Notes: a model not told the origin generated them from the letters alone. A stretch of 64,000 nucleotides of DNA from Macrostomum lignano (GCA_002269645.1 NIVC01000590.1:1-64000); one strand, 5' to 3'; shown: positions 1 to 64,000, counted from the first letter of the stretch. Program-made: numbers and translations.

Positions 1-495
1 CTGTCCTTCGGTGACCTTTACTGTTACCCACCGGTCCCCTCAGTGACCTCTCTTGTTACCCACCGGTCCCCTCAGTGACCTCTTGTTACCCACCGGTCCC
101 CTCAGTAACCTCTCTTGTTACCCACCGGTCCCTCAGTGACCTCTGCTGTTACCCACCGGTCCTCTCAGTGACTTTTACTGTTACCCACTGGTCCTCAGTG
201 ACCTCTTGTTACCCACCTGTCCCCTCGGTGACCTTTACTGTTACCCACCGGTCCCTCAGTGACCTCTGCTTGTTACCCACGTCCCCTCAGTAACCTCTCT
301 TGTTACCCACCGGTCCCCTCAGTGACCTCTGCTGTTACCCACCGGTCCTCTCAGTGACTTTTACTGTTACCACTGGTCCCCTCAGTGACCTCTCTTGTTA
401 CACGGTCGCCTCGTGTGATCTTACGGTTACCCACCGGTCCCCATAGTGACCCTTCCTGGTACCTACCGGTCCACAGTGACCTCTCCTGTTCCCAC
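1..495. repeat. Degenerate ~30-35 bp minisatellite (ctgttacccaccggtcccctcagtgacct)
   Basis: Unit repeats visibly from base 1 to ~495; ORFs 75..293 and 385..576 are its translations. Confidence 0.9.
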
Positions 496-1737
496 CTGTC
501 CAGGCCAGCCTCCCTTCACAATGAGCACTCTGGTTATCTATCCGTACTTTTAGTGGCTTTTAATCAATTAAAATAAGCTGCCGCCAAACTAGAGGATTTT
601 ATTTCTCGCTAAATTCTTAGCAAATATTAAATTGTCTCTTAGAAATTAGAAATCGAATTTTACTAAATAGAGACAGTCATAACAGAGCGCGACAGGCGTA
701 GTACCAAAAATGAACATCAGTCATTCGCTTAATTCCTCGCGCACGTAGGCGAAACTCCCAGGCCTCTCTTTTCTTTTCGCCCTAAACTTAGCCAGCATGC
801 AGCACGGCCCCTCAAATGCTGCCTGTTCGTCTGTCTGCCGTCCATATACAGAAGGGAAGGGACAGTGAAAATGTTTGTGACCTCTCCCTCTAGCCAGCAA
901 CCCTAACCCCACCCCCCGTCGTAGGTCAGGCCAGGGTCAGCAGCAGGAGCAGGCGAAAGCAACAACAGCAACAACTGCTGCCAATATATGAAACCTTCCT
1001 TACCCGGTTAAAAAGCAATATTGCCTATCCTATTTTATTGCCTCAGCTAGCAAATCAAAAAACAGAAATTAGGCAGCAGCTTCGCAAACAGATAAAAAAT
1101 GAAAACCAAGAGCAGAACGCAAGCTGGTTTTGGGATTTTTTTAATTTTCGAAAGAGAAAGACATCAGACACACTGGCAAACTGCCAGGATATTGGCTACA
1201 CTATGCAGGATTGAATATCAGAAACGCAGCCACTAAGCCAGCCTGCCATAATAAATAAAACTTCAATACCGCCTATTTCTGCTTCATAGCCGCGCCTCAG
1301 GTATACAATTGGATGGAAACCATAACCGGTATTTACACGTAGTGGAAGTGATGAAAATGATTGACTGTGACAGGCGCAAAAGAAGATTGTAAATAATTAA
1401 ATCAATCATTTTAGACTTGGATTATAAATCGAAAGACGGGCATAGGGGTGCACTGGCATAGGCGCGAACTGGTGTAAGCGCGAACTAGTATAAGCGCTCA
1501 AACAAAAATGGGAACTCCCAGTAGTTACCTTGATCAGCGAGCACAAAATCTGTTAGAAGACGCAGATATGTAAGGCACAAAAATTAGGCTAACCCAGGCG
1601 AAGCGAAACCTGGGCGTTGCCTCATCGATGCGAAAGGATAAGACTTTGGCCTAATACTTTAATCTGACGAGGTCGGCAGAACAGGTCTATGCGAAAATGT
1701 CAGCGAGGGTTTTGATATCTGGGCGGGCCGCACTCTG

Positions 1738-2268
1738 CCCCAGACTATCTGAGCGATTCCCCTCTAGCCCAGGCTATCTGAGCGATTCCCCTCTAGCCCC
1801 AGGCTATCTGAGCGATTCCCCTCTAGCCCAGGCTATCTGAGCGATTCCCCTCTAGCCCAGGCTATCTGAGCGATTCCCCTCTAGCCCCAGGCTATCTGAG
1901 CGATTCCCCTCTAGCCCCAGGCTATCTGAGCGATTCCCCTCTAGCCCAGGCTATCTGAGCGATTCCCCTCTAGCCCAGGCTATCTGAGCGATTCCCCTCT
2001 AGCCCCAGGCTATCTGAGCGATTCCCCTCTAGCCCCAGGCTATCTGAGCGATTCCCCTCTAGCCCAGGCTATCTGAGCGATTCCCCTCTAGCCCCAGGCT
2101 ATCTGAGCGATTCCCCTCTAGCCCCAGGCTACTGAGCGATTCCCCTCTAGCCCCAGGCTATCTGAGCGATTCCCCTCTAGCCCCAGGCTATCTGAGCGAT
2201 TCCCTCTAGCCCCAGGTATCTGAGCGATTCCCCTAGCCCAAGCTATCTGAGCGATTCCTAAGCGATTC
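1738..2268. repeat. 30-31 bp minisatellite (cccaggctatctgagcgattcccctctagc)
   Basis: Near-perfect tandem copies seen directly. Confidence 0.95.
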
Positions 2269-2674
2269 CGAGTCATCTAAGTAATAAAACAAAAACAATA
2301 AACATATAAACTTGTTCTGCTGTTTTTTCAGCTCTCCGTTTTAACAGATCAGTTTGCACTAGACACAAACGGAACAGCTGGTGCACAGCAAAGACACATA
2401 GCACAGGATACGGCTGGTACGGTAGGCTATATGATAAACACGCACGCAGACAGACATGCCACGTACACAGAGGAAGAGAGAGAGAGAGCGGTATTGCAAG
2501 TTCCGCCTTGTTGCGGCATCTAGCACCTTCAAAGACAGACACGGAGAGAGAGATAGAGAGGCCGTCAGAAACTTTATTAGAGTGCAAACTGGACGGGATA
2601 GCCTAGTCTATACCGTATGGGAATCGGGTTTAAAAAGGAAACTGACCTATGAAGGGTTAGCATACAACTCGGAG

Positions 2675-2676
<2 letters not shown>

Positions 2677-2748
<72 letters not shown>
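2677..2748. repeat. (GA)n microsatellite
   Basis: Seen directly. Confidence 0.95.
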
Positions 2749-2751
<3 letters not shown>

Positions 2752-3140
2752 AAACAGAGCGGAGAGAAAAAGGCATACAGCCGGGGAGGACGGGATCAAA
2801 GCGCATCCGGTAGGCACAAGCGAAAGGCTACGATAGCTGTGTCTGGGTGGCTTGTATCTATATAAGTGCGCAACGTACGCGCAAAGGATTTATTACAATT
2901 ATTATTTATGAACTTTAAAGTACAACAGGAACGCTAGAACTAACAGACTTCAAGACAGTCGAAATATAATAGTAAAAAAATATTTTTATTCATTATTCAT
3001 GATGTGCAATTCTCGCTCTATGAGGGCACCTGAAACTATTGCGTAGAGCGTGTGCGTAGCGATCGGCGCGACTATCTGTTGCTGATATAAAATCTACCAT
3101 TATATTCAATATAGCTAATATAGAGCATCAAAACGAGAGG

Positions 3141-3143
<3 letters not shown>

Positions 3144-3217
<74 letters not shown>
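3144..3217. repeat. (GA)n microsatellite
   Basis: Seen directly. Confidence 0.95.
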
Positions 3218-3220
<3 letters not shown>

Positions 3221-4394
3221 CAAACTGTAGCTCGTAGCAGACCGAATTATCGGACGGAGACCGACCGCCCCCCCGCCTCCTTTGATACTTTTTGAGAAAA
3301 AAGAGAGAAGAGAGCCGCTGCAGCGAGAGAAGAAGCTATTGGAGAGAAATTGGAAAGGAGAACCGTTGATTTTCAGCTGATGCGGACAGGACAGGACAGG
3401 GAGATAGAGAGGGAGAGGGGAGGGGGAAGCGCGAAGTGGCAAGCGGATTAGAGAGGGCCATCGTAGAGATAGAGGCTGGCAAGGCGCCAAAGCATTGATG
3501 GCACCCATTAGAAGCAATAGATGGAAAGCAGTCAAGATCAAGGAAAACCGGGAGAGGGGAGGCAGCAAGAGAAATATAGGTGCCCTTTTAAGTGCTGAAA
3601 ATGTGAATTTCTCCCAAAAAATAGAAAAGGGAGAGAAAAGTGGATAAGAGGCACCGAGACCATTTGTCGATAACGAAAGAAATGACGAGGCAACGGTGAT
3701 TATTCTTCAAGTTTCGACTTGATGGATTACCGAATATAATGTTATATTTTGTAATGCTCCAAATTGTTTCCTTAGAAAAGTCACGCAGCCGGCGCTCTGC
3801 AGAAACTTTCTACTTTCTTTAACGCGCTTGCGTCTTGACAATTTCAAGGAGAGAGAGAAGAGGTTGAGCTATTGAAAACTGCACGGCAGCTCTGACTCTG
3901 TATTTCTAGATTCCGCTTGGCACGGGTCCAATAGTAATGGTCGGACAGCCGGCCTGCATCAGCTTCCTTATTCTCCTCTTCTACATCTAGACAGACAGTT
4001 TTGAATTCTGTCAATGCGGCTGACTGCCTGATTGAAGGCGCCGATGGCGGCAGCAAAAATCATTAAAGAGAAAATTTTTCTTCTGATTAACTCAATTATG
4101 TCCGTTTGTCCGCCTGTCCGTCTGTCTGGATTTTTTATTATGACAAAAATTCAGACGAATATCCGCCCAACTTCTGTCCGTCACTGTAGGCAAAATCAAA
4201 TACACAACGTACATCTGACTTAAACAGAGGCTTTTTTTACAGTCCGCCAGTCACAATCGCAGCTAAGCTTTCTCCCAACATTCCCAGAACTTGACGAGCT
4301 AATATCCTCGAATTTCGGATTTGGGGACTCATTGAACTTCATCACATTCCCTAAACTTTAAACTCTAAACTCTCATTCCCAAGAACTAACATTC

Positions 4395-5270
4395 CCCCAC
4401 CTTCACAGACTTGCCAAACTTCAGATTTCCGAATCTTCGAATTCCCAAACTTTCATGTTCTCCAACCTTCAGATTCCACAACCTTTAGATTCTTTAACCT
4501 TTAGATTCCCCAATCTTTAGATTCCCCAATCTTTAGATTCCACAACCTTTAGATTCTTTAACCTTTAGATTCCCCAATCTTTAGATTCCCCAATCTTTAG
4601 ATTCCCCAATCTTTAGATTCCCCAATCTTTAGATTCCCCAATCTTTAGATTCCCCAATCTTTAGATTCCCCAATCTTTAGATTCCCCAATCTTTAGATTC
4701 CCCAATCTTTAGATTCCCCAATCTTTAGATTCCCCAATCTTTAGATTCCCCAATCTTTAGATTCCCCAATCTTAAGATTCCCCAATCTTTAGATTCCCCA
4801 ATCTTTAGATTCCCCAATCTTTAGATTCCCCAATCTTAAGATTCCCCAATCTTTAGATTCCCCAATCTTCAGATTCTCCTATCTTCAAATTCCCGAACTT
4901 TCATGTTCTCCAACCTTCAGATTCCACAACCTTTAGATTCTTTAACCTTTAGATTCCCCAATCTTCAGATTCTCCTATCTTCAAATTCCCGAACTTTCAT
5001 GTTCTCCAACCTTCAGATTCCACAACCTTTAGATTCTTTAACCTTTAGATTCCCCAATCTTCAGATTCTCCTATCTTCAAATTCCCGAACTTTCATGTTC
5101 TCCAACCTTCAGATTCCTTAACCTATGGATTCTTCAACCTTTAAATTCCCCAATCTTTATGTTCTCCAAACTTCAGATTCCCCAACCTTCAGATTCTCCA
5201 ATCTTCAGATTCCCCAACCTTCAGATTCTCCAATCTTTATATTCCCCAAACTTCTTATTCCTTAATCTTC
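4395..5270. repeat. 16-bp minisatellite (ctttagattccccaat) with higher-order degenerate flanks
   Basis: Seen directly; ORF 4903..5121 is its translation. Confidence 0.9.
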
Positions 5271-5382
5271 ACATTGCCGATAAGTTTACATCCGCACAAA
5301 CTTCACATTCCCCACACTTTATAAACCCTAAATAGATTGTAAAATTCAAAGATTTTACAGACGCCCTTGACCGGAATCTCAC

Positions 5383-8300
5383 CTCGAGGTGACGGCCGCT
5401 TCCTTCTTAGCTGCTGATCAACAAGAGGCGGCGGCATCTGTGCCTGCTGCTGCTGCTGATGCTGCTGCTGCTGCTGAGCCCTACGATTCTTCAGCCGATG
5501 CTGCACCTTGCACTTGTGCCTCTCAGTTCGATCGTCCATCATTAGCGAGGTTGCTGAGAAATTTGAGAATTCAAAAATAAAAAAGACAATAAATTGATTG
5601 TGTAAAAACGTTCAAAACATCATATTGCAAACAGAAAAAAAATAGTTACAGAAAATCTATTATACATAAAAGCAGTGCAATAAAAAACTAATAAGATTAG
5701 CTGGATACAGTAGCAAATGCGAGCAGCGATAAGAGCAGCACCATGCATCCCCCCCCCCACATAAGAGCGCATAAAATCAACAGAAAGTACAGTATCGTAC
5801 ACTTGAACCCAGTTAGACCTTTCGCATGAAGCGAATAAATCTATATGATTAGTAACGCTTCATTACTAACAAATTTCAATACTTTTCTGGACCTGTGTTT
5901 TTATGCATTAAAAGCAACAGTCCAATATTTTTCTAGCAGCTTTTAGTGCACACAAAATATCTCTACTCAGACATTTCTACAACTTCTACATTCCCAATAG
6001 GCTTCTGCCCTCTGCTAGGGTCCATTTTTTTCACGAGCGACAAATTGCGCTCTCGAATCGTTCAGTATTCATGAAATGCATTCGATAATTTTTTTTAATG
6101 CATTACTCGTGTAAATGCATAACTGGACTCAAAATAGTATGTGTCTCCTGTCCTCTTATGTGTCTCCTGTCCTCTTGTGTGTCTCCTGTCCTCTTGTGTG
6201 TCTCCTGTCCTCTTATGTGTCTCCTGTCCTCTTATGTGTCTCCTGTCCTCTTATGTGTCTCCTGTCCTCTTATGTCTCTACTGTCCTCTCATGTGTCTCC
6301 TGTCCTCTTATGTGTCTCCTGTCCTCTTTTGTGTCTCCTGTCCTCTTATGTGTCTCCTGTCCTCTTATGTGTCTCCTGTCCTCTTTTGTGTCTCCTGTCC
6401 TCTTTTGTGTCTCCTGTCCTCTCATGTGTCTCCTGTCCTCTTATGTGTCTCCTGTCCTCTTATGTGTCTCCTGTCCTCTTTTGTGTCTCCTGTCCTCTCA
6501 TGTGTCTCCTGTCCTCTCATGTGTTTCCTGTCCTCTTATGTGTCTCCTGTCCTCTTATGTGTCTCCTGTCCTCTTATGTGTCTCCTGTCCTCTTTTGTGT
6601 CTCCTGTCCTCTTTTGTGTCTCCTGTCCTCTTATGTGTCTCCTGTCCTCTTATGTCTCTCTTGTCCTCTCATGTGTCTCCTGTCCTCTCATGTGTCTCCT
6701 GTCCTCTTATGTGTCTCCTGTCCTCTTTTGTGTCTCCTGTCCTCTCATGTGTCTCCTGTCCTCTCATGTGTTTCCTGTCCTCTTATGTGTCTCCTGTCCT
6801 CTTTTGTGTCTCCTGTCCTCTTATGTGTCTCCTGTCCTCTTATGTGTCTCCTGTCCTCTTTTGTGTCTCCTGTCCTCTTATGTGTCTCCTGTCCTCTTAT
6901 GTCTCTCTTGTCCTCTCATGTGTCTCCTGTCCTCTTATGTGTCTCCTGTCCTCTTATGTCTCTCTTGTCCTCTCATGTGTCTCCTGTCCTCTCATGTGTC
7001 TCCTGTCCTCTTATGTGTCTCCTGTCCTCTTGTGTGTCTCCTGTCCTCTTGTGTGTCTCCTGTTCTCTTGTGTGTCTCCTGTCCTCTTATGTGTCTCCTG
7101 TCCTCTTATGTGTCTCCTGTCCTCTTTTGTGTCTCCTGTCCTCTTTGTGTCTCCTGTCCTCTTTTGTGTCTCCTGTCCTCTTATGTGTCTCCTGTCCTCT
7201 CATGTGTCTCCTGTCCTCTTGTGTGTCTCCTGTCCTCTTTTGTGTCTCCTGTCCTCTTTTGTGTCTCCTGTCCTCTTATGTGTCTCCTGTCCTCTTATGT
7301 GTCTCCTGTCCTCTTGTGTGTCTCCTGTCCTCTCATGTGTCTCCTGTCCTCTTGTGTGTCTCCTGTCCTCTTATGTGTCTCCTGTCGTCCTATCTGTCTG
7401 TCCTCTCCCCTTATCTGCCGAATGTCGACTGTCCCTCAGCTCTCTCCTCTGGTAGGCACACCAAAGTCAACAGACTCACCAAGTCCTATTCATTGAAGAG
7501 GGGAATAAAAATTAATGAAGGAACGACGCAATCCCAAATATTTCCAAGGCAAATAAGAAACTGAGTTGGAATTGATTTCCTTACGCCAATCAACAGGTGC
7601 AGCACCCAAACAAAAGAAAATAGGTAAAGTGCTCTGCAAACTGTAAAATTAATTTCTAGCGGAAATCAATTAGATTTAACATACTGTGGACTCGTACTTT
7701 GCCTAAGCATAAAGTCTAGTTGTAAACTGTAATTAAAAGATATACTTTTAAGAGCCACTAGCAATCTCAATAACAAATATGAGCATCACGCAATTCAGTT
7801 GATACACCCGAAGCATTATCATTATTGATCACAGATTCATCGAGCACTATGTTAAGGCGTAGTCCGGCAACGGAGATAGAGAGAGCAAGCCGCATCAGAG
7901 AGAAGTAATATAAGAGCAGACTGCTGTAAGTAGCTTATTTTTAGAGCACATATTGATATACAAGCTAAGTATATTGCTTCGTCTGGTGCTTTCTCTCTTT
8001 CTCGATAGTGATATAATAGAAGCATATAAGAAGAGAAGCGGCTAAGTCAAGCCCCGAGAATGCGCCGCCGCCTCTGCATCCGCGTCTATATCGCCCTGTC
8101 CTCTTTGGCGATGCGATTTTCCCAGCCAGCAGGGAGAAGGTGGCCACCGCTCAGGCCCCGACTTTGGCCCCCCAGGCTGCTGATACGAGAGGAGCAGCGG
8201 GGTGAGAGAGAGAGAAAAGAGGCAGGCATCCAGCTGCCGATGGAGAAGCAAATATAGGCCTGCCAACAGGGCTGCTAGATGGGCGGCCGGGCTGCAGAAG

Positions 8301-10097
8301 TTGCTGGCTGGCTGTGGGGGGGAGGGCGAAGAGAAAGAAGGACAGGGAAGGGAGCAGTGGAGAAAGAGGAAGCGAGAGACCCCGGGGCCTTAGGGCGAGC
8401 AGCGGAACAGAGGGCGGGGGAGACGGGGAAGCCAGCCGCCCCATAACCCCAGAAAGCTAAATTTGGCTCGGCCAGGTCTGCCAGACACCGGAGGGGGCGA
8501 GCGGACCAGCCCAGCCTGCCTAGCCTCCACGCTCCTTCACCGTCTTGTTCCCACCTGTCCCAAAATGCTGCTATAGGAAATCTACTATTATAGTTTCTAT
8601 CAAGTTTTGTTACTAATTTCATACTTATTCTATTATATTTATTCTATAAATAAAAATATACATAAAATACGCTTGGGACTCCTACGACGAACACTCGTTC
8701 ACTGCGAATGCACGGGAAGGGGGCGACGCAAGCAGCCTAACCGCTGCCAACTCTGCTTAACTTGCTTGCTTAACTTAACTAACGACGCAGGCCCTGATCT
8801 ACTGGCACAGGCACATTATACCCAAAGCAGTATGCAGGGGTGACGCAAGCAGCCTTATTCAACTGCGATGTACTAACCGCTTCCAGTTCTGCTTAACCTG
8901 CAGGCAAGCAAGACGAAAGCGACCCCGGGTTCGATTCCGTACAGAAACAAATTGGGGTTGTCGTGCGATTCAAAAGCCATGAGGGCCAACCCCCAAAGCA
9001 CAGAGATTGTACATGCCTGACGATTAGAAAGTCAGGGCTGCTGTACACCCTGTGTGAGAGTGCGTACAGCATCTCGTAATGCTATTAAGATGCAAGTCAA
9101 TAATACAGTCAACAATTTCAGCTGTCAATCCAAATCGGCTATACACTCAAAGCCATTCCGAAAAAAAGCAAAACATCATTGAGAAGTTATTAAACTAAGA
9201 GAAAAACAACTCACGCCCTCCAAGACTGCTGGCAGCGCCGCCAAGTCCGGTGCCAATCGCGCTAGCTGGAGACGCCTGCGGCGAAATCGCATAATTGCAC
9301 GGGATTGGAGACAGGCCGCCGCCGCCGCCGACTCCGCTGCTGCACATGACCTGCTGGGCCGAGCTCACCACGTAGGGCTGCTGCTGCTGCTGCTGGGGCT
9401 GCTGCGGCGGCGGGTTAGGCTGCGGCGGAGCCATCGCAGCGGGCCCCGGCAGTAGGTGATGACCGGCCGCCATCACTCCGGCGGGCGGATAATAGGCTGG
9501 ACCGGGAGATGCGTGATGCGACGGCGCGTGCTGCGGCGACAGAATCACGTGAGTTAAAATGCCATTCTCGTCTACAATCTGCTGTACTAGGTGGCCTGGC
9601 GGCACCTGCATAGGCATAGGCAGCGGCGGCCCGCTATTGGACACCATTCGGACAGTGGCCGGGCCGCGGACATGCTGGATTTGGTCTCCAACTCGGACAC
9701 AGAAAGTCTCGCCGGCGCCAACGTGGACCATAACAATGTGCTCGCCAACTGGCTGCAATGATTGCAACGGCTGCAGATGAGGCGGCAGCGGCAACAGATG
9801 CTGCGGCTGCTGAAGGGGCACTTGCGGAGGCGGTGGTTCGGCCATTCGCAGGCTGTTTGGCCTGACGGGGGCCGCCTGGTGCAAAGAATTTTGAGCTGGC
9901 AAAGCGGCCGGCTTCTCGTGCAGTTCGAAATCGCCCGTCGCCGCGGTTGACTCCGGTGCCGATTCGGACTCTGCTGGCGGCAGCGACGGCGCTGTCGATG
10001 GAGTGTCGATGGCAACACTGCAAACAGGCGTCTGTTGCGTGGGGCCGTTGCTGCTCGAGCCGTTCACAATGGCAGCCTCTTCACCATTAGTCTGCAT
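5383..10097 (-). CDS. FNDC3: FNDC3 / miles-to-go-like protein, N-terminal coding exons (partial; the FN3-repeat exons were not found and probably lie left of the window)
   Basis: Exon 10097..9215 (ATG; donor GGGC|GTGAGT, phase 1) encodes HIVMVHVGAGETFCVRV..QHVRGPATVRMVS..QVPPGHLVQQIVDENGILTHVILSPQ, matching the FNDC3A/B N-terminal motif (VILVQVNPGETFTIR..GPAEVPM..HVPPGYISQVIED..GVRRVVVTPQ). Exon 5553..5383 (acceptor TTTCTCAG, donor GAG|GTGAGA, phase 1-1) continues in frame with MDDRTERHKCKVQHRLKNR, resembling the FNDC3 basic motif DER...KKLKDRQ. Confidence 0.8.
6138..7385. repeat. 19-bp minisatellite (tgtgtctcctgtcctctta) in the FNDC3 intron
   Basis: Seen directly; explains the three 450-490 aa CVSCPL ORFs. 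Confidence 0.95.
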
Positions 10098-12551
10098 AGC
10101 TAATCGATAACCAACTGCACTGGTGACTTAGCTAGTGCAGCGCTATAATCCTATGGGGCTGCGGCAGCTTGGCTGTGTGGACTGGTGCCCCTGTGCTGAA
10201 TTGCCTGACTTTGTACTGCAGCTCCAAGCAGCCACGGACTGTAATGAAGTAAACAATACATGAATGAAACTGAAAAACCCTTTAAGTAACCATTTGTTAC
10301 AGCTTTTTCATTTATTGAATAGTTTAGAAAGAAATATATCCTCTGATCAATCATGTTATATTATTTTCATGCTAAAGTCAAGGTAAATGTGAAGTATTAA
10401 TGTTGCAGTATGTCTTTTTATAAACGAAAAGTGTACAGACTGATAATAATTTAGATTCATGATTCCAACAATACTCAAAAAAAATTATCACATTTTGCAA
10501 GTGCTAACACTAAGTTGATAGTTCTAAATACCTATAAGTTTTATTATTTATAGCATTGGTAAAATATATATTCAGAAGAATTAATTTAATGGCTTTTTAT
10601 TTCCTATTATATATTTAGACTACAATTAGCATCAAGCAATTTATTAGCCACATTGCATGCACTGTCATGGAAAAATTTTAAATTGAACAGAGCAAGTTCA
10701 AACAAAACCAGTTAAGCCTTTTTTCTCTAATCAATCATATAGATACCCACCTACCTACCAATATTTTTAGTATATAGAATATATTTGGTATAGAATATCA
10801 AAATTTAAGTACAATAAAATAAAATAAATAAATTTATTTATGCAATCATTTATATTATAACTTGATAGTATTAAAATTTTTATAAATATTTAGATACATA
10901 GATTTGCCCAAATAATATAAGCAAAGCATTTTTAAAAATAATAGTTTTGAATATTAATCAGTTATAATTGCTCATATTCAGAAATAATTTAATAAAGACA
11001 AATCTTTAAGTAAATTTCCAAGAAAAAATTAAATAGAGAATTAGAATGCTTTTAACATATCTTACAATATTATGCTTTGTATATATTTCAATAGTCAATT
11101 TAAAGGGTGAAAAGGGTACATGCCCCTAAAATTTAGATTTGATTTTTATGCTAATAAACATTATTAAATAAATAAATAATTAAAAATATATTCTATGCCC
11201 CTACCAAATTCAAAATTTTCTAGATTTGCATCTAACTAAAAAGGATTTCCCCATATATTTCAAGTAAACTAGTCTATAATGTTTTTATTCTAGCCAAAAC
11301 CTTTTCTTTAGGTTTAGTCCTAGCATTTATGTTAATACTTTTCATTATTTTTTCTTTGATATTATACTATTTTAGGATTCTTGTAGGCAAAATCTTGCCA
11401 AATAGTGCACATAATCAAAATCATATATGGTTTTTAACCTAGATGCTAGGACACCAAAAAAAATTATTCACCCCTCCCCAAAAAACACCAATTTTATGCT
11501 AAATGGCATAAAATACAATTTTTACTTATGCCAATAAATTCATTTTGTGCCTAGCCCTAAGCAAATATAACTTTATACACCTAGTCATAAACCATATTAA
11601 TGCCTAATGGCAAAAATGAACCCAGTATATTTCTTATGCTAGAGAACTATCTCTTCTATAGCCTCCTCTATGCTAGAGGATAATTTAGGCATAAACTCAA
11701 TCATTCAAGGATAAATTCTAATAGTCATAGTAAAAATAGAGTTAAGCCTAAGGCTTGTCATGGACTCGTAATGATAATGATTATGATTATGGACTCGCAT
11801 GCATAATCATCTAAAAATAACAAAATCAAGCAGTAAAGCATTGAATAAAAGGCATTTTCTATAAAAAATAAGCTCCTCAGCAAGGCTCTATTCAAACATT
11901 GACTCGTTTAGTATTTCTCGATGTATTAATTTTTCTTTTTACTTGAGGCTTGAGTTGAAAGTTATAACTTTCACCCCCGGTAGTTAGTAAAGAATTCACT
12001 CACCAAAAATAATAGTAATAATAATAGCTATTAGTTATATAAATTTCGAAATTTCTTTATTTCGTTTGAATTTTTTCGCGAACACATTTTGCCGCTAGAC
12101 TAACAAATTATGTGGTAAATTATCGTTATTTTTGCAAGCGTTTAATTAACAAGCTTAGTTTATATTTTAGATTTTTATAATGCAGAAACTATTGGCTTTC
12201 AGTTATTCTTTTAAAAAAATTGGAAACGGATTAAAGTCTAAATCGGATTAAACGGAAAGGAAGTTTTTTATTCCTTTGCGCAGCCACTGGCGCTTCAAAA
12301 TTAACTATGAACCATAGATGGAAAGCATATTTGATTGCAAGTACTCAATTGCTTTCAGTAAAATGCGCATTGAAAGTTACATTTACATTAACTTCTTAGT
12401 GTGATATTTCAAAGGAAACTTTTTGAAACGCAATCGATTCCAGGAAATCGCTTGCTCTATTTCTCTTCATCTGTTTTTATCAGTGTCGGAGATTCGGAGT
12501 ATCTTTTGTTGATTTTTAGTTCTTCGTGAGACGTATGAGTAAAGATTAAAG

Positions 12552-15500
12552 ATGAATTCAGTCTGGATATCTTTCTGTTTTTCAATAATGCTATTAAATA
12601 ATCTTAAAATCCTGGGCGCCGACGGATTAAGGTTTGAATTTATAAATCTGGCTGAGAGTTTTACCTTTTCTACATACTTTTATGTTAGGGCATTTTTAAG
12701 ATTTTTTTAAATAGTTTGTGACTAAAAAATTAGTTTTTTATCCTTATAATTTTAATAATAGAAATATCTAAACTGTGGATCAATATTTTATCATTACAAG
12801 TTGCTGCTAATATTTATATTTTCTTGTTTGAAATACAATGTCAATTGATTTCTTTTAGATTTTTAGATAGACTTTTAGATATGCTATTTAAAAAATGATT
12901 TTTTTTATATTAAAGGCTTTTAATAATGATTTTTTACTATATTTGAAGGCATTCACATTTGTTCATAACAAATACTCAAATGCATAAATATATAATCTTA
13001 TTTTAGAACCAGCTATTTGCTATATGATGTTAACTATGGAGAAGGATTTAACCTGCGACGTGATGTCTATATTAGATTTGCCAACCTGGTCAGGTATGAG
13101 CTTACTAAGAGCTAATAATCAATTATATTTTTATCATCTGTGCTTTTGATAAAAACTACATTATCTAGAGACTTAATTACTAATTTTAGATTTTTAAACT
13201 TATACCAATCTCAAACTAAGTGGACTCTGGTACTTCCACCCTGGGGACAATTGTACCACTGGTTTAACAATCGCAGCTTGGGCCAGCTGCCTTGGTCAAC
13301 TTTCTTTGATTTACCAAGCCTCAATCTATTCGTGCCTGTGCTGGAGTTCGACCAATTCCAAGCCGGTTTGTTTGCACATAACACAGAATTCAAACATTCT
13401 CAAAAGTAATGCTCAAATTTTAGGAATTCCCAAAAACATTTTTCCAGAAACCAACAGGTCCCCGATCAGCAAAGTATACTACATGGAGAGCCTGCCTTTC
13501 ACTGATGGAAAATGGCTCGAGAGGGTAGAACCGCGGCCTTGCAAAGGAAGACACTCTTATTACTACTCGTCTGTGAGTCGTTCGGTGGCGTGTATAAAAA
13601 ATAATAGCTAAATTGAATTGATTCAAAAGTCATTCAAACTAGAAAACTTTGACGCCGGGACTGGGACGTCTCCTTTTTTAAATTAAATGTAAAAAAAATA
13701 TTTCTGTAAAGACAAAAAATGGATCAATTAGGCCTATTAAAACGACTTTTAAGTTGATTGTAATTATGTAAATTTGCCTCTGAGTCGCTCTGTGGATGTA
13801 GGGAGAAGAACAGGGAACGGCAGCAAGAGACTGCCGGCATTCGGCGGGGGGCATTAGCCCACCATTGATACCATGACAGAGCGAGTATTTTAGTGATTAA
13901 ATTAGCGTTTCTTCTACCCCGTCTACCAACTGAAGACTCACCAGCACTGGTTCGGCTGGATGTACGGCTACGGCGAGCGCCAGCCAATCAGCGAGTTCTC
14001 CTGTCTGGGCGTTCAGGCCGAGGCCAAAACTCTGGTTGACTTCGTGGTCAGCCTGGGCCCCGTCAGGTGAGTGAGTCTAAAGTTGTACTTCTTCTATTTT
14101 AGTCATGTTTTAACTCGACACTCTTGATCAGCAACTAATTTACTGAATCTAACTTCAGTCCCACACCATGAAAGCCTAATCCCACACTATCTTCCACCTA
14201 GCCTCATCCCATACCATCACCCACACAGCCTCATCCCATACGATCTTCCACCCAGCCTCATCCCATACTATCACCCATACACAGCCTCCTCCCACACCAT
14301 CACCCACACACAGCCTCCTCCCACACCATCACCCACACACAGCCTCATCCCACACCATCACCCACACACAGCCTCCTCCCACACCATCACCCACACACAG
14401 CCTCATCCCACACCATCACCCACACACAGCCTCATCCCACACCATCACCGACACACAGCTTCATCCCACACCATCACCTACACATAGCCTCATCCCACAC
14501 CATTTGCCACCCATCCTCATCCCACACCATCTTCACCCAGCCTCATCCCGCACTATTTTCAACTCAGCCTCATCCCACACCATCGTCACCCAGCCTCATC
14601 CCACACCATCTTCCACCCAGCATGATTCCATACTATTCCCCGCGCACAGCTTCATCCCACAAAATTTCTTACCCATATTCATCTCAAACTGAAACATTGA
14701 TTACCCAAGCATTCTCCCTGTTGAATTCAATCTGACAGAAGCGTCATGTTTGACCGTGGCGAGTCAGTAATTCACGGCAGCTACAGCGAGTGGAGTCCCG
14801 AATGGTGGACCGTGAGTGACTGCTTTTTGCAGCTAAGTTCTCAAGGTACGAGTATATATTTAAATTATAAATTATAACATTTGACGGTTCTATAATCTGC
14901 CGTTAGGCCCGACGCAGCATGGTCTTCTCAAAGCGGTTGCGCAAGCTCGCTGCAGAATTTCGCCAGCAATATTTGAGCTCGACAGATGTGGCTGATGGAA
15001 CTGTGCGACCTGCGGACTGGCGGCGGCTGCGGGTGAGACTTGCTGATGAGGCTGTGTGTCGGTGATGGTGTGAGTTGAGGCTGTGTGTGGGTGATGGTGT
15101 GGGTTGAGGCTGTGTGTGGGTGATGGTGTGGGTTGAGGCTGTGTGTCGGTGATGGTGTGAGTTGAGGCTGTGTGTCGATGATGTTGTTGGATGAGGCTGT
15201 GTGTCGGTGATGGTGTGGGTTGAGGCTGTGTGTGGGTGATGGTGTGAGTTGAGGCTGTGTGTGGGTGATGGTGTGGGTTGAGGCTGTGTGTCGGTGATGG
15301 TGTGAGTTGAGGCTGTGTGTCGATGATGTTGTTGGATGAGGCTGTATGTCGGTGATGGTGTGGGTTGAGGCTGTGTGTGGGTGATGGTGTGAGTTGAGGC
15401 TGTGTGTGGGTGATGGTGTGAGTTGAGGCTGTGTGTCGGTGATGGTGTGAGTTGAGGCTGTGTGTCGATGATGTTGTTGGATGAGGCTGTGTGTCGGTGA

Positions 15501-16569
15501 TGGTGTGGGTTGAGGCTGTGTGTGGGTGATGGTGTGAGTTGAGGCTGTGTGTGGGTGATGGTGTGGGTTGAGGCTGTGTGTCGGTGATGGTGTGAGTTGA
15601 GGCTGTGTGTCGATGATGTTGTTGGATGAGGCTGTGTGTCGGTGATGGTGTGGGTTGAGGCTGTGTGTGGGTGATGGTGTGAGTTGAGGCTGTGTATGGG
15701 TGATGGTGTGAGTTGAGGCTGTGTGTCGGTGATGGTGTGAGTTGAGGCTGTGTCGGTGATGGTGTGAGTTGAGGCTGTGTTTCGGTGATGCTGTGGGATG
15801 AGGCTGTGTGTGGATGATAGTTTGGGATGAGGCTGTTTTTGGGTGAGGATGGGGAATGAGGCTGTGTAGGTGATGTTGTGAGATGAGGCTGTGTGTGCGT
15901 GATGGTGTGTGATGTGGCTAGTTGGGAGTTGTTATGGGATAAGCCTGTGGCACGATGGAACAAAATGTGTGACATATCCCTTTGGCACTGGCCCACTGCT
16001 CACTGCATGCACTGAGCGAACACCGCAACCTGCTGTGCAACACCGTCCAGGCAGCGGAAGGCTCGGCCATAGGCGGTCCCTATCTCGCAGCCCACCTGCG
16101 CCGGCTGGACTTTCTGCGAGCCCACCCGGATGCCACACCGTCAATTGGCTCAGCGGCCAGTCAGCTCATCCGTCTGTCCCGGTCGCTGGGCCTGAGCACA
16201 GTGTTCCTAGCCACGGACGATCCCGAGGCGGAGTCGCAGCTAACTGAGCAGTTGCTCAAGGCCGGGGCTGCCGACATCCGGCTTGTTCGATTCGCCAACT
16301 CCGCCGCGGCCGAGTCGCTGACAGACGGCGAGCTGGCCATCCTTGACCAGATTGTCGGCTCGCACGCGCGCCATTTTGTTGGCAGCCGCGCGTCCACCTT
16401 CACCTACCGGCTCGTCGAGGAGCGCTCGCTGTTGGGCTTCGCTCGCTCGTCAAGTATCGGTGTGTTCTGCAAAGGCGTCGAGGACGACTGCGAGCCGGGC
16501 ACTTACTGGGCGCCGCAGTACGAGCCGAGGTTCACCCTGACTGGCGAAAACTCTAGGGAGGAGCTGTGA
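12552..16569 (+). CDS. POFUT2: GDP-fucose protein O-fucosyltransferase 2, complete, 8 coding exons, 438 aa
   Basis: Exons 12552-12631, 13007-13093, 13190-13365, 13448-13572, 13936-14066, 14739-14811, 14907-15032, 16051-16569. All introns are GT-AG, phases are consistent, total 1317 nt. Signal-like N-terminus [20 protein letters not shown]2 motifs: [107 protein letters not shown]. Confidence 0.95.
14190..14620 (+). repeat. 29-bp minisatellite (acagcctcatcccacaccatcacccacac) in POFUT2 intron 5
   Basis: Seen directly. Confidence 0.9.
15041..15905 (-). repeat. Same 29-bp minisatellite family in inverted orientation, in POFUT2 intron 7
   Basis: Unit gaggctgtgtgtgggtgatggtgtgggtt is essentially the reverse complement of the intron-5 unit; ORF 14890..15996 is its translation. 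Confidence 0.9.
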
Positions 16570-16639
16570 ATGGGGGCTGGCAATTGTTTAATAGAGTTTA
16601 CCTGAATAGCATAGTTCGTTTTTTGAAATCGTTGAATTT

Positions 16640-17055
16640 CTAGTGGCGAGATTTTGAGTCACGTGATTTCTAGTGGCAAGATTTCTAGTCACGTGCTTTT
16701 TAGTCCCGTGACTTCTAGTCACGTGATTTCTAGTCACGTGATTTCTAGTCACGTGATTTCTAGTCACGTGATTTCTAGTCACGTGATTTCTAGACACGTG
16801 ATTTCTTGTCACGTGATTTCTAGTGGCGAAATTTCTAGTCACGTGATTTCTAGTCACGTGATTTCTAGTCATGTGATTTCTAGTCACGTGATTTCTAGTC
16901 ACGTGATTTCTAGACACGTGATTTCTTGTCACGTGATTTCTAGTGGCGAAATTTCTAGTCACGTGCTTTCTAGTCCCGTGACTTCTAGTTACGTGATTTC
17001 TAGTCACGTGATTTCTTGTCACGTGATTTCTTGTCACGTGATTTCTTGTCACGTG
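16640..17055. repeat. 15-bp minisatellite (tctagtcacgtgatt) just 3' of the POFUT2 stop
   Basis: Seen directly; most units contain CACGTG. Confidence 0.95.
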
Positions 17056-17921
17056 GTATATAGTCACTTGATATCTAGGGTCACTTTCAGCTTCACATTT
17101 TCAACATTTTTCCTTACATTTTTATAATGCCTATCTTACAGTCTCAGCGAGAGATTGCTCCTATATGAACACTTGCAATCAGCGCCTCCCCCCCCGTTGT
17201 GGAGCCAACAAAGAATGGAATACAAATTTCTGAATAAACTACATGTAGCTCCTTGACATCTCAACAGTTCAAAAAGTAAAAAACAATACTTTTACGAAGC
17301 TTTATGAAATTAAACAACACATTGCAGCTTACTGAAAGTAGTCAGTACAAAAACATTTCCGTATAGGCAGAAATTTATAATTCACCAAAGCGAACGCCGA
17401 AATCGAATCTATGAGAACGATGGTGCTATCGAGTCGCGCTGGTCGGTTTCGAGATTTCACGATTTTTTTGTTTTTTAATTCAATATGCGTTTATTATGTC
17501 ACAGGACACAGAATCTTGTTACATCGGTACAAGTGCTCTTGCCTTTCTTCCGCAATAATGCCTGTTTAGGTCACTACAATATTTATCCACCAGCCCATAA
17601 CTGTCACGCTTTCTAGTTATTTATTGCTCTGGTCGTTCTGTTCAGTGTTTACTGAATTATATTTCAGCCCAGGTTTGTTTACGTTTTTGTTTACATTAGC
17701 TGGTAGTTTAAATAAAGATTTATTTAACACCTTTCGAATTTGTTATTTTTCAGCGTCAGGTCACGCAATTAGTGTTTTTAATTAATGCAGCCGTACACCA
17801 TTGCTGTCTTCAAACTGGACTGTATTTTAGTATTCCTCTAAATATTTCACCGTTCCAAATCTTCAATACATCCACATTAAATGCAAAGAGCAACTCTAAA
17901 TCTCTAAGAGCATCTTCGAAA

Positions 17922-19045
17922 TCCCAAAACAGCAAACTCGAGTCCCAAAACAGCAACTTTAAATACCAAAACAGCAAATTCGAATCCCAAAACAGCAAAT
18001 TTAATTCATAAAACATCAAATTCGAATCCCAAAACAGCAAATTTAATTCATAAAACATCAAATTCGAATCCCAAAACAGCAAATTCGAGTCCCAAAACAG
18101 CAAATTCGAATCCCAAAATAGCAAACTAGAGTCCCGAAACAGCAAATTTAATTCATAAAACAGCAACTTCAATTCATAAAACAGCAACTTCAATTCATAA
18201 AACAGCAAATTCAATTCATAAAACAGCAACTTCAGTTCATAAAACAGCAACTTCAATTCATAAAACAGCAACTTCAGTTCATAAAACAGCAAATTCAATT
18301 CATAAAACAGCAACTTCAATTCATAAAACAGCAAATTCAATTCATAAAACAGCAAATTCAATTCATAAAACAGCAACTTCAGTTCATAAAACAGCAACTT
18401 CAATTCATAAAACAGCAACTTCAGTTCATAAAACAGCAAATTCAATTCATAAAACAGCAACTTCAATTCATAAAACAGCAAATTCAATTCATAAGACAGC
18501 AACTTCAATTCATAAAACAGCAACTTCAATTCATAAAACAGCAACTTCAATTCATAAAACAGCAACTTCAGTTCATAAAACAGCAAATTCAATTCATAAA
18601 ACAGCAACTTCAATTCATAAAACAGCAAATTCAATTCATAAGACAGCAACTTCAATTCATAAAACACCAACTTCAGTTCATAAAACAGCAAATTCAATTC
18701 ATAAAACAGCAACTTCAATTCATAAAACAGCAACTTCAATTCATAAAACAGCAACTTCAATTCATAAAACAGCAAATTCGAGTCCCAAAACAGCAAATTC
18801 AAATCCCAAAACAGCAAATTCGAGTCCCAAAACAGCAACTTCAATTCATAAAACAGCAACTTCAATTCATAAAACAGCAACTTCAATTCATAAAACACCA
18901 ACTTCAGTTCATAAAACAGCAACTTCAATTCATAAAACAGCAACTTCAATTCATAAAACAGCAACTTCAATTCATAAAACAGCAAACTCGAGTCCCAAAA
19001 CAGCAAATTCAAATTCCAAAACAGCAACTTTAAATGCCAAACAAG
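17922..19045. repeat. 21-bp minisatellite (aaacagcaacttcaattcata)
   Basis: Seen directly; ORF 17810..19048 is its translation. Confidence 0.95.
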
Positions 19046-21264
19046 CAACTTGAAATAGCAAAATATTATTGATTAAGTTTATAGGGGCCAATATAAAAGC
19101 TATAACTCAGAAACTAGCTGCGCAATGGTTACAAGCGAGCTCCCCATTGTTAAAGCTACAGTTGCTATAGATCGAAGCTATTTTAGTGTGTGGCGTCTCA
19201 GAACTCGTGCAGTTAGTTGCCTGGTAAGCTAACTACTCATGCCTTGAAGCCAGCACATTGAGCGTATCAAACCGCGACATCTGGCTGCTGTCTGCCGCTG
19301 CTTGTTTCTTTTTTGAAATGCATGCAATTACGTGCATGTTTTGACATTGAAGGCAATAATAATCGAACTATACGAGAGGCTCATTCTCAATGACTTTGGA
19401 AGCAACATAAAGCCAGCTACATGGCGCATTCACAGGCACCATTATTCATTTGCTTGCCGTATTATTTATTTATAGCGAGCGGGGCTGACCGCAGCACAGC
19501 TATAAACCGCATATGTTAATCGTAATAGAGAATAATGCAATTCATAATTGCGTCTTTCTGCACTTCCACTATAGCAGCAATACCATGCGGTTGTACTGAC
19601 AGACAGCAAAGTTATGAGACAGGGCGCCGCTCTGTCTGTAGGAGTTTCCCCTCTGGCACTGGACCGGCTGCCTCTGTGAGGGGGGACTTCATACTCATAG
19701 GATCAAGAGATCCCAAACCGTAGCCACCAACCCCTTCTCCCTGGGATTTATAAAGCCGGTGTAACAGAGCCCAGGTGCGGAATTGGGAGCTGAAGGGCTG
19801 ACAGCAGACATGTGTATGCGGAAGTGAAGAGCCAATTCAAAGGGAGAGAAAAAGCGGGGCCACTCGCCTCTCACTAACTCCGTATTAAGCTGCCTAGTTG
19901 ACACCGTCTGATCTTGTATGAGCCTGAATTGAAGGAATGCCGCCAAGGACTCAGGCACTCAACTCGCTGTATCTGTCACTGAACAACAATCTACTTGGCA
20001 TGGCGCGCGCGGTCCTGCCAATGCAACTCATTTCACACCCTCATTCTTTCGCACTCTCCTCGCCTCTATAGCCATTCTCGTAATGAAGTGCCAACGAATT
20101 TCCAAAACTGCTGTGCGAATGAAGTGTGGACTTCCTCCTGGCCGCCTCTCTATAAGCTGTGGACTACACTGAATGGCTGATTGTGCGTATTACTACTCAC
20201 ATTGTGTCCCCCCCCCATTGCCCTGGTGGTGTTTGTGCGTCCGGCAGGCTAGAGTTGGAGGCGGAGTAGTTGCATTGGAAGATCGGTGGTGCCGGAGCAA
20301 CTAACTGTATACTCGCTGAAGCGCTGCTCTGTCGGCTTAAGAGCGGTATTTATGCAGCCACTACAACTGCTAGAAACTGCAGCGAGATTATTGCTTTCAG
20401 CCGATCAGCTCTATACAAACAGTCTCTATTACCGGTATTTGTTCTATTGTTTCCACAGTCAGTCAGCAGCTGCCCGCGTGCGCGCGTACAGGAAGCCATA
20501 AGCTTATATTTGTATACACTACGTGTCAAACGCAATGCTAAACGCTATAGCATTCGATTTGTCGTAGCGTCCTGTCTGCCTTTTGTTGTTTAGACAGTGT
20601 GCGGCATGCAATTTTGTGCTAGAGCAAACTTCCGCGAAAGCTAGCTACTCAACTTTAGATACTCTAACCCTAGAGAACGAGCTTGAATAAATCTTCCATG
20701 ATTCTTATAGATTTTCAATAATTCTGCAAGATGTTGCAAACTTTTTTTCAATATTTTCAAAAATTAAATTATTCTTCATATTTTGTTATGTGCTTGTTTG
20801 TTATGTGCATATTGTTTGTTATGTGCTTATATGCACAGCGACAGCTAAACCCTCTGCCCCTCTGGCCCAAAATTTTTGCATGCCATCTGTGATTTAGACA
20901 TATGCGAAGGCTGTCAACGCAAAGTACGGCATAAGGCAACTGGGAGGGGGAGTTTTGCACAATGCAATTTACACATTTAAACAGGCCGTTAAAGTCTCTC
21001 CAGTCTCTTCATGTCTACATGTCTTTAGAAATCAGTCAAAACTATGAACATGTCAATCGTGCAGGTTTGGACCATTCACCGCCAAAAACAGAAAATAACA
21101 AAAAACCGTCACAGTCTGCCCGGTCAGCAGGATTGGCCATAGACTATCGGTGTCATTTTTAACCCATTGGGCTGTACGCTACGAGCGTACACTACATGTT
21201 GCATAATAGATAAATTGACCAGCTATAGAAAGAATCGGACGGATAAGAGCGTACTTTAAGTATA

Positions 21265-21415
21265 GAGTTATTCTTGTGGTTATTCTGTGGTCAGCGGTAT
21301 TCTTGTGGTTATTCTGTGTTCAGAGTTATTCTTGTGGTTATTCTGTAAACAGCGTTATTCTTGTGGTTATTCTGTGGTCAGCGTTATTCTTGTGTTTATT
21401 CTGTGGTCAGAGTTT
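21265..21415. repeat. ~29-bp minisatellite (ttattcttgtggttattctgtggtcagcg)
   Basis: About five copies seen directly. Confidence 0.85.
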
Positions 21416-21977
21416 CTGGCCTTACTCGTAGGCCTGTATCACCCAGAGGCCACAAAATAATTATTGGCATTTGACCACGGCTTTTGTCTCTAAGACCAGA
21501 GGTGGCAAACTATTAAAATATATATTTTTTATATTTTTACTTTTTGGACAATTTATGATCGGACTTTGCTGTTCACAAAAATTTAATGGCATCGGAAACC
21601 GACTTTGGCGCCAGTGCACTATGTATGGAGTGGTTGACATAATGTACTCATAGAGTTTAGACAGTGTTCCACGCCATTCCAGAGCCGCTGCTCTCATCTC
21701 TGTAATAACCTGTCTAAATACCGGATATTGTAAATGCTGGCAATTGGGCAATCAGAGAGTCAGCAGTAGACAGTTGATAACTGTTGAAAAAATTGCAATT
21801 TTACCCATCCAACACTCGGCTCTTGTGCCTACGTAACTTTTCTCTGCACTTTGCACCAAATTGAATCGTAGTTATATCTTTTTAGAGCAGAACTGTTATG
21901 ATGACTTCATTCTGTGAGCAAAAGATTGAGTGCATAATAGGTGTATAAATTTCTCGACAGTGCTTTTATTCCTGATA

Positions 21978-22822
21978 GCTCTTGTCCGAGTGCTCAAACT
22001 CTAGACCGAGGGCTCAAACTCTTGACCGAGTGCTCAAACTCTTGTCCGAGTGCTCAAACTCTTGTCCGAGTGCTCAAACTCTTGTCCGAGTGCTCAAACT
22101 CATGTCCGAGTGCTCAAACTCATGTCCGAGTGCTCAAACTCTTGTCCGAGTGCTCAAACTCTTGTCCGAATGCTCAAACTCTTGTCCGAGTGCTCAAACT
22201 CTAGACCGAGGGCTCAAACTCTTGACCGAGTGCTCAAACTCTTGTCCGAGTGCTCAAACTCTTGTCCGAGTGCTCAAACTCTTGTCCGAGTGCTCAAACT
22301 CTTGTCCGAGTGCTCAAACTCTTGACCGAGTCCTCAAACTCTTGACCGAGTGCTCAAACTCTTGTCCGAGTGCTCAAACTCTTGTCCGAGTGCTCAAACT
22401 CTTGTCCGAGTGCTCAAACTCTTGTCCGAGTGCTCAAACTCTTGACCGAATGCTCAAACTCTTGTCCGACTGCTCAAGCTCTTGACCGAATGCTCAAACT
22501 CTTGACCGAGTGCTCAAACTCTTGACCAAATGCTCAAGCTCTTGACCGAGTGCTCAAGCTCTTGACCGTATGCTCAAACTCTTGACCGAGTGCTCAAGCT
22601 CTTGACCGTATGCTCGAACTCTTGTCCGAGTGCTCAAGCTCTTGATCGAATGCTCAAACTCTTGACCGAGTGCTCAAGCTCTTGACCGAGTGCTCAAACC
22701 CTTGACACAGTGCTCAAACCCTTGACACAGTGCTCAAACTCTTGACAGAGTGCTCAAACCCTTGTTGACTGAGTGCTCAAATTCTTGTTGACCGAGTGCT
22801 CAAACTCTTGTTGACCGAGTGC
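21978..22822. repeat. 20-bp minisatellite (cttgtccgagtgctcaaact)
   Basis: Seen directly. Confidence 0.95.
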
Positions 22823-23627
22823 TCCATAAATCACCAAGCCTGCAGCTACTCGTGGTTGTATTGGCAAAGCATATCAACACTCAATTTACTAGACACTGTA
22901 TATATTTTTATTCCCATAAAAGAGGCACCCACACGCTAAGATTTTTCCAATTGACCGATTTATTTGCCATGAAAGCGAGCGAACTGAAATAAACGAAGTG
23001 CTGCCATAAATTCAAGCAAATTTATCTATATTTAACCTTCGGGCTGAGCAGCAGGGATCCTGCGTGAAGCCGCAGTGATTTGGGCTTCCTAGCTGCACGA
23101 AAATTGGGAAATGGGGTTGCCGAGCGATTCACAACCCATGAGGGTCACAGAGAGTGTACATGCCTGACGATTGGAAAGTCAGGGCCGCTGTACACCCTGT
23201 GTGAGCGCTTTGCCTGCGTGCATATCCCCGTGCGTGCTCAGGAGAGGGAATAGTGAAGAGAAAGAAGAGGAAAGAGGAGATGAGAGATGAGAGATAAGAG
23301 AAAAGAAACGAGAGAAGAAGGGAGAGAAGGCACAAGAGAGCTGAGAAGAGAGACCTTGAGCGGGCCGGATCGCCTTCATGAAGCTTCAAAGGACCCGAGG
23401 GCCGGATATAGAGGCTTCAGAGTTTGCCAACCCCTACACAAGATTGACACCCTTGACTTATAATTGCAAGAATTATCGATGAGCATAAAAGATATGGTTT
23501 CAAATGTTTGTTGCATTCGACATGAACAAAACCGACAGGTATTAATTGCGAACATTGACATTGAGTTTGGCATCACTGTCGGCCATTTTTTAGCAGTCAA
23601 CTAAAGATTCTCCTCGCCCATTCAATG

Positions 23628-25251
<1,624 letters not shown>

Positions 25252-25787
25252 AGGGATCTGTGAAATCTGGGAAGACAATATCTATTGATATTTGTGCGAG
25301 AGTCTGGGGAGCTGCACAGAGGTCTGGGAATGGGGATCTAAGGTTACTTTTTTCAATACCGATTTCTTTCAGTGTTTACGTAGGTGTAGGCTACATAGCG
25401 AACCCTAAGTGGGAATTAAGGAAGGAACTCATTGGTCGCGGCTGAGGCTTCCCCAACCAATAGGCGCAGGCCTTGGCAGAAGTTTGTGTTCTTCGCGTTC
25501 AAAAGCATTGTGTTTTTATTTTTAGAGGAATTCCTCCACTGTCGTTTTGAGGCCTACACATTACAGTTGTTATTTTATTCGCTAATTGTCTGCTAATTGT
25601 CTGATGATTTAGCTCGCATAATGGAGCTAAATACGAGAAATGAGAGAGATGAGCAAATTGAATGAGCCTGGTATTATTTAATTGCCAATGCATCTCGTCC
25701 ACAATCGGACAATCTCAGGGTCGATTTATTTTACGAACGAGTGGTTGAGCAAAGTTATAGTATATACAGCAAGATGAGAATAATAAA

Positions 25788-27688
25788 CTAGCAATCTACG
25801 CCCCCCGTTGGGGAGCCAAAGAAATGCAATACACGTTTTTTTAATAAGCTACATGTATCCTTGAAATCTTAAAAAATCTCCTGTCAAACCTTGTAAGCCT
25901 TGACATGTCAGTAATTCCCCCCCCACAAGCTTTAACATATCAACTTCCCCCCTTGACATCTCAGCAATGCCCCCAATAAGCCTTGGAAATCTAAAAATAT
26001 CTGTCAACCTTCTAACCCTAACCCTAGCCTAACCCTAACCCTAACCCTAACCCTAACCCTAACCCTAACCCTAAAGCATTGAAATTTCAGTAATTCTCTC
26101 TAAGAGTCATTATAGCACTACTACAGCATTATAGCGATTCCCTGCAAGCCTCGACATCGTAGGGATTCCCAAATGAATCTCTTAACTTCGACATGAAGCT
26201 TCTTGTAAGCCTTGACATGTCAGCGATGGCCCCCATTAACCTTGAAATCTAAAAAATCCCCTGTTAACCTTGAAACCCGATAAAATATAACCCTCAACCC
26301 AAACCTGACCTAAACCTAACTTTAACCCAACCTAAAGCCTTGAAATCTCAGCAATTCTTCTCCCCTAAGCCTTGACATTTTAGTGATTCCTTCTTTAAGA
26401 ATCACAGCACTATAACGATTTCCACCAAGCTTTGACATCGTAGCAATTCCCAAATGAATCTTTTGACTTCGACATGACTTTTCTTTTATGTATACATAGT
26501 GCTACTTTTATTTTTTACATGACTCTTCTTCTATCAGCGCCCCCCGTGGCGAGCCAACAAAGAATGCAATAAAAAACTGAGTAAAGTACATGAACTTTGA
26601 AGTAGCTTCTGACTTTTGCTTTGACATCTCAGAAACCCCCCCCCCCTCCGTAATCTCAGTTATTCTCTGTGAGCCTTGACGTCTCAGTTTTTCTCCCCAG
26701 CACAGCATTATAGCTGCATTTAATTTTTACATGACACCCTTCATGTCTGACATGACGCTTCTTTTATTCTACCATGATGCTTCTTAATTTTTTAAATGAC
26801 ACTTTCATTAGTTTTTAAATGACGCATCTATGATTTTTATATGACGCTTCTATGATTTTTTACATGACGCTTCCATGATTGTTTACATGACGCTTCTTTG
26901 ATTGTTTATATGACGCTTCTATGATTGTTTACATGACGCTTCTATGATTTTTTAAATGACGCTTCTATGATTTTTTCATGACGTTTCTATGATTTTTACA
27001 TGACGCTTCTATGATTTTTTACATGACGCTTCTATGATTTTTTAAATGAAGCTTCTATGATTGTTTACATGACGCTTCTTTTTAAAAAGTCTTTTAGTTT
27101 TCCTGACGATGAAAAGCTTTAATTAAAAAAATTATACTCTATGAAAATTCGAACCATCGTCGCTGCATTTAGCAGTTCAGTTTGTTCACCTTTAGGCTAG
27201 CTCTCATCGTTTTGATAACATCAAATTTTGCACTTATATAATTCAACACTTTAAAATCCAAGCATAGAGTAAATCACACGAAGCAGTTATGACATAATAA
27301 GTTTCTCAGTCAGTCAGTATCAGTTAACAATATGGTTACGCAATTTAAATCAAGTCTGGTGCTACGCTTCCACTCTGCATTTTCAATTCAAGTCGGAGTT
27401 GCAATTCAGTTATGATGCAATCTATTTCAGAATCAGAATCAACCAGTCAGTTTTTTCTCTAGCATTCTTACAATGCATTTCAAGTCGAAAAGTTTGCTTG
27501 ACCTTTGCAAAAAAGCTTGTTTTTCGAATATTTAATGCCTTTAGCATTTAGCAATTTCTTAGCCAAGATACATGTACTGTCACGGAAAAATTTCTGATCG
27601 AATGGTGCAAGTTTGAACAAAATCGGATGAGCCATTTTTGCTAAAATCGATTGCGCACAAACAAGATCTTCATTTTTAGTATATAGGA
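25788..27688 (-). mobile_element. Non-autonomous Helitron, family A, copy 1
   Basis: On the minus strand it starts TCCTATATACTAAAAATG (27688) and ends with a GC hairpin (GCTCCCCAACGGGGGGC) ~9 nt before terminal CTAG (25791-25788), followed by T. No Rep/helicase ORF. Confidence 0.75.
26012..26074 (-). repeat. Interstitial telomeric repeat (TTAGGG)n inside Helitron A1
   Basis: (CCCTAA)n on the plus strand. Confidence 0.9.
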
Positions 27689-27892
27689 CTAGCAATCAGC
27701 GCCCCCCGTTGGGGAGCCAAAAAAATGCAGTACAAGTTTTTTTTAATAAACTACATGTAAGCGTCTCTTTGCATTATACCTTGTAAGCCTTGACATGTCA
27801 GAAAATCCCCCCACAAGCCTTAGCATATCAACCCCCTTGACATCTTAGCAATGCCCCATAAGCCTTGCAATCTTAAAAAATCTGTCAACCTT

Positions 27893-27967
27893 CTAACCCT
27901 AGCCCTAGCCTAACCCTAGCCCTAACCCTAACCCTAACCCTAACCCTAACCCTAACCCTAACCCTAA
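27893..27967 (-). repeat. Interstitial telomeric repeat (TTAGGG)n inside Helitron A2
   Basis: (CCCTAA)n on the plus strand at the homologous position. Confidence 0.9.
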
Positions 27968-28844
27968 AGCATTGAAACTTCAGTAATTCTCTCTAACAGT
28001 CATTATAGCACTACTACAGCATTAAAGCGATTCCTTGCAAGCCTCGACATCGTAGGGATTCCCAAATGAATCTCTTAACTTCGACATGAAGCTTCTTTTA
28101 TTTTTTACATTACGCTTTTTCTATCAGCGATCCCTCCCGTGAGGAGCCAACAAATAAAGAAAAAAAGTTTTCAATGGACTACATGTAGCTTCTGACTTTA
28201 GCCTTGAAATCTCATTTATTCCCCCATGAGCCTTGACATCTCAGCTATTCCCCCGTAAGCCTTGACATGTCAGCAATGCCCCCCATAAACCTTGATATCT
28301 GAAAAATCCCCTGTTAACCTTGAAACCCGATAAAATATAACCCTCAACCCACACCTGACCTAAACCTAACTTTAACCCAACCTAAAGCCTTGAAATCTCA
28401 GCAATTCTTCTCCCCTAAGCCTTGAAATTTTAGTGATTCTTTCTTCAAGAAACACAGCACTATAGCGATTCCCTCCAAGCCTTGACATCGTAGCAATTCC
28501 CAAATGAATCTTTTAACTTCGACATGACTCTTCTTTTATGTATACATAGTGCTTCTTTTCTTTTTTACATGACTCTTCTTCTATCAGCGCCCCCCCCCGT
28601 GGCGAGCCAACAAAGAATGTAATAAAAAAATTGAGTAAAGTACATGTACTTTGAAGTAGCTTCTGACTTTTGCTTTGACATCTCAGAAACCCCCCCCCCG
28701 CGTAATCTCAGTTATTCTCCGTGAGCCTTGACATCTAGCACAGTAAGTCTCCCCAGCGCAGCACAATAGCTTCATTTAATTTTTACATGACACCTCTTTC
28801 ATGTCTGACATTTTTTTTGTCACTTGATTTTTGATGTCAGTATG

Positions 28845-30062
28845 ATTTTTTTACATGACGCTTCTATGATTTTTTACATGACGCTTCTATGATTTTTTAC
28901 ATGAAGCTTCTATGATTTTTTATATGACGCTTCTATGATTGCTTACGTGACGCTTCTATGATTTTTTACATGGCGCTTCTATGATTTTTACATGACGCTT
29001 CTATGATTGTTTACATGACGCTTCTATGATTTTTTACATGACGCTTCTATGATTTTTTACATGAAGCTTCTATGATTTTTTATATGACGCTTCTATGATT
29101 GCTTACGTGACGCTTCTATGATTTTTTACATGACGCTTCTATGATTGTTTACATGACGCTTCTATGATTTTTTACATGACGCTTCTATGATTTTTTACAT
29201 GACGCTTCTATGATTTTTTACATGAAGCTTCTATGATTTTTTATATGACGCTTCTATGATTGCTTACGTGACGCTTCTATGATTTTTTACATGGCGCTTC
29301 TATGATTTTTACATGACGCTTTCATGATTGTTTACATGACGCTTCTATGAATTTTTTACATGACGCTTCTATGATTTTTTACATGACGCTTCTATGCTTT
29401 TTTACATGACGCTTCTATGATTTTTTACATGCGCTTCTATGATTTTTTACATGACGCTTTCAAGATTGTTTACATGACGCTTCTATGATATTTTACATGA
29501 CGCTTCTATGATTGTTTACATGACGCTTCTATGATTTTTTACATGACGCTTCTATGATTTTTTATATGACGCTTCTTTGATTTTTTACATGACGCTTCTA
29601 TGATTTTTTCATGACGCTTTCATGATTTTTTCATGACGCTTCTATGATTGTTTATATGACGCTTTCATGATTGTTTACATGACGCTTCTATGATTGTTTA
29701 CATGACGCTTCTATGATTTTTTACATGACGCTTCTTGATTTTTACATGACGCTTCTATGATTTTTTACATGACGCTTCTATGATTGTTTACATGACGCTT
29801 CTATGATTTTTTACATGACGCTTCTATGATTGTTTACATGACGCTTCTATGATTTTTTACATGACGCTTCTATGATTTTTTACATGACGCTTCCATGATT
29901 TTTTACATGACGCTTCTATGATTTTTTCATGACGCTTCTATGATTTTTTCATGACGCTTCTATGATTTTTTCATGACGCTTTCATGATTTTTTACATGAC
30001 GCTTCTATGATTTTTACATGACGCTTCTATGATTTTTTACATGACGCTTCTATGCTTTTTTA
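28845..30062. repeat. 22-bp minisatellite (tttacatgacgcttctatgatt); shorter copy at 26800-27080
   Basis: Seen directly. Confidence 0.95.
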
Positions 30063-30120
30063 CCTGGCGCCTTTTGTCCTTTATTTGTCCTTTAATAAAA
30101 GGTTTTAATAAAAAACTTTT

Positions 30121-30185
30121 CACTACTTAGATTCGAACCCAGGTCGCTGCATTTGCAGTCTAGTCTGTTCACTTCTAGGCTAGCT
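30121..30185 (-). pseudogene. Degenerate tRNA-like segment inside Helitron A (more decayed copy ~27143-27202)
   Basis: TAGCCTAGAAGTG ... GACTGCAAAT ... GGGTTCGAATCT; stems imperfect. Confidence 0.35.
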
Positions 30186-30677
30186 ATTATCGAATTTATA
30201 AATTAAATTGTAGCACTTATATAATTCAACACTCACTCACGAATCAGTTATGACATAATCAATTTTCCAGGCAAGTCAGTATCAGTCTCAATTAAAGTTG
30301 AGAATATGGTTACGCAATCTAAATCAAGTCTGGTGCTACGCTTCCACACTGCATTTTCAATACTGTGACGCAATTCAAGTCGGAGTTACAATTCAGTTAT
30401 GATGCAATCTATTTCAGAATCAGAATTCAACCAGTCAATTTTTTTCTCTAGCATTATTACAATGCATTTCAAGTCGAAAAGTTTGCTTGACCTTTGCAAA
30501 AAAGCATGTTTTTCGAGTATTTAATGCCTTTAGCATCGAGCAATTTCTTAGCCAAGACACATGTACCGTCATGGGAAAATTTCTGATCGAACAGTGCAAG
30601 TCTCATGAAAATCGGTTAAGCCATTTTTTCTCTAATCGATTGCAAGCAAGCAAGATTTTCATTTTTAGTATATAGGA

Positions 30678-31048
30678 CTAGCTAATTAGAGCTGGCTGCC
30701 AGCAGCCAGAATAATTTTTTTATTGCCCCCTTTAAGTGGAGCGGAGTGAGTTTTCTTATCAGTTGGCTCTGGCGCAATCAATTAAAATTGGCAGTGAAGT
30801 TTTTCGCTGATAAAATTTGCATTGAAAAAGGCCATTTAAAACAGTTTTTCGAATATTTAATCCCTTTAGCATTGAAGCAGATACAAGAAATTTTAACTGT
30901 CTTCTTTCCAGACAATTTTGAATGTTTTGGCAAAAACGCGATGAAAATCGGTGAAGAATTGCAATCTCTAGAGCGTTATGGACAAGCAAGCATTCAAACA
31001 TACAAAGCTTAGAGATTTAGTATATTTAGATTTAGTATATTTAGAAGA
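30678..31048 (-). mobile_element. Short non-autonomous Helitron, family B (371 bp)
   Basis: Minus-strand start TCTTCTAAATATACTAAATC; perfect 7-bp hairpin CTGGCTG-CCAG-CAGCCAG at 30692-30709, then CTAG at 30681-30678. Confidence 0.7.
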
Positions 31049-31554
31049 CTAGCCATTTAGCCCCCCGCTGGGGGGCCTCAAAAATGACGCTAAGTGGTGT
31101 TTTTTTGGCCCAAGAGTAATATTAATCTTATTAATTATCCAAAATTTTGATTTACATCAATCAAAAGTTACCTTTTCTCTTTTTTTGCAAAAACTAATTG
31201 CCATGAATCAGCCAAAAAAGTTTCCTTCATCAGCCTAAAACCCTTTTTCGATCAGCAAATAGTGCTTACCCTTTCAAGCACAAACTCTTAGTGCATATCG
31301 TCATTAGCCTGAACATATTCTGGTCCGTAGCAGGAGCTCAATATGCCAATCCCTGACGGTCTTAGACCCCTATTTATTAGCTGAATTCAAAGAACCAAAC
31401 CATTAATAAATACGCTGCTATTTCCTATTAGCAGAAATCAACACCACTTGTGTGTGCACTATTTTATTATCTGAATTAAATGAGCTACTTGAGCCGTACT
31501 ACTTAACTATCTGACAATCGCTCAACAATCTAACCCCTCCCCCCAACAATTCAG

Positions 31555-32035
31555 CCATCCCCCATGAGCCTTGATATCTCAACAATTTCCCCAGTAGGCC
31601 TTGACATCTCAGTAATTCCCCCAATAAGCCTTGAAATTTCAGTAAGCCTTGAAATCTCAACAATTCCCTCAGTAAGCCTTGAAATCTCAGCAATTTCAGT
31701 AAGCCTTGAAATCTCAGCAATTCCCTCAGTAAGCCTTGAAATCTCAGCAATTCTCTCAGTAAGCCTTGAAATTCTCTCAGTAAGCCTTGAAATCTCAGCA
31801 ATTCCCTCAGTAAGCCTTGAAATCTCAACAATTCCCTCAGTAAGCCTTGAAATCTCAGCAATTCCCTTAGTAAGCCTTGCTATCTCAACAATTCCCTCAA
31901 TAAGCTTTGACATCTCAGAAATTCCCCCAGTAAGCCTTGAAATCTCAATAATTCCCTTAGTAAGCCTTGCTATCTCAACAATTCCCTCAGTAAGCCTTGA
32001 CATCTCAGAAATTCCCTCAGTAAGCATCGACATCG
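31555..32035. repeat. 30-bp minisatellite (agtaagccttgacatctcagcaattccccc); also at 34700-34960 and 39030-40100
   Basis: Seen directly; source of the SRLTEGI and LLRCQG ORFs. Confidence 0.9.
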
Positions 32036-35000
32036 CAGCAATTAGACTCGATCATTAACATCTACTCAATTCTCCGAGCTCAGTAAGCCTTGACATCACA
32101 ACAACCCAACTCCCCTCTCCCCAATTCAGCAATCCCCTTATGAACCTTGATAACTCAGCAATTTCTTCATGAGCCTTGATAACTCAGCAATTTCTTCATG
32201 AGCCTTGTCAACTCAGCGATTCCCCCATTACGCCTTGAAATCTCAGCAATTCCCTTAGTAAGCATTGAAATCTTAACAATTCCCTCAGTAAGCCTTGAAA
32301 TCTACGCAATTCTCCCAGCCCAGTAAGCCTTAAAATCTCAGAAAGACCCCCAGTAGGCCTTGGTATCTCAGATATTCCAATAGTAAGCCTTGACATCTCA
32401 TCATAAGCCTCAAGCCTCATAAGCCTTGAAATCTATATTTCGCCGAAAGCTTTGACCTGTCAGCAATACCCCGAAGAGCTAAAGCATTTAAGTAATTCGC
32501 TCCAAGAGTCTTTAATCTTAGCAATTCCACCAGGAATCATTTATGTCTGACAAGACGATTGTTCTACAATTGAACCCAAACCCTAACCATATCCCTAACC
32601 TGCAGTCGAGTCACAGCATTTCAGCAACTCTCTCTCTCAGCCTAAGAATTTCAGCAATTCCACCATGAGCTTTTGAAATCTAAAACTTTCCCCAATGAGC
32701 CTTAAAATTTAGCAATTTGGCAATTCCACATGAGTCATGGTTGAAAACTAACCCTAACCCTGCCAAGTCACAGCGTTTCAGCAAGTCCCACCATGAACCA
32801 TAGTATTTCAACAATTACCCTTGAAATTTCGTGAATTTCAGCTATTCCCTTATGAGCCTTTGACATCTCAGCCAGTCTCATGTGAACCTTAGTATCTCAG
32901 AAATACCCAAAGAGCCACAGTTTACAGCATTACAGGGATCCCCCGTGAGCGTTGACATTTCAGTGATTCCATAATGAGCCTTGATATCTCAGAAATATCT
33001 CAGAAACTCCTAATTGAGCCACAAAATTTAGGCAATATCCCCAAGTCTTGCAATCACTGCAATTTCCCCCGAGCCTTGAGCCAAAGTATAATCCAGATAT
33101 CCCCCCATTAGCTTTGAAATTCCTCGATGAGTACAGCAGTTCTCCCCTAGCCTTGAGCCACAGTATAATCCAGATATCCCCCATGAGATTTGGCATTCCC
33201 CAATGAAGTCTTTAATGTTTGACGGGCCAATTTCATTTAAGGTTTAACCCTTACCTTACCCTAACAATCTCGGTAATTCCCCAACAGCCAAAGCATTCCA
33301 GTAATTATCCCCATGAGCTTTGACAGAAAAGCAATTTTCCAATGAGCTTTTAAACTTTATAACTCAGCAATTTCACATGAAACTTGGAATCAAAGCAATT
33401 CTCCCCAGAATTACGAGTACATCCTTATAGCAATTCCCCCCTAAGCCTTGAGATCTTAGAAATTCTCCCATTAGTCTTGACATCAAAGCAGTTCCCATAC
33501 CAGCCCTGACATCTTAGCAATTCCCATTGAGTCTTTTATGCTCGACGGACCGCTTCTTTTATGGTTGACATGGTGATTCTTTTTTCGCTTTTTCTTGCGT
33601 TGAGTTTTCTTCTGTTCAAAGTAGAATTTATCAAAAAATTACTATGGTTCATCATCACTTTAGCAATGGTTCACCAGCAGTTTAGCAGTAATTCACCAGC
33701 ACTTTCCGCAAAATCTGCGAGCAGATGGCCACTTATCTCCATATTTGAACCTAAGCCCCATAAATCGGCATTTATCCACACAACAACCTGAAATTATCCC
33801 TGCATCTAATCCCGCAAAAAGACTGCAGTTATTTCTTAGCAGCCGGCATTTATCATCCTCTTTGCATTCTACAACTTTTATTAAAATTAAGCATGTATAC
33901 CCTCAGCGGCATATAACTGTCCCCTTAGCCAAAAATATTTCACTTAGCAGCCGCAGAAATCCCCTAAACAACTTGTACTTAATCTTCCACAGTTAATATT
34001 CACTCAAAACTCAATAGTTTATTGTTACCCTCAGAAGTCTGCCATTATCCCCCTATTAGTCGGCAGTTTTCCCTCTCAGCAGTCTGCAGCTATTCGCTCA
34101 TAAGTCTGGAGGAACTACCTCAGCAGTTTGCAGTTTTTCCCCCTCTGCAATCTGCAATGATCCCTTCGACAATCTGCAGTTCCCCTCAGCAGTCTGCAGT
34201 CATTTCATTTTGACACTAATTGGTTTTTATTTTGGCACAACAGCAACCTTACTATAATTATCCAAAATGTTGATTTCCATTAATCAAAAATTACCTTTTC
34301 TCACGTTTGAAGAAATAAGTTGCCATGAATCAGAACTTTCATTAGCCAAAAAGTTTCCTTCATCAGCCAAAAACCCTTTCTCAATCAGCAAATAGTGCTT
34401 ATCCGTTCAAGCACAAACTCTTAGTGAATATCGTCACTGGCCGGGGCATATTCTGATCCGCAGCAGGAGCTCAAAATGCAAATCCCTGACGGCCTTAGAC
34501 CCTCTCTGTTTATTAGCCTAAATTAAAAAATCAAACCTTTAATAAATGCGCTGGTATTTCCTATTAGCAGAAATCAGCATCACTTCTGTGTACTTTTTCA
34601 TTATCTGAATTACATGAGCTACTTGAGCCGTACTACCTGACTATCTGACAATCGCCCAATAACCTAGTAACCCCCCCCCCCCAAAAAATTCAGCCATCGT
34701 CCATGAGCCTTGACATCTCAGCAATTCCCCCAGTAAGCCTTGGCATATCAGCAATTCCCCCAGTAAGCCTTGAGATCTCAGCAATTGCCCCAGTAAGCCT
34801 TGACATCTTAGCAATTCCCTTAGTAAGCCTTGAGATCTCAGAAATTCCCCCCATAAGCTCTGAGATCTCAGCAATTGCCCCCCGGTAAGCCTTGACATCT
34901 CAGCAATTCCCCCAGTAAGCCTTGACATCTCAGCAGTTATCCCATTAAGCCTCGACATCACAGCAATTAAACTCGAGCCTTGACATCACGCAATTCTCCC

Positions 35001-35869
35001 AGCGCAGTAAGCCTTGATATACCAACAACCCAACTCCCTTTTCCCAAGAATTCAGCAATACCCTTATAAGCCTTGATAACTCAGCAATTTCTTTATGAGC
35101 TTTGTCAACAGAGCGATTCCACAATGAACTTTGATTATATCTAAACAAGTCTTTAATTAATGGTCACCCTAACCCATAAGTGAGTCTTGGCGTGTTGGCA
35201 ATTTCCACCATAAGCCTTGAGCCTCAGCATTAAAGTAACTTCCTCATAAATAAGCTTTGTAATCGGAATTTCACCGAAAGCCTTGACCTGTCAGCAATTC
35301 CCCGTAGTAGAGCCAAAGCATTTAAGTTTTCCCCCCAAGAGCATTTAATCTTAGCAACTCCTCGATGGATCATTAATGATTGTCACGACGATCGCTCTAT
35401 AATTGAACCAAAACCATAGCCCTTGTTGTAGAATTTCAGCGATTCCCCAATGAGCTTTGGAAATGTTAGCAATTTCCCCATGAGCCTGAAAATTGAGTGA
35501 CCAACCTTTTGATATCTTGGCACTTGCATTTCAACAATTAATTTCAGCAATTTCACAAATGAAACTTGAAATCAAAGCAATTCTCCCCAGAATGACATAA
35601 TTATAGCAATTCCCCTGAGCCTTGAGATCTTATAAATTCTACCGTGAGTCTTGATATCACAGCAATTTCCCATACCAGCATTATGCTCGTAGCAATAGTC
35701 ATAGCAGTCTTAACAGTCTAAGCAATTCCCGATGAGACTTTTACGTTCGACAGGGCGCTTCATTTATGATTGATATGATGATTCTTGTTCGCTTTTTCTT
35801 GCGTTGCGTTTTCTTCTCTTTAAAAGTTTTTATTAAAAAAATTACAATATTTTACCATAGCTTTCTGCA

Positions 35870-36332
35870 GTTTAGCAATGGTTCACCAGCGTTTCAGCAA
35901 TGGTTCACCAGCATTTCAGCAATTCTTCACCAGCAGTTTAGCAATGGTTCACCAGCAGTTTAGCAATGCTTCACCAGCAGTTTAGCAATGCTTCACCAGC
36001 AGTTTAGCAATGCTTCACCAGCAGTTTAGCAATGGTTTACCAGCAGTTTAGCAATGCTTCACCAGCAGTTTAGCAATGCTTCACCAGCAGCTTAGCAATG
36101 CTTCACCATGCATTCAGCAATGGTTCACCAGCATTTCAGCAATGCTTCACCAGCAGTTTAGCAATGCTTCACCAGCAGTTTAGCAATGCTTCACCAGCAG
36201 TTTAGCAATGGTTTACCAGCAGTTTAGCAATGCTTCACCAGCAGTTTAGCAATGCTTCACCAGCAGCTTAGCAATGCTTTACCAGCATTTCAACAATGGT
36301 TCACCAGCAGTTTAGCAATGATTCACCAGCAC
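35870..36332. repeat. 22-bp minisatellite (cagcagtttagcaatgcttcac); second copy at 41085-41637
   Basis: Seen directly. Confidence 0.9.
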
Positions 36333-37530
36333 TTTTTTGCACAATCAGTGAGCAGATGGCCACTAATCTTTGCTTATTGCCATATTGCTTCTGGATAATC
36401 GAAACCATATGAAATGCTTTGTCAACTTGCAGGTTAAAATTGATTTGTAATCCCCTTACATATTTATTATTTTATTTTATACATCAGATTAGCACTGCTC
36501 TCCCCGATTAGCGCTGCTCTTAAAGCTTAGCGTAGCCCCAGCAAAAGTATCTACAAAATGAAAATGCTAAAAATTTGCATGAATCCTCATAGGAAACAAT
36601 GATTATTGTCACAAAGATAAATTCGCTGCTTCAATACAGACTCGAACTGCCGACCTTCTGCTAAAAGCCTTATACTATCCAAGAAGTTTAGTAACTTCGG
36701 CAGTTACTAAAACTTCTAATTCAAGATTCAAGATTCAAACTAAATTCAAGAAGTTTAGTAACTTCGGCAGTTTGAAGTTAACCCCCCCCCTGAAATCGGC
36801 AGTTATCTCCACAATATCCTGAAATTAGCTATCACTTCTAATCCCACAAACAGACTGCAGTCATACACTTAGCAGCCTGCAGATATCCACTGTGCCGTCT
36901 ACAACTTTCATTAACATCAGCAAACTACAATACTTCACTCAGCAGTCCGCAGTTATCCACTCAACAACTTGCACTAATTCTTCACAGCTATTATCCACTT
37001 TAAACTCTGTAGATAGTTATCCCCTCAACAGTTTGCTGCTATGCACTCATAAGTGTGGAGGAACTACCTCAGCAGTTTGTTCCATTTTTCCCTTTGCAGT
37101 CTGCATGAATGATCCCTTTGACAATCTGCAGTTCCCCTCAGCATCTTCTGTTCTCCTTTCCAATAATCTTCCAATCTTCCAATAATCTAAAAATGTGCTC
37201 AGCATTTTACGGCTCACTAAACAATTTTCAGTACATATCGGCATTCTTAAAAAGCTCAAAATTTGGCAATACCTTTAAGCAATTTTAACAGCATGGTCTG
37301 CAGTTTAATAGCAATTTCATACTTTCATGGTGCGAGGCAGTACTCGTTGATGGGATCAGTAATACACGAAGCAGTTTTTTAAAATCAAATTTGATAAGTG
37401 GCTTGTGCCAAGTAGCAAAAATTATTTGCTAATTAATAAAAAATGTTGCAATTAAAATTAATAAAAAATATGTTATATTTAGTCGAGTCACAAGCTACAA
37501 ATGAATGAATTTACTTATTTTAATTATCCA

Positions 37531-37609
37531 CCGGGGAGGCGGACTCGAACCTTGGACCTTACGCCTAGCCTAAACCTAGTCCTAGTGCCTACACTGCGGC
37601 TATTCCGCC
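37531..37609 (-). pseudogene. Degenerate tRNA-like / SINE-head segment inside Helitron C (second copy 42770-42848)
   Basis: A-box-like TAGCCGCAGTGTAGG and B-box GGTTCGAGTCC at tRNA-like spacing; acceptor and T stems do not pair properly. Confidence 0.4.
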
Positions 37610-38504
37610 TACTGATGGAAGGGCGCAAAAATCAGACATATATGCTTCGGCACTGCAGTCAAATACATAGCAGTGATAGCCTGCTCAGTGTGCACAGTTT
37701 TGGTGCTGGCAGAGCCATTGCACAGTTAAGTAAATCTCTCAATTTCAATACTTTTAACATGCAGTGGCTGATTTCTCTCTCCCTCCAGAGTGCCTGCGCA
37801 ATGCTTGGCACACTGCCTCCTGCTGAAAAGCTCAGAGTCAGTTTATAGCGAGAATATGCAGTACGCAGTGTGGCGCAATCATTTAGAATTGGAACGCTGC
37901 TTGGCCTTCCATTAAAAGCATTTAGATAAACTTGTTTTTCGAATATTTAATACCTTTAGCATTGAAGCAGATTAAAGAAATTTTAGCTGTCCTCTTTCCA
38001 GATAATTACAAAACTTTTGGCCAAAACGCGATCAAAATTGGTCAAGAATTGCAGTCTGTAGAGCGTTACGAAAAACAGATCTTTGACGCTTAAAGAGCTC
38101 GCTGCTAGCCTCCAGAAAAATTTTATTTTTGACCCCTGGTATGGTTGCGCAATTTAAATGGAGTAATTATCTGGGCAGTGGGGCCCATGAGTTTTCTGAT
38201 CAGTTGGCTCTGGCGCAATCATTAAAATTGGCTGTGAAGTTTTTCGCTGATAAAATTTTGCATTGAAAAAGGCCATTTAAAACAGTTTTTCGAATATTTA
38301 ATCCCTTTAGCATTGAAGCAGATACGATAAATTTTAACCGTCTTCTTTCCAGACAATTTTGAATCTTTTGGCGAAAACGCGATCAAAATCGGTGAAGAAT
38401 TGCAGTCTCTAGAGCGTTATGGACATTCATTCATTCAAGCATACAAACCTTAGAGATTTAGTATATTTAGAAAGCTTAGAGATTTAGTATATTTAGAAGA
38501 TAGA

Positions 38505-41500
38505 CTAGCCATTTAGCCCCCCGCTGGGGAGCCTTGAAAATGACACCAATTGGTTTTTATTTTGGCACAAGAGTAACCTTACTATAATCATCCAAAATTT
38601 TGATTTCCAATAATCAAAAATTACCTTTTCTCATTTTGGCAGAAATAAATTGTCGTCAATCCGAATTTTATTAGCCAAAAAAGTTTCGTTCATCAGCTCA
38701 AAACCCTTTCTAAATCAGCAAATAGTGCTTATCCTTTCAAGCACAAACTCTTGATGCATATCGTCACTGGCCGGGGCATATTCTGATCCGCAGCAGGAGC
38801 TCAATATGCAAATCTCTGACGGCCTTAGACCCTCTCTCTAAATTAGCCTAAATCAAAGGATCAAACCAGCGCAAAGGATTAAATGCGCTGGTATTTCCTA
38901 TTAGCAGAAATCAGCATCACTTGTGTGTACTTTTTCATTATCTGAATTACATGAGCTACTTGAGCCGTACTACCTGACTATCTGACAATCGCCCAACAAC
39001 CTAACACCCCCCAAAAAAATTTAGCCATCGTCCATGAGCCTTGACGTCTCAGCAATTTCCACAGTAAGCCTTGAGATCTCAGAAATTATCCCAGTAAGCC
39101 TTGAGATCTCAGCAATTCCCCCAGTAAGCCTTGACATCTCAGCAATTCCCCCAGTAAGCCTTGAAATCTCAGCATTCCCCCAGTAAGCATTGAGATCTCA
39201 GAAATTATCCCAGTAAGCCTTGACATCTCAGTAAGCATAGAAATCTTAGCAATTCCCAGTAGGACTTGACATTTTAGCAATTCCCAGAAAGCCTTGACAT
39301 CTCAGCAATTCCCCCAGTAAGCCTTGACATCTCAGCAATTCCCCCAGTAAGCCTTGACATCTCAGTAAGCATAGAAATCTTAGCAATTCCCAGTAGGACT
39401 TGACATTTTAGCAATTCCCAGAAAGCCTTGACATCTCAGCAATTCCCCCAGTAAGCCTTGACATCTCAGCAATTCCCCCAGTAAGCCTTGAAATCTCAGC
39501 ATTCCCCCAGTAAGCATTGAGATCTCAGAAATTATCCCAGTAAGCCTTGACATCTCAGTAAGCATAGAAATCTTAGCAATTCCCAGTAGGACTTGACATT
39601 TTAGCAATTCCCAGAAAGCCTTGACATCTCAGCAATTCCCCCAGTAAGCCTTGACATCTCAGCAATTCCCCCAGTAAGCCTTGACATCTCAGTAAGCATA
39701 GAAATCTTAGCAATTCCCAGTAGGACTTGACATTTTAGCAATTCCCAGAAAGCCTTGACATCTCAGCAATTCCCCCAGTAAGCCTTGACATCTCAGTAAT
39801 TCCCCAAGTAAGCCTTGAGATCTCAGCAATTCCCCCAGTAAGCCTTGACATCTCAGCAATACCCCCAGTAAGCCTTGACGTCTGAGGAATTCCCCGAGTA
39901 AGCCTTGAAATCTCAGCATTCCCCCAGTAAGCTCTGAGATCTCAGCAATTCCCCCAGTAAGCCTTGACATCTCAGTAAGCATAGAAATTTTAGCAATTTC
40001 CAGTAGGACTTGACATTTTAGCAATTCCCAGAAAGCCTTGACATCTCAGCAATTCTTAGTAGGACTTGACATCTCAGCAATTCCCCCATTAAGCCTCGAC
40101 ATTGCAGCAATTCTCCCAGCGCAGTATTTAGCCTTGACATCCCAACAACCCAACTCCCCTCTCCCAAGAATTCAGCAATCCCCTTATAAGCCTTGATAAC
40201 TCAGCTATTCCCCCCATGAGCTTAGATATCTTAGCAAGTCTTTAATTGATTGTTGACAGCTGTTAGTCTATGATTGAACCAAAACTGACCCTAAGCCCCC
40301 TAACCTACCCATAAGTGAGTCTTGGCATGTTAGCAATTTCCACTATGAGCCTTGAGCCTCAGCATTAAAGTAACTTCCTCATAAGCTTTGTAATCTGAAT
40401 TTCACCGAAAGCCTTGACCTGTCAGCAATTTCCCGTAGAGCCAAAGCATTTAAGTACTCGTAATTCGCCCCAAGAGCCTTTAATCTTAGCAATTCCTCGA
40501 TGGATCATTGATGGTTGTCACGACGATCGCTCTATAATTTAACCAAAACCATAACCCTTAACCTGTAGTCGAATTTCAGCTATTCCCCAATGAGCTTTGG
40601 AAATGTTAGCAATTTCACCACGAACGTTCTAGAGATAGAACCAATTGACCAATTTTAATCGCGTTTTTACGAAAAGATTTGTAATTATCTGGAAAGAAGA
40701 AAATTGAGTGACTAACCTTTCGATATCTTGGCACTTGCATTTTAACAAATAATTTCAGCAATTTCACAAATTAAACTTGAAATCAAAGCAATTCTTCCCA
40801 GAATGACATAATTATATAGCAATTCCCCCTGAGCCTTGAGATCTTATAAATTCTACCGTGAGTCTTGATATCACAGCAATTTCCCATACCAGCATTATGC
40901 TCGTAGCAATAGTCATAGCAGTCTTAACAGTCTAAGCAATTCCCGATGAGACTTTTACGTTCGACAGGGCGCTTCATTTATGATTGATATGATGATTCTT
41001 GTTCGCTTTTTCTTGCGTTGCGTTTTCTTCTCTTTAAAAGTTTTTATTAAAAAAATTACAATATTTTACCATAGCTTTCTGCAGTTTAGCAATGGTTCAC
41101 CAGCGTTTCAGCAATGGTTCACCAGCATTTCAGCAATTCTTCACCAGCAGTTTAGCAATGGTTCACCAGCAGTTTAGCAATGCTTCACCAGCAGTTTAGC
41201 AATGCTTCACCAGCAGTTTAGCAATGCTTCACCAGCAGTTTAGCAATGGTTTACCAGCAGTTTAGCAATGCTTCACCAGCAGTTTAGCAATGCTTCACCA
41301 GCAGCTTAGCAATGCTTCACCATGCATTCAGCAATGGTTCACCAGCATTTCAGCAATGTTTCACCAGCAGTTTAGCAATGCTTCACCAGCATTCAGCAAT
41401 GGTTTACCAGCATTCAGCAATGCTTTACCAGCATTTCAACAATGGTTCACCAGCAGTTTAGCAATGCTTCGCCAGCAGTTTAGCAATGCTTCACCAGCAG

Positions 41501-43700
41501 TTTGCATTAGCTATGGTTCACCAGCATATCAGCAATGCTTCACCAGTAGTTTAACAATGCTTCACCAGCAGTTTAGCAATGCTTCACCAGCAGTTTAGCA
41601 ATGCTTCACCAGCAGTTTAGCAATGATTCACCAGCACTGTTTTGCACAATCAGTAAGCAGATGGTCACTAATCTTTGCTTATTGCCATATTGTTTCTGGA
41701 TAATCGAAACCAAATGAAATGCTTTGTCAACTTGCAGGTTAAAATTGATTTGTAATCCCCTTACATATTTATTATTTTATTTTATACATCAGATTAGCAC
41801 TGCTCACCCCGATTAGCGCTGCTCTTAAAGCTTAGCGTAGCCCCAGCAAAAGTATCTACAAAATAAAAATGCTAAAAATTTGCATGAATCCTCATAGGAA
41901 ACAATGATTATTGTCACAAAGATAAATTCGCTGCTTCAATACAGACTCGAACCGCCGACCTTCTGCTAAAAGCCTTATAGTATTCAAGAAGTTTAGTAAC
42001 TTCGGCAGTTTGAAGTTAACCCCCCCCCTGAAATCGGCAGTTATCTCCACAACATCCTGAAATTAGCTATCACTTCTAATCCCACAAACAGACTGCAGTC
42101 ATACACTTAGCAGCCTGCAGATATCCACTGTGCCGTCTACAACTTTCATTAACATCAGCAAACTACAATACTTCACTCAGCAGTCCGCAGTTATCCACTC
42201 AACAACTTGCACTTAATTCTTCACAGCTATTATCCACTTTAAACTCTGTAGATAGTTATCCCCTCAACAGTTTGCTGCTATGCACTCATAAGTGTGGAGG
42301 AACTACCTCAGCAGTTTGTTCCATTTTTCCCTTTGCAGTCTGCATGAATGATCCCTTTGACAATCTGCAGTTCCCCTCAGCATCTTCTGTTCTCCTTTCC
42401 AATAATCTTCCAATCTTCCAATAATCTAAAAATGTGCTCAGCATTTTACGGCTCACTAAACAATTTTCAGTACATATCGGCATTCTTAAAAAGCTCAAAA
42501 TTTGGCAATACCTTTAAGCAATTTTAACAGCATGGTCTGCAGTTTAATAGCAATTTCATACTTTCATGGTGCGAGGCAGTACTCGTTGATGGGATCAGTA
42601 ATACACGAAGCAGTTTTTTAAAATCAAATTTGATAAGTGGCTTGTGCCAAGTAGCAAAAATTATTTGCTAATTAATAAAAAATGTTGCAATTAAAATTAA
42701 TAAAAAATATGTTATATTTAGTCGAGTCACAAGCTACAAATGAATGAATTTACTTATTTTAATTATCCACCGGGGAGGCGGACTCGAACCTTGGACCTTA
42801 CGCCTAGCCTAAACCTAGTCCTAGTGCCTACACTGCGGCTATTCCGCCTACTGATGGAAGGGCGCAAAAATCAGACATATATGCTTCGGCACTGCAGTCA
42901 AATACATAGCAGTGATAGCCTGCTCAGTGTGCACAGTTTTGGTGCTGGCAGAGCCATTGCACAGTTAAGTAAATCTCTCAATTTCAATACTTTTAACATG
43001 CAGTGGCTGATTTCTCTCTCCCTCCAGAGTGCCTGCGCAATGCTTGGCACACTGCCTCCTGCTGAAAAGCTCAGAGTCAGTTTATAGCGAGAATATGCAG
43101 TACGCAGTGGTGGCGCAATCATTTAGAATTGGAACGCTGCTTGGCCTTCCATTAAAAGCATTTAGATAAACTTATTTTTCGAATATTTAATACCTTTAGC
43201 ATTGAAGCAGATTAAAGAAATTTTAGCTGTCCTCTTTCCAGATAATTACAAAACTTTTGGCCAAAACGCGATCAAAATTGGTCAAGAATTGCAGTCTGTA
43301 GAGCGTTACGAAAAACAGATCTTTGACGCTTAAAGAGCTCGCTGCTAGCCTCCAGAATAATTTTATTTTTGACCTCTGGTATGGTTGCGCAATTTAAATA
43401 GAGTAATTATCTGGGCAGTGGGGCCCATGAGTTTTCTTATCAGTTCGCTCTGGCGCAATCAATTAAAATTGGCAGTGAAGTTTTTCGCTGATAAAATTTG
43501 CATTGAAAAAGCCCATTTGAAACAGTTTTTCGAATATTTAATCCCTTTAGCATTGAAGCAGATACAATAAATTTTAACCATACAATCCCAGGCTGATTAC
43601 AAATCTTTTGGCGAAAACGCGATCAAAATCGGTGAAGAATTGCAATCTCTAGAGCGTTATGGACAAGCATACAAACCTTAGAGATTTAGTATATTTAGAA
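38505..43700 (-). mobile_element. Non-autonomous Helitron, family C, copy 2; near-identical to 34213-38504
   Basis: CTAG plus hairpin at 38505-38530. Identical spurious ORFs at 35766/40980, 37047/42286 and 37501/42740 show a recent duplication. The family B-type 5' end motif (agtatatttagaag) recurs at ~43690-43700. Confidence 0.65.
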
Positions 43701-43702
43701 GG

Positions 43703-44060
43703 AAGGAAAAGAGTGACCTTGGTGGTCACAAAACTTAAAGTACATATTTTAGGGATGATAACGATATCTGTCTGTCTGTCTGTCTGTGTGTCTGTCTGTC
43801 TGTGTGTCTGTCTGTCTGTGTGTCTGTCTGTCTGTCTGTCTGTCTTAGCAGCTATCGTCTGTCTGTCTGTCTGTCTGTCGGTCTGTCTGTCTGTCTGTCT
43901 GGGCCTATCGTGTCTGTATCAATCATTATTGTGTGGGTCAACGAGCCAACCCGTAAAGTAGCATTTAAAATTCAGTTTTATCTGACAATTTCTTATGATC
44001 AGGGCCTAGACTCTTTAAAATGAAATTAACTAATTGATAAAAAATGAGCAAAGGTCTATC
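43703..44060 (-). mobile_element. Possible Helentron-associated (HINE/DINE-1-like) element, interrupted by the Gypsy insertion
   Basis: Hairpin GTGACC-TTGGT-GGTCAC at ~43713-43729 next to a (CTGT)n tract at 43766-43915. The far end was not identified. Confidence 0.35.
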
Positions 44061-45046
44061 TGATATAGTGATATAGTAATAATTGCTTATATTATGTATA
44101 TTACTCGTTAAATGCGTTATAAAAATTATATATCCATTTATTAGCAAAATATTTCTGTCTAATTGATCATTAAAAGTAGCCTAAATATCGTGTTTTGCCT
44201 CAAATACGCTTATAGTGCCTCTTATTTTTAATGTTTTGTTATAAATTGTCCGCCATTTTTACTAAAGTTACTATAAATATGAGCAAATAAATTTGTAGAG
44301 AGCCCAGACTTCTGTGGCCGCCTCTAGTAACAGGCTTTGCCTCTCGGCCAAATTGAACAGTTGTTCCAAAAATAGATCTGTCTATGAGTTATTCCTTTGA
44401 AGGCGCCCGCCTTTCCCCTTCCCCGAGAGGTCTTGTTCAGCTATAAGCGTACAGCCCTTTCTCCCTCCCCCCTCAGAGAACGTACAGTCTCTTACTGAGT
44501 AATATTTCTAACCCCCCTTTGTCCCTTATCAGTTGGACAGGCGTGAGGCCTCCCTTTCCCCGATCTCTAAGTAACCTGGCGAATTGCCAACTCCTTATCC
44601 AGACACACTGTCTGCTTAGGCGTCATGCCTTTAGCTAATTCCCCATTAAGGCATATCCTTCCCATGTCAGCATTCCCTATTAGCTATTAAATTCCCCCTT
44701 TTGTGCGCCCCGTTTCCCAGGCAACTCCGATCCATCGCGTAGCCCTCCCTCGGACTAGTTAAGTTTAATTTAGACAGTGTCTTGCCGCTCGGACACTCAC
44801 GCCACCAGGAGCAACCATTGGCTTACTCCTATTAGTAATAAAACTAGCATATCTTTCGGAAATCCCAAGAATCCCCTCCCCCCACAACAGATTTGGTGTC
44901 AGAATAGGAAAACTTCCCCTCCCCCCAAGACCCCTGTAACAGAAATTGGTAGCAACATTGTGATTAAACCACAGGCGAAAGTTTACCCTGTAACAGATTT
45001 TGGTAACAGCGGTAGGATTTTCTTAATAATAAACAGCCCTATAACA
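44061..45046 (+). repeat. 5' LTR (986 bp)
   Basis: Direct repeat of 52503-53486; AATAAA at 44837-44842. Confidence 0.97.
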
Positions 45047-45051
45047 GATTT

Positions 45052-45064
45052 TGGTGGCAGCGGT
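45052..45064 (+). promoter_or_regulatory. Primer-binding site used by this copy (tRNA-Leu AAG/TAG type)
   Basis: TGGTGGCAGCGGT begins 5 nt after the LTR end and complements the metazoan tRNA-Leu 3' end ...ACCGCTGCCACCA. Confidence 0.8.
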
Positions 45065-45135
45065 AAAGGATCTGAATCTGGTGAAACGCGCACTTAAACC
45101 AACCCAAACTCTAAACCCCCTATCCTTGAAGTATA

Positions 45136-46125
45136 ATGGCCGCAGGAATCAATGAAGCCCTTGCGCTCTTAGCTGAAGAGCTCCGCAACCGACTCGAATT
45201 AGGCCCCCTCAGACATGTAAAGATCCAGAAGTACCTTCCCAGCCAAGATATCAGAGTCTGGCTTACCGCATTTGACCAGAGATGTGAAAATGAAGGCATA
45301 GAAGAAGAAAACCGGAAGCAGGAACTGCTTACCAATCTAGACCTGAGTACTGCGTTTGCAGCAGTTCAACGCCTCAACCTCCCAGCTAATCTCCCCTATG
45401 AAGAATTCAAAGAAAGACTAATCGAAAGATTTGGAAAAGTAGGTAGCTCCGCTGAATTTCGCGAAGAGTTTAGGAATCGCTGCCAAGGCAGAAACGAATC
45501 CACTGACAGTTTTGCCGATGCTTTGATTGAATTAGCTTCCCGCGCATTCCTAAATATGGATGCTGAGCAGAGAGAAGAAGAACTGGTCGAACAGTTCATC
45601 AAAGGTGTGAGAACCCCTCCCGACACCCGTGAGAAGCTGATCTTTGCCCAACCGGCTAGTCTCCAAGCCGCCCGCAGAATGCTGCGCAGAATTGAAGCTG
45701 CTTATCAGATGTCCCACAAAGGAGGAATTAGAGTGACCAAGGATGAGAAAGAGGAGCACAAGGTCAGAACCGATCAGTTGATCATTGACCAGCAGACTAA
45801 GATTGATCGCCAAGAAAGGCTTATTCAGAACCTGCAGAAGCAACTGGCTGAAACAGCGCAATGCGCTCCGCCATCTCAGGTGTTCCCCCAGCAACAGTAT
45901 AGGCAGCCACCTCCTCAGCAGTACAGACATCCAAACCCTCAGCTGTACAGACAGCCACCCCAGCAGCAGTACAGGCCGCAACCTCAGCAGCAGTACAGGC
46001 CCCAGCTGATAAACCAACCGCCAAGGCGTGAACCCCCAAGAAGGAATGAGCGTCAGCCCCCCAATCCCAGATATGAGCCGCTGAAGTTCCGCAACCCCCG
46101 TGACTCCCAGAAGTCGGGAAACTGA
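45136..46125 (+). CDS. gag: Gag (329 aa)
   Basis: ORF after the PBS with capsid-like FKERLIERFG..FRNRCQGRNES..FADAL..LA..EQFIKG and a Q/P-rich C-terminus; no CCHC knuckle seen. Confidence 0.85.
   Translation: MAAGINEALALLAEELRNRLELGPLRHVKIQKYLPSQDIRVWLTAFDQRCENEGIEEENRKQELLTNLDLSTAFAAVQRLNLPANLPYEEFKERLIERFGKVGSSAEFREEFRNRCQGRNESTDSFADALIELASRAFLNMDAEQREEELVEQFIKGVRTPPDTREKLIFAQPASLQAARRMLRRIEAAYQMSHKGGIRVTKDEKEEHKVRTDQLIIDQQTKIDRQERLIQNLQKQLAETAQCAPPSQVFPQQQYRQPPPQQYRHPNPQLYRQPPQQQYRPQPQQQYRPQLINQPPRREPPRRNERQPPNPRYEPLKFRNPRDSQKSGN
46116..46122 (+). promoter_or_regulatory. -1 ribosomal frameshift slippery heptamer G GGA AAC
   Basis: X XXY YYZ in the gag frame immediately before the gag TGA; the -1 frame is open for about 100 codons. 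Confidence 0.7.
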
Positions 46126-49100
46126 GAAGCCAGGGTCGAGTTAAGAGGCCACGCCCCTCAGGCCAAAATTCTGCTTACTCTCCGGCCTCCCCATCATTCG
46201 AAAATGCCCCCCAACCAAAATACCGGCAACCTCCTCAGTACGGTTTCCGTTATCCCCGCAAAACCTCCCATGTACAGCCAATGCCTGTGAATAATGCGAT
46301 ATCTGTCTCCCCCAATAATTTTTCACTTCTTGCCTTTGACGAAATCGACGATGCCATGCCAAATGCCCCCCCCCTGACCCCCATGTGTACAATGACCCCC
46401 ATGCGACTACAGCTCACGCGACTGCTTCCCATGTAACCAATGCGATTTCTGCTCATCACGCGTCCGCACCCCATGTACCCACTGCGCTTGCACCCCATGT
46501 ATCCTATGCGATTAAAACCTATAATGCTTTATTCAGTGCTGGAACCCGCTCAAAGAAGCGACAAAAGCCAAAACCCAATTCCCCATCCCGAATCGACCTG
46601 ACTAAGCTAGAAGGCTATGAAGCTGTAATTGTCGGCGAAATCCAGAAAGAATCGATTGATTTCTTGCTAGACACAGGCGCCAGAAATAATTTCCTGAGCC
46701 GCTCAACCTGGTCTAAGCTATTCCGTGCCGATCAAATCCGAGACACTAGCAAAAGCATTAGTACATTTGACGGTACCCCAGTTCAATTAGAAGGAGAAGT
46801 ATCCGCCCAAGTGAAATTTGGCGATATCCAAATCGAAGTTGATTTCCTCCTATGCCGACATGATTGTGACAATATTCTAGGTATGAATTTTTCCTATCCC
46901 AATGTGAAAGCATTCAGCTAGCCAAAGGAATGCTAGTGCTTAATGAAGGTACCTGTATACCCATGCAGTATACACGCCTACCCGTGAAAGTTTGCCGAGT
47001 TTATACTCAAGAAAGAGTAATCATCCCAGCTAATAGTGCCCTCCGAATACCCGTGAAATTAGCCAAGAATTGTGAATCGAATTATGGCACCCCCATGACC
47101 ATTGAAGCCATTGGCGATACTGTCCGAACCCGTGATTTCTCATTAGAAATGGTTCCAACACTAGTAACTATGAAAGAAGGCAAAGGAATTGTTGAAATTA
47201 TTAACCGCCATCCAGTAGATGTGAATCTAACTAAAACTTCCCTAATTGGCTTAGCCAGACCCATGAAAGCTAAAGATCTAACCTATTGGCAAACCCCAAC
47301 TCCCAACCCCCAACCCCCTGTGAAAGTCAACCAGACTCAATGTACTGAAGATTCCTGGATTAATGAAGTGAGCCTTGGCCCTGAACTGTCGGATGAACAG
47401 CGTAAAGCAGTCATCGATCTTATGAAAGAAAACCGTGAAGCCTTTTCCCAGAACGAATTAGACATGGGCCTGACACACTTAGTAACCCACGAAATCTCCA
47501 TCAAAGACCCCACCCCCGTTAGAATCCCAGCTAGACGCATCCCCCCGCACTTGCAAAAGCAAGTTGACGCCCAATTAGACGATATGTTAGCCAAAAACCT
47601 AATTAGACCCTGTATTCAACCTACTCCACTCCCCTAGTAATTGTCCCCAAGAAAGATGGTTCTATTAGAATCGTGAGCGATTTCCGCGTACTCAACTCAA
47701 GAGTTAATTACTACCCCTACCCCCTCCCTAATATTCAAGAGACCTTCTCCCACCTAACTGGTAGCCAATACTTTAGCAGCCTAGACTTAAACTCAGGATA
47801 CTGGCAAGTCCCCATCAAAGAAGAAGACAAGCATCGAACCGCCTTCTCCACCCTAACTAGAGGCCAATTTGAATACCAAGTAATGGCCCAAGGACTTTCC
47901 AATGCCCCCGGAACCTTCCAACGCCTAATGAATTTAGTACTATTAGGAATTCAACACAAGTTCGCCATGTCCTATATCGATGACATAATCGCCTACTCCC
48001 AAACTTTTGCCGACCATTTAGATCACCTAAGAGAAGTGTTTAAGCGACTAATTGCCGCAGGTCTGAAATTGAGACCCAAAAAGTGCAATCTTTTCCATCA
48101 CGAGTTGAAATATCTAGGACACGTGATTGGCCGACAAGGCATCAGAACAGATGAAGCCAAAATAGAAGCTATCAAAACTTGGCCCCGTCCCAAAGACGTA
48201 AAGGAACTACGCAGTTTTCTTGGCCTATGCAATTATTATTGCCGATTCGTGAAAAATTATGCCGAAGTGGCTCACCCCCTATTTCAATTGACCCGAAAAG
48301 GAGTTCAGAATTTCCTATCTAAGTGGAGCAAAGTGCATGACGAAGCCTTCGAGTCCCTGAAGCAGCGAATGATGTCCACTGAAGTGTTAGCCTACCCCGA
48401 ATATGTCGAAGACGAAAATGTGAAAATGGTGCTCGACACAGATGCCAGTGACGACAGGATTGGCGCATGCCTTGGCCAAATCCAGAGTGATGGCATAGAG
48501 CGACCAATAGCCTATTTTAGTAGAGCAATGAAGGAATCAGAGAAGCGATACCCCATTACTCGGAAAGAATTGTTAGCCCTTGTCGACGCTATGAGGCATT
48601 TCAGATTTTATCTGATCGGCAAGAAATTCTTAGCCCGAACTGATCATAAAGCGATAATTTGGCTCATGAGACAAACTGAAGCAACCGGAATCCTAGGAAG
48701 ATGGATAGAGCGCCTAAATGAATTCAGGTTCGACATTGAACACAGAAGCGGCGCAAAACATTCCAATGCCGACGGATTGTCGAGAAGACCAGCTGAGATA
48801 GCTGAAGCCCCTGAAGTATCCCCTGAAGTAGCCCCTGAACTTGCTGAAACAGCACCTGAAGTTTCTGAAGTCCCTGACGCAGCCACTGAGCCTGCTGAAG
48901 CGATCCTTGAAACCCCTGAAATATCTGAAGTAATTTCTGAGAACCCTGAGCCAATCCCTGAGAAAGTTGAGAAATTGACCCCTGTTCCCCTGAGAGATGC
49001 GAGTGCTCCCGCTGAAACTAAGGACAACCCCATGTCCCAGTCACCTGAAGCCCTGACAGAAAGCGAGACCCAGACCGAATGTCCCGAATCTAGGACAATG

Positions 49101-50969
49101 CTGAATGTCTCAGGTAGAGAAGTAGATGAAAGAGAAGAAGAAACAGGAAAGTGTGAAAAACTATTAACTGATTATCTTCCCAGCCCTCTGAAGAAAGAAC
49201 AGATTATAGAAGCCCAAGTCGCTGACCCCATCATTAAAGCTCTATTAGAAGCTAAAGCCCAGAAATTGAGCCAATTTCCCAAATCACCGGACGTGCCAGA
49301 AAAGATCAGTAAGCATTATGCACTGATGAAAATCGATAACGAATTATTAATAATCACCGAAGGCGAAAAGGACAAAGTAGTTTTGCCCCCATCCTTAGAT
49401 AAAGCAGTCTTTATTGACCTACACTACAGCCCCCTCGCAGGACATCTAGGAAGAGATAAGACGCTCCAGAGAATCCGAGAAAGATTTTGGCGACCCGGAT
49501 TGAGTACCTCAGTTGAGCAGTTGATTGCTGAGTGCATCCCCTGTCTCGAGAGTAAGAAAGGCCACTTTGTGCAAGCTCCTATCCAATCGTTCCCCATTGG
49601 CGAAGCTTTCAGCCGCCTGCACATAGACATTATCGGCCCGATCTCAAAAGAGAGTAAGCGAGGTCACAAATATGTTTTAACAATTGTTGATAGCACAACT
49701 AGATATCCCTTTGCTTTTCCCATTAGAAATCAAAAATCAGACACAGTCATTAAAATACTACTTGAACGAATAGTAGCAGAGTATGGACAGCCAACATGGA
49801 TTCACACGGACAATGGAAAAACCTTTGCTAGTAAACAGTTTAAGGCATTTTGTGAATTATATAATATTCGCCACACCTTCACTACCCCCTATCATGCCCA
49901 ATCTAACGGATTAGTAGAACGCTTTAATAAGCAAGTTAAATCGATCATCACCTGCCTGATCAATAAGGATCATGGTGATTGGGATTTATTAATTCCCGCA
50001 GCTTTAGTAGCCGTTCGCACCAGCCCCAATGCAACAACAGGATTTTCCCCGCACTTTCTACTATTTGGAAGAGAAGCTACTCTACCCTTAGACACTCAAA
50101 TTCGTAGTACAGCAGAGCATGCCGACTATCCCGCCTATATATCCAAACATGCTGAAAGATTAGAAGAAGCTAGCAAAATCGTTAAGAGGAAATTAGAAAA
50201 AGTGACAGAGAAAAGACAGATAGCCGCTGAAACTAATAAACTTCCCCCCAGAGTCCCCATAGGCTGTTTAGCATTAATTAACAACCCCCAATTAGACACC
50301 GAAGAGTCCCACAAATTTCATCGGAAGAAACGATCAGCATTTAGAGTGATAGCTCAAATTTCTGAAGTAGTTTTTAAAGTTCAAAAAGAAGAAGACGGAA
50401 AATTAATTGGCAAAGAAATGTTAGTGCACCGAGACAATTTAACGCCCGTGCCCAATTCAACCACAGAACTTTTTACTAAGGAAAGCCAGGAGAGCGCTCC
50501 CGCTTATGTTTCCGCCCCCAACCCCGCTCCTATTCCTATTTCCGCCCCTACTTCCGCCCCTACCCCCGCTTCAACTGAACCGAAGAGACAACTCCCAATT
50601 AAGGAAAGCCACCCCCGCCGGAAAATCCCAGAATTAAATCAGTCCAACCCTATTGAATCTGAAGAATCATCTGACGAAGAAGAAATCAATTGGCGATGCC
50701 AACTAAGAGAAGAGAATAATGAAGGAGAAATAGCTGAAGAATGGTCTGAAGCTCAGACAGAGAATGAAGAGACCAATGAGTCAGAAAACGAAGCCTTGAA
50801 TGAAGAAGACCCTCAACCCCTACCCCCCTCTCCTGTCCCGCAAGATCCCGAGCCCGCGCACACCCACCCCTACAATCTGAGGCGCCCAACCCAAGCCAAA
50901 CAAAGATGTGACTGCCATCTGAAACGTCTATTGAAAGCCCTCAATTTATTGCGTAACCTCGAATTTTAG
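46116..50969 (+). CDS. pol: Pol polyprotein (PR-RT-RNase H-IN), split here by three single-base losses
   Basis: Protease LLDTGA; RT YPLP..LDLNSGYWQV..TAF..QGLSNAPGTFQR..YIDD; RNase H LDTDAS..YFSR..ELLAL..TDHKA; integrase H-H-C-C (HYSPLAGH..CIPC) and D,D,E (HIDIIG, TDNG, GLVERFN). Breaks near 46366-46374, 46888-46892 and ~47613. Confidence 0.93.
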
Positions 50970-51280
50970 CCCTCTCGCCGTCCCCGATTGCACAAAGAAC
51001 CCCAAATTTTAGATAAAGGAAGAACGCATCTTGAACAATGCTAATGTACAAAGACCCACTAAAATTATCGATCCAAAGCAAAACTAGACCCCAAAAAAGA
51101 CAGAAAATGAGGTGGGTTACGAAAATAAGAATCCCAGAAAACAGGAACAAAAGGGACCAATAAGTAAACACTCGAAATCGAAATTGCACAACCAAGTTCA
51201 ACAGCTAGCTTGACTCAAGCCTTCCCAAACTATCTATAAGATTTTTACTCCCCAATTTAATCTGATTTGAAAAGATTAAA

Positions 51281-52185
51281 ATGACCTCTGGAGACGAGCT
51301 TCAACGATTAGAAGAAGAACTTGCCCTCTCGGATAGTAATGCTAGCGAGTTCGATCACGAGGAAGAGAATGACCCCAGCCCTCCTGAGCGCCAGCCAACT
51401 CGTCCCAACAAGCCTGGAGCTAAGCCTAGAAGATTGCGTCAGTCGTGACCCGCCCGCCAGCTAAGCCAGTCAGCAGTTCGCCCCAAGAACGCAAGCGTCT
51501 ACTAGAGCAACAAGCTGCCGCCCCTGTGGAGCCTTCGGCCGACATTGTCCGCCGTCAACCCTCAGGCTCTCGCGCCGCCCAAGTCCTACCCCCGAGTGAG
51601 GCGCCGCCCATCATGCGCCGAGTACGCGAAAACCAGACCGTCAAGCAAGAGCCCAGGGAACGTTCAAGATCTCCGGCGAAGCCTTTAGTTACGCCACCGC
51701 CCCAGTATGGCGTCAGGCCGCCCCACCAAGCGAGGCCCGGCCCCTCCAACCCAATGCCAATCGATCTACGCGTACAGGTTCCGCCCCTAATGGCTAATGC
51801 AGAGCCACGAAGGCCCCCACTCCAAGAGTTAGGCAGAGATTTCAACCAAATCGTATCAGGTCTCCCCGAGTTCCGCCGTGCCCAATTCCGGCAGCAAATC
51901 GTCACCCTGAAGCATTATCTAGTGAAGGTTGGTCGCTTCCGCCTCGATGGAAGGATGTTTCCCCAAAGGGTGGAAGTCTCGGCAGCCCTCGAAGACCTGC
52001 TGCGCATGCAGCAGGCGCAGGCTATAGCTGCCTGGCGCCGCGCCACCGTCTACGCTTTACAAGACTTGTCCCGCGGCAATCGTCAGTACAATCGCGAGAA
52101 CGTGGCCACTGAAGTACTCTGGATCGGCCAAAGCTGCGGCTGGCCCGACCCGGATGGTCTACCTTGCGAGTTCCGATGGAATTAA
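51281..52185 (+). CDS. Extra ORF3 of unknown function between pol and the 3' LTR (~300 aa if one missing base near 51430 is restored)
   Basis: ATG at 51281 (MTSGDELQRLEEELALSD...) reads to a stop at 51446-51448. The overlapping -1 frame is open from 51430 to 52185 (246-aa ORF in the track). Confidence 0.6.
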
Positions 52186-52502
52186 CTGAAGTAGCAATAG
52201 TATTGCATGACATTTTTTCGAACATTTATTTTTGCGAAATAATTACTAACCATTACGACATTTTAACATCTTTGTGCCTAATAAACGTTATAGTCATGAA
52301 TTATTTTGTAGTAAACTTTTGTAATTTTGCATTTTTCTTTTTTTTTAGCATGCATTCTTCGCCTGATAAATTTTGTTGCCACTTATTCTCCGCATTAAAT
52401 TCAACTACTCTTTTCATACTACTATAATCCATGTAAATGCGTTTTTTAAGAATTTTGTCTCACTAATAAATATATTCGCAAAATTCGTTCAGGAAAGCCA
52501 GT

Positions 52503-53486
52503 TGATATAGTGATATAGTAATAATTGCTTATATTATGTATATTACTCGTTAAATGCGTTATAAAAATTATATATCCATTTATTAGCAAAATATTTCTGT
52601 CTAATTGATCATTAAAAGTAGCCTAAATATCGTGTTTTGCCTCAAATACGCTTATAGTGCCTCTTATTTTTAATGTTTTGTTATAAATTGTCCGCCATTT
52701 TTACTAAAGTTACTATAAATATGAGCAAATAAATTTGTAGAGAGCCCAGACTTCTGTGGCCGCCTCTAGTAACAGGCTTTGCCTCTCGGCCAAATTGAAC
52801 AGTTGTTCCAAAAATAGATCTGTCTATGAGTTATTCCTTTGAAGGCGCCCGCCTTTCCCCTTCCCCGAGAGGTCTTGTTCAGCTATAAGCGTACAGCCCT
52901 TTCTCCCTCCCCCCTCAGAGAACGTACAGTCTCTTACTGAGTAATATTTCTAACCCCCCTTTGTCCCTTATCAGTTGGACAGGCGTGAGGCCTCCCTTTC
53001 CCCGATCTCTAAGTAACCTGGCGAATTGCCAACTCCTTATCCAGACACACTGTCTGCTTAGGCGTCATGCCTTTAGCTAATTCCCCATTAAGGCATATCC
53101 TTCCCATGTCAGCATTCCCTATTAGCTATTAAATTCCCCCTTTTGTGCGCCCCGTTTCCCAGGCAACTCCGATCCATCGCGTAGCCCTCCCTCGGACTAG
53201 TTAAGTTTAATTTAGACAGTGTCTTGCCGCTCGGACACTCACGCCACCAGGAGCAACCATTGGCTTACTCCTATTAGTAATAAAACTAGCATATCTTTCG
53301 GAAATCCCAAGAATCCCCCCCCCACAACAGATTTGGTGTCAGAATAGGAAAACTTCCCCTCCCCCCAAGACCCCTGTAACAGAAATTGGTAGCAACATTG
53401 TGATTAAACCACAGGCGAAAGTTTACCCTGTAACAGATTTTGGTAACAGCGGTAGGATTTTCTTAATAATAAACAGCCCTATAACA
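52503..53486 (+). repeat. 3' LTR (984 bp)
   Basis: Direct repeat of the 5' LTR. Confidence 0.97.
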
Positions 53487-53884
53487 TATCAAAAGTCGAA
53501 GCCATGCTTTATTAACTTGTCCTTATCAACAGGCTCAAAATCAAGAACTGATTAGTCAACGGTTAAACAAGTTCAGCTCTAAAATTTTTCCCAATTGGTT
53601 TTTATCATTTTCAAAAGCACTTGCCAAACTTCTGGGCAGAAAAGTTCCAAATTAAAGTCGGCCCAGACACACCAGCCCGGGTTTGGAAGCCTACGACGAA
53701 TTTGGGTGTCTCAGGACGCATTTTAAAGAGCCAACTGCCCTGACTGTGAGTGCCATGCGCTATCAGCTCAACCCCGTGGTTTCCAAGCGACGGTTTTAAA
53801 TAATAGTATCTTTTAAATAGCAGAGAAAAGCTAATTTTCTGGTGATAACAAAATAAAAAGAAAGGAGACAGACTGCTTAAATTC

Positions 53885-54277
53885 ATTGCACTGAGTTTGG
53901 GTGTCATTGCACTGAGTTTGGGTGTCATTGCACTGAGTTTGGATGTCATTGCACAGGGTTTGGGTGTCATTTCACAGGGTTTGGGTGTCATTGGAATGAG
54001 TTTGGGTGTCATTGCACTGAGTTTGGGTGTCATTGGAATGAGTTTGTGTGTCATTGCACAGGGTTTGGGTGTCATTGGAATGAGTTTGGGTGTCATTGCA
54101 CTGAGTTTGGGTGTCATTGGAATGAGTTTTGGTTTCATTGCACAGGGTTTGGGTGTCATTGCACAGGGTTTGGGTGTCATTTCACAGGGTTTGGGTGTCA
54201 TTTCACAGGGTTTGGGTGTCATTGCACTGAGTTTGGGTGTCATTGGAATGAGTTTGGGTGTCATTGCACAGGGTTTG
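53885..54277. repeat. 21-bp minisatellite (gggtgtcattgcactgagttt)
   Basis: Seen directly. Confidence 0.95.
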
Positions 54278-54663
54278 GCGTCTACAGCACTGACTATCGC
54301 ATGGAGAAAGATTCCAGTGTTCTTTCTCCACTCTTCTAAACTGCTGCACTAACAGACTCTTGAATCTTTTATCTTTACTTTTTGCCCCAGGCGATAACGA
54401 ACTCCTGAAAAAGGTATATTAATGCTTCACCTGAGACACACCATAGACAATCTATACGGCAACTTTGCATTTTCGTTTGCCAGAGAACTCCCGCTTCACT
54501 CCGTGACTATCACAGGTAATTAAACATATTTTAGGCGCTACTTTTTGGTGCCTGCCTACGCTTAAAAACCGTTTATTTGTACCGAAAAATGACTCACCTG
54601 TTATGCAATACAACTTGCACTTTAGGAAGAACCGACAGCCGAAGCACAGCATCTCCAAGTACC

Positions 54664-57600
54664 ATGGCTTGGCGGGATCTTCGCGGCTGGCTGCTCGTAT
54701 TGTTGTGGGCCACCGCATCTGTTGAAGCTGCCGATGTGGCCTCGCCCGATGGCTTTGCATTTGGTAAGCCTTCTGCCCCTCTTCTTCGAATCTCGGATGC
54801 CCTTGCTTGCCTCTGCTGTGAGTGTTTTGCCGATAAGTCTGCTTGAGTTGCTTTCGTCTTATGCTCGAGACAAATGTGACTGCATCATTTGTACCTGGGT
54901 CATTCTGAGTCATGTGTCAGCGTCATTCTTGTGTGGATCAATCGTGTCTCGGTCATTCTATTGTGTCTGGATCCATCGTGTCTATTGTGTCTGGGTCAAT
55001 CGTGTCTGGGTCAATCGTTTCTGGGTCAATCGTGTCTGGGTCAATCGTGTCTGGGGAAATCTTGTCTGGGTAATCGTGTCTGGGTTAATCTTGTCTAAGT
55101 GATTCGTGTCTGGGTCAATCGTGTCTGGGTCAATCGTGTCTGGGTCAATCGTGTCTGGATCCATCGTGTCTGGATCCATTGTGTCTGGGTCAATCGTGTC
55201 TGGATCCATCGTGTCTGGATCAGTCGGGTCTGGATCAGTCGGGTCTGGGTCAATCGTGTCTGGGTCAATCGTGTCAGGGTCAGTCGGGTCTGGGTCAATC
55301 GTGTCTGTATCAATCATGTCTGGATCAATATTGTCTGGATCAACCGTACCTGGATCAATAGTGTCTGGATCAATCGTGTCTGGGTCAATCGTGTCTGAGT
55401 CAATCGTGTCTGGGTCAATCGTGTCTGGATCACTAGAATCAGGGACGCCAAAGCTATTGCGGGGCACCATATATTTTGCGCCCCTGGCCCCGCCGCAGCA
55501 CGTGCGCCTGTTTAAGTTGCTTAAGTCATGGTTATTTGCCTTATTTTAGAGCCATTTGTGTCTGAACATTATTCAGGTCTCGATTATTCTCTCTGTCTGA
55601 TTCGCGTTCATTCATTCGGTCATTAGCATCGAGCTTTCTCGCAAACGAGCCATAAATCTTGTTGAATTTTAAATTCGATCTTATCTGGCCGGGTCTGGCT
55701 TTCATATGGTGTCATTAAAAAAAATGGCGAAAGATTACTAAAGGACGAATGCAAGGTCAACGCACCTTTCATTTCTTATCGTCTACGTTGAACAGTGCAA
55801 CAGCCTTATCAATTAGTTTTTATTATTTTCAGAGATCAATTGCCGAACTGTGTTGACAAAATAAACAAAATCTAATAGAGAGACACGAGCGGAAACCTGT
55901 GACCTGCTAAGTTCCATTTTTACTGTGTGAGCCATGCGTCATCAGTTCAGCTCCAGCGGTAACTATAGTTGTTGGCAACATAATTACGAGCCAACTATAG
56001 GCCTCTAATTAACCGTCTATAGATATATCGATAAATTCAACTCGACGCAGTTCTACGAGGGTTGTCAGAAAAGTTCTGTGTATATTGTAATAACTTGAGA
56101 ACGATAAACAGTATAGAAATATGAAAAGTTACAAATGTCTTCCTTAACATTTATTCACTCAAAGTATGAGCCCTCAGCTTCAATGCACTTCTCCCAACGC
56201 CGCACCAGCCCGTCAATGCCTGCAGTCATGCCATTGTTCGTCACGGCGGCAATGCCAGCCTTGTAGGCCCGATTCACGTCTTCCTCTGCGCTGAAGCGCT
56301 GGCCCCGCATCGACTCCTTGATGCGAAGGAAGAGGAAAAGGTCGCATGGACTTAAGTACGGGGAATAAGGCGGATGCGGAAGAATTTCCCACCCCCACGA
56401 CTCGATCGTAGCCAGCACGCTTTGCTTTCGGTGCGGGGCTGCGTTGTCGTGAAGCAGAATCGGGCCAGCCGCGTGAAGTGCAGGCCTTTTGTCCCGAATG
56501 GCACGCCGAACTTTCACCAAAACCGACAGGTAGAAATCACAATTGACCGTCTGCCCCACTGGCACAGGCTGATCGAACAACAGACCCTCCCGGTCAAAGA
56601 AAGTCACGTGCATGACCTTCAGCTGGCCGATGCTCCGGATGGCCTTTTGAGGTCGCGGAGAACCTGGCCTGCACCATGTGGCACTCTGCCGCTTCAACTC
56701 CGCCTCCCAAGAATGCGCTCAGGTTTCGTCGCAGGCAACGATCCTTTGCAGGAACGCCATGCCCTCCCGCCGACACCGCTGCAGGTTGGATGCGCACATG
56801 GCGATCCGCCGAGCCCGCTGATCGTCAGTGAGCAGATGCGGCACCCACTTGGCACAGACCTTGCGCATCCCAAGGTCCTCGGTCAGGATCTTGTGGACTG
56901 AGTCGTGGGACACCCCTATGGCATCAGCCAGCTGCCTGGTGGTCAGTCTCCGGTCCTGCAGCACGGCTGCCTTCACCTGACTCACCAGGCTGTCAGTCCG
57001 AGCACTCGTTGGTCGTCCACTGCGTGGGTTGTCGTCGAGGTCTTTTTTTGCCGTTGCGAATGGCAATAGCCCAACGTCTCATAAGATGGGCAAAAGTCTC
57101 CTATATGGTCTGCCGCATTTCTTCAAGAATCTCGGTTGCTGAACGCCCCTGAAGGACATGAAATTTGATGATATCGATTGTCGCGCTTAGAAAAACTCTT
57201 TCGCGGGACGGAATGCGACATGGGTGTGGTTGAAAAACTACTGCTACACAGGCTAGAAATTATCTATTGCTCTAAAACTGAAGCTAGCGACTCTTTATAT
57301 ATGTATATATCTATGGCTAAAACCCCAACTCTTCAGCTATTCATAGAGCTGAGCTATTCTCAAATACACAGACAAACAGAACTTTGTACACAGAACCTTT
57401 CTGACAACCCTCGTAATTTCACCAGAAATCTACCTGAACTTTGAGATGAGAGACGGATTTTCTGAATAACTGATAAAATAGAGAATATTTTAATCTACTT
57501 AAGCTATGAGCCTATAGTATTTCCATTCATTTAAGATAGTTTCTAAGTATACTTCAAGGTAGATGAACAGAAAGACTGAGAAAACGATGAACTAAGGTGC

Positions 57601-60600
57601 TGATGCTTTTCAAGTTTTACGTTGTGTCATCGAAATGAAATTCATCGCAGTATAGAGTGCTACAGGTATTGCATGACCAATAATGCATGAAAAAATTAGA
57701 ATATATAGAATGTGCTTATAAATTTAGTCTAACTAGCAAAAAAATTAAATTTGGAAAAGACGATCGGTTTCGTCGAGGGTCAAAGAATGAGTACGAGCGT
57801 ATGGCCGATACAGGTGGCGATTTCCCAAACTGAAACTGCTGTAAAACTTCGAGCTTGCACTGAAACAATCGTTTGAAAATCGTAGAGGACGGCAAGACGC
57901 TGCTGTTCACTATTCGGAGCAACATCGGCGAGGACCCGCAGAAGGCGTTCGTCACCCGGGGCAACGGCAACCGGCCAGCCCCATCGCCCAATGAGCCGCT
58001 GCCGGCCGTCTACCGGTCCGACCTGCTCGACGAGCTGCCCGACACTGTCCGCCGTCTAGACAAAACCTACATGGTCGCCGAGATGCGCGTCGACAGGGCC
58101 GTCGTGATGCGCGTCGTCTTCGATGTCGGCGACTACCCGGACAGCCTAGACCAGTTCAACTGGTTCTCGCCGTCCCGCCTGATCGGCGCCTGGCCCTACC
58201 GCCTTGACGACGTGGCCAAGTTTAGCGCCTTCTCCATCGAGGGTGACGCAAACAAGGAGCGCAGGTTCTTCATAGCAACGAGCTTCGACGGCTGCAATGG
58301 TGACCGCGGCTTCTGGCTCGTGTCCGGCGCCAGAGATCCCTGTGGCTGGGGCCACAACGGCTGGAAGGGCCTCGCACCGGCGCTGATCTACAATAGATTT
58401 AAGGACCGCACGCTGCAACAGGGTGCCGCGTATGCCGACCAGTTTCTGGTGTACCTCACCGACACTGTGGACGAGTTTCGAGCCGAGTTCAGGAAGCCTT
58501 CTTCCACGGTGAGCACTTTACTGAAACTATTAACATTATCGAATAACTAAGGCAATTATAGTTGAAAGTCACCCTGATCTGCTACAGCGGAAAGAAAACA
58601 GCTTCTGTACACGATCAAGGCCAACATCCACAAGAGCGCGCTGGAAACGTTCAGGCAGCAACAAAACTATCGCGCGCCAATCGACGACGATTTGCCGATT
58701 TTGTACCGGTCTGACCTGCTGGACGATCTGTCGCGGACCGTAAAAGACTCGGGCATGACCCAGATGGTGATGGAGCTCGTCAAGGACCACTCAGTGGTGG
58801 CTCAGTTGGTTTTCAATGTGACTAAGGATGTCGACAGTCTGACCTTAGACAACTGGTTCTCGCTAGAACGGCTGGAGTCCTCCTATCCCTACCTGGTGGA
58901 CAAGACCAAGTTCAACTACTTCTCTTTGGATGGAGACGTGGGCGAGCAGCGGCGGTTTTACATCAGCTACAACTATGGAGGCTGTCATGTTGACGCCGGG
59001 TTCATCGCTATCTCAGATGCCAGAGACAGTTGCAACTGGGCCAACCGCAACTGGCGCGGCTCCCCGCCGTTGCTGCTGTACAACCGGCTGCAGAACAAGC
59101 CGTTCCATGCTGGCGTCGACACGGCCGAACGGATGCTTGTGTACCTCACGCACGAGGTCGAGGACAGACGATGGAAGTTCAGGCAACCGTTCATTGTTGG
59201 TGCGTGCGAACATTTTTGCAAAAGCATTGTGCAAGTATATTACTTTGGGCACTTATACTTAGGGTAGTTGAACGAAGCAGTAAAATAAGATATATTTATT
59301 TTAATGCCCTAATAATAATCACGAGTCATAATCAAAGACCGGTGTTACAGTTTAGAGCCTCTGAGGCTCCGGCCAGTTTGGGTCGCCGATCCGGAGACTG
59401 CAAACAGGCTGGGATCTCCAACCGGAGACTTTACAGGGTGTAAGATCTCCTTCGGAGACTACAAACGGTTATGGATCTCCGCGATAGGAGATGCGTAACC
59501 GTTGTAGGATCTCCAAGGCATGGTCAGGTCTCCCTATCCGGAGATCTTAAACCAGATTCCGTTGTCCCCTCGGAGATTCTGCACCGTTTGCCGATTTCCT
59601 TCACGAGTGCAAAAACTAGGGTTTGATTTAGGATCTCCAGTTACAGATCTCCCCCATAATTAATATGTCGAAAATTATAATCTCTAGCTTTTTATTGTGC
59701 ATAGAAACCTTCCGTGCGGGCGATTGTAAAATGGCGTAATCTTTCGTGTTGGGTCTCCGTGCAGGAGATCCTTAACTTCAGGGAACAGAAATCCTAACAC
59801 CGGTTCACTTTGCCGCAAAAAGTTCCAAAGGTTAGATATCTTTCAAATAAGTTTTTAAAATGGATCTGAACCAGCTGTACATTGATTTAAGCCATCTTTG
59901 ACGTGCAGAGCTATTAGTGGTAATGTGAACGGGCTTTTAAGAAGCTAGAGGTTCATGTATTGAGGAAACGAACGCCAGAGTTATACAGCATCTTTGATTG
60001 TGTTAGCAACTTTTCGGCACGAAACATTTAATCTATTTCTATTGGCTTTCAGACGGAGACAAGCAAATCCTGTACACAATCACGCCCAACGTTGGGAAAG
60101 AAGCCGTGGACACATTCAAGCATCAGCAGGACTACCCGATTCCATCCGATCGCTCCCTGCCCCCAATTTACCGGTCGGACTTGCTGGACCAGATGGATAA
60201 AACCGTGAGGCGTTCAGGTCGTAGCAAGATGGTTGCAGAGATGCGCAAAAACAACGCAGTAGTAGCGAGACTTGTATTTGACGTTGCAACTGACACGGAT
60301 TCGCTTACCTTACTCAATTGGTTCTCAAGAGATAGACTCGTCACAGCGTACCCTTATCAGATTTCCAAGAAAATTCATCTGAACTACTTTAGCGTGGATG
60401 GTGACACATCCATAAAGCGAGGATTCTCTGTAACGGACACGGGAAAGGGATGTGACAACGATTTAGGATTCTGGATTGTCACAGACAGGAAGGATCCTTG
60501 CAACTGGGGATCACAGGGCTGGAAGGGAGCCGCGCCAGTGCTGCTATACAACAGATTCCGAACGGCGCCATTTCGCACCGGGGTGGACTATGCGGACCGC

Positions 60601-63600
60601 TTCGTGGTCTACTTGACAAACCACGTGGACGAATTGCGCCCAGAGTTCACAAAGGCGGTCCTGTTTGGTAAGACATTTTATTTGATCGAAAGAATTTATG
60701 GAAAAATTCAATTGGATGCTTAACAATAGGAAATTCAATAACAAAAACTCAAGTAAAAATTTTTAGAAAAAGGCAAGCAGCTGCTTTACACAATTGTTCC
60801 GAACGTGCACTTGGAGGCTCTAGAGACATTTGAGCATCAACAAAACTACAAAATGCCCGCCAACGGATCTCTGCCTCCGGTCTACAGATCCGATCTCATC
60901 GACGAGCTTCCTCGAGCTGTGAGACAGTCGGGAATGACCAAGATGGTCGTCGAGATGCGCAAAGACAATAAAGTCGTCTCTCAAGTGGCATTCGATGTTT
61001 CCACCGACACAGAGAAGCTCGACAAAGAGAACTGGTTCTCGCTGTTAAGACTGTACTCATCTTACCCTTATCCAATTAGTCGGAAAGAGTTCAACTACTT
61101 TTCTTTGGATGGGGATACTGGCCAGAAGCGAAGATTCTACATCAGCAACCACTATGGAGGCTGTGACCGAGATTCAGGCTTCATCATGGTGTCTGACTCA
61201 CGCGGCAGCTGCGACTGGGTAACTCGAGGCTGGCGAGGCTCTCCTCCGAGTCTGGCCTACAACCGAGAGCAGGGTCGATCGTTCCACGACAGCGTTGGGT
61301 ACGCGGACAGACTAGTAATTTACCTGACAAAAGAGGTACTGGATCCTCGAGCCGAGTTTAAGAAGCCGCTAATCATCGGTAGGATATACTCGTACCTTTA
61401 GGTCAATTTTTGTTCCTTCTTTGTTCTTTGTCCTACGTTTCTACAAAAGTTTTTGCCTTTTAGGACTTGTATTGCTCCAAAATGAAATTCTCTTCAGCAA
61501 CTGCAGTAAAATGTGCTGGAAACTATATTTTTTGCAACATAGTCTAGACGATTCTAGCCTTCCAACTACGAGCGTACCCAATTTAACGAATTTTTCCAAT
61601 CGAAAATTTATCTTGTGAGAGTTTTAAATTTCCGAAAAACAGCAAACTAAGTAGAAGGAATGTCTTCTGTTAGTACTAAAGAAAATTCAGTCCAGTATTT
61701 ATTTCTTCGGTTAAAACTTGTAAAAGATAATATTGCCATCAGAATTTTCTAAGGGCAACAATGCAGCTCATTGACGATTCGGTTTCGATAGACACTTGTT
61801 GGGACTCGAACGCCCAAGCTCCGAAGAAAAAATGTACAATTCACGTACAATCAGGATTTCTCTATCTAAACATCTGAATATCTGAATCGTACGAGTCAAG
61901 AAGCTACGTACATCCAGTGAACCTGAACAAGAGAAGTGTAGTTATTTGAATTCGCCCGGTCTTCACGCTCTAGGACGGTGAATTTTTATAACTTTGTGCC
62001 AAGCAACTACGCTCGTATTACTCATTTTACGAATTTCATTTATTACCGATGAAAACAACCGGAAAAATTACAGCGATCGACCTAAAACTTCAATAAACAT
62101 TTAGTTTACACAATGGGTAAACTCCTCCAGTTTCTATTGGAAACCGAAAACCATATATTTGCAGTACAGTAAGGATCGTTAAAAAACTAAAGCTTTTCGT
62201 TCACCGGGAAAATACACTACGGAGATAGGAAATTTCACGATTTTCAACACTAAAACAGTGATTGGGTCTCTTAAAAGTGTCAGAGAAAGTTATAATTACA
62301 CTATTTCGTGTTTCACATGCTGCTCTAACGACGCATTAATCGAATTTTTATGTTAAATTGGTCTGTGACTTGAAAAAACGTTTAAAATAATGACAAGAAA
62401 TAATAACAATTTCCTATCTCCGTGGTGCATTTTTCCGGTAAAACCTGCCTTTAAAACTATTTCGGAACGAAAAGCTTTATGCATATCGATAGAGCAATAA
62501 GAAAGGCACAACATATCAAAAGATGAACACTGGATCTGCCTAGTATTAAAAGGAAAAGCAATTTTGGTGCTGAAAAAATTGAAAACTCCCATCTCTGTAG
62601 TGTATTTTTCGGCGAAAAGTTGCCTTAAAAAAAACCATAGATTTCGAGTGTAGCGTCCTATATATATGTTACTTGAGTAGGCTTTGATATTGTCTTGAGC
62701 AAGAGATAAATCTACAGTAACCTTAAATCTATATCATCTCAGTACGGGCAAATAAATAATCTGCATCGGGTTCCACATCCTGAAATTGCACCTCGGTAAT
62801 AAAAGAGTATCTTTTGATTGCAGATGGCAGCAAGCAGGTGCTGTTCACGATCAAATCCAACATCAACACCGAGGCCAAGCACGCATACTCTGTCCAGCAG
62901 AACTACAAGGCTCCGACTGACGGGTCTCTGCCTCCTGTCTACAGATCTGACCTGCTCGATCAACTCGCCCTCATTGTGAAGCAATCAGGAAAGAAAAGAT
63001 TGTCGCTGAGATGGAAAAAGATGATCACGTGGTTGCTCGAATGGTGTTTGACTTGTCAGAGAAGACCGACGAGATCACACTGATGAACTGGTTCTCGCGC
63101 TCTCGACTCGTCTCGTCCTATCCATTCAAGATCGATCCGAACAAAGCACGAACTACTTTAGTATTGACGGAGACGCTGGTCAAAACAGACGCTTTTTCGT
63201 TTCGTACTCTGGTGGTGGATGTGACAATGATCGAGGCTTCTGGGTGGTGTCCGACAAACGCGATCCGTGCACTTGGGGCAACGAAGGCTGGAAGGGCTCG
63301 GCTCCAGTGCTGGTGTACAACAGATACCGAACTGCCACCTTTAGAAGCGGAGTGGACTATGCTGATCGGTTCACGATCTACCTGACGGACTCGGTGACGG
63401 AACTGCGAGAGGAGTTCATTCGGAAGGTCATGTTTGGTAAGAAATGTCAAATTAACACTTTTTTCATGGAAATTTCGTCGCTTTTTGCGCTTTTCTTGAT
63501 AAGAAGAGTGAAAGCTATTTCATTATTACACAAAAGTAAAAATAGAGAATATCTCTTTTAGAATCCAAACAAAATTTCAAGGCGTTTACAAAGTAGATAT

Positions 63601-64000
63601 TCACATGGAAAATTGAGGTCAGACCGTATCAGTCATGCGCATTAAATGCGTTAACGTAGAATTTATATCACAATTGTAACTGAAAATTGCGGTTAAATAT
63701 GCAATGATAAGGGTGGTTAGGAGGCAGAAGCAAAAATCGAATTACAACGTCGGGCAAGATCTTTGTAATGATTATTTGTCATGTTCTTCTGTTGCAGAAA
63801 AAGACAAGCAGCTGTTGTTCACCATCATCCCGAACGTGCACTTGGAGGCTCTGGAGACATTCGAGCATCAACAAAACTACAAAATGCCTGCCAACGGATC
63901 TCTGCCTCCGGTCTACAGATCCGATCTCATCGACGAGCTTCCTCGAGCTGTGAGGCAGTCGGGAATGACCAAGATGGTCGTCGAGATGCGCAAAGACGAC
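54664..64000 (+). CDS. Secreted protein with at least 6 tandem ~205-aa uncharacterised domains, one exon each (continues past the window)
   Basis: Signal-peptide exon 54664-54763 (MAWRDLRGWLLVLLWATASVEAA; donor TTG|GTAAG, phase 1). Phase 1-1 exons at 57886-58508, 58588-59199, 60053-60667, 60767-61378, 62824-63436 and 63798-end. Shared motifs LP.[VI]YRSDL[LI]D, NWFS..RL...YPY, FS.[DE]GD....R.F, GC..D.GF, C.W...W[KR]G..P.L.YNR, AD...[VI]YLT. Linking the signal exon to repeat 1 is inference from phase. Confidence 0.8.
54940..55432. repeat. 15-bp minisatellite (gggtcaatcgtgtct)
   Basis: Seen directly. Confidence 0.95.
56056..57413 (-). mobile_element. Mariner (D,D34D) transposon, 1358 bp, decayed
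   Basis: 27-bp TIRs CGAGGGTTGTCAGAAA(A/G)GTTCTGTGTA with one mismatch; TA duplications at 56054-56055 and 57414-57415. Confidence 0.95.
56155..57221 (-). pseudogene. Mariner transposase pseudogene
   Basis: RSGRP, WVPHLL, DET, HDNAAPH and HPPYSP.LSPCD motifs, 34 residues between the second and third Asp. TGA replaces the Trp after DET (56719-56721), YSPDL reads YSPYL, and the N-terminal part has indels. Confidence 0.9.

What the first reader, a model, noticed from the sequence alone, without database searches (positions are those of the whole stretch)
44881..45072. Array of four LTR-end + tRNA primer-binding-site modules in the Gypsy U5, each with a different PBS
Seen: after AATAAA, the motif CCC(T)RYAACA-GA(W)1-3-TGGT recurs with termini ending at 44889, 44941, 44995 and 45046 (periods 52, 54, 51). 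The conserved part is the element's own integrase terminus (...CTATAACA). Each terminus is followed by a different PBS-shaped sequence: TGGTGTCAGAATAGGA, TGGTAGCAACATTGTGAT, TGGTAACAGCGGTAGGAT and TGGTGGCAGCGGTAAAGGAT. The ~30-nt spacers are unrelated, giving a repeat-spacer layout. Known: the first matches the tRNA-Leu(CAA) end (TGGTGTCAGAAGTGGGAT) over 11 nt and the fourth matches tRNA-Leu(AAG/TAG) (TGGTGGCAGCGGTGGGAT) over 13 nt. The second and third have exact 18-nt PBS geometry, with G16 opposite tRNA C61 and T19 opposite A58. Only module 4 lies outside the LTR; modules 1-3 are copied into the 3' LTR (~53322-53486). Inference: this is a cassette of alternative priming sites. Priming at any module would give a valid, shorter LTR with a correct terminus and keep the downstream modules in the leader. 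That could allow tRNA switching, escape from 3'-tRF silencing of one PBS, or be a record of successive PBS acquisitions. I know of no described element with this architecture.
Basis: partly seen in the sequence, partly recalled or inferred. Interest (0 to 1): 0.9.

Follow-up and report, generated by a model that had tools for sequence, protein, structure and literature searches.

The report
Repeated LTR-end plus primer-site units
The end of this flatworm Gypsy retrotransposon's LTR is built from four repeats of "LTR tip plus tRNA-Leu primer site"; only the last looks like a working primer site, and relatives show such arrays growing by duplication, giving a natural record of how LTRs lengthen and primer sites turn over.

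Summary
A young Ty3/Gypsy element has its 5' LTR at 44061-45046, its 3' LTR at 52503-53486 and a TATC target duplication. It carries four units of [CCCYRYAACA][4-5 nt][TGGTNNCA...] whose tips end at 44889, 44941, 44995 and 45046. Chance expectation is 0.03 matches per window.

- All four primer-like parts read as variants of one tRNA-Leu site, not four different tRNAs.
- Module 4 keeps 13 perfect bases to tRNA-Leu(AAG/TAG).
- Modules 2 and 3 keep only 4 perfect bases.
- Module 1 has an 11-base prefix of tRNA-Leu(CAA).

The architecture is not a one-off. Arrays of 3-6 such units, about 52 nt apart, occur in at least six related LTR lineages, mostly from Macrostomum lignano. One M. lignano copy (L009) carries a fresh 54-nt duplication. 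Its LTR ends at the upstream unit, which has a perfect tRNA-Leu site. The parental variant unit sits downstream in the leader.

Best reading: duplication of the U5+PBS junction during reverse transcription, with older units absorbed into the LTR and their primer sites disabled.

No LTR in 8 insertions ends at an old internal unit. The strong conservation of the tip-like cores is unexplained. Host tRNA genes could not be examined.

The parts
44057..44060 (+). Target-site duplication TATC, left copy. The right copy is at 53487-53490.
   Evidence: flanks read ...GGTCTATC|TGATATAG and ...CTATAACA|TATCAAAAG
44061..45046 (+). 5' LTR, 986 bp, from TGATATAG to CTATAACA
   Evidence: It is identical to the 3' LTR except for a 2-bp indel at 44876-7.
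44061..44076 (+). Doubled terminal 8-mer TGATATAG TGATATAG at the U3 start. It is the inverted counterpart of the U5 tip.
   Evidence: M. lignano relatives start TGTACTAG TGCTATAG.
44777..44796 (+). Conserved 20-nt inverted repeat GTGTCTTGCCGCTCGGACAC in the LTR, upstream of the array
   Evidence: It is identical in L001 633-652 and near-identical in M. lignano LTR fragments (L009 20147, L012 ~15903).
44837..44842 (+). First AATAAA. If this is the poly(A) signal, modules 1-4 lie in U5.
44880..44912 (+). Module 1: tip-like CCCCACAACA (to 44889), gap GATT, primer-like TGGTGTCAGAATAGGAAAA
   Evidence: It has an 11-nt perfect prefix to Leu(CAA) and is 11/19 identical to Leu(AAG/TAG).
44932..44965 (+). 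Module 2: CCCTGTAACA (to 44941), gap GAAAT, primer-like TGGTAGCAACATTGTGATT
   Evidence: It is 14/19 identical to Leu(AAG/TAG), with a perfect prefix of only 4 nt.
44986..45019 (+). Module 3: CCCTGTAACA (to 44995), gap GATTT, primer-like TGGTAACAGCGGTAGGATT
   Evidence: It is 16/19 identical to Leu(AAG/TAG) with a 4-nt perfect prefix. It is near-identical to M. lignano unit x2, TGGTTACAGCGGTAGGATT (p<0.002).
45028..45033 (+). Second AATAAA, 13 nt before the LTR end. In the M. lignano relatives the only AATAAA is at the equivalent place, between the last two units.
45037..45046 (+). Module 4 tip: CCCTATAACA, the real right end of the LTR
   Evidence: Both LTRs end here.
45052..45073 (+). Working primer-binding site TGGTGGCAGCGGTAAAGGATCT, following the gap GATTT (45047-45051)
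   Evidence: The first 13 nt are complementary to the 3' end of tRNA-Leu(AAG/TAG). All 22 nt are identical in L001.
45136..46125 (+). gag ORF, 329 aa, without a CCHC knuckle
   Evidence: (weak Retrotrans_gag hit)
46385..50969 (+). pol region: protease, RT, RNase H and integrase, read in three frames
   Evidence: One search places frame changes near 46.9 kb and at 47613, relative to M. lignano P0127.
52491..52497 (+). Candidate polypurine tract AGGAAAG, 5 nt upstream of the 3' LTR
   Evidence: The M. lignano relatives have AGAGGAGGAAAGT directly abutting the LTR.
52503..53486 (+). 3' LTR. It carries copies of modules 1-3 (tips ending 53329, 53381, 53435) and ends at the module-4 tip (53477-53486).

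Best explanation
The array is a stack of old and current 'LTR end + primer-binding site' junctions of a flatworm Ty3/Gypsy retrotransposon that is primed by tRNA-Leu.

What is shown:
- Only the last unit (tip 45037-45046, PBS 45052-45073) defines the LTR end in this copy.
- That last unit keeps a usable match to tRNA-Leu(AAG/TAG).

What is inferred:
1. New units arise during reverse transcription, when the second (plus-strand) jump at the PBS goes wrong. The result is a tandem duplicate of one U5+PBS piece of about 52 nt. The upstream copy carries the sequence copied from the tRNA. The downstream copy carries the inherited one.
2. If a later cycle primes at the downstream copy, the upstream unit is swallowed into the LTR. 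From then on it is copied to both LTRs.
3. A swallowed unit can stay internal only if its primer site stops working. This would explain why internal units have typically lost PBS positions 5-6, next to the primer's 3' end.

Repeating this cycle gives an LTR whose last ~200 nt is made of such units. On this reading modules 1-3 are disabled relics. Module 1 probably dates from a cycle primed by tRNA-Leu(CAA). The array need not have a function of its own.
For: - LTR limits and target duplication put the only used end at 45046.
- All primer-like parts align to the Leu(AAG/TAG) 3'-end complement (11-19 of 19). Perfect prefixes are 8-19 nt in the seven LTR-adjacent sites but only 3-5 nt in most internal ones.
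- TGGTGG is intact in 7 of 7 LTR-adjacent sites and 6 of 18 internal ones (Fisher p=0.005).
- The working PBS is identical over 22 nt between the window and L001 (Gag 60% identical). The internal tails are not significantly alike.
- Arrays of 3-6 units with a period near 52 nt occur in L001, M. lignano family A, and three further M. lignano LTR ends.
- Within M. lignano family A (LTRs ~96% alike), copies carry either a perfect Leu PBS (L008, L012) or a variant (L006, L010, L011). L009 has both in tandem: c1 is perfect and sits at the LTR end, and c2 is the variant in the leader, 54 nt on. L009 also has two extra internal units.
- The L009 duplication starts 16 nt after the family's only AATAAA, at the predicted R/U5 border, so the unit equals one U5+PBS.
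- Progeny inheriting either the tRNA's or the genome's PBS sequence is established retrovirology (PMC4549124).
Against: - The tip-like cores are far better conserved than the rest of each unit. Core identity is 88-95%, against 43-49% for PBS positions 5-19 (p = 1e-6 to 3e-10). Plain neutral relics should not show this.
- The window's spacers are not copies of one another, unlike the fresh L009 duplication.
- The duplication mechanism is inferred from a single intermediate.
- A misaligned template switch between co-packaged RNAs with different PBS alleles would give the same product.
- Yeast Ty1 and Ty3 are reported to inherit the PBS from the RNA only (PMC7472051), so tRNA templating is not guaranteed in this clade.
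- Host tRNA genes were not available. A host tRNA matching modules 2 or 3, or the odd tail of module 4, cannot be excluded.
- Only one copy of the window's own family was seen.
Confidence: 0.55

Rival explanations
1. Working cassette of alternative priming sites. Several modules are used, by different tRNAs or by the same tRNA. Copies would then toggle between shorter and longer LTRs, and the element could switch primer or evade silencing of one PBS.
For: - Every module keeps a valid CA tip at the right distance (4-5 nt) from TGGT.
- The cores are strongly conserved.
- L009 shows an LTR ending at a unit that is not the last one.
- Module 1 has an 11-nt prefix of Leu(CAA), and a second array has TGGTGTCAG.
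- Short PBSs of 8-11 nt work in Ty3 and in Drosophila Gypsy (PMC1635307).
- Engineered two-PBS retroviral vectors are reported to initiate at both sites. I know this from the title of Voronin & Pathak 2004 and from memory for its content.
Against: - Modules 2 and 3 pair with tRNA-Leu over only 4 contiguous bases at the primer's 3' end.
- Their would-be tRNAs would need U72/U71, which is unusual for cytosolic tRNAs (background knowledge).
- Internal primer-like tails are not conserved between relatives, while the working PBS is.
- None of 8 insertions (window, L007-L012) ends at an old internal unit.
Confidence: 0.2
2. The conserved cores, not the primer parts, are the functional pieces. They would be subterminal repeats of the LTR tip that bind integrase (as DNA) or Gag (as RNA) and help end recognition or packaging, in the way DNA transposons carry several transposase sites per end.
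For: - The core is much more conserved than the rest of the unit.
- Lineage-specific gap sequence is shared by all units of an array: GAWWT in the window, (A)ATT in L001, ACTT in M. lignano.
- The other LTR end also starts with a doubled terminal 8-mer, in two lineages.
- Arrays persist in at least six lineages.
Against: - There is no direct evidence.
- Known retroviral intasomes contact only the terminal ~20 bp (background knowledge).
- Unit number and content vary between near-identical copies, 3 against 6 in M. lignano family A. This argues against a fixed requirement.
- The RNA is not unusually structured (z = +2.1).
Confidence: 0.15
3. Ordinary genomic tandem duplication or replication slippage in this one copy, followed by neutral decay, with no link to reverse transcription.
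For: The period is regular (51-54 nt), and the window is extremely rich in tandem repeats.
Against: - Modules 1-3 are identical in both LTRs, so they predate this insertion.
- The same architecture is present in at least six related lineages.
- Unit borders coincide with replication landmarks: the LTR tip, the end of the 19-nt PBS, and the predicted R/U5 border.
- Decay is strongly uneven along the unit.
Confidence: 0.05

Closest known systems
Ty3/Gypsy (Metaviridae) LTR retrotransposons of Macrostomum lignano (families surveyed in PMC12801592)
   Same: - TG..CA LTRs, a 4-bp target duplication, gag, PR-RT-RNaseH-IN order, and a tRNA-complementary PBS next to the 5' LTR.
- The nearest proteins are M. 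lignano Pol (63%) and Gag (66%).
   Different: - The survey paper contains no occurrence of 'PBS', 'tRNA' or 'primer binding', so the repeated tip+PBS units are not described there.
- The window's own family is not in the protein collection.
Retroviral PBS inheritance and PBS mismatch variants (HIV/SIV in PMC4549124; mouse ERVs in PMC7472051)
   Same: - Copies of one family carry either a perfect tRNA match or a common mismatched variant. This is as expected if progeny inherit either the tRNA copy or the genomic PBS.
- The mismatches lie in the part that a 3'-tRF seed would pair with.
   Different: In those systems the PBS is single. Here old junctions pile up as an array inside the LTR.
Engineered retroviral vectors with two primer-binding sites (Voronin & Pathak 2004, J Virol 78:5402; seen only as a cited title)
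   Same: Two PBSs in one leader, and initiation at either changes how much sequence ends up in U5.
   Different: - Those constructs are artificial, with two perfect sites and no duplicated LTR tip.
- I could not read the paper, so its content is from memory.
Bipartite or double PBS of yeast Ty3 and Drosophila Gypsy (PMC1635307)
   Same: More than one tRNA-binding segment in one Gypsy-type element.
   Different: - There the second site lies at the 3' end of the RNA and pairs with a different part of the same tRNA. It carries no LTR tip.
- Here the units are tandem, all mimic the tRNA's 3' end, and each has an LTR tip.

Membership tests
Ty3/Gypsy LTR retrotransposon | Two near-identical LTRs starting TG and ending CA, flanked by a short target-site duplication | tested here: met
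   986/984 bp, one 2-bp indel, TG...CA, TSD TATC
Ty3/Gypsy LTR retrotransposon | Domain order protease - RT - RNase H - integrase | tested here: met
   The reading frame changes twice relative to M. lignano P0127.
Ty3/Gypsy LTR retrotransposon | PBS complementary to a tRNA 3' end just downstream of the 5' LTR | tested here: met
   45052-45064 are 13 perfect bases to the Leu(AAG/TAG) 3' end published for human. The host tRNA was not available.
Ty3/Gypsy LTR retrotransposon | Polypurine tract abutting the 3' LTR | tested here: inconclusive
   Only AGGAAAG at 52491-52497, separated from the LTR by CCAGT.
   Against human Leu tRNAs the perfect prefixes are module 1 = 11 nt (CAA), modules 2 and 3 = 4-5 nt, and module 4 = 13 nt. 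No host tRNA genes were found in the window or any locus.
Multi-PBS alternative-priming cassette | Different copies or solo LTRs of a family end at different modules | tested here: inconclusive
   - Only one copy of the window's family was available.
- In M. lignano family A, 5 of 6 insertions end at the last unit. One (L009) ends at the second-to-last of a fresh pair. None ends at old units a or b.
Multi-PBS alternative-priming cassette | The primer-like parts of internal modules are conserved between related elements, as the working PBS is | tested here: not met
   w1-l1, w2-l2 and w3-l3 give p = 0.07-0.18, while w4-l4 gives p < 0.002. The exception is module 3 against M. lignano x2 (p < 0.002).
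Multi-PBS alternative-priming cassette | Minus-strand strong-stop DNA starts at more than one module | not testable with these tools
   This needs cDNA or VLP sequencing from the host.
Simple tandem repeat (minisatellite) | Head-to-tail copies alike along the whole unit | tested here: not met
   TRF finds no array here at score 30. Only the ~20-nt cores are alike, and the tails and spacers are unrelated.

The most novel reading that the evidence does not exclude
The array is kept by selection as a working device of this flatworm Gypsy clade. Each unit would be a spare LTR end plus primer site, letting the element shift its LTR boundary and renew or change its PBS. That could include switching between tRNA-Leu isoacceptors, or to mismatched forms that escape 3'-tRF silencing. 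Alternatively, or in addition, the conserved tip-like cores are subterminal binding sites needed by integrase or Gag. Either would be a cis-acting architecture not described for LTR retroelements.
Probability: 0.3. Interest if true: 0.8.

Novelty: new variant of a known kind. Interest (0 to 1): 0.6.

Why it matters
LTR boundaries and primer sites are usually treated as fixed landmarks. Here a whole clade of elements keeps a visible stack of former LTR-end/PBS junctions. One copy is caught just after adding a unit.

This matters in three ways:
- It gives a natural, sequence-level record of how U5 and the LTR grow.
- It shows how a PBS is re-copied from the tRNA or drifts away from it, and how old primer sites are silenced.
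- If the conserved cores or spare sites turn out to be used, it would add a new kind of cis-element to retroelement biology. It would also bear on the arms race between tRNA priming and tRNA-fragment silencing.

There is a practical point too. Such arrays will mislead LTR and PBS annotation tools, which expect one PBS outside the LTR.

Tried and rejected
- Exact look-up of the window's Gag in the assembly collection found nothing on record. P0002 was also not on record.
- A profile search with five Gag sequences gave no new relatives, probably because Q-rich words swamped the candidates.
- A metagenome scan for the 20-nt working PBS returned two chance bacterial or phage hits, L004 and L005.
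- tRNA and Rfam scans of the window and all loci found no tRNA genes and no RNA families, so the host tRNA test could not be done.
- RNA-structure idea: the region 44770-45140 folds worse than shuffles (z = +2.1). Rejected.
- Idea that the spacers are read-through copies of the tRNA beyond position 19: local alignments to human tRNA-Leu are not significant for the window units (p > 0.14). Only weak hints appear in L001 and L002. Rejected for the window.
- Unit-by-unit orthology between the window and L001: the collinear MAFFT alignment is carried by the cores. The tails are not significantly alike, so an old shared array and independent growth cannot be told apart.
- Link to loss of the Gag zinc knuckle: the window and L001 lack CCHC, but M. 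lignano family A has it and also has arrays. Rejected.
- Literature searches for natural multiple, tandem or duplicated PBSs found no description of such arrays. 'PBS' is a noisy search term, so absence is weak evidence.
- Voronin & Pathak 2004 is not held.

Full report
**1. What is there**

The finding lies at the right end of the 5' LTR of a Ty3/Gypsy retrotransposon.
- The LTRs are 44061-45046 and 52503-53486. They differ only by a 2-bp indel at 44876-7, begin with TG and end with CA, and are flanked by the 4-bp duplication TATC.
- Between them lie gag (45136-46125), a protease ORF and RT-RNase H-integrase.
- Compared with the single pol ORF of the nearest relative, the window's pol is read in three frames. 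The shifts are near 46.9 kb and at 47613.

- The tips CCCCACAACA, CCCTGTAACA, CCCTGTAACA and CCCTATAACA end at 44889, 44941, 44995 and 45046.
- Each is followed by a 4-5-nt gap (GATT, GAAAT, GATTT, GATTT) and by TGGTNNCA.
- The motif occurs nowhere else in 64 kb except in the 3' LTR copies of modules 1-3. Chance expectation is 0.03.
- The last tip is the true LTR end, so only module 4's primer part lies outside the LTR.

**2. Host and relatives**

The closest proteins come from the flatworm Macrostomum lignano: Gag 66% and Pol 63% identical. LTR fragments 75-85% identical to the window's LTR lie in M. lignano contigs. The host is therefore a Macrostomum or a close relative. The window's own family is not in the protein collection.

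I fetched these related sequences:
- three short assemblies carrying Gag relatives (L001-L003);
- one more distant M. lignano element (L007);
- six M. lignano loci with copies of one family, here called 'family A' (L006, L008-L012).

**3. The architecture is a trait of the clade**

- L001 (Gag 60% identical) has four units at 52, 64 and 49-nt spacing. Its last primer part is identical to the window's over 22 nt, TGGTGGCAGCGGTAAAGGATCT.
- Family A has three units (a, b, c) in five insertions and six units in L009.
- Three further M. lignano LTR ends carry 3-5 units each and finish with a bare tip, as a 3' or solo LTR should. They are L012 ~16.0 kb, L009 20.1-20.5 kb, and L009 18.2-18.4 kb on the minus strand.
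- L007 has one working site and one relic 200 nt upstream.
- Spacing is usually 47-57 nt.

**4. Which tRNA**

The published 3' fragment of human tRNA-Leu(AAG/TAG) is ATCCCACCGCTGCCACCA (PMC10591036). Full human Leu tRNAs are given in PMC10359600. Its complement, TGGTGGCAGCGGTGGGAT(T), is present perfectly next to the LTR in L003, in L008 and L012, and in L009 c1.

| Window module | Identity to Leu(AAG/TAG) site | Perfect prefix |
|---|---|---|
| 1 | 11 of 19 | 5 nt (11 nt to Leu(CAA)) |
| 2 | 14 of 19 | 4 nt |
| 3 | 16 of 19 | 4 nt |
| 4 | 13 of 19 | 13 nt |

- No other Leu tRNA fits modules 2 or 3 better.
- Module 1 matches Leu(CAA) at exactly the three positions where CAA and AAG differ.
- A unit in another array begins TGGTGTCAG. 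One past switch between Leu isoacceptors is therefore plausible.
- The 'PBS geometry' of modules 2 and 3 (G16, T19) is inherited from the Leu site.

So the modules are variants of one primer site, or at most two closely related Leu sites. They are not four different tRNA sites. This rests on human tRNAs. No host tRNA gene was present in any sequence I could reach.

**5. Working versus internal units**

Across the clade I compared seven distinct LTR-adjacent sites with 18 internal ones.
- All seven LTR-adjacent sites keep TGGTGG. Only 6 of the 18 internal ones do (p = 0.005).
- Within internal units, positions 5-6 are the most often changed of the first ten: 14 of 36 sites, against 14 of 72 for positions 7-10 (p = 0.04). 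These positions lie next to the primer's 3' end.
- TGGT itself helped me to find the units, so its conservation is partly ascertainment. Some units are homologous, so the counts are not fully independent.
- The working PBS is conserved over 22 nt between the window and L001. The internal tails are not significantly alike.
- In the eight insertions where both LTRs can be read (window, L007-L012), every LTR ends at the unit that abuts the leader. None ends at an old internal unit.

**6. A unit being added**

Family A copies have LTRs about 96% alike, yet they differ at the junction.
- L008 and L012 carry the perfect Leu site.
- L006, L010 and L011 carry the variant TGGTGGCAGCGATAAGGATT.
- L009 carries both in tandem. 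Its two LTRs are 99.9% alike and its target duplication is ATCT.

The L009 junction reads: [GTTTAGAAAGACAGAGCCAAAAGGCCTGTCACA GC perfect site][GTTCAGAAAGACAGAGCCAAAAGGCCTGTCACA GC variant site].
- Both L009 LTRs end at the first CACA.
- The second unit therefore lies in the leader, with a valid tip and the PBS that other copies use.
- The duplicated piece starts 16 nt after the only AATAAA of that LTR, at the predicted R/U5 border. It stops at the end of the 19-nt tRNA copy. It is thus one U5+PBS.

In retroviruses the plus strand of the PBS is copied from the tRNA and the minus strand from the genome. Progeny inherit either (PMC4549124). Mismatched 'common' PBS variants coexist with perfect ones in mouse ERV families (PMC7472051).

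My inferred sequence of events is this:
1. A variant-PBS parent was primed by tRNA-Leu.
2. The tRNA-templated 3' end of the plus-strand strong-stop DNA could not pair properly with the variant minus-strand PBS.
3. The jump was resolved out of register, which gave the duplication.
4. If a later cycle primes at the downstream unit, the upstream unit becomes part of the LTR.

A misaligned switch between co-packaged RNAs carrying the two PBS alleles would give the same product. Yeast Ty elements are reported not to copy the tRNA. This step is therefore inference from one intermediate.

**7. What does not fit a pure relic model**

- In the window, the tip plus TGGT is 88-95% identical between modules. 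PBS positions 5-19 are 43-49% identical (p = 1e-6 to 3e-10).
- The window's spacers are unrelated to one another.
- The gap sequence is lineage-specific yet shared by all units of an array.

Part of the contrast could be there from birth, since the tRNA-templated and inherited PBS differ from the start. The spacers, however, should then resemble each other as they do in L009. Selection on the cores therefore remains open. They could act as spare ends, or as integrase or Gag sites. The other LTR end also begins with a doubled terminal 8-mer in two lineages.

Two other ideas failed. The RNA is not unusually structured. The spacers are not tRNA read-through.

The odd tail of the working PBS is shared across lineages: GGTAAAGGATCT here and in L001, GATAAGGATT in M. 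lignano. Either a variant host tRNA-Leu templates it, or the mismatches are selected. They fall where the seed of an 18-nt 3'-tRF would pair, which fits the priming-versus-silencing trade-off proposed for ERVs. This is untested here.

**8. Position in the transcript**

There is a second AATAAA at 45028, 13 nt before the LTR end. In family A the only AATAAA lies at the equivalent place, between the last two units. Whether modules 1-3 are in U5 or in R cannot be settled without RNA ends.

**9. Comparison with known systems and novelty**

- The element is an ordinary member of the Ty3/Gypsy group by every feature I could test. The polypurine tract is weak.
- Bipartite or double tRNA sites are known in Ty3 and Drosophila Gypsy. 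Those lie at opposite ends of the RNA and pair with different parts of the tRNA.
- Two-PBS retroviral vectors are artificial.
- I found no description of natural tandem arrays of LTR tip plus PBS. The M. lignano LTR-retrotransposon survey does not mention PBSs.

I rate the finding as a new variant of a known kind. It is a real, clade-wide and polymorphic architecture. Its best explanation is a replication by-product that records LTR growth and PBS turnover. I give about a 30% chance that the units or their cores are functional.

Noticed in passing
window 44061-44076; L008 333-348, L006 7738-7758: The U3 start is a doubled terminal 8-mer (TGATATAG TGATATAG). M. lignano relatives start TGTACTAG TGCTATAG. 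Both LTR ends therefore carry repeated tip motifs.
   Followed up: partly
window 44777-44796 and 53219-53238; L001 633-652; L009 ~20147; L012 ~15903: A 20-nt inverted repeat, GTGTCTTGCCGCTCGGACAC, is identical in the window and L001 and near-identical in M. lignano LTR fragments, although the surrounding LTR has diverged. It may be a promoter or R-region element.
   Followed up: partly
window ~46885-46981 and 47613: The pol region matches the single M. lignano pol ORF (P0127) in three different frames, so this copy has two frame changes or assembly indels despite near-identical LTRs.
   Followed up: partly
window 45136-47700; L001 1012-1974: Gag of the window element and of L001 has a Q/P-rich tail and no CCHC zinc knuckle in any frame. 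M. lignano family A has CYNCGKLGHMARNC.
   Followed up: yes
window 51445-52185: A 246-aa ORF lies between integrase and the 3' LTR, with no Pfam match.
   Followed up: no
L002 48-85: The PBS of this relative runs on into a complete T-arm-like hairpin (GTGAG ATTAGAA CTCAC), about 30 nt of tRNA-like complementarity with a 2-nt insertion in the acceptor part.
   Followed up: partly
L006 7735-24077; L008 1-9044: M. lignano family A copies occur as tandem LTR-internal-LTR-internal-LTR arrays that share LTRs.
   Followed up: no
L012 6356-6634 and 15840-16170: A family A element is inserted (TSD ATTT) into an LTR 75-85% identical to the window's LTR. This shows that window-like elements exist in M. 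lignano.
   Followed up: partly
L009 8190-8330 versus L008 950-1010: Between units a and b, L009 has a ~120-nt segment with two extra units in place of 44 nt in its siblings. A similar x2 unit lies in another LTR at L009 18.3 kb (minus strand). This suggests recombination between subfamilies within the array.
   Followed up: partly
window 4.3-7.2, 14.9-18.7, 21.8-22.7, 24.5-25.0, 26.7-29.6, 35.7-36.5, 53.8-54.4 and 55.0-55.5 kb; 36975-37274 = 42214-42513: The window is packed with minisatellites of period 8-30 nt and with ~5.2-kb segmental repeats. The retrotransposon sits between such arrays.
   Followed up: no
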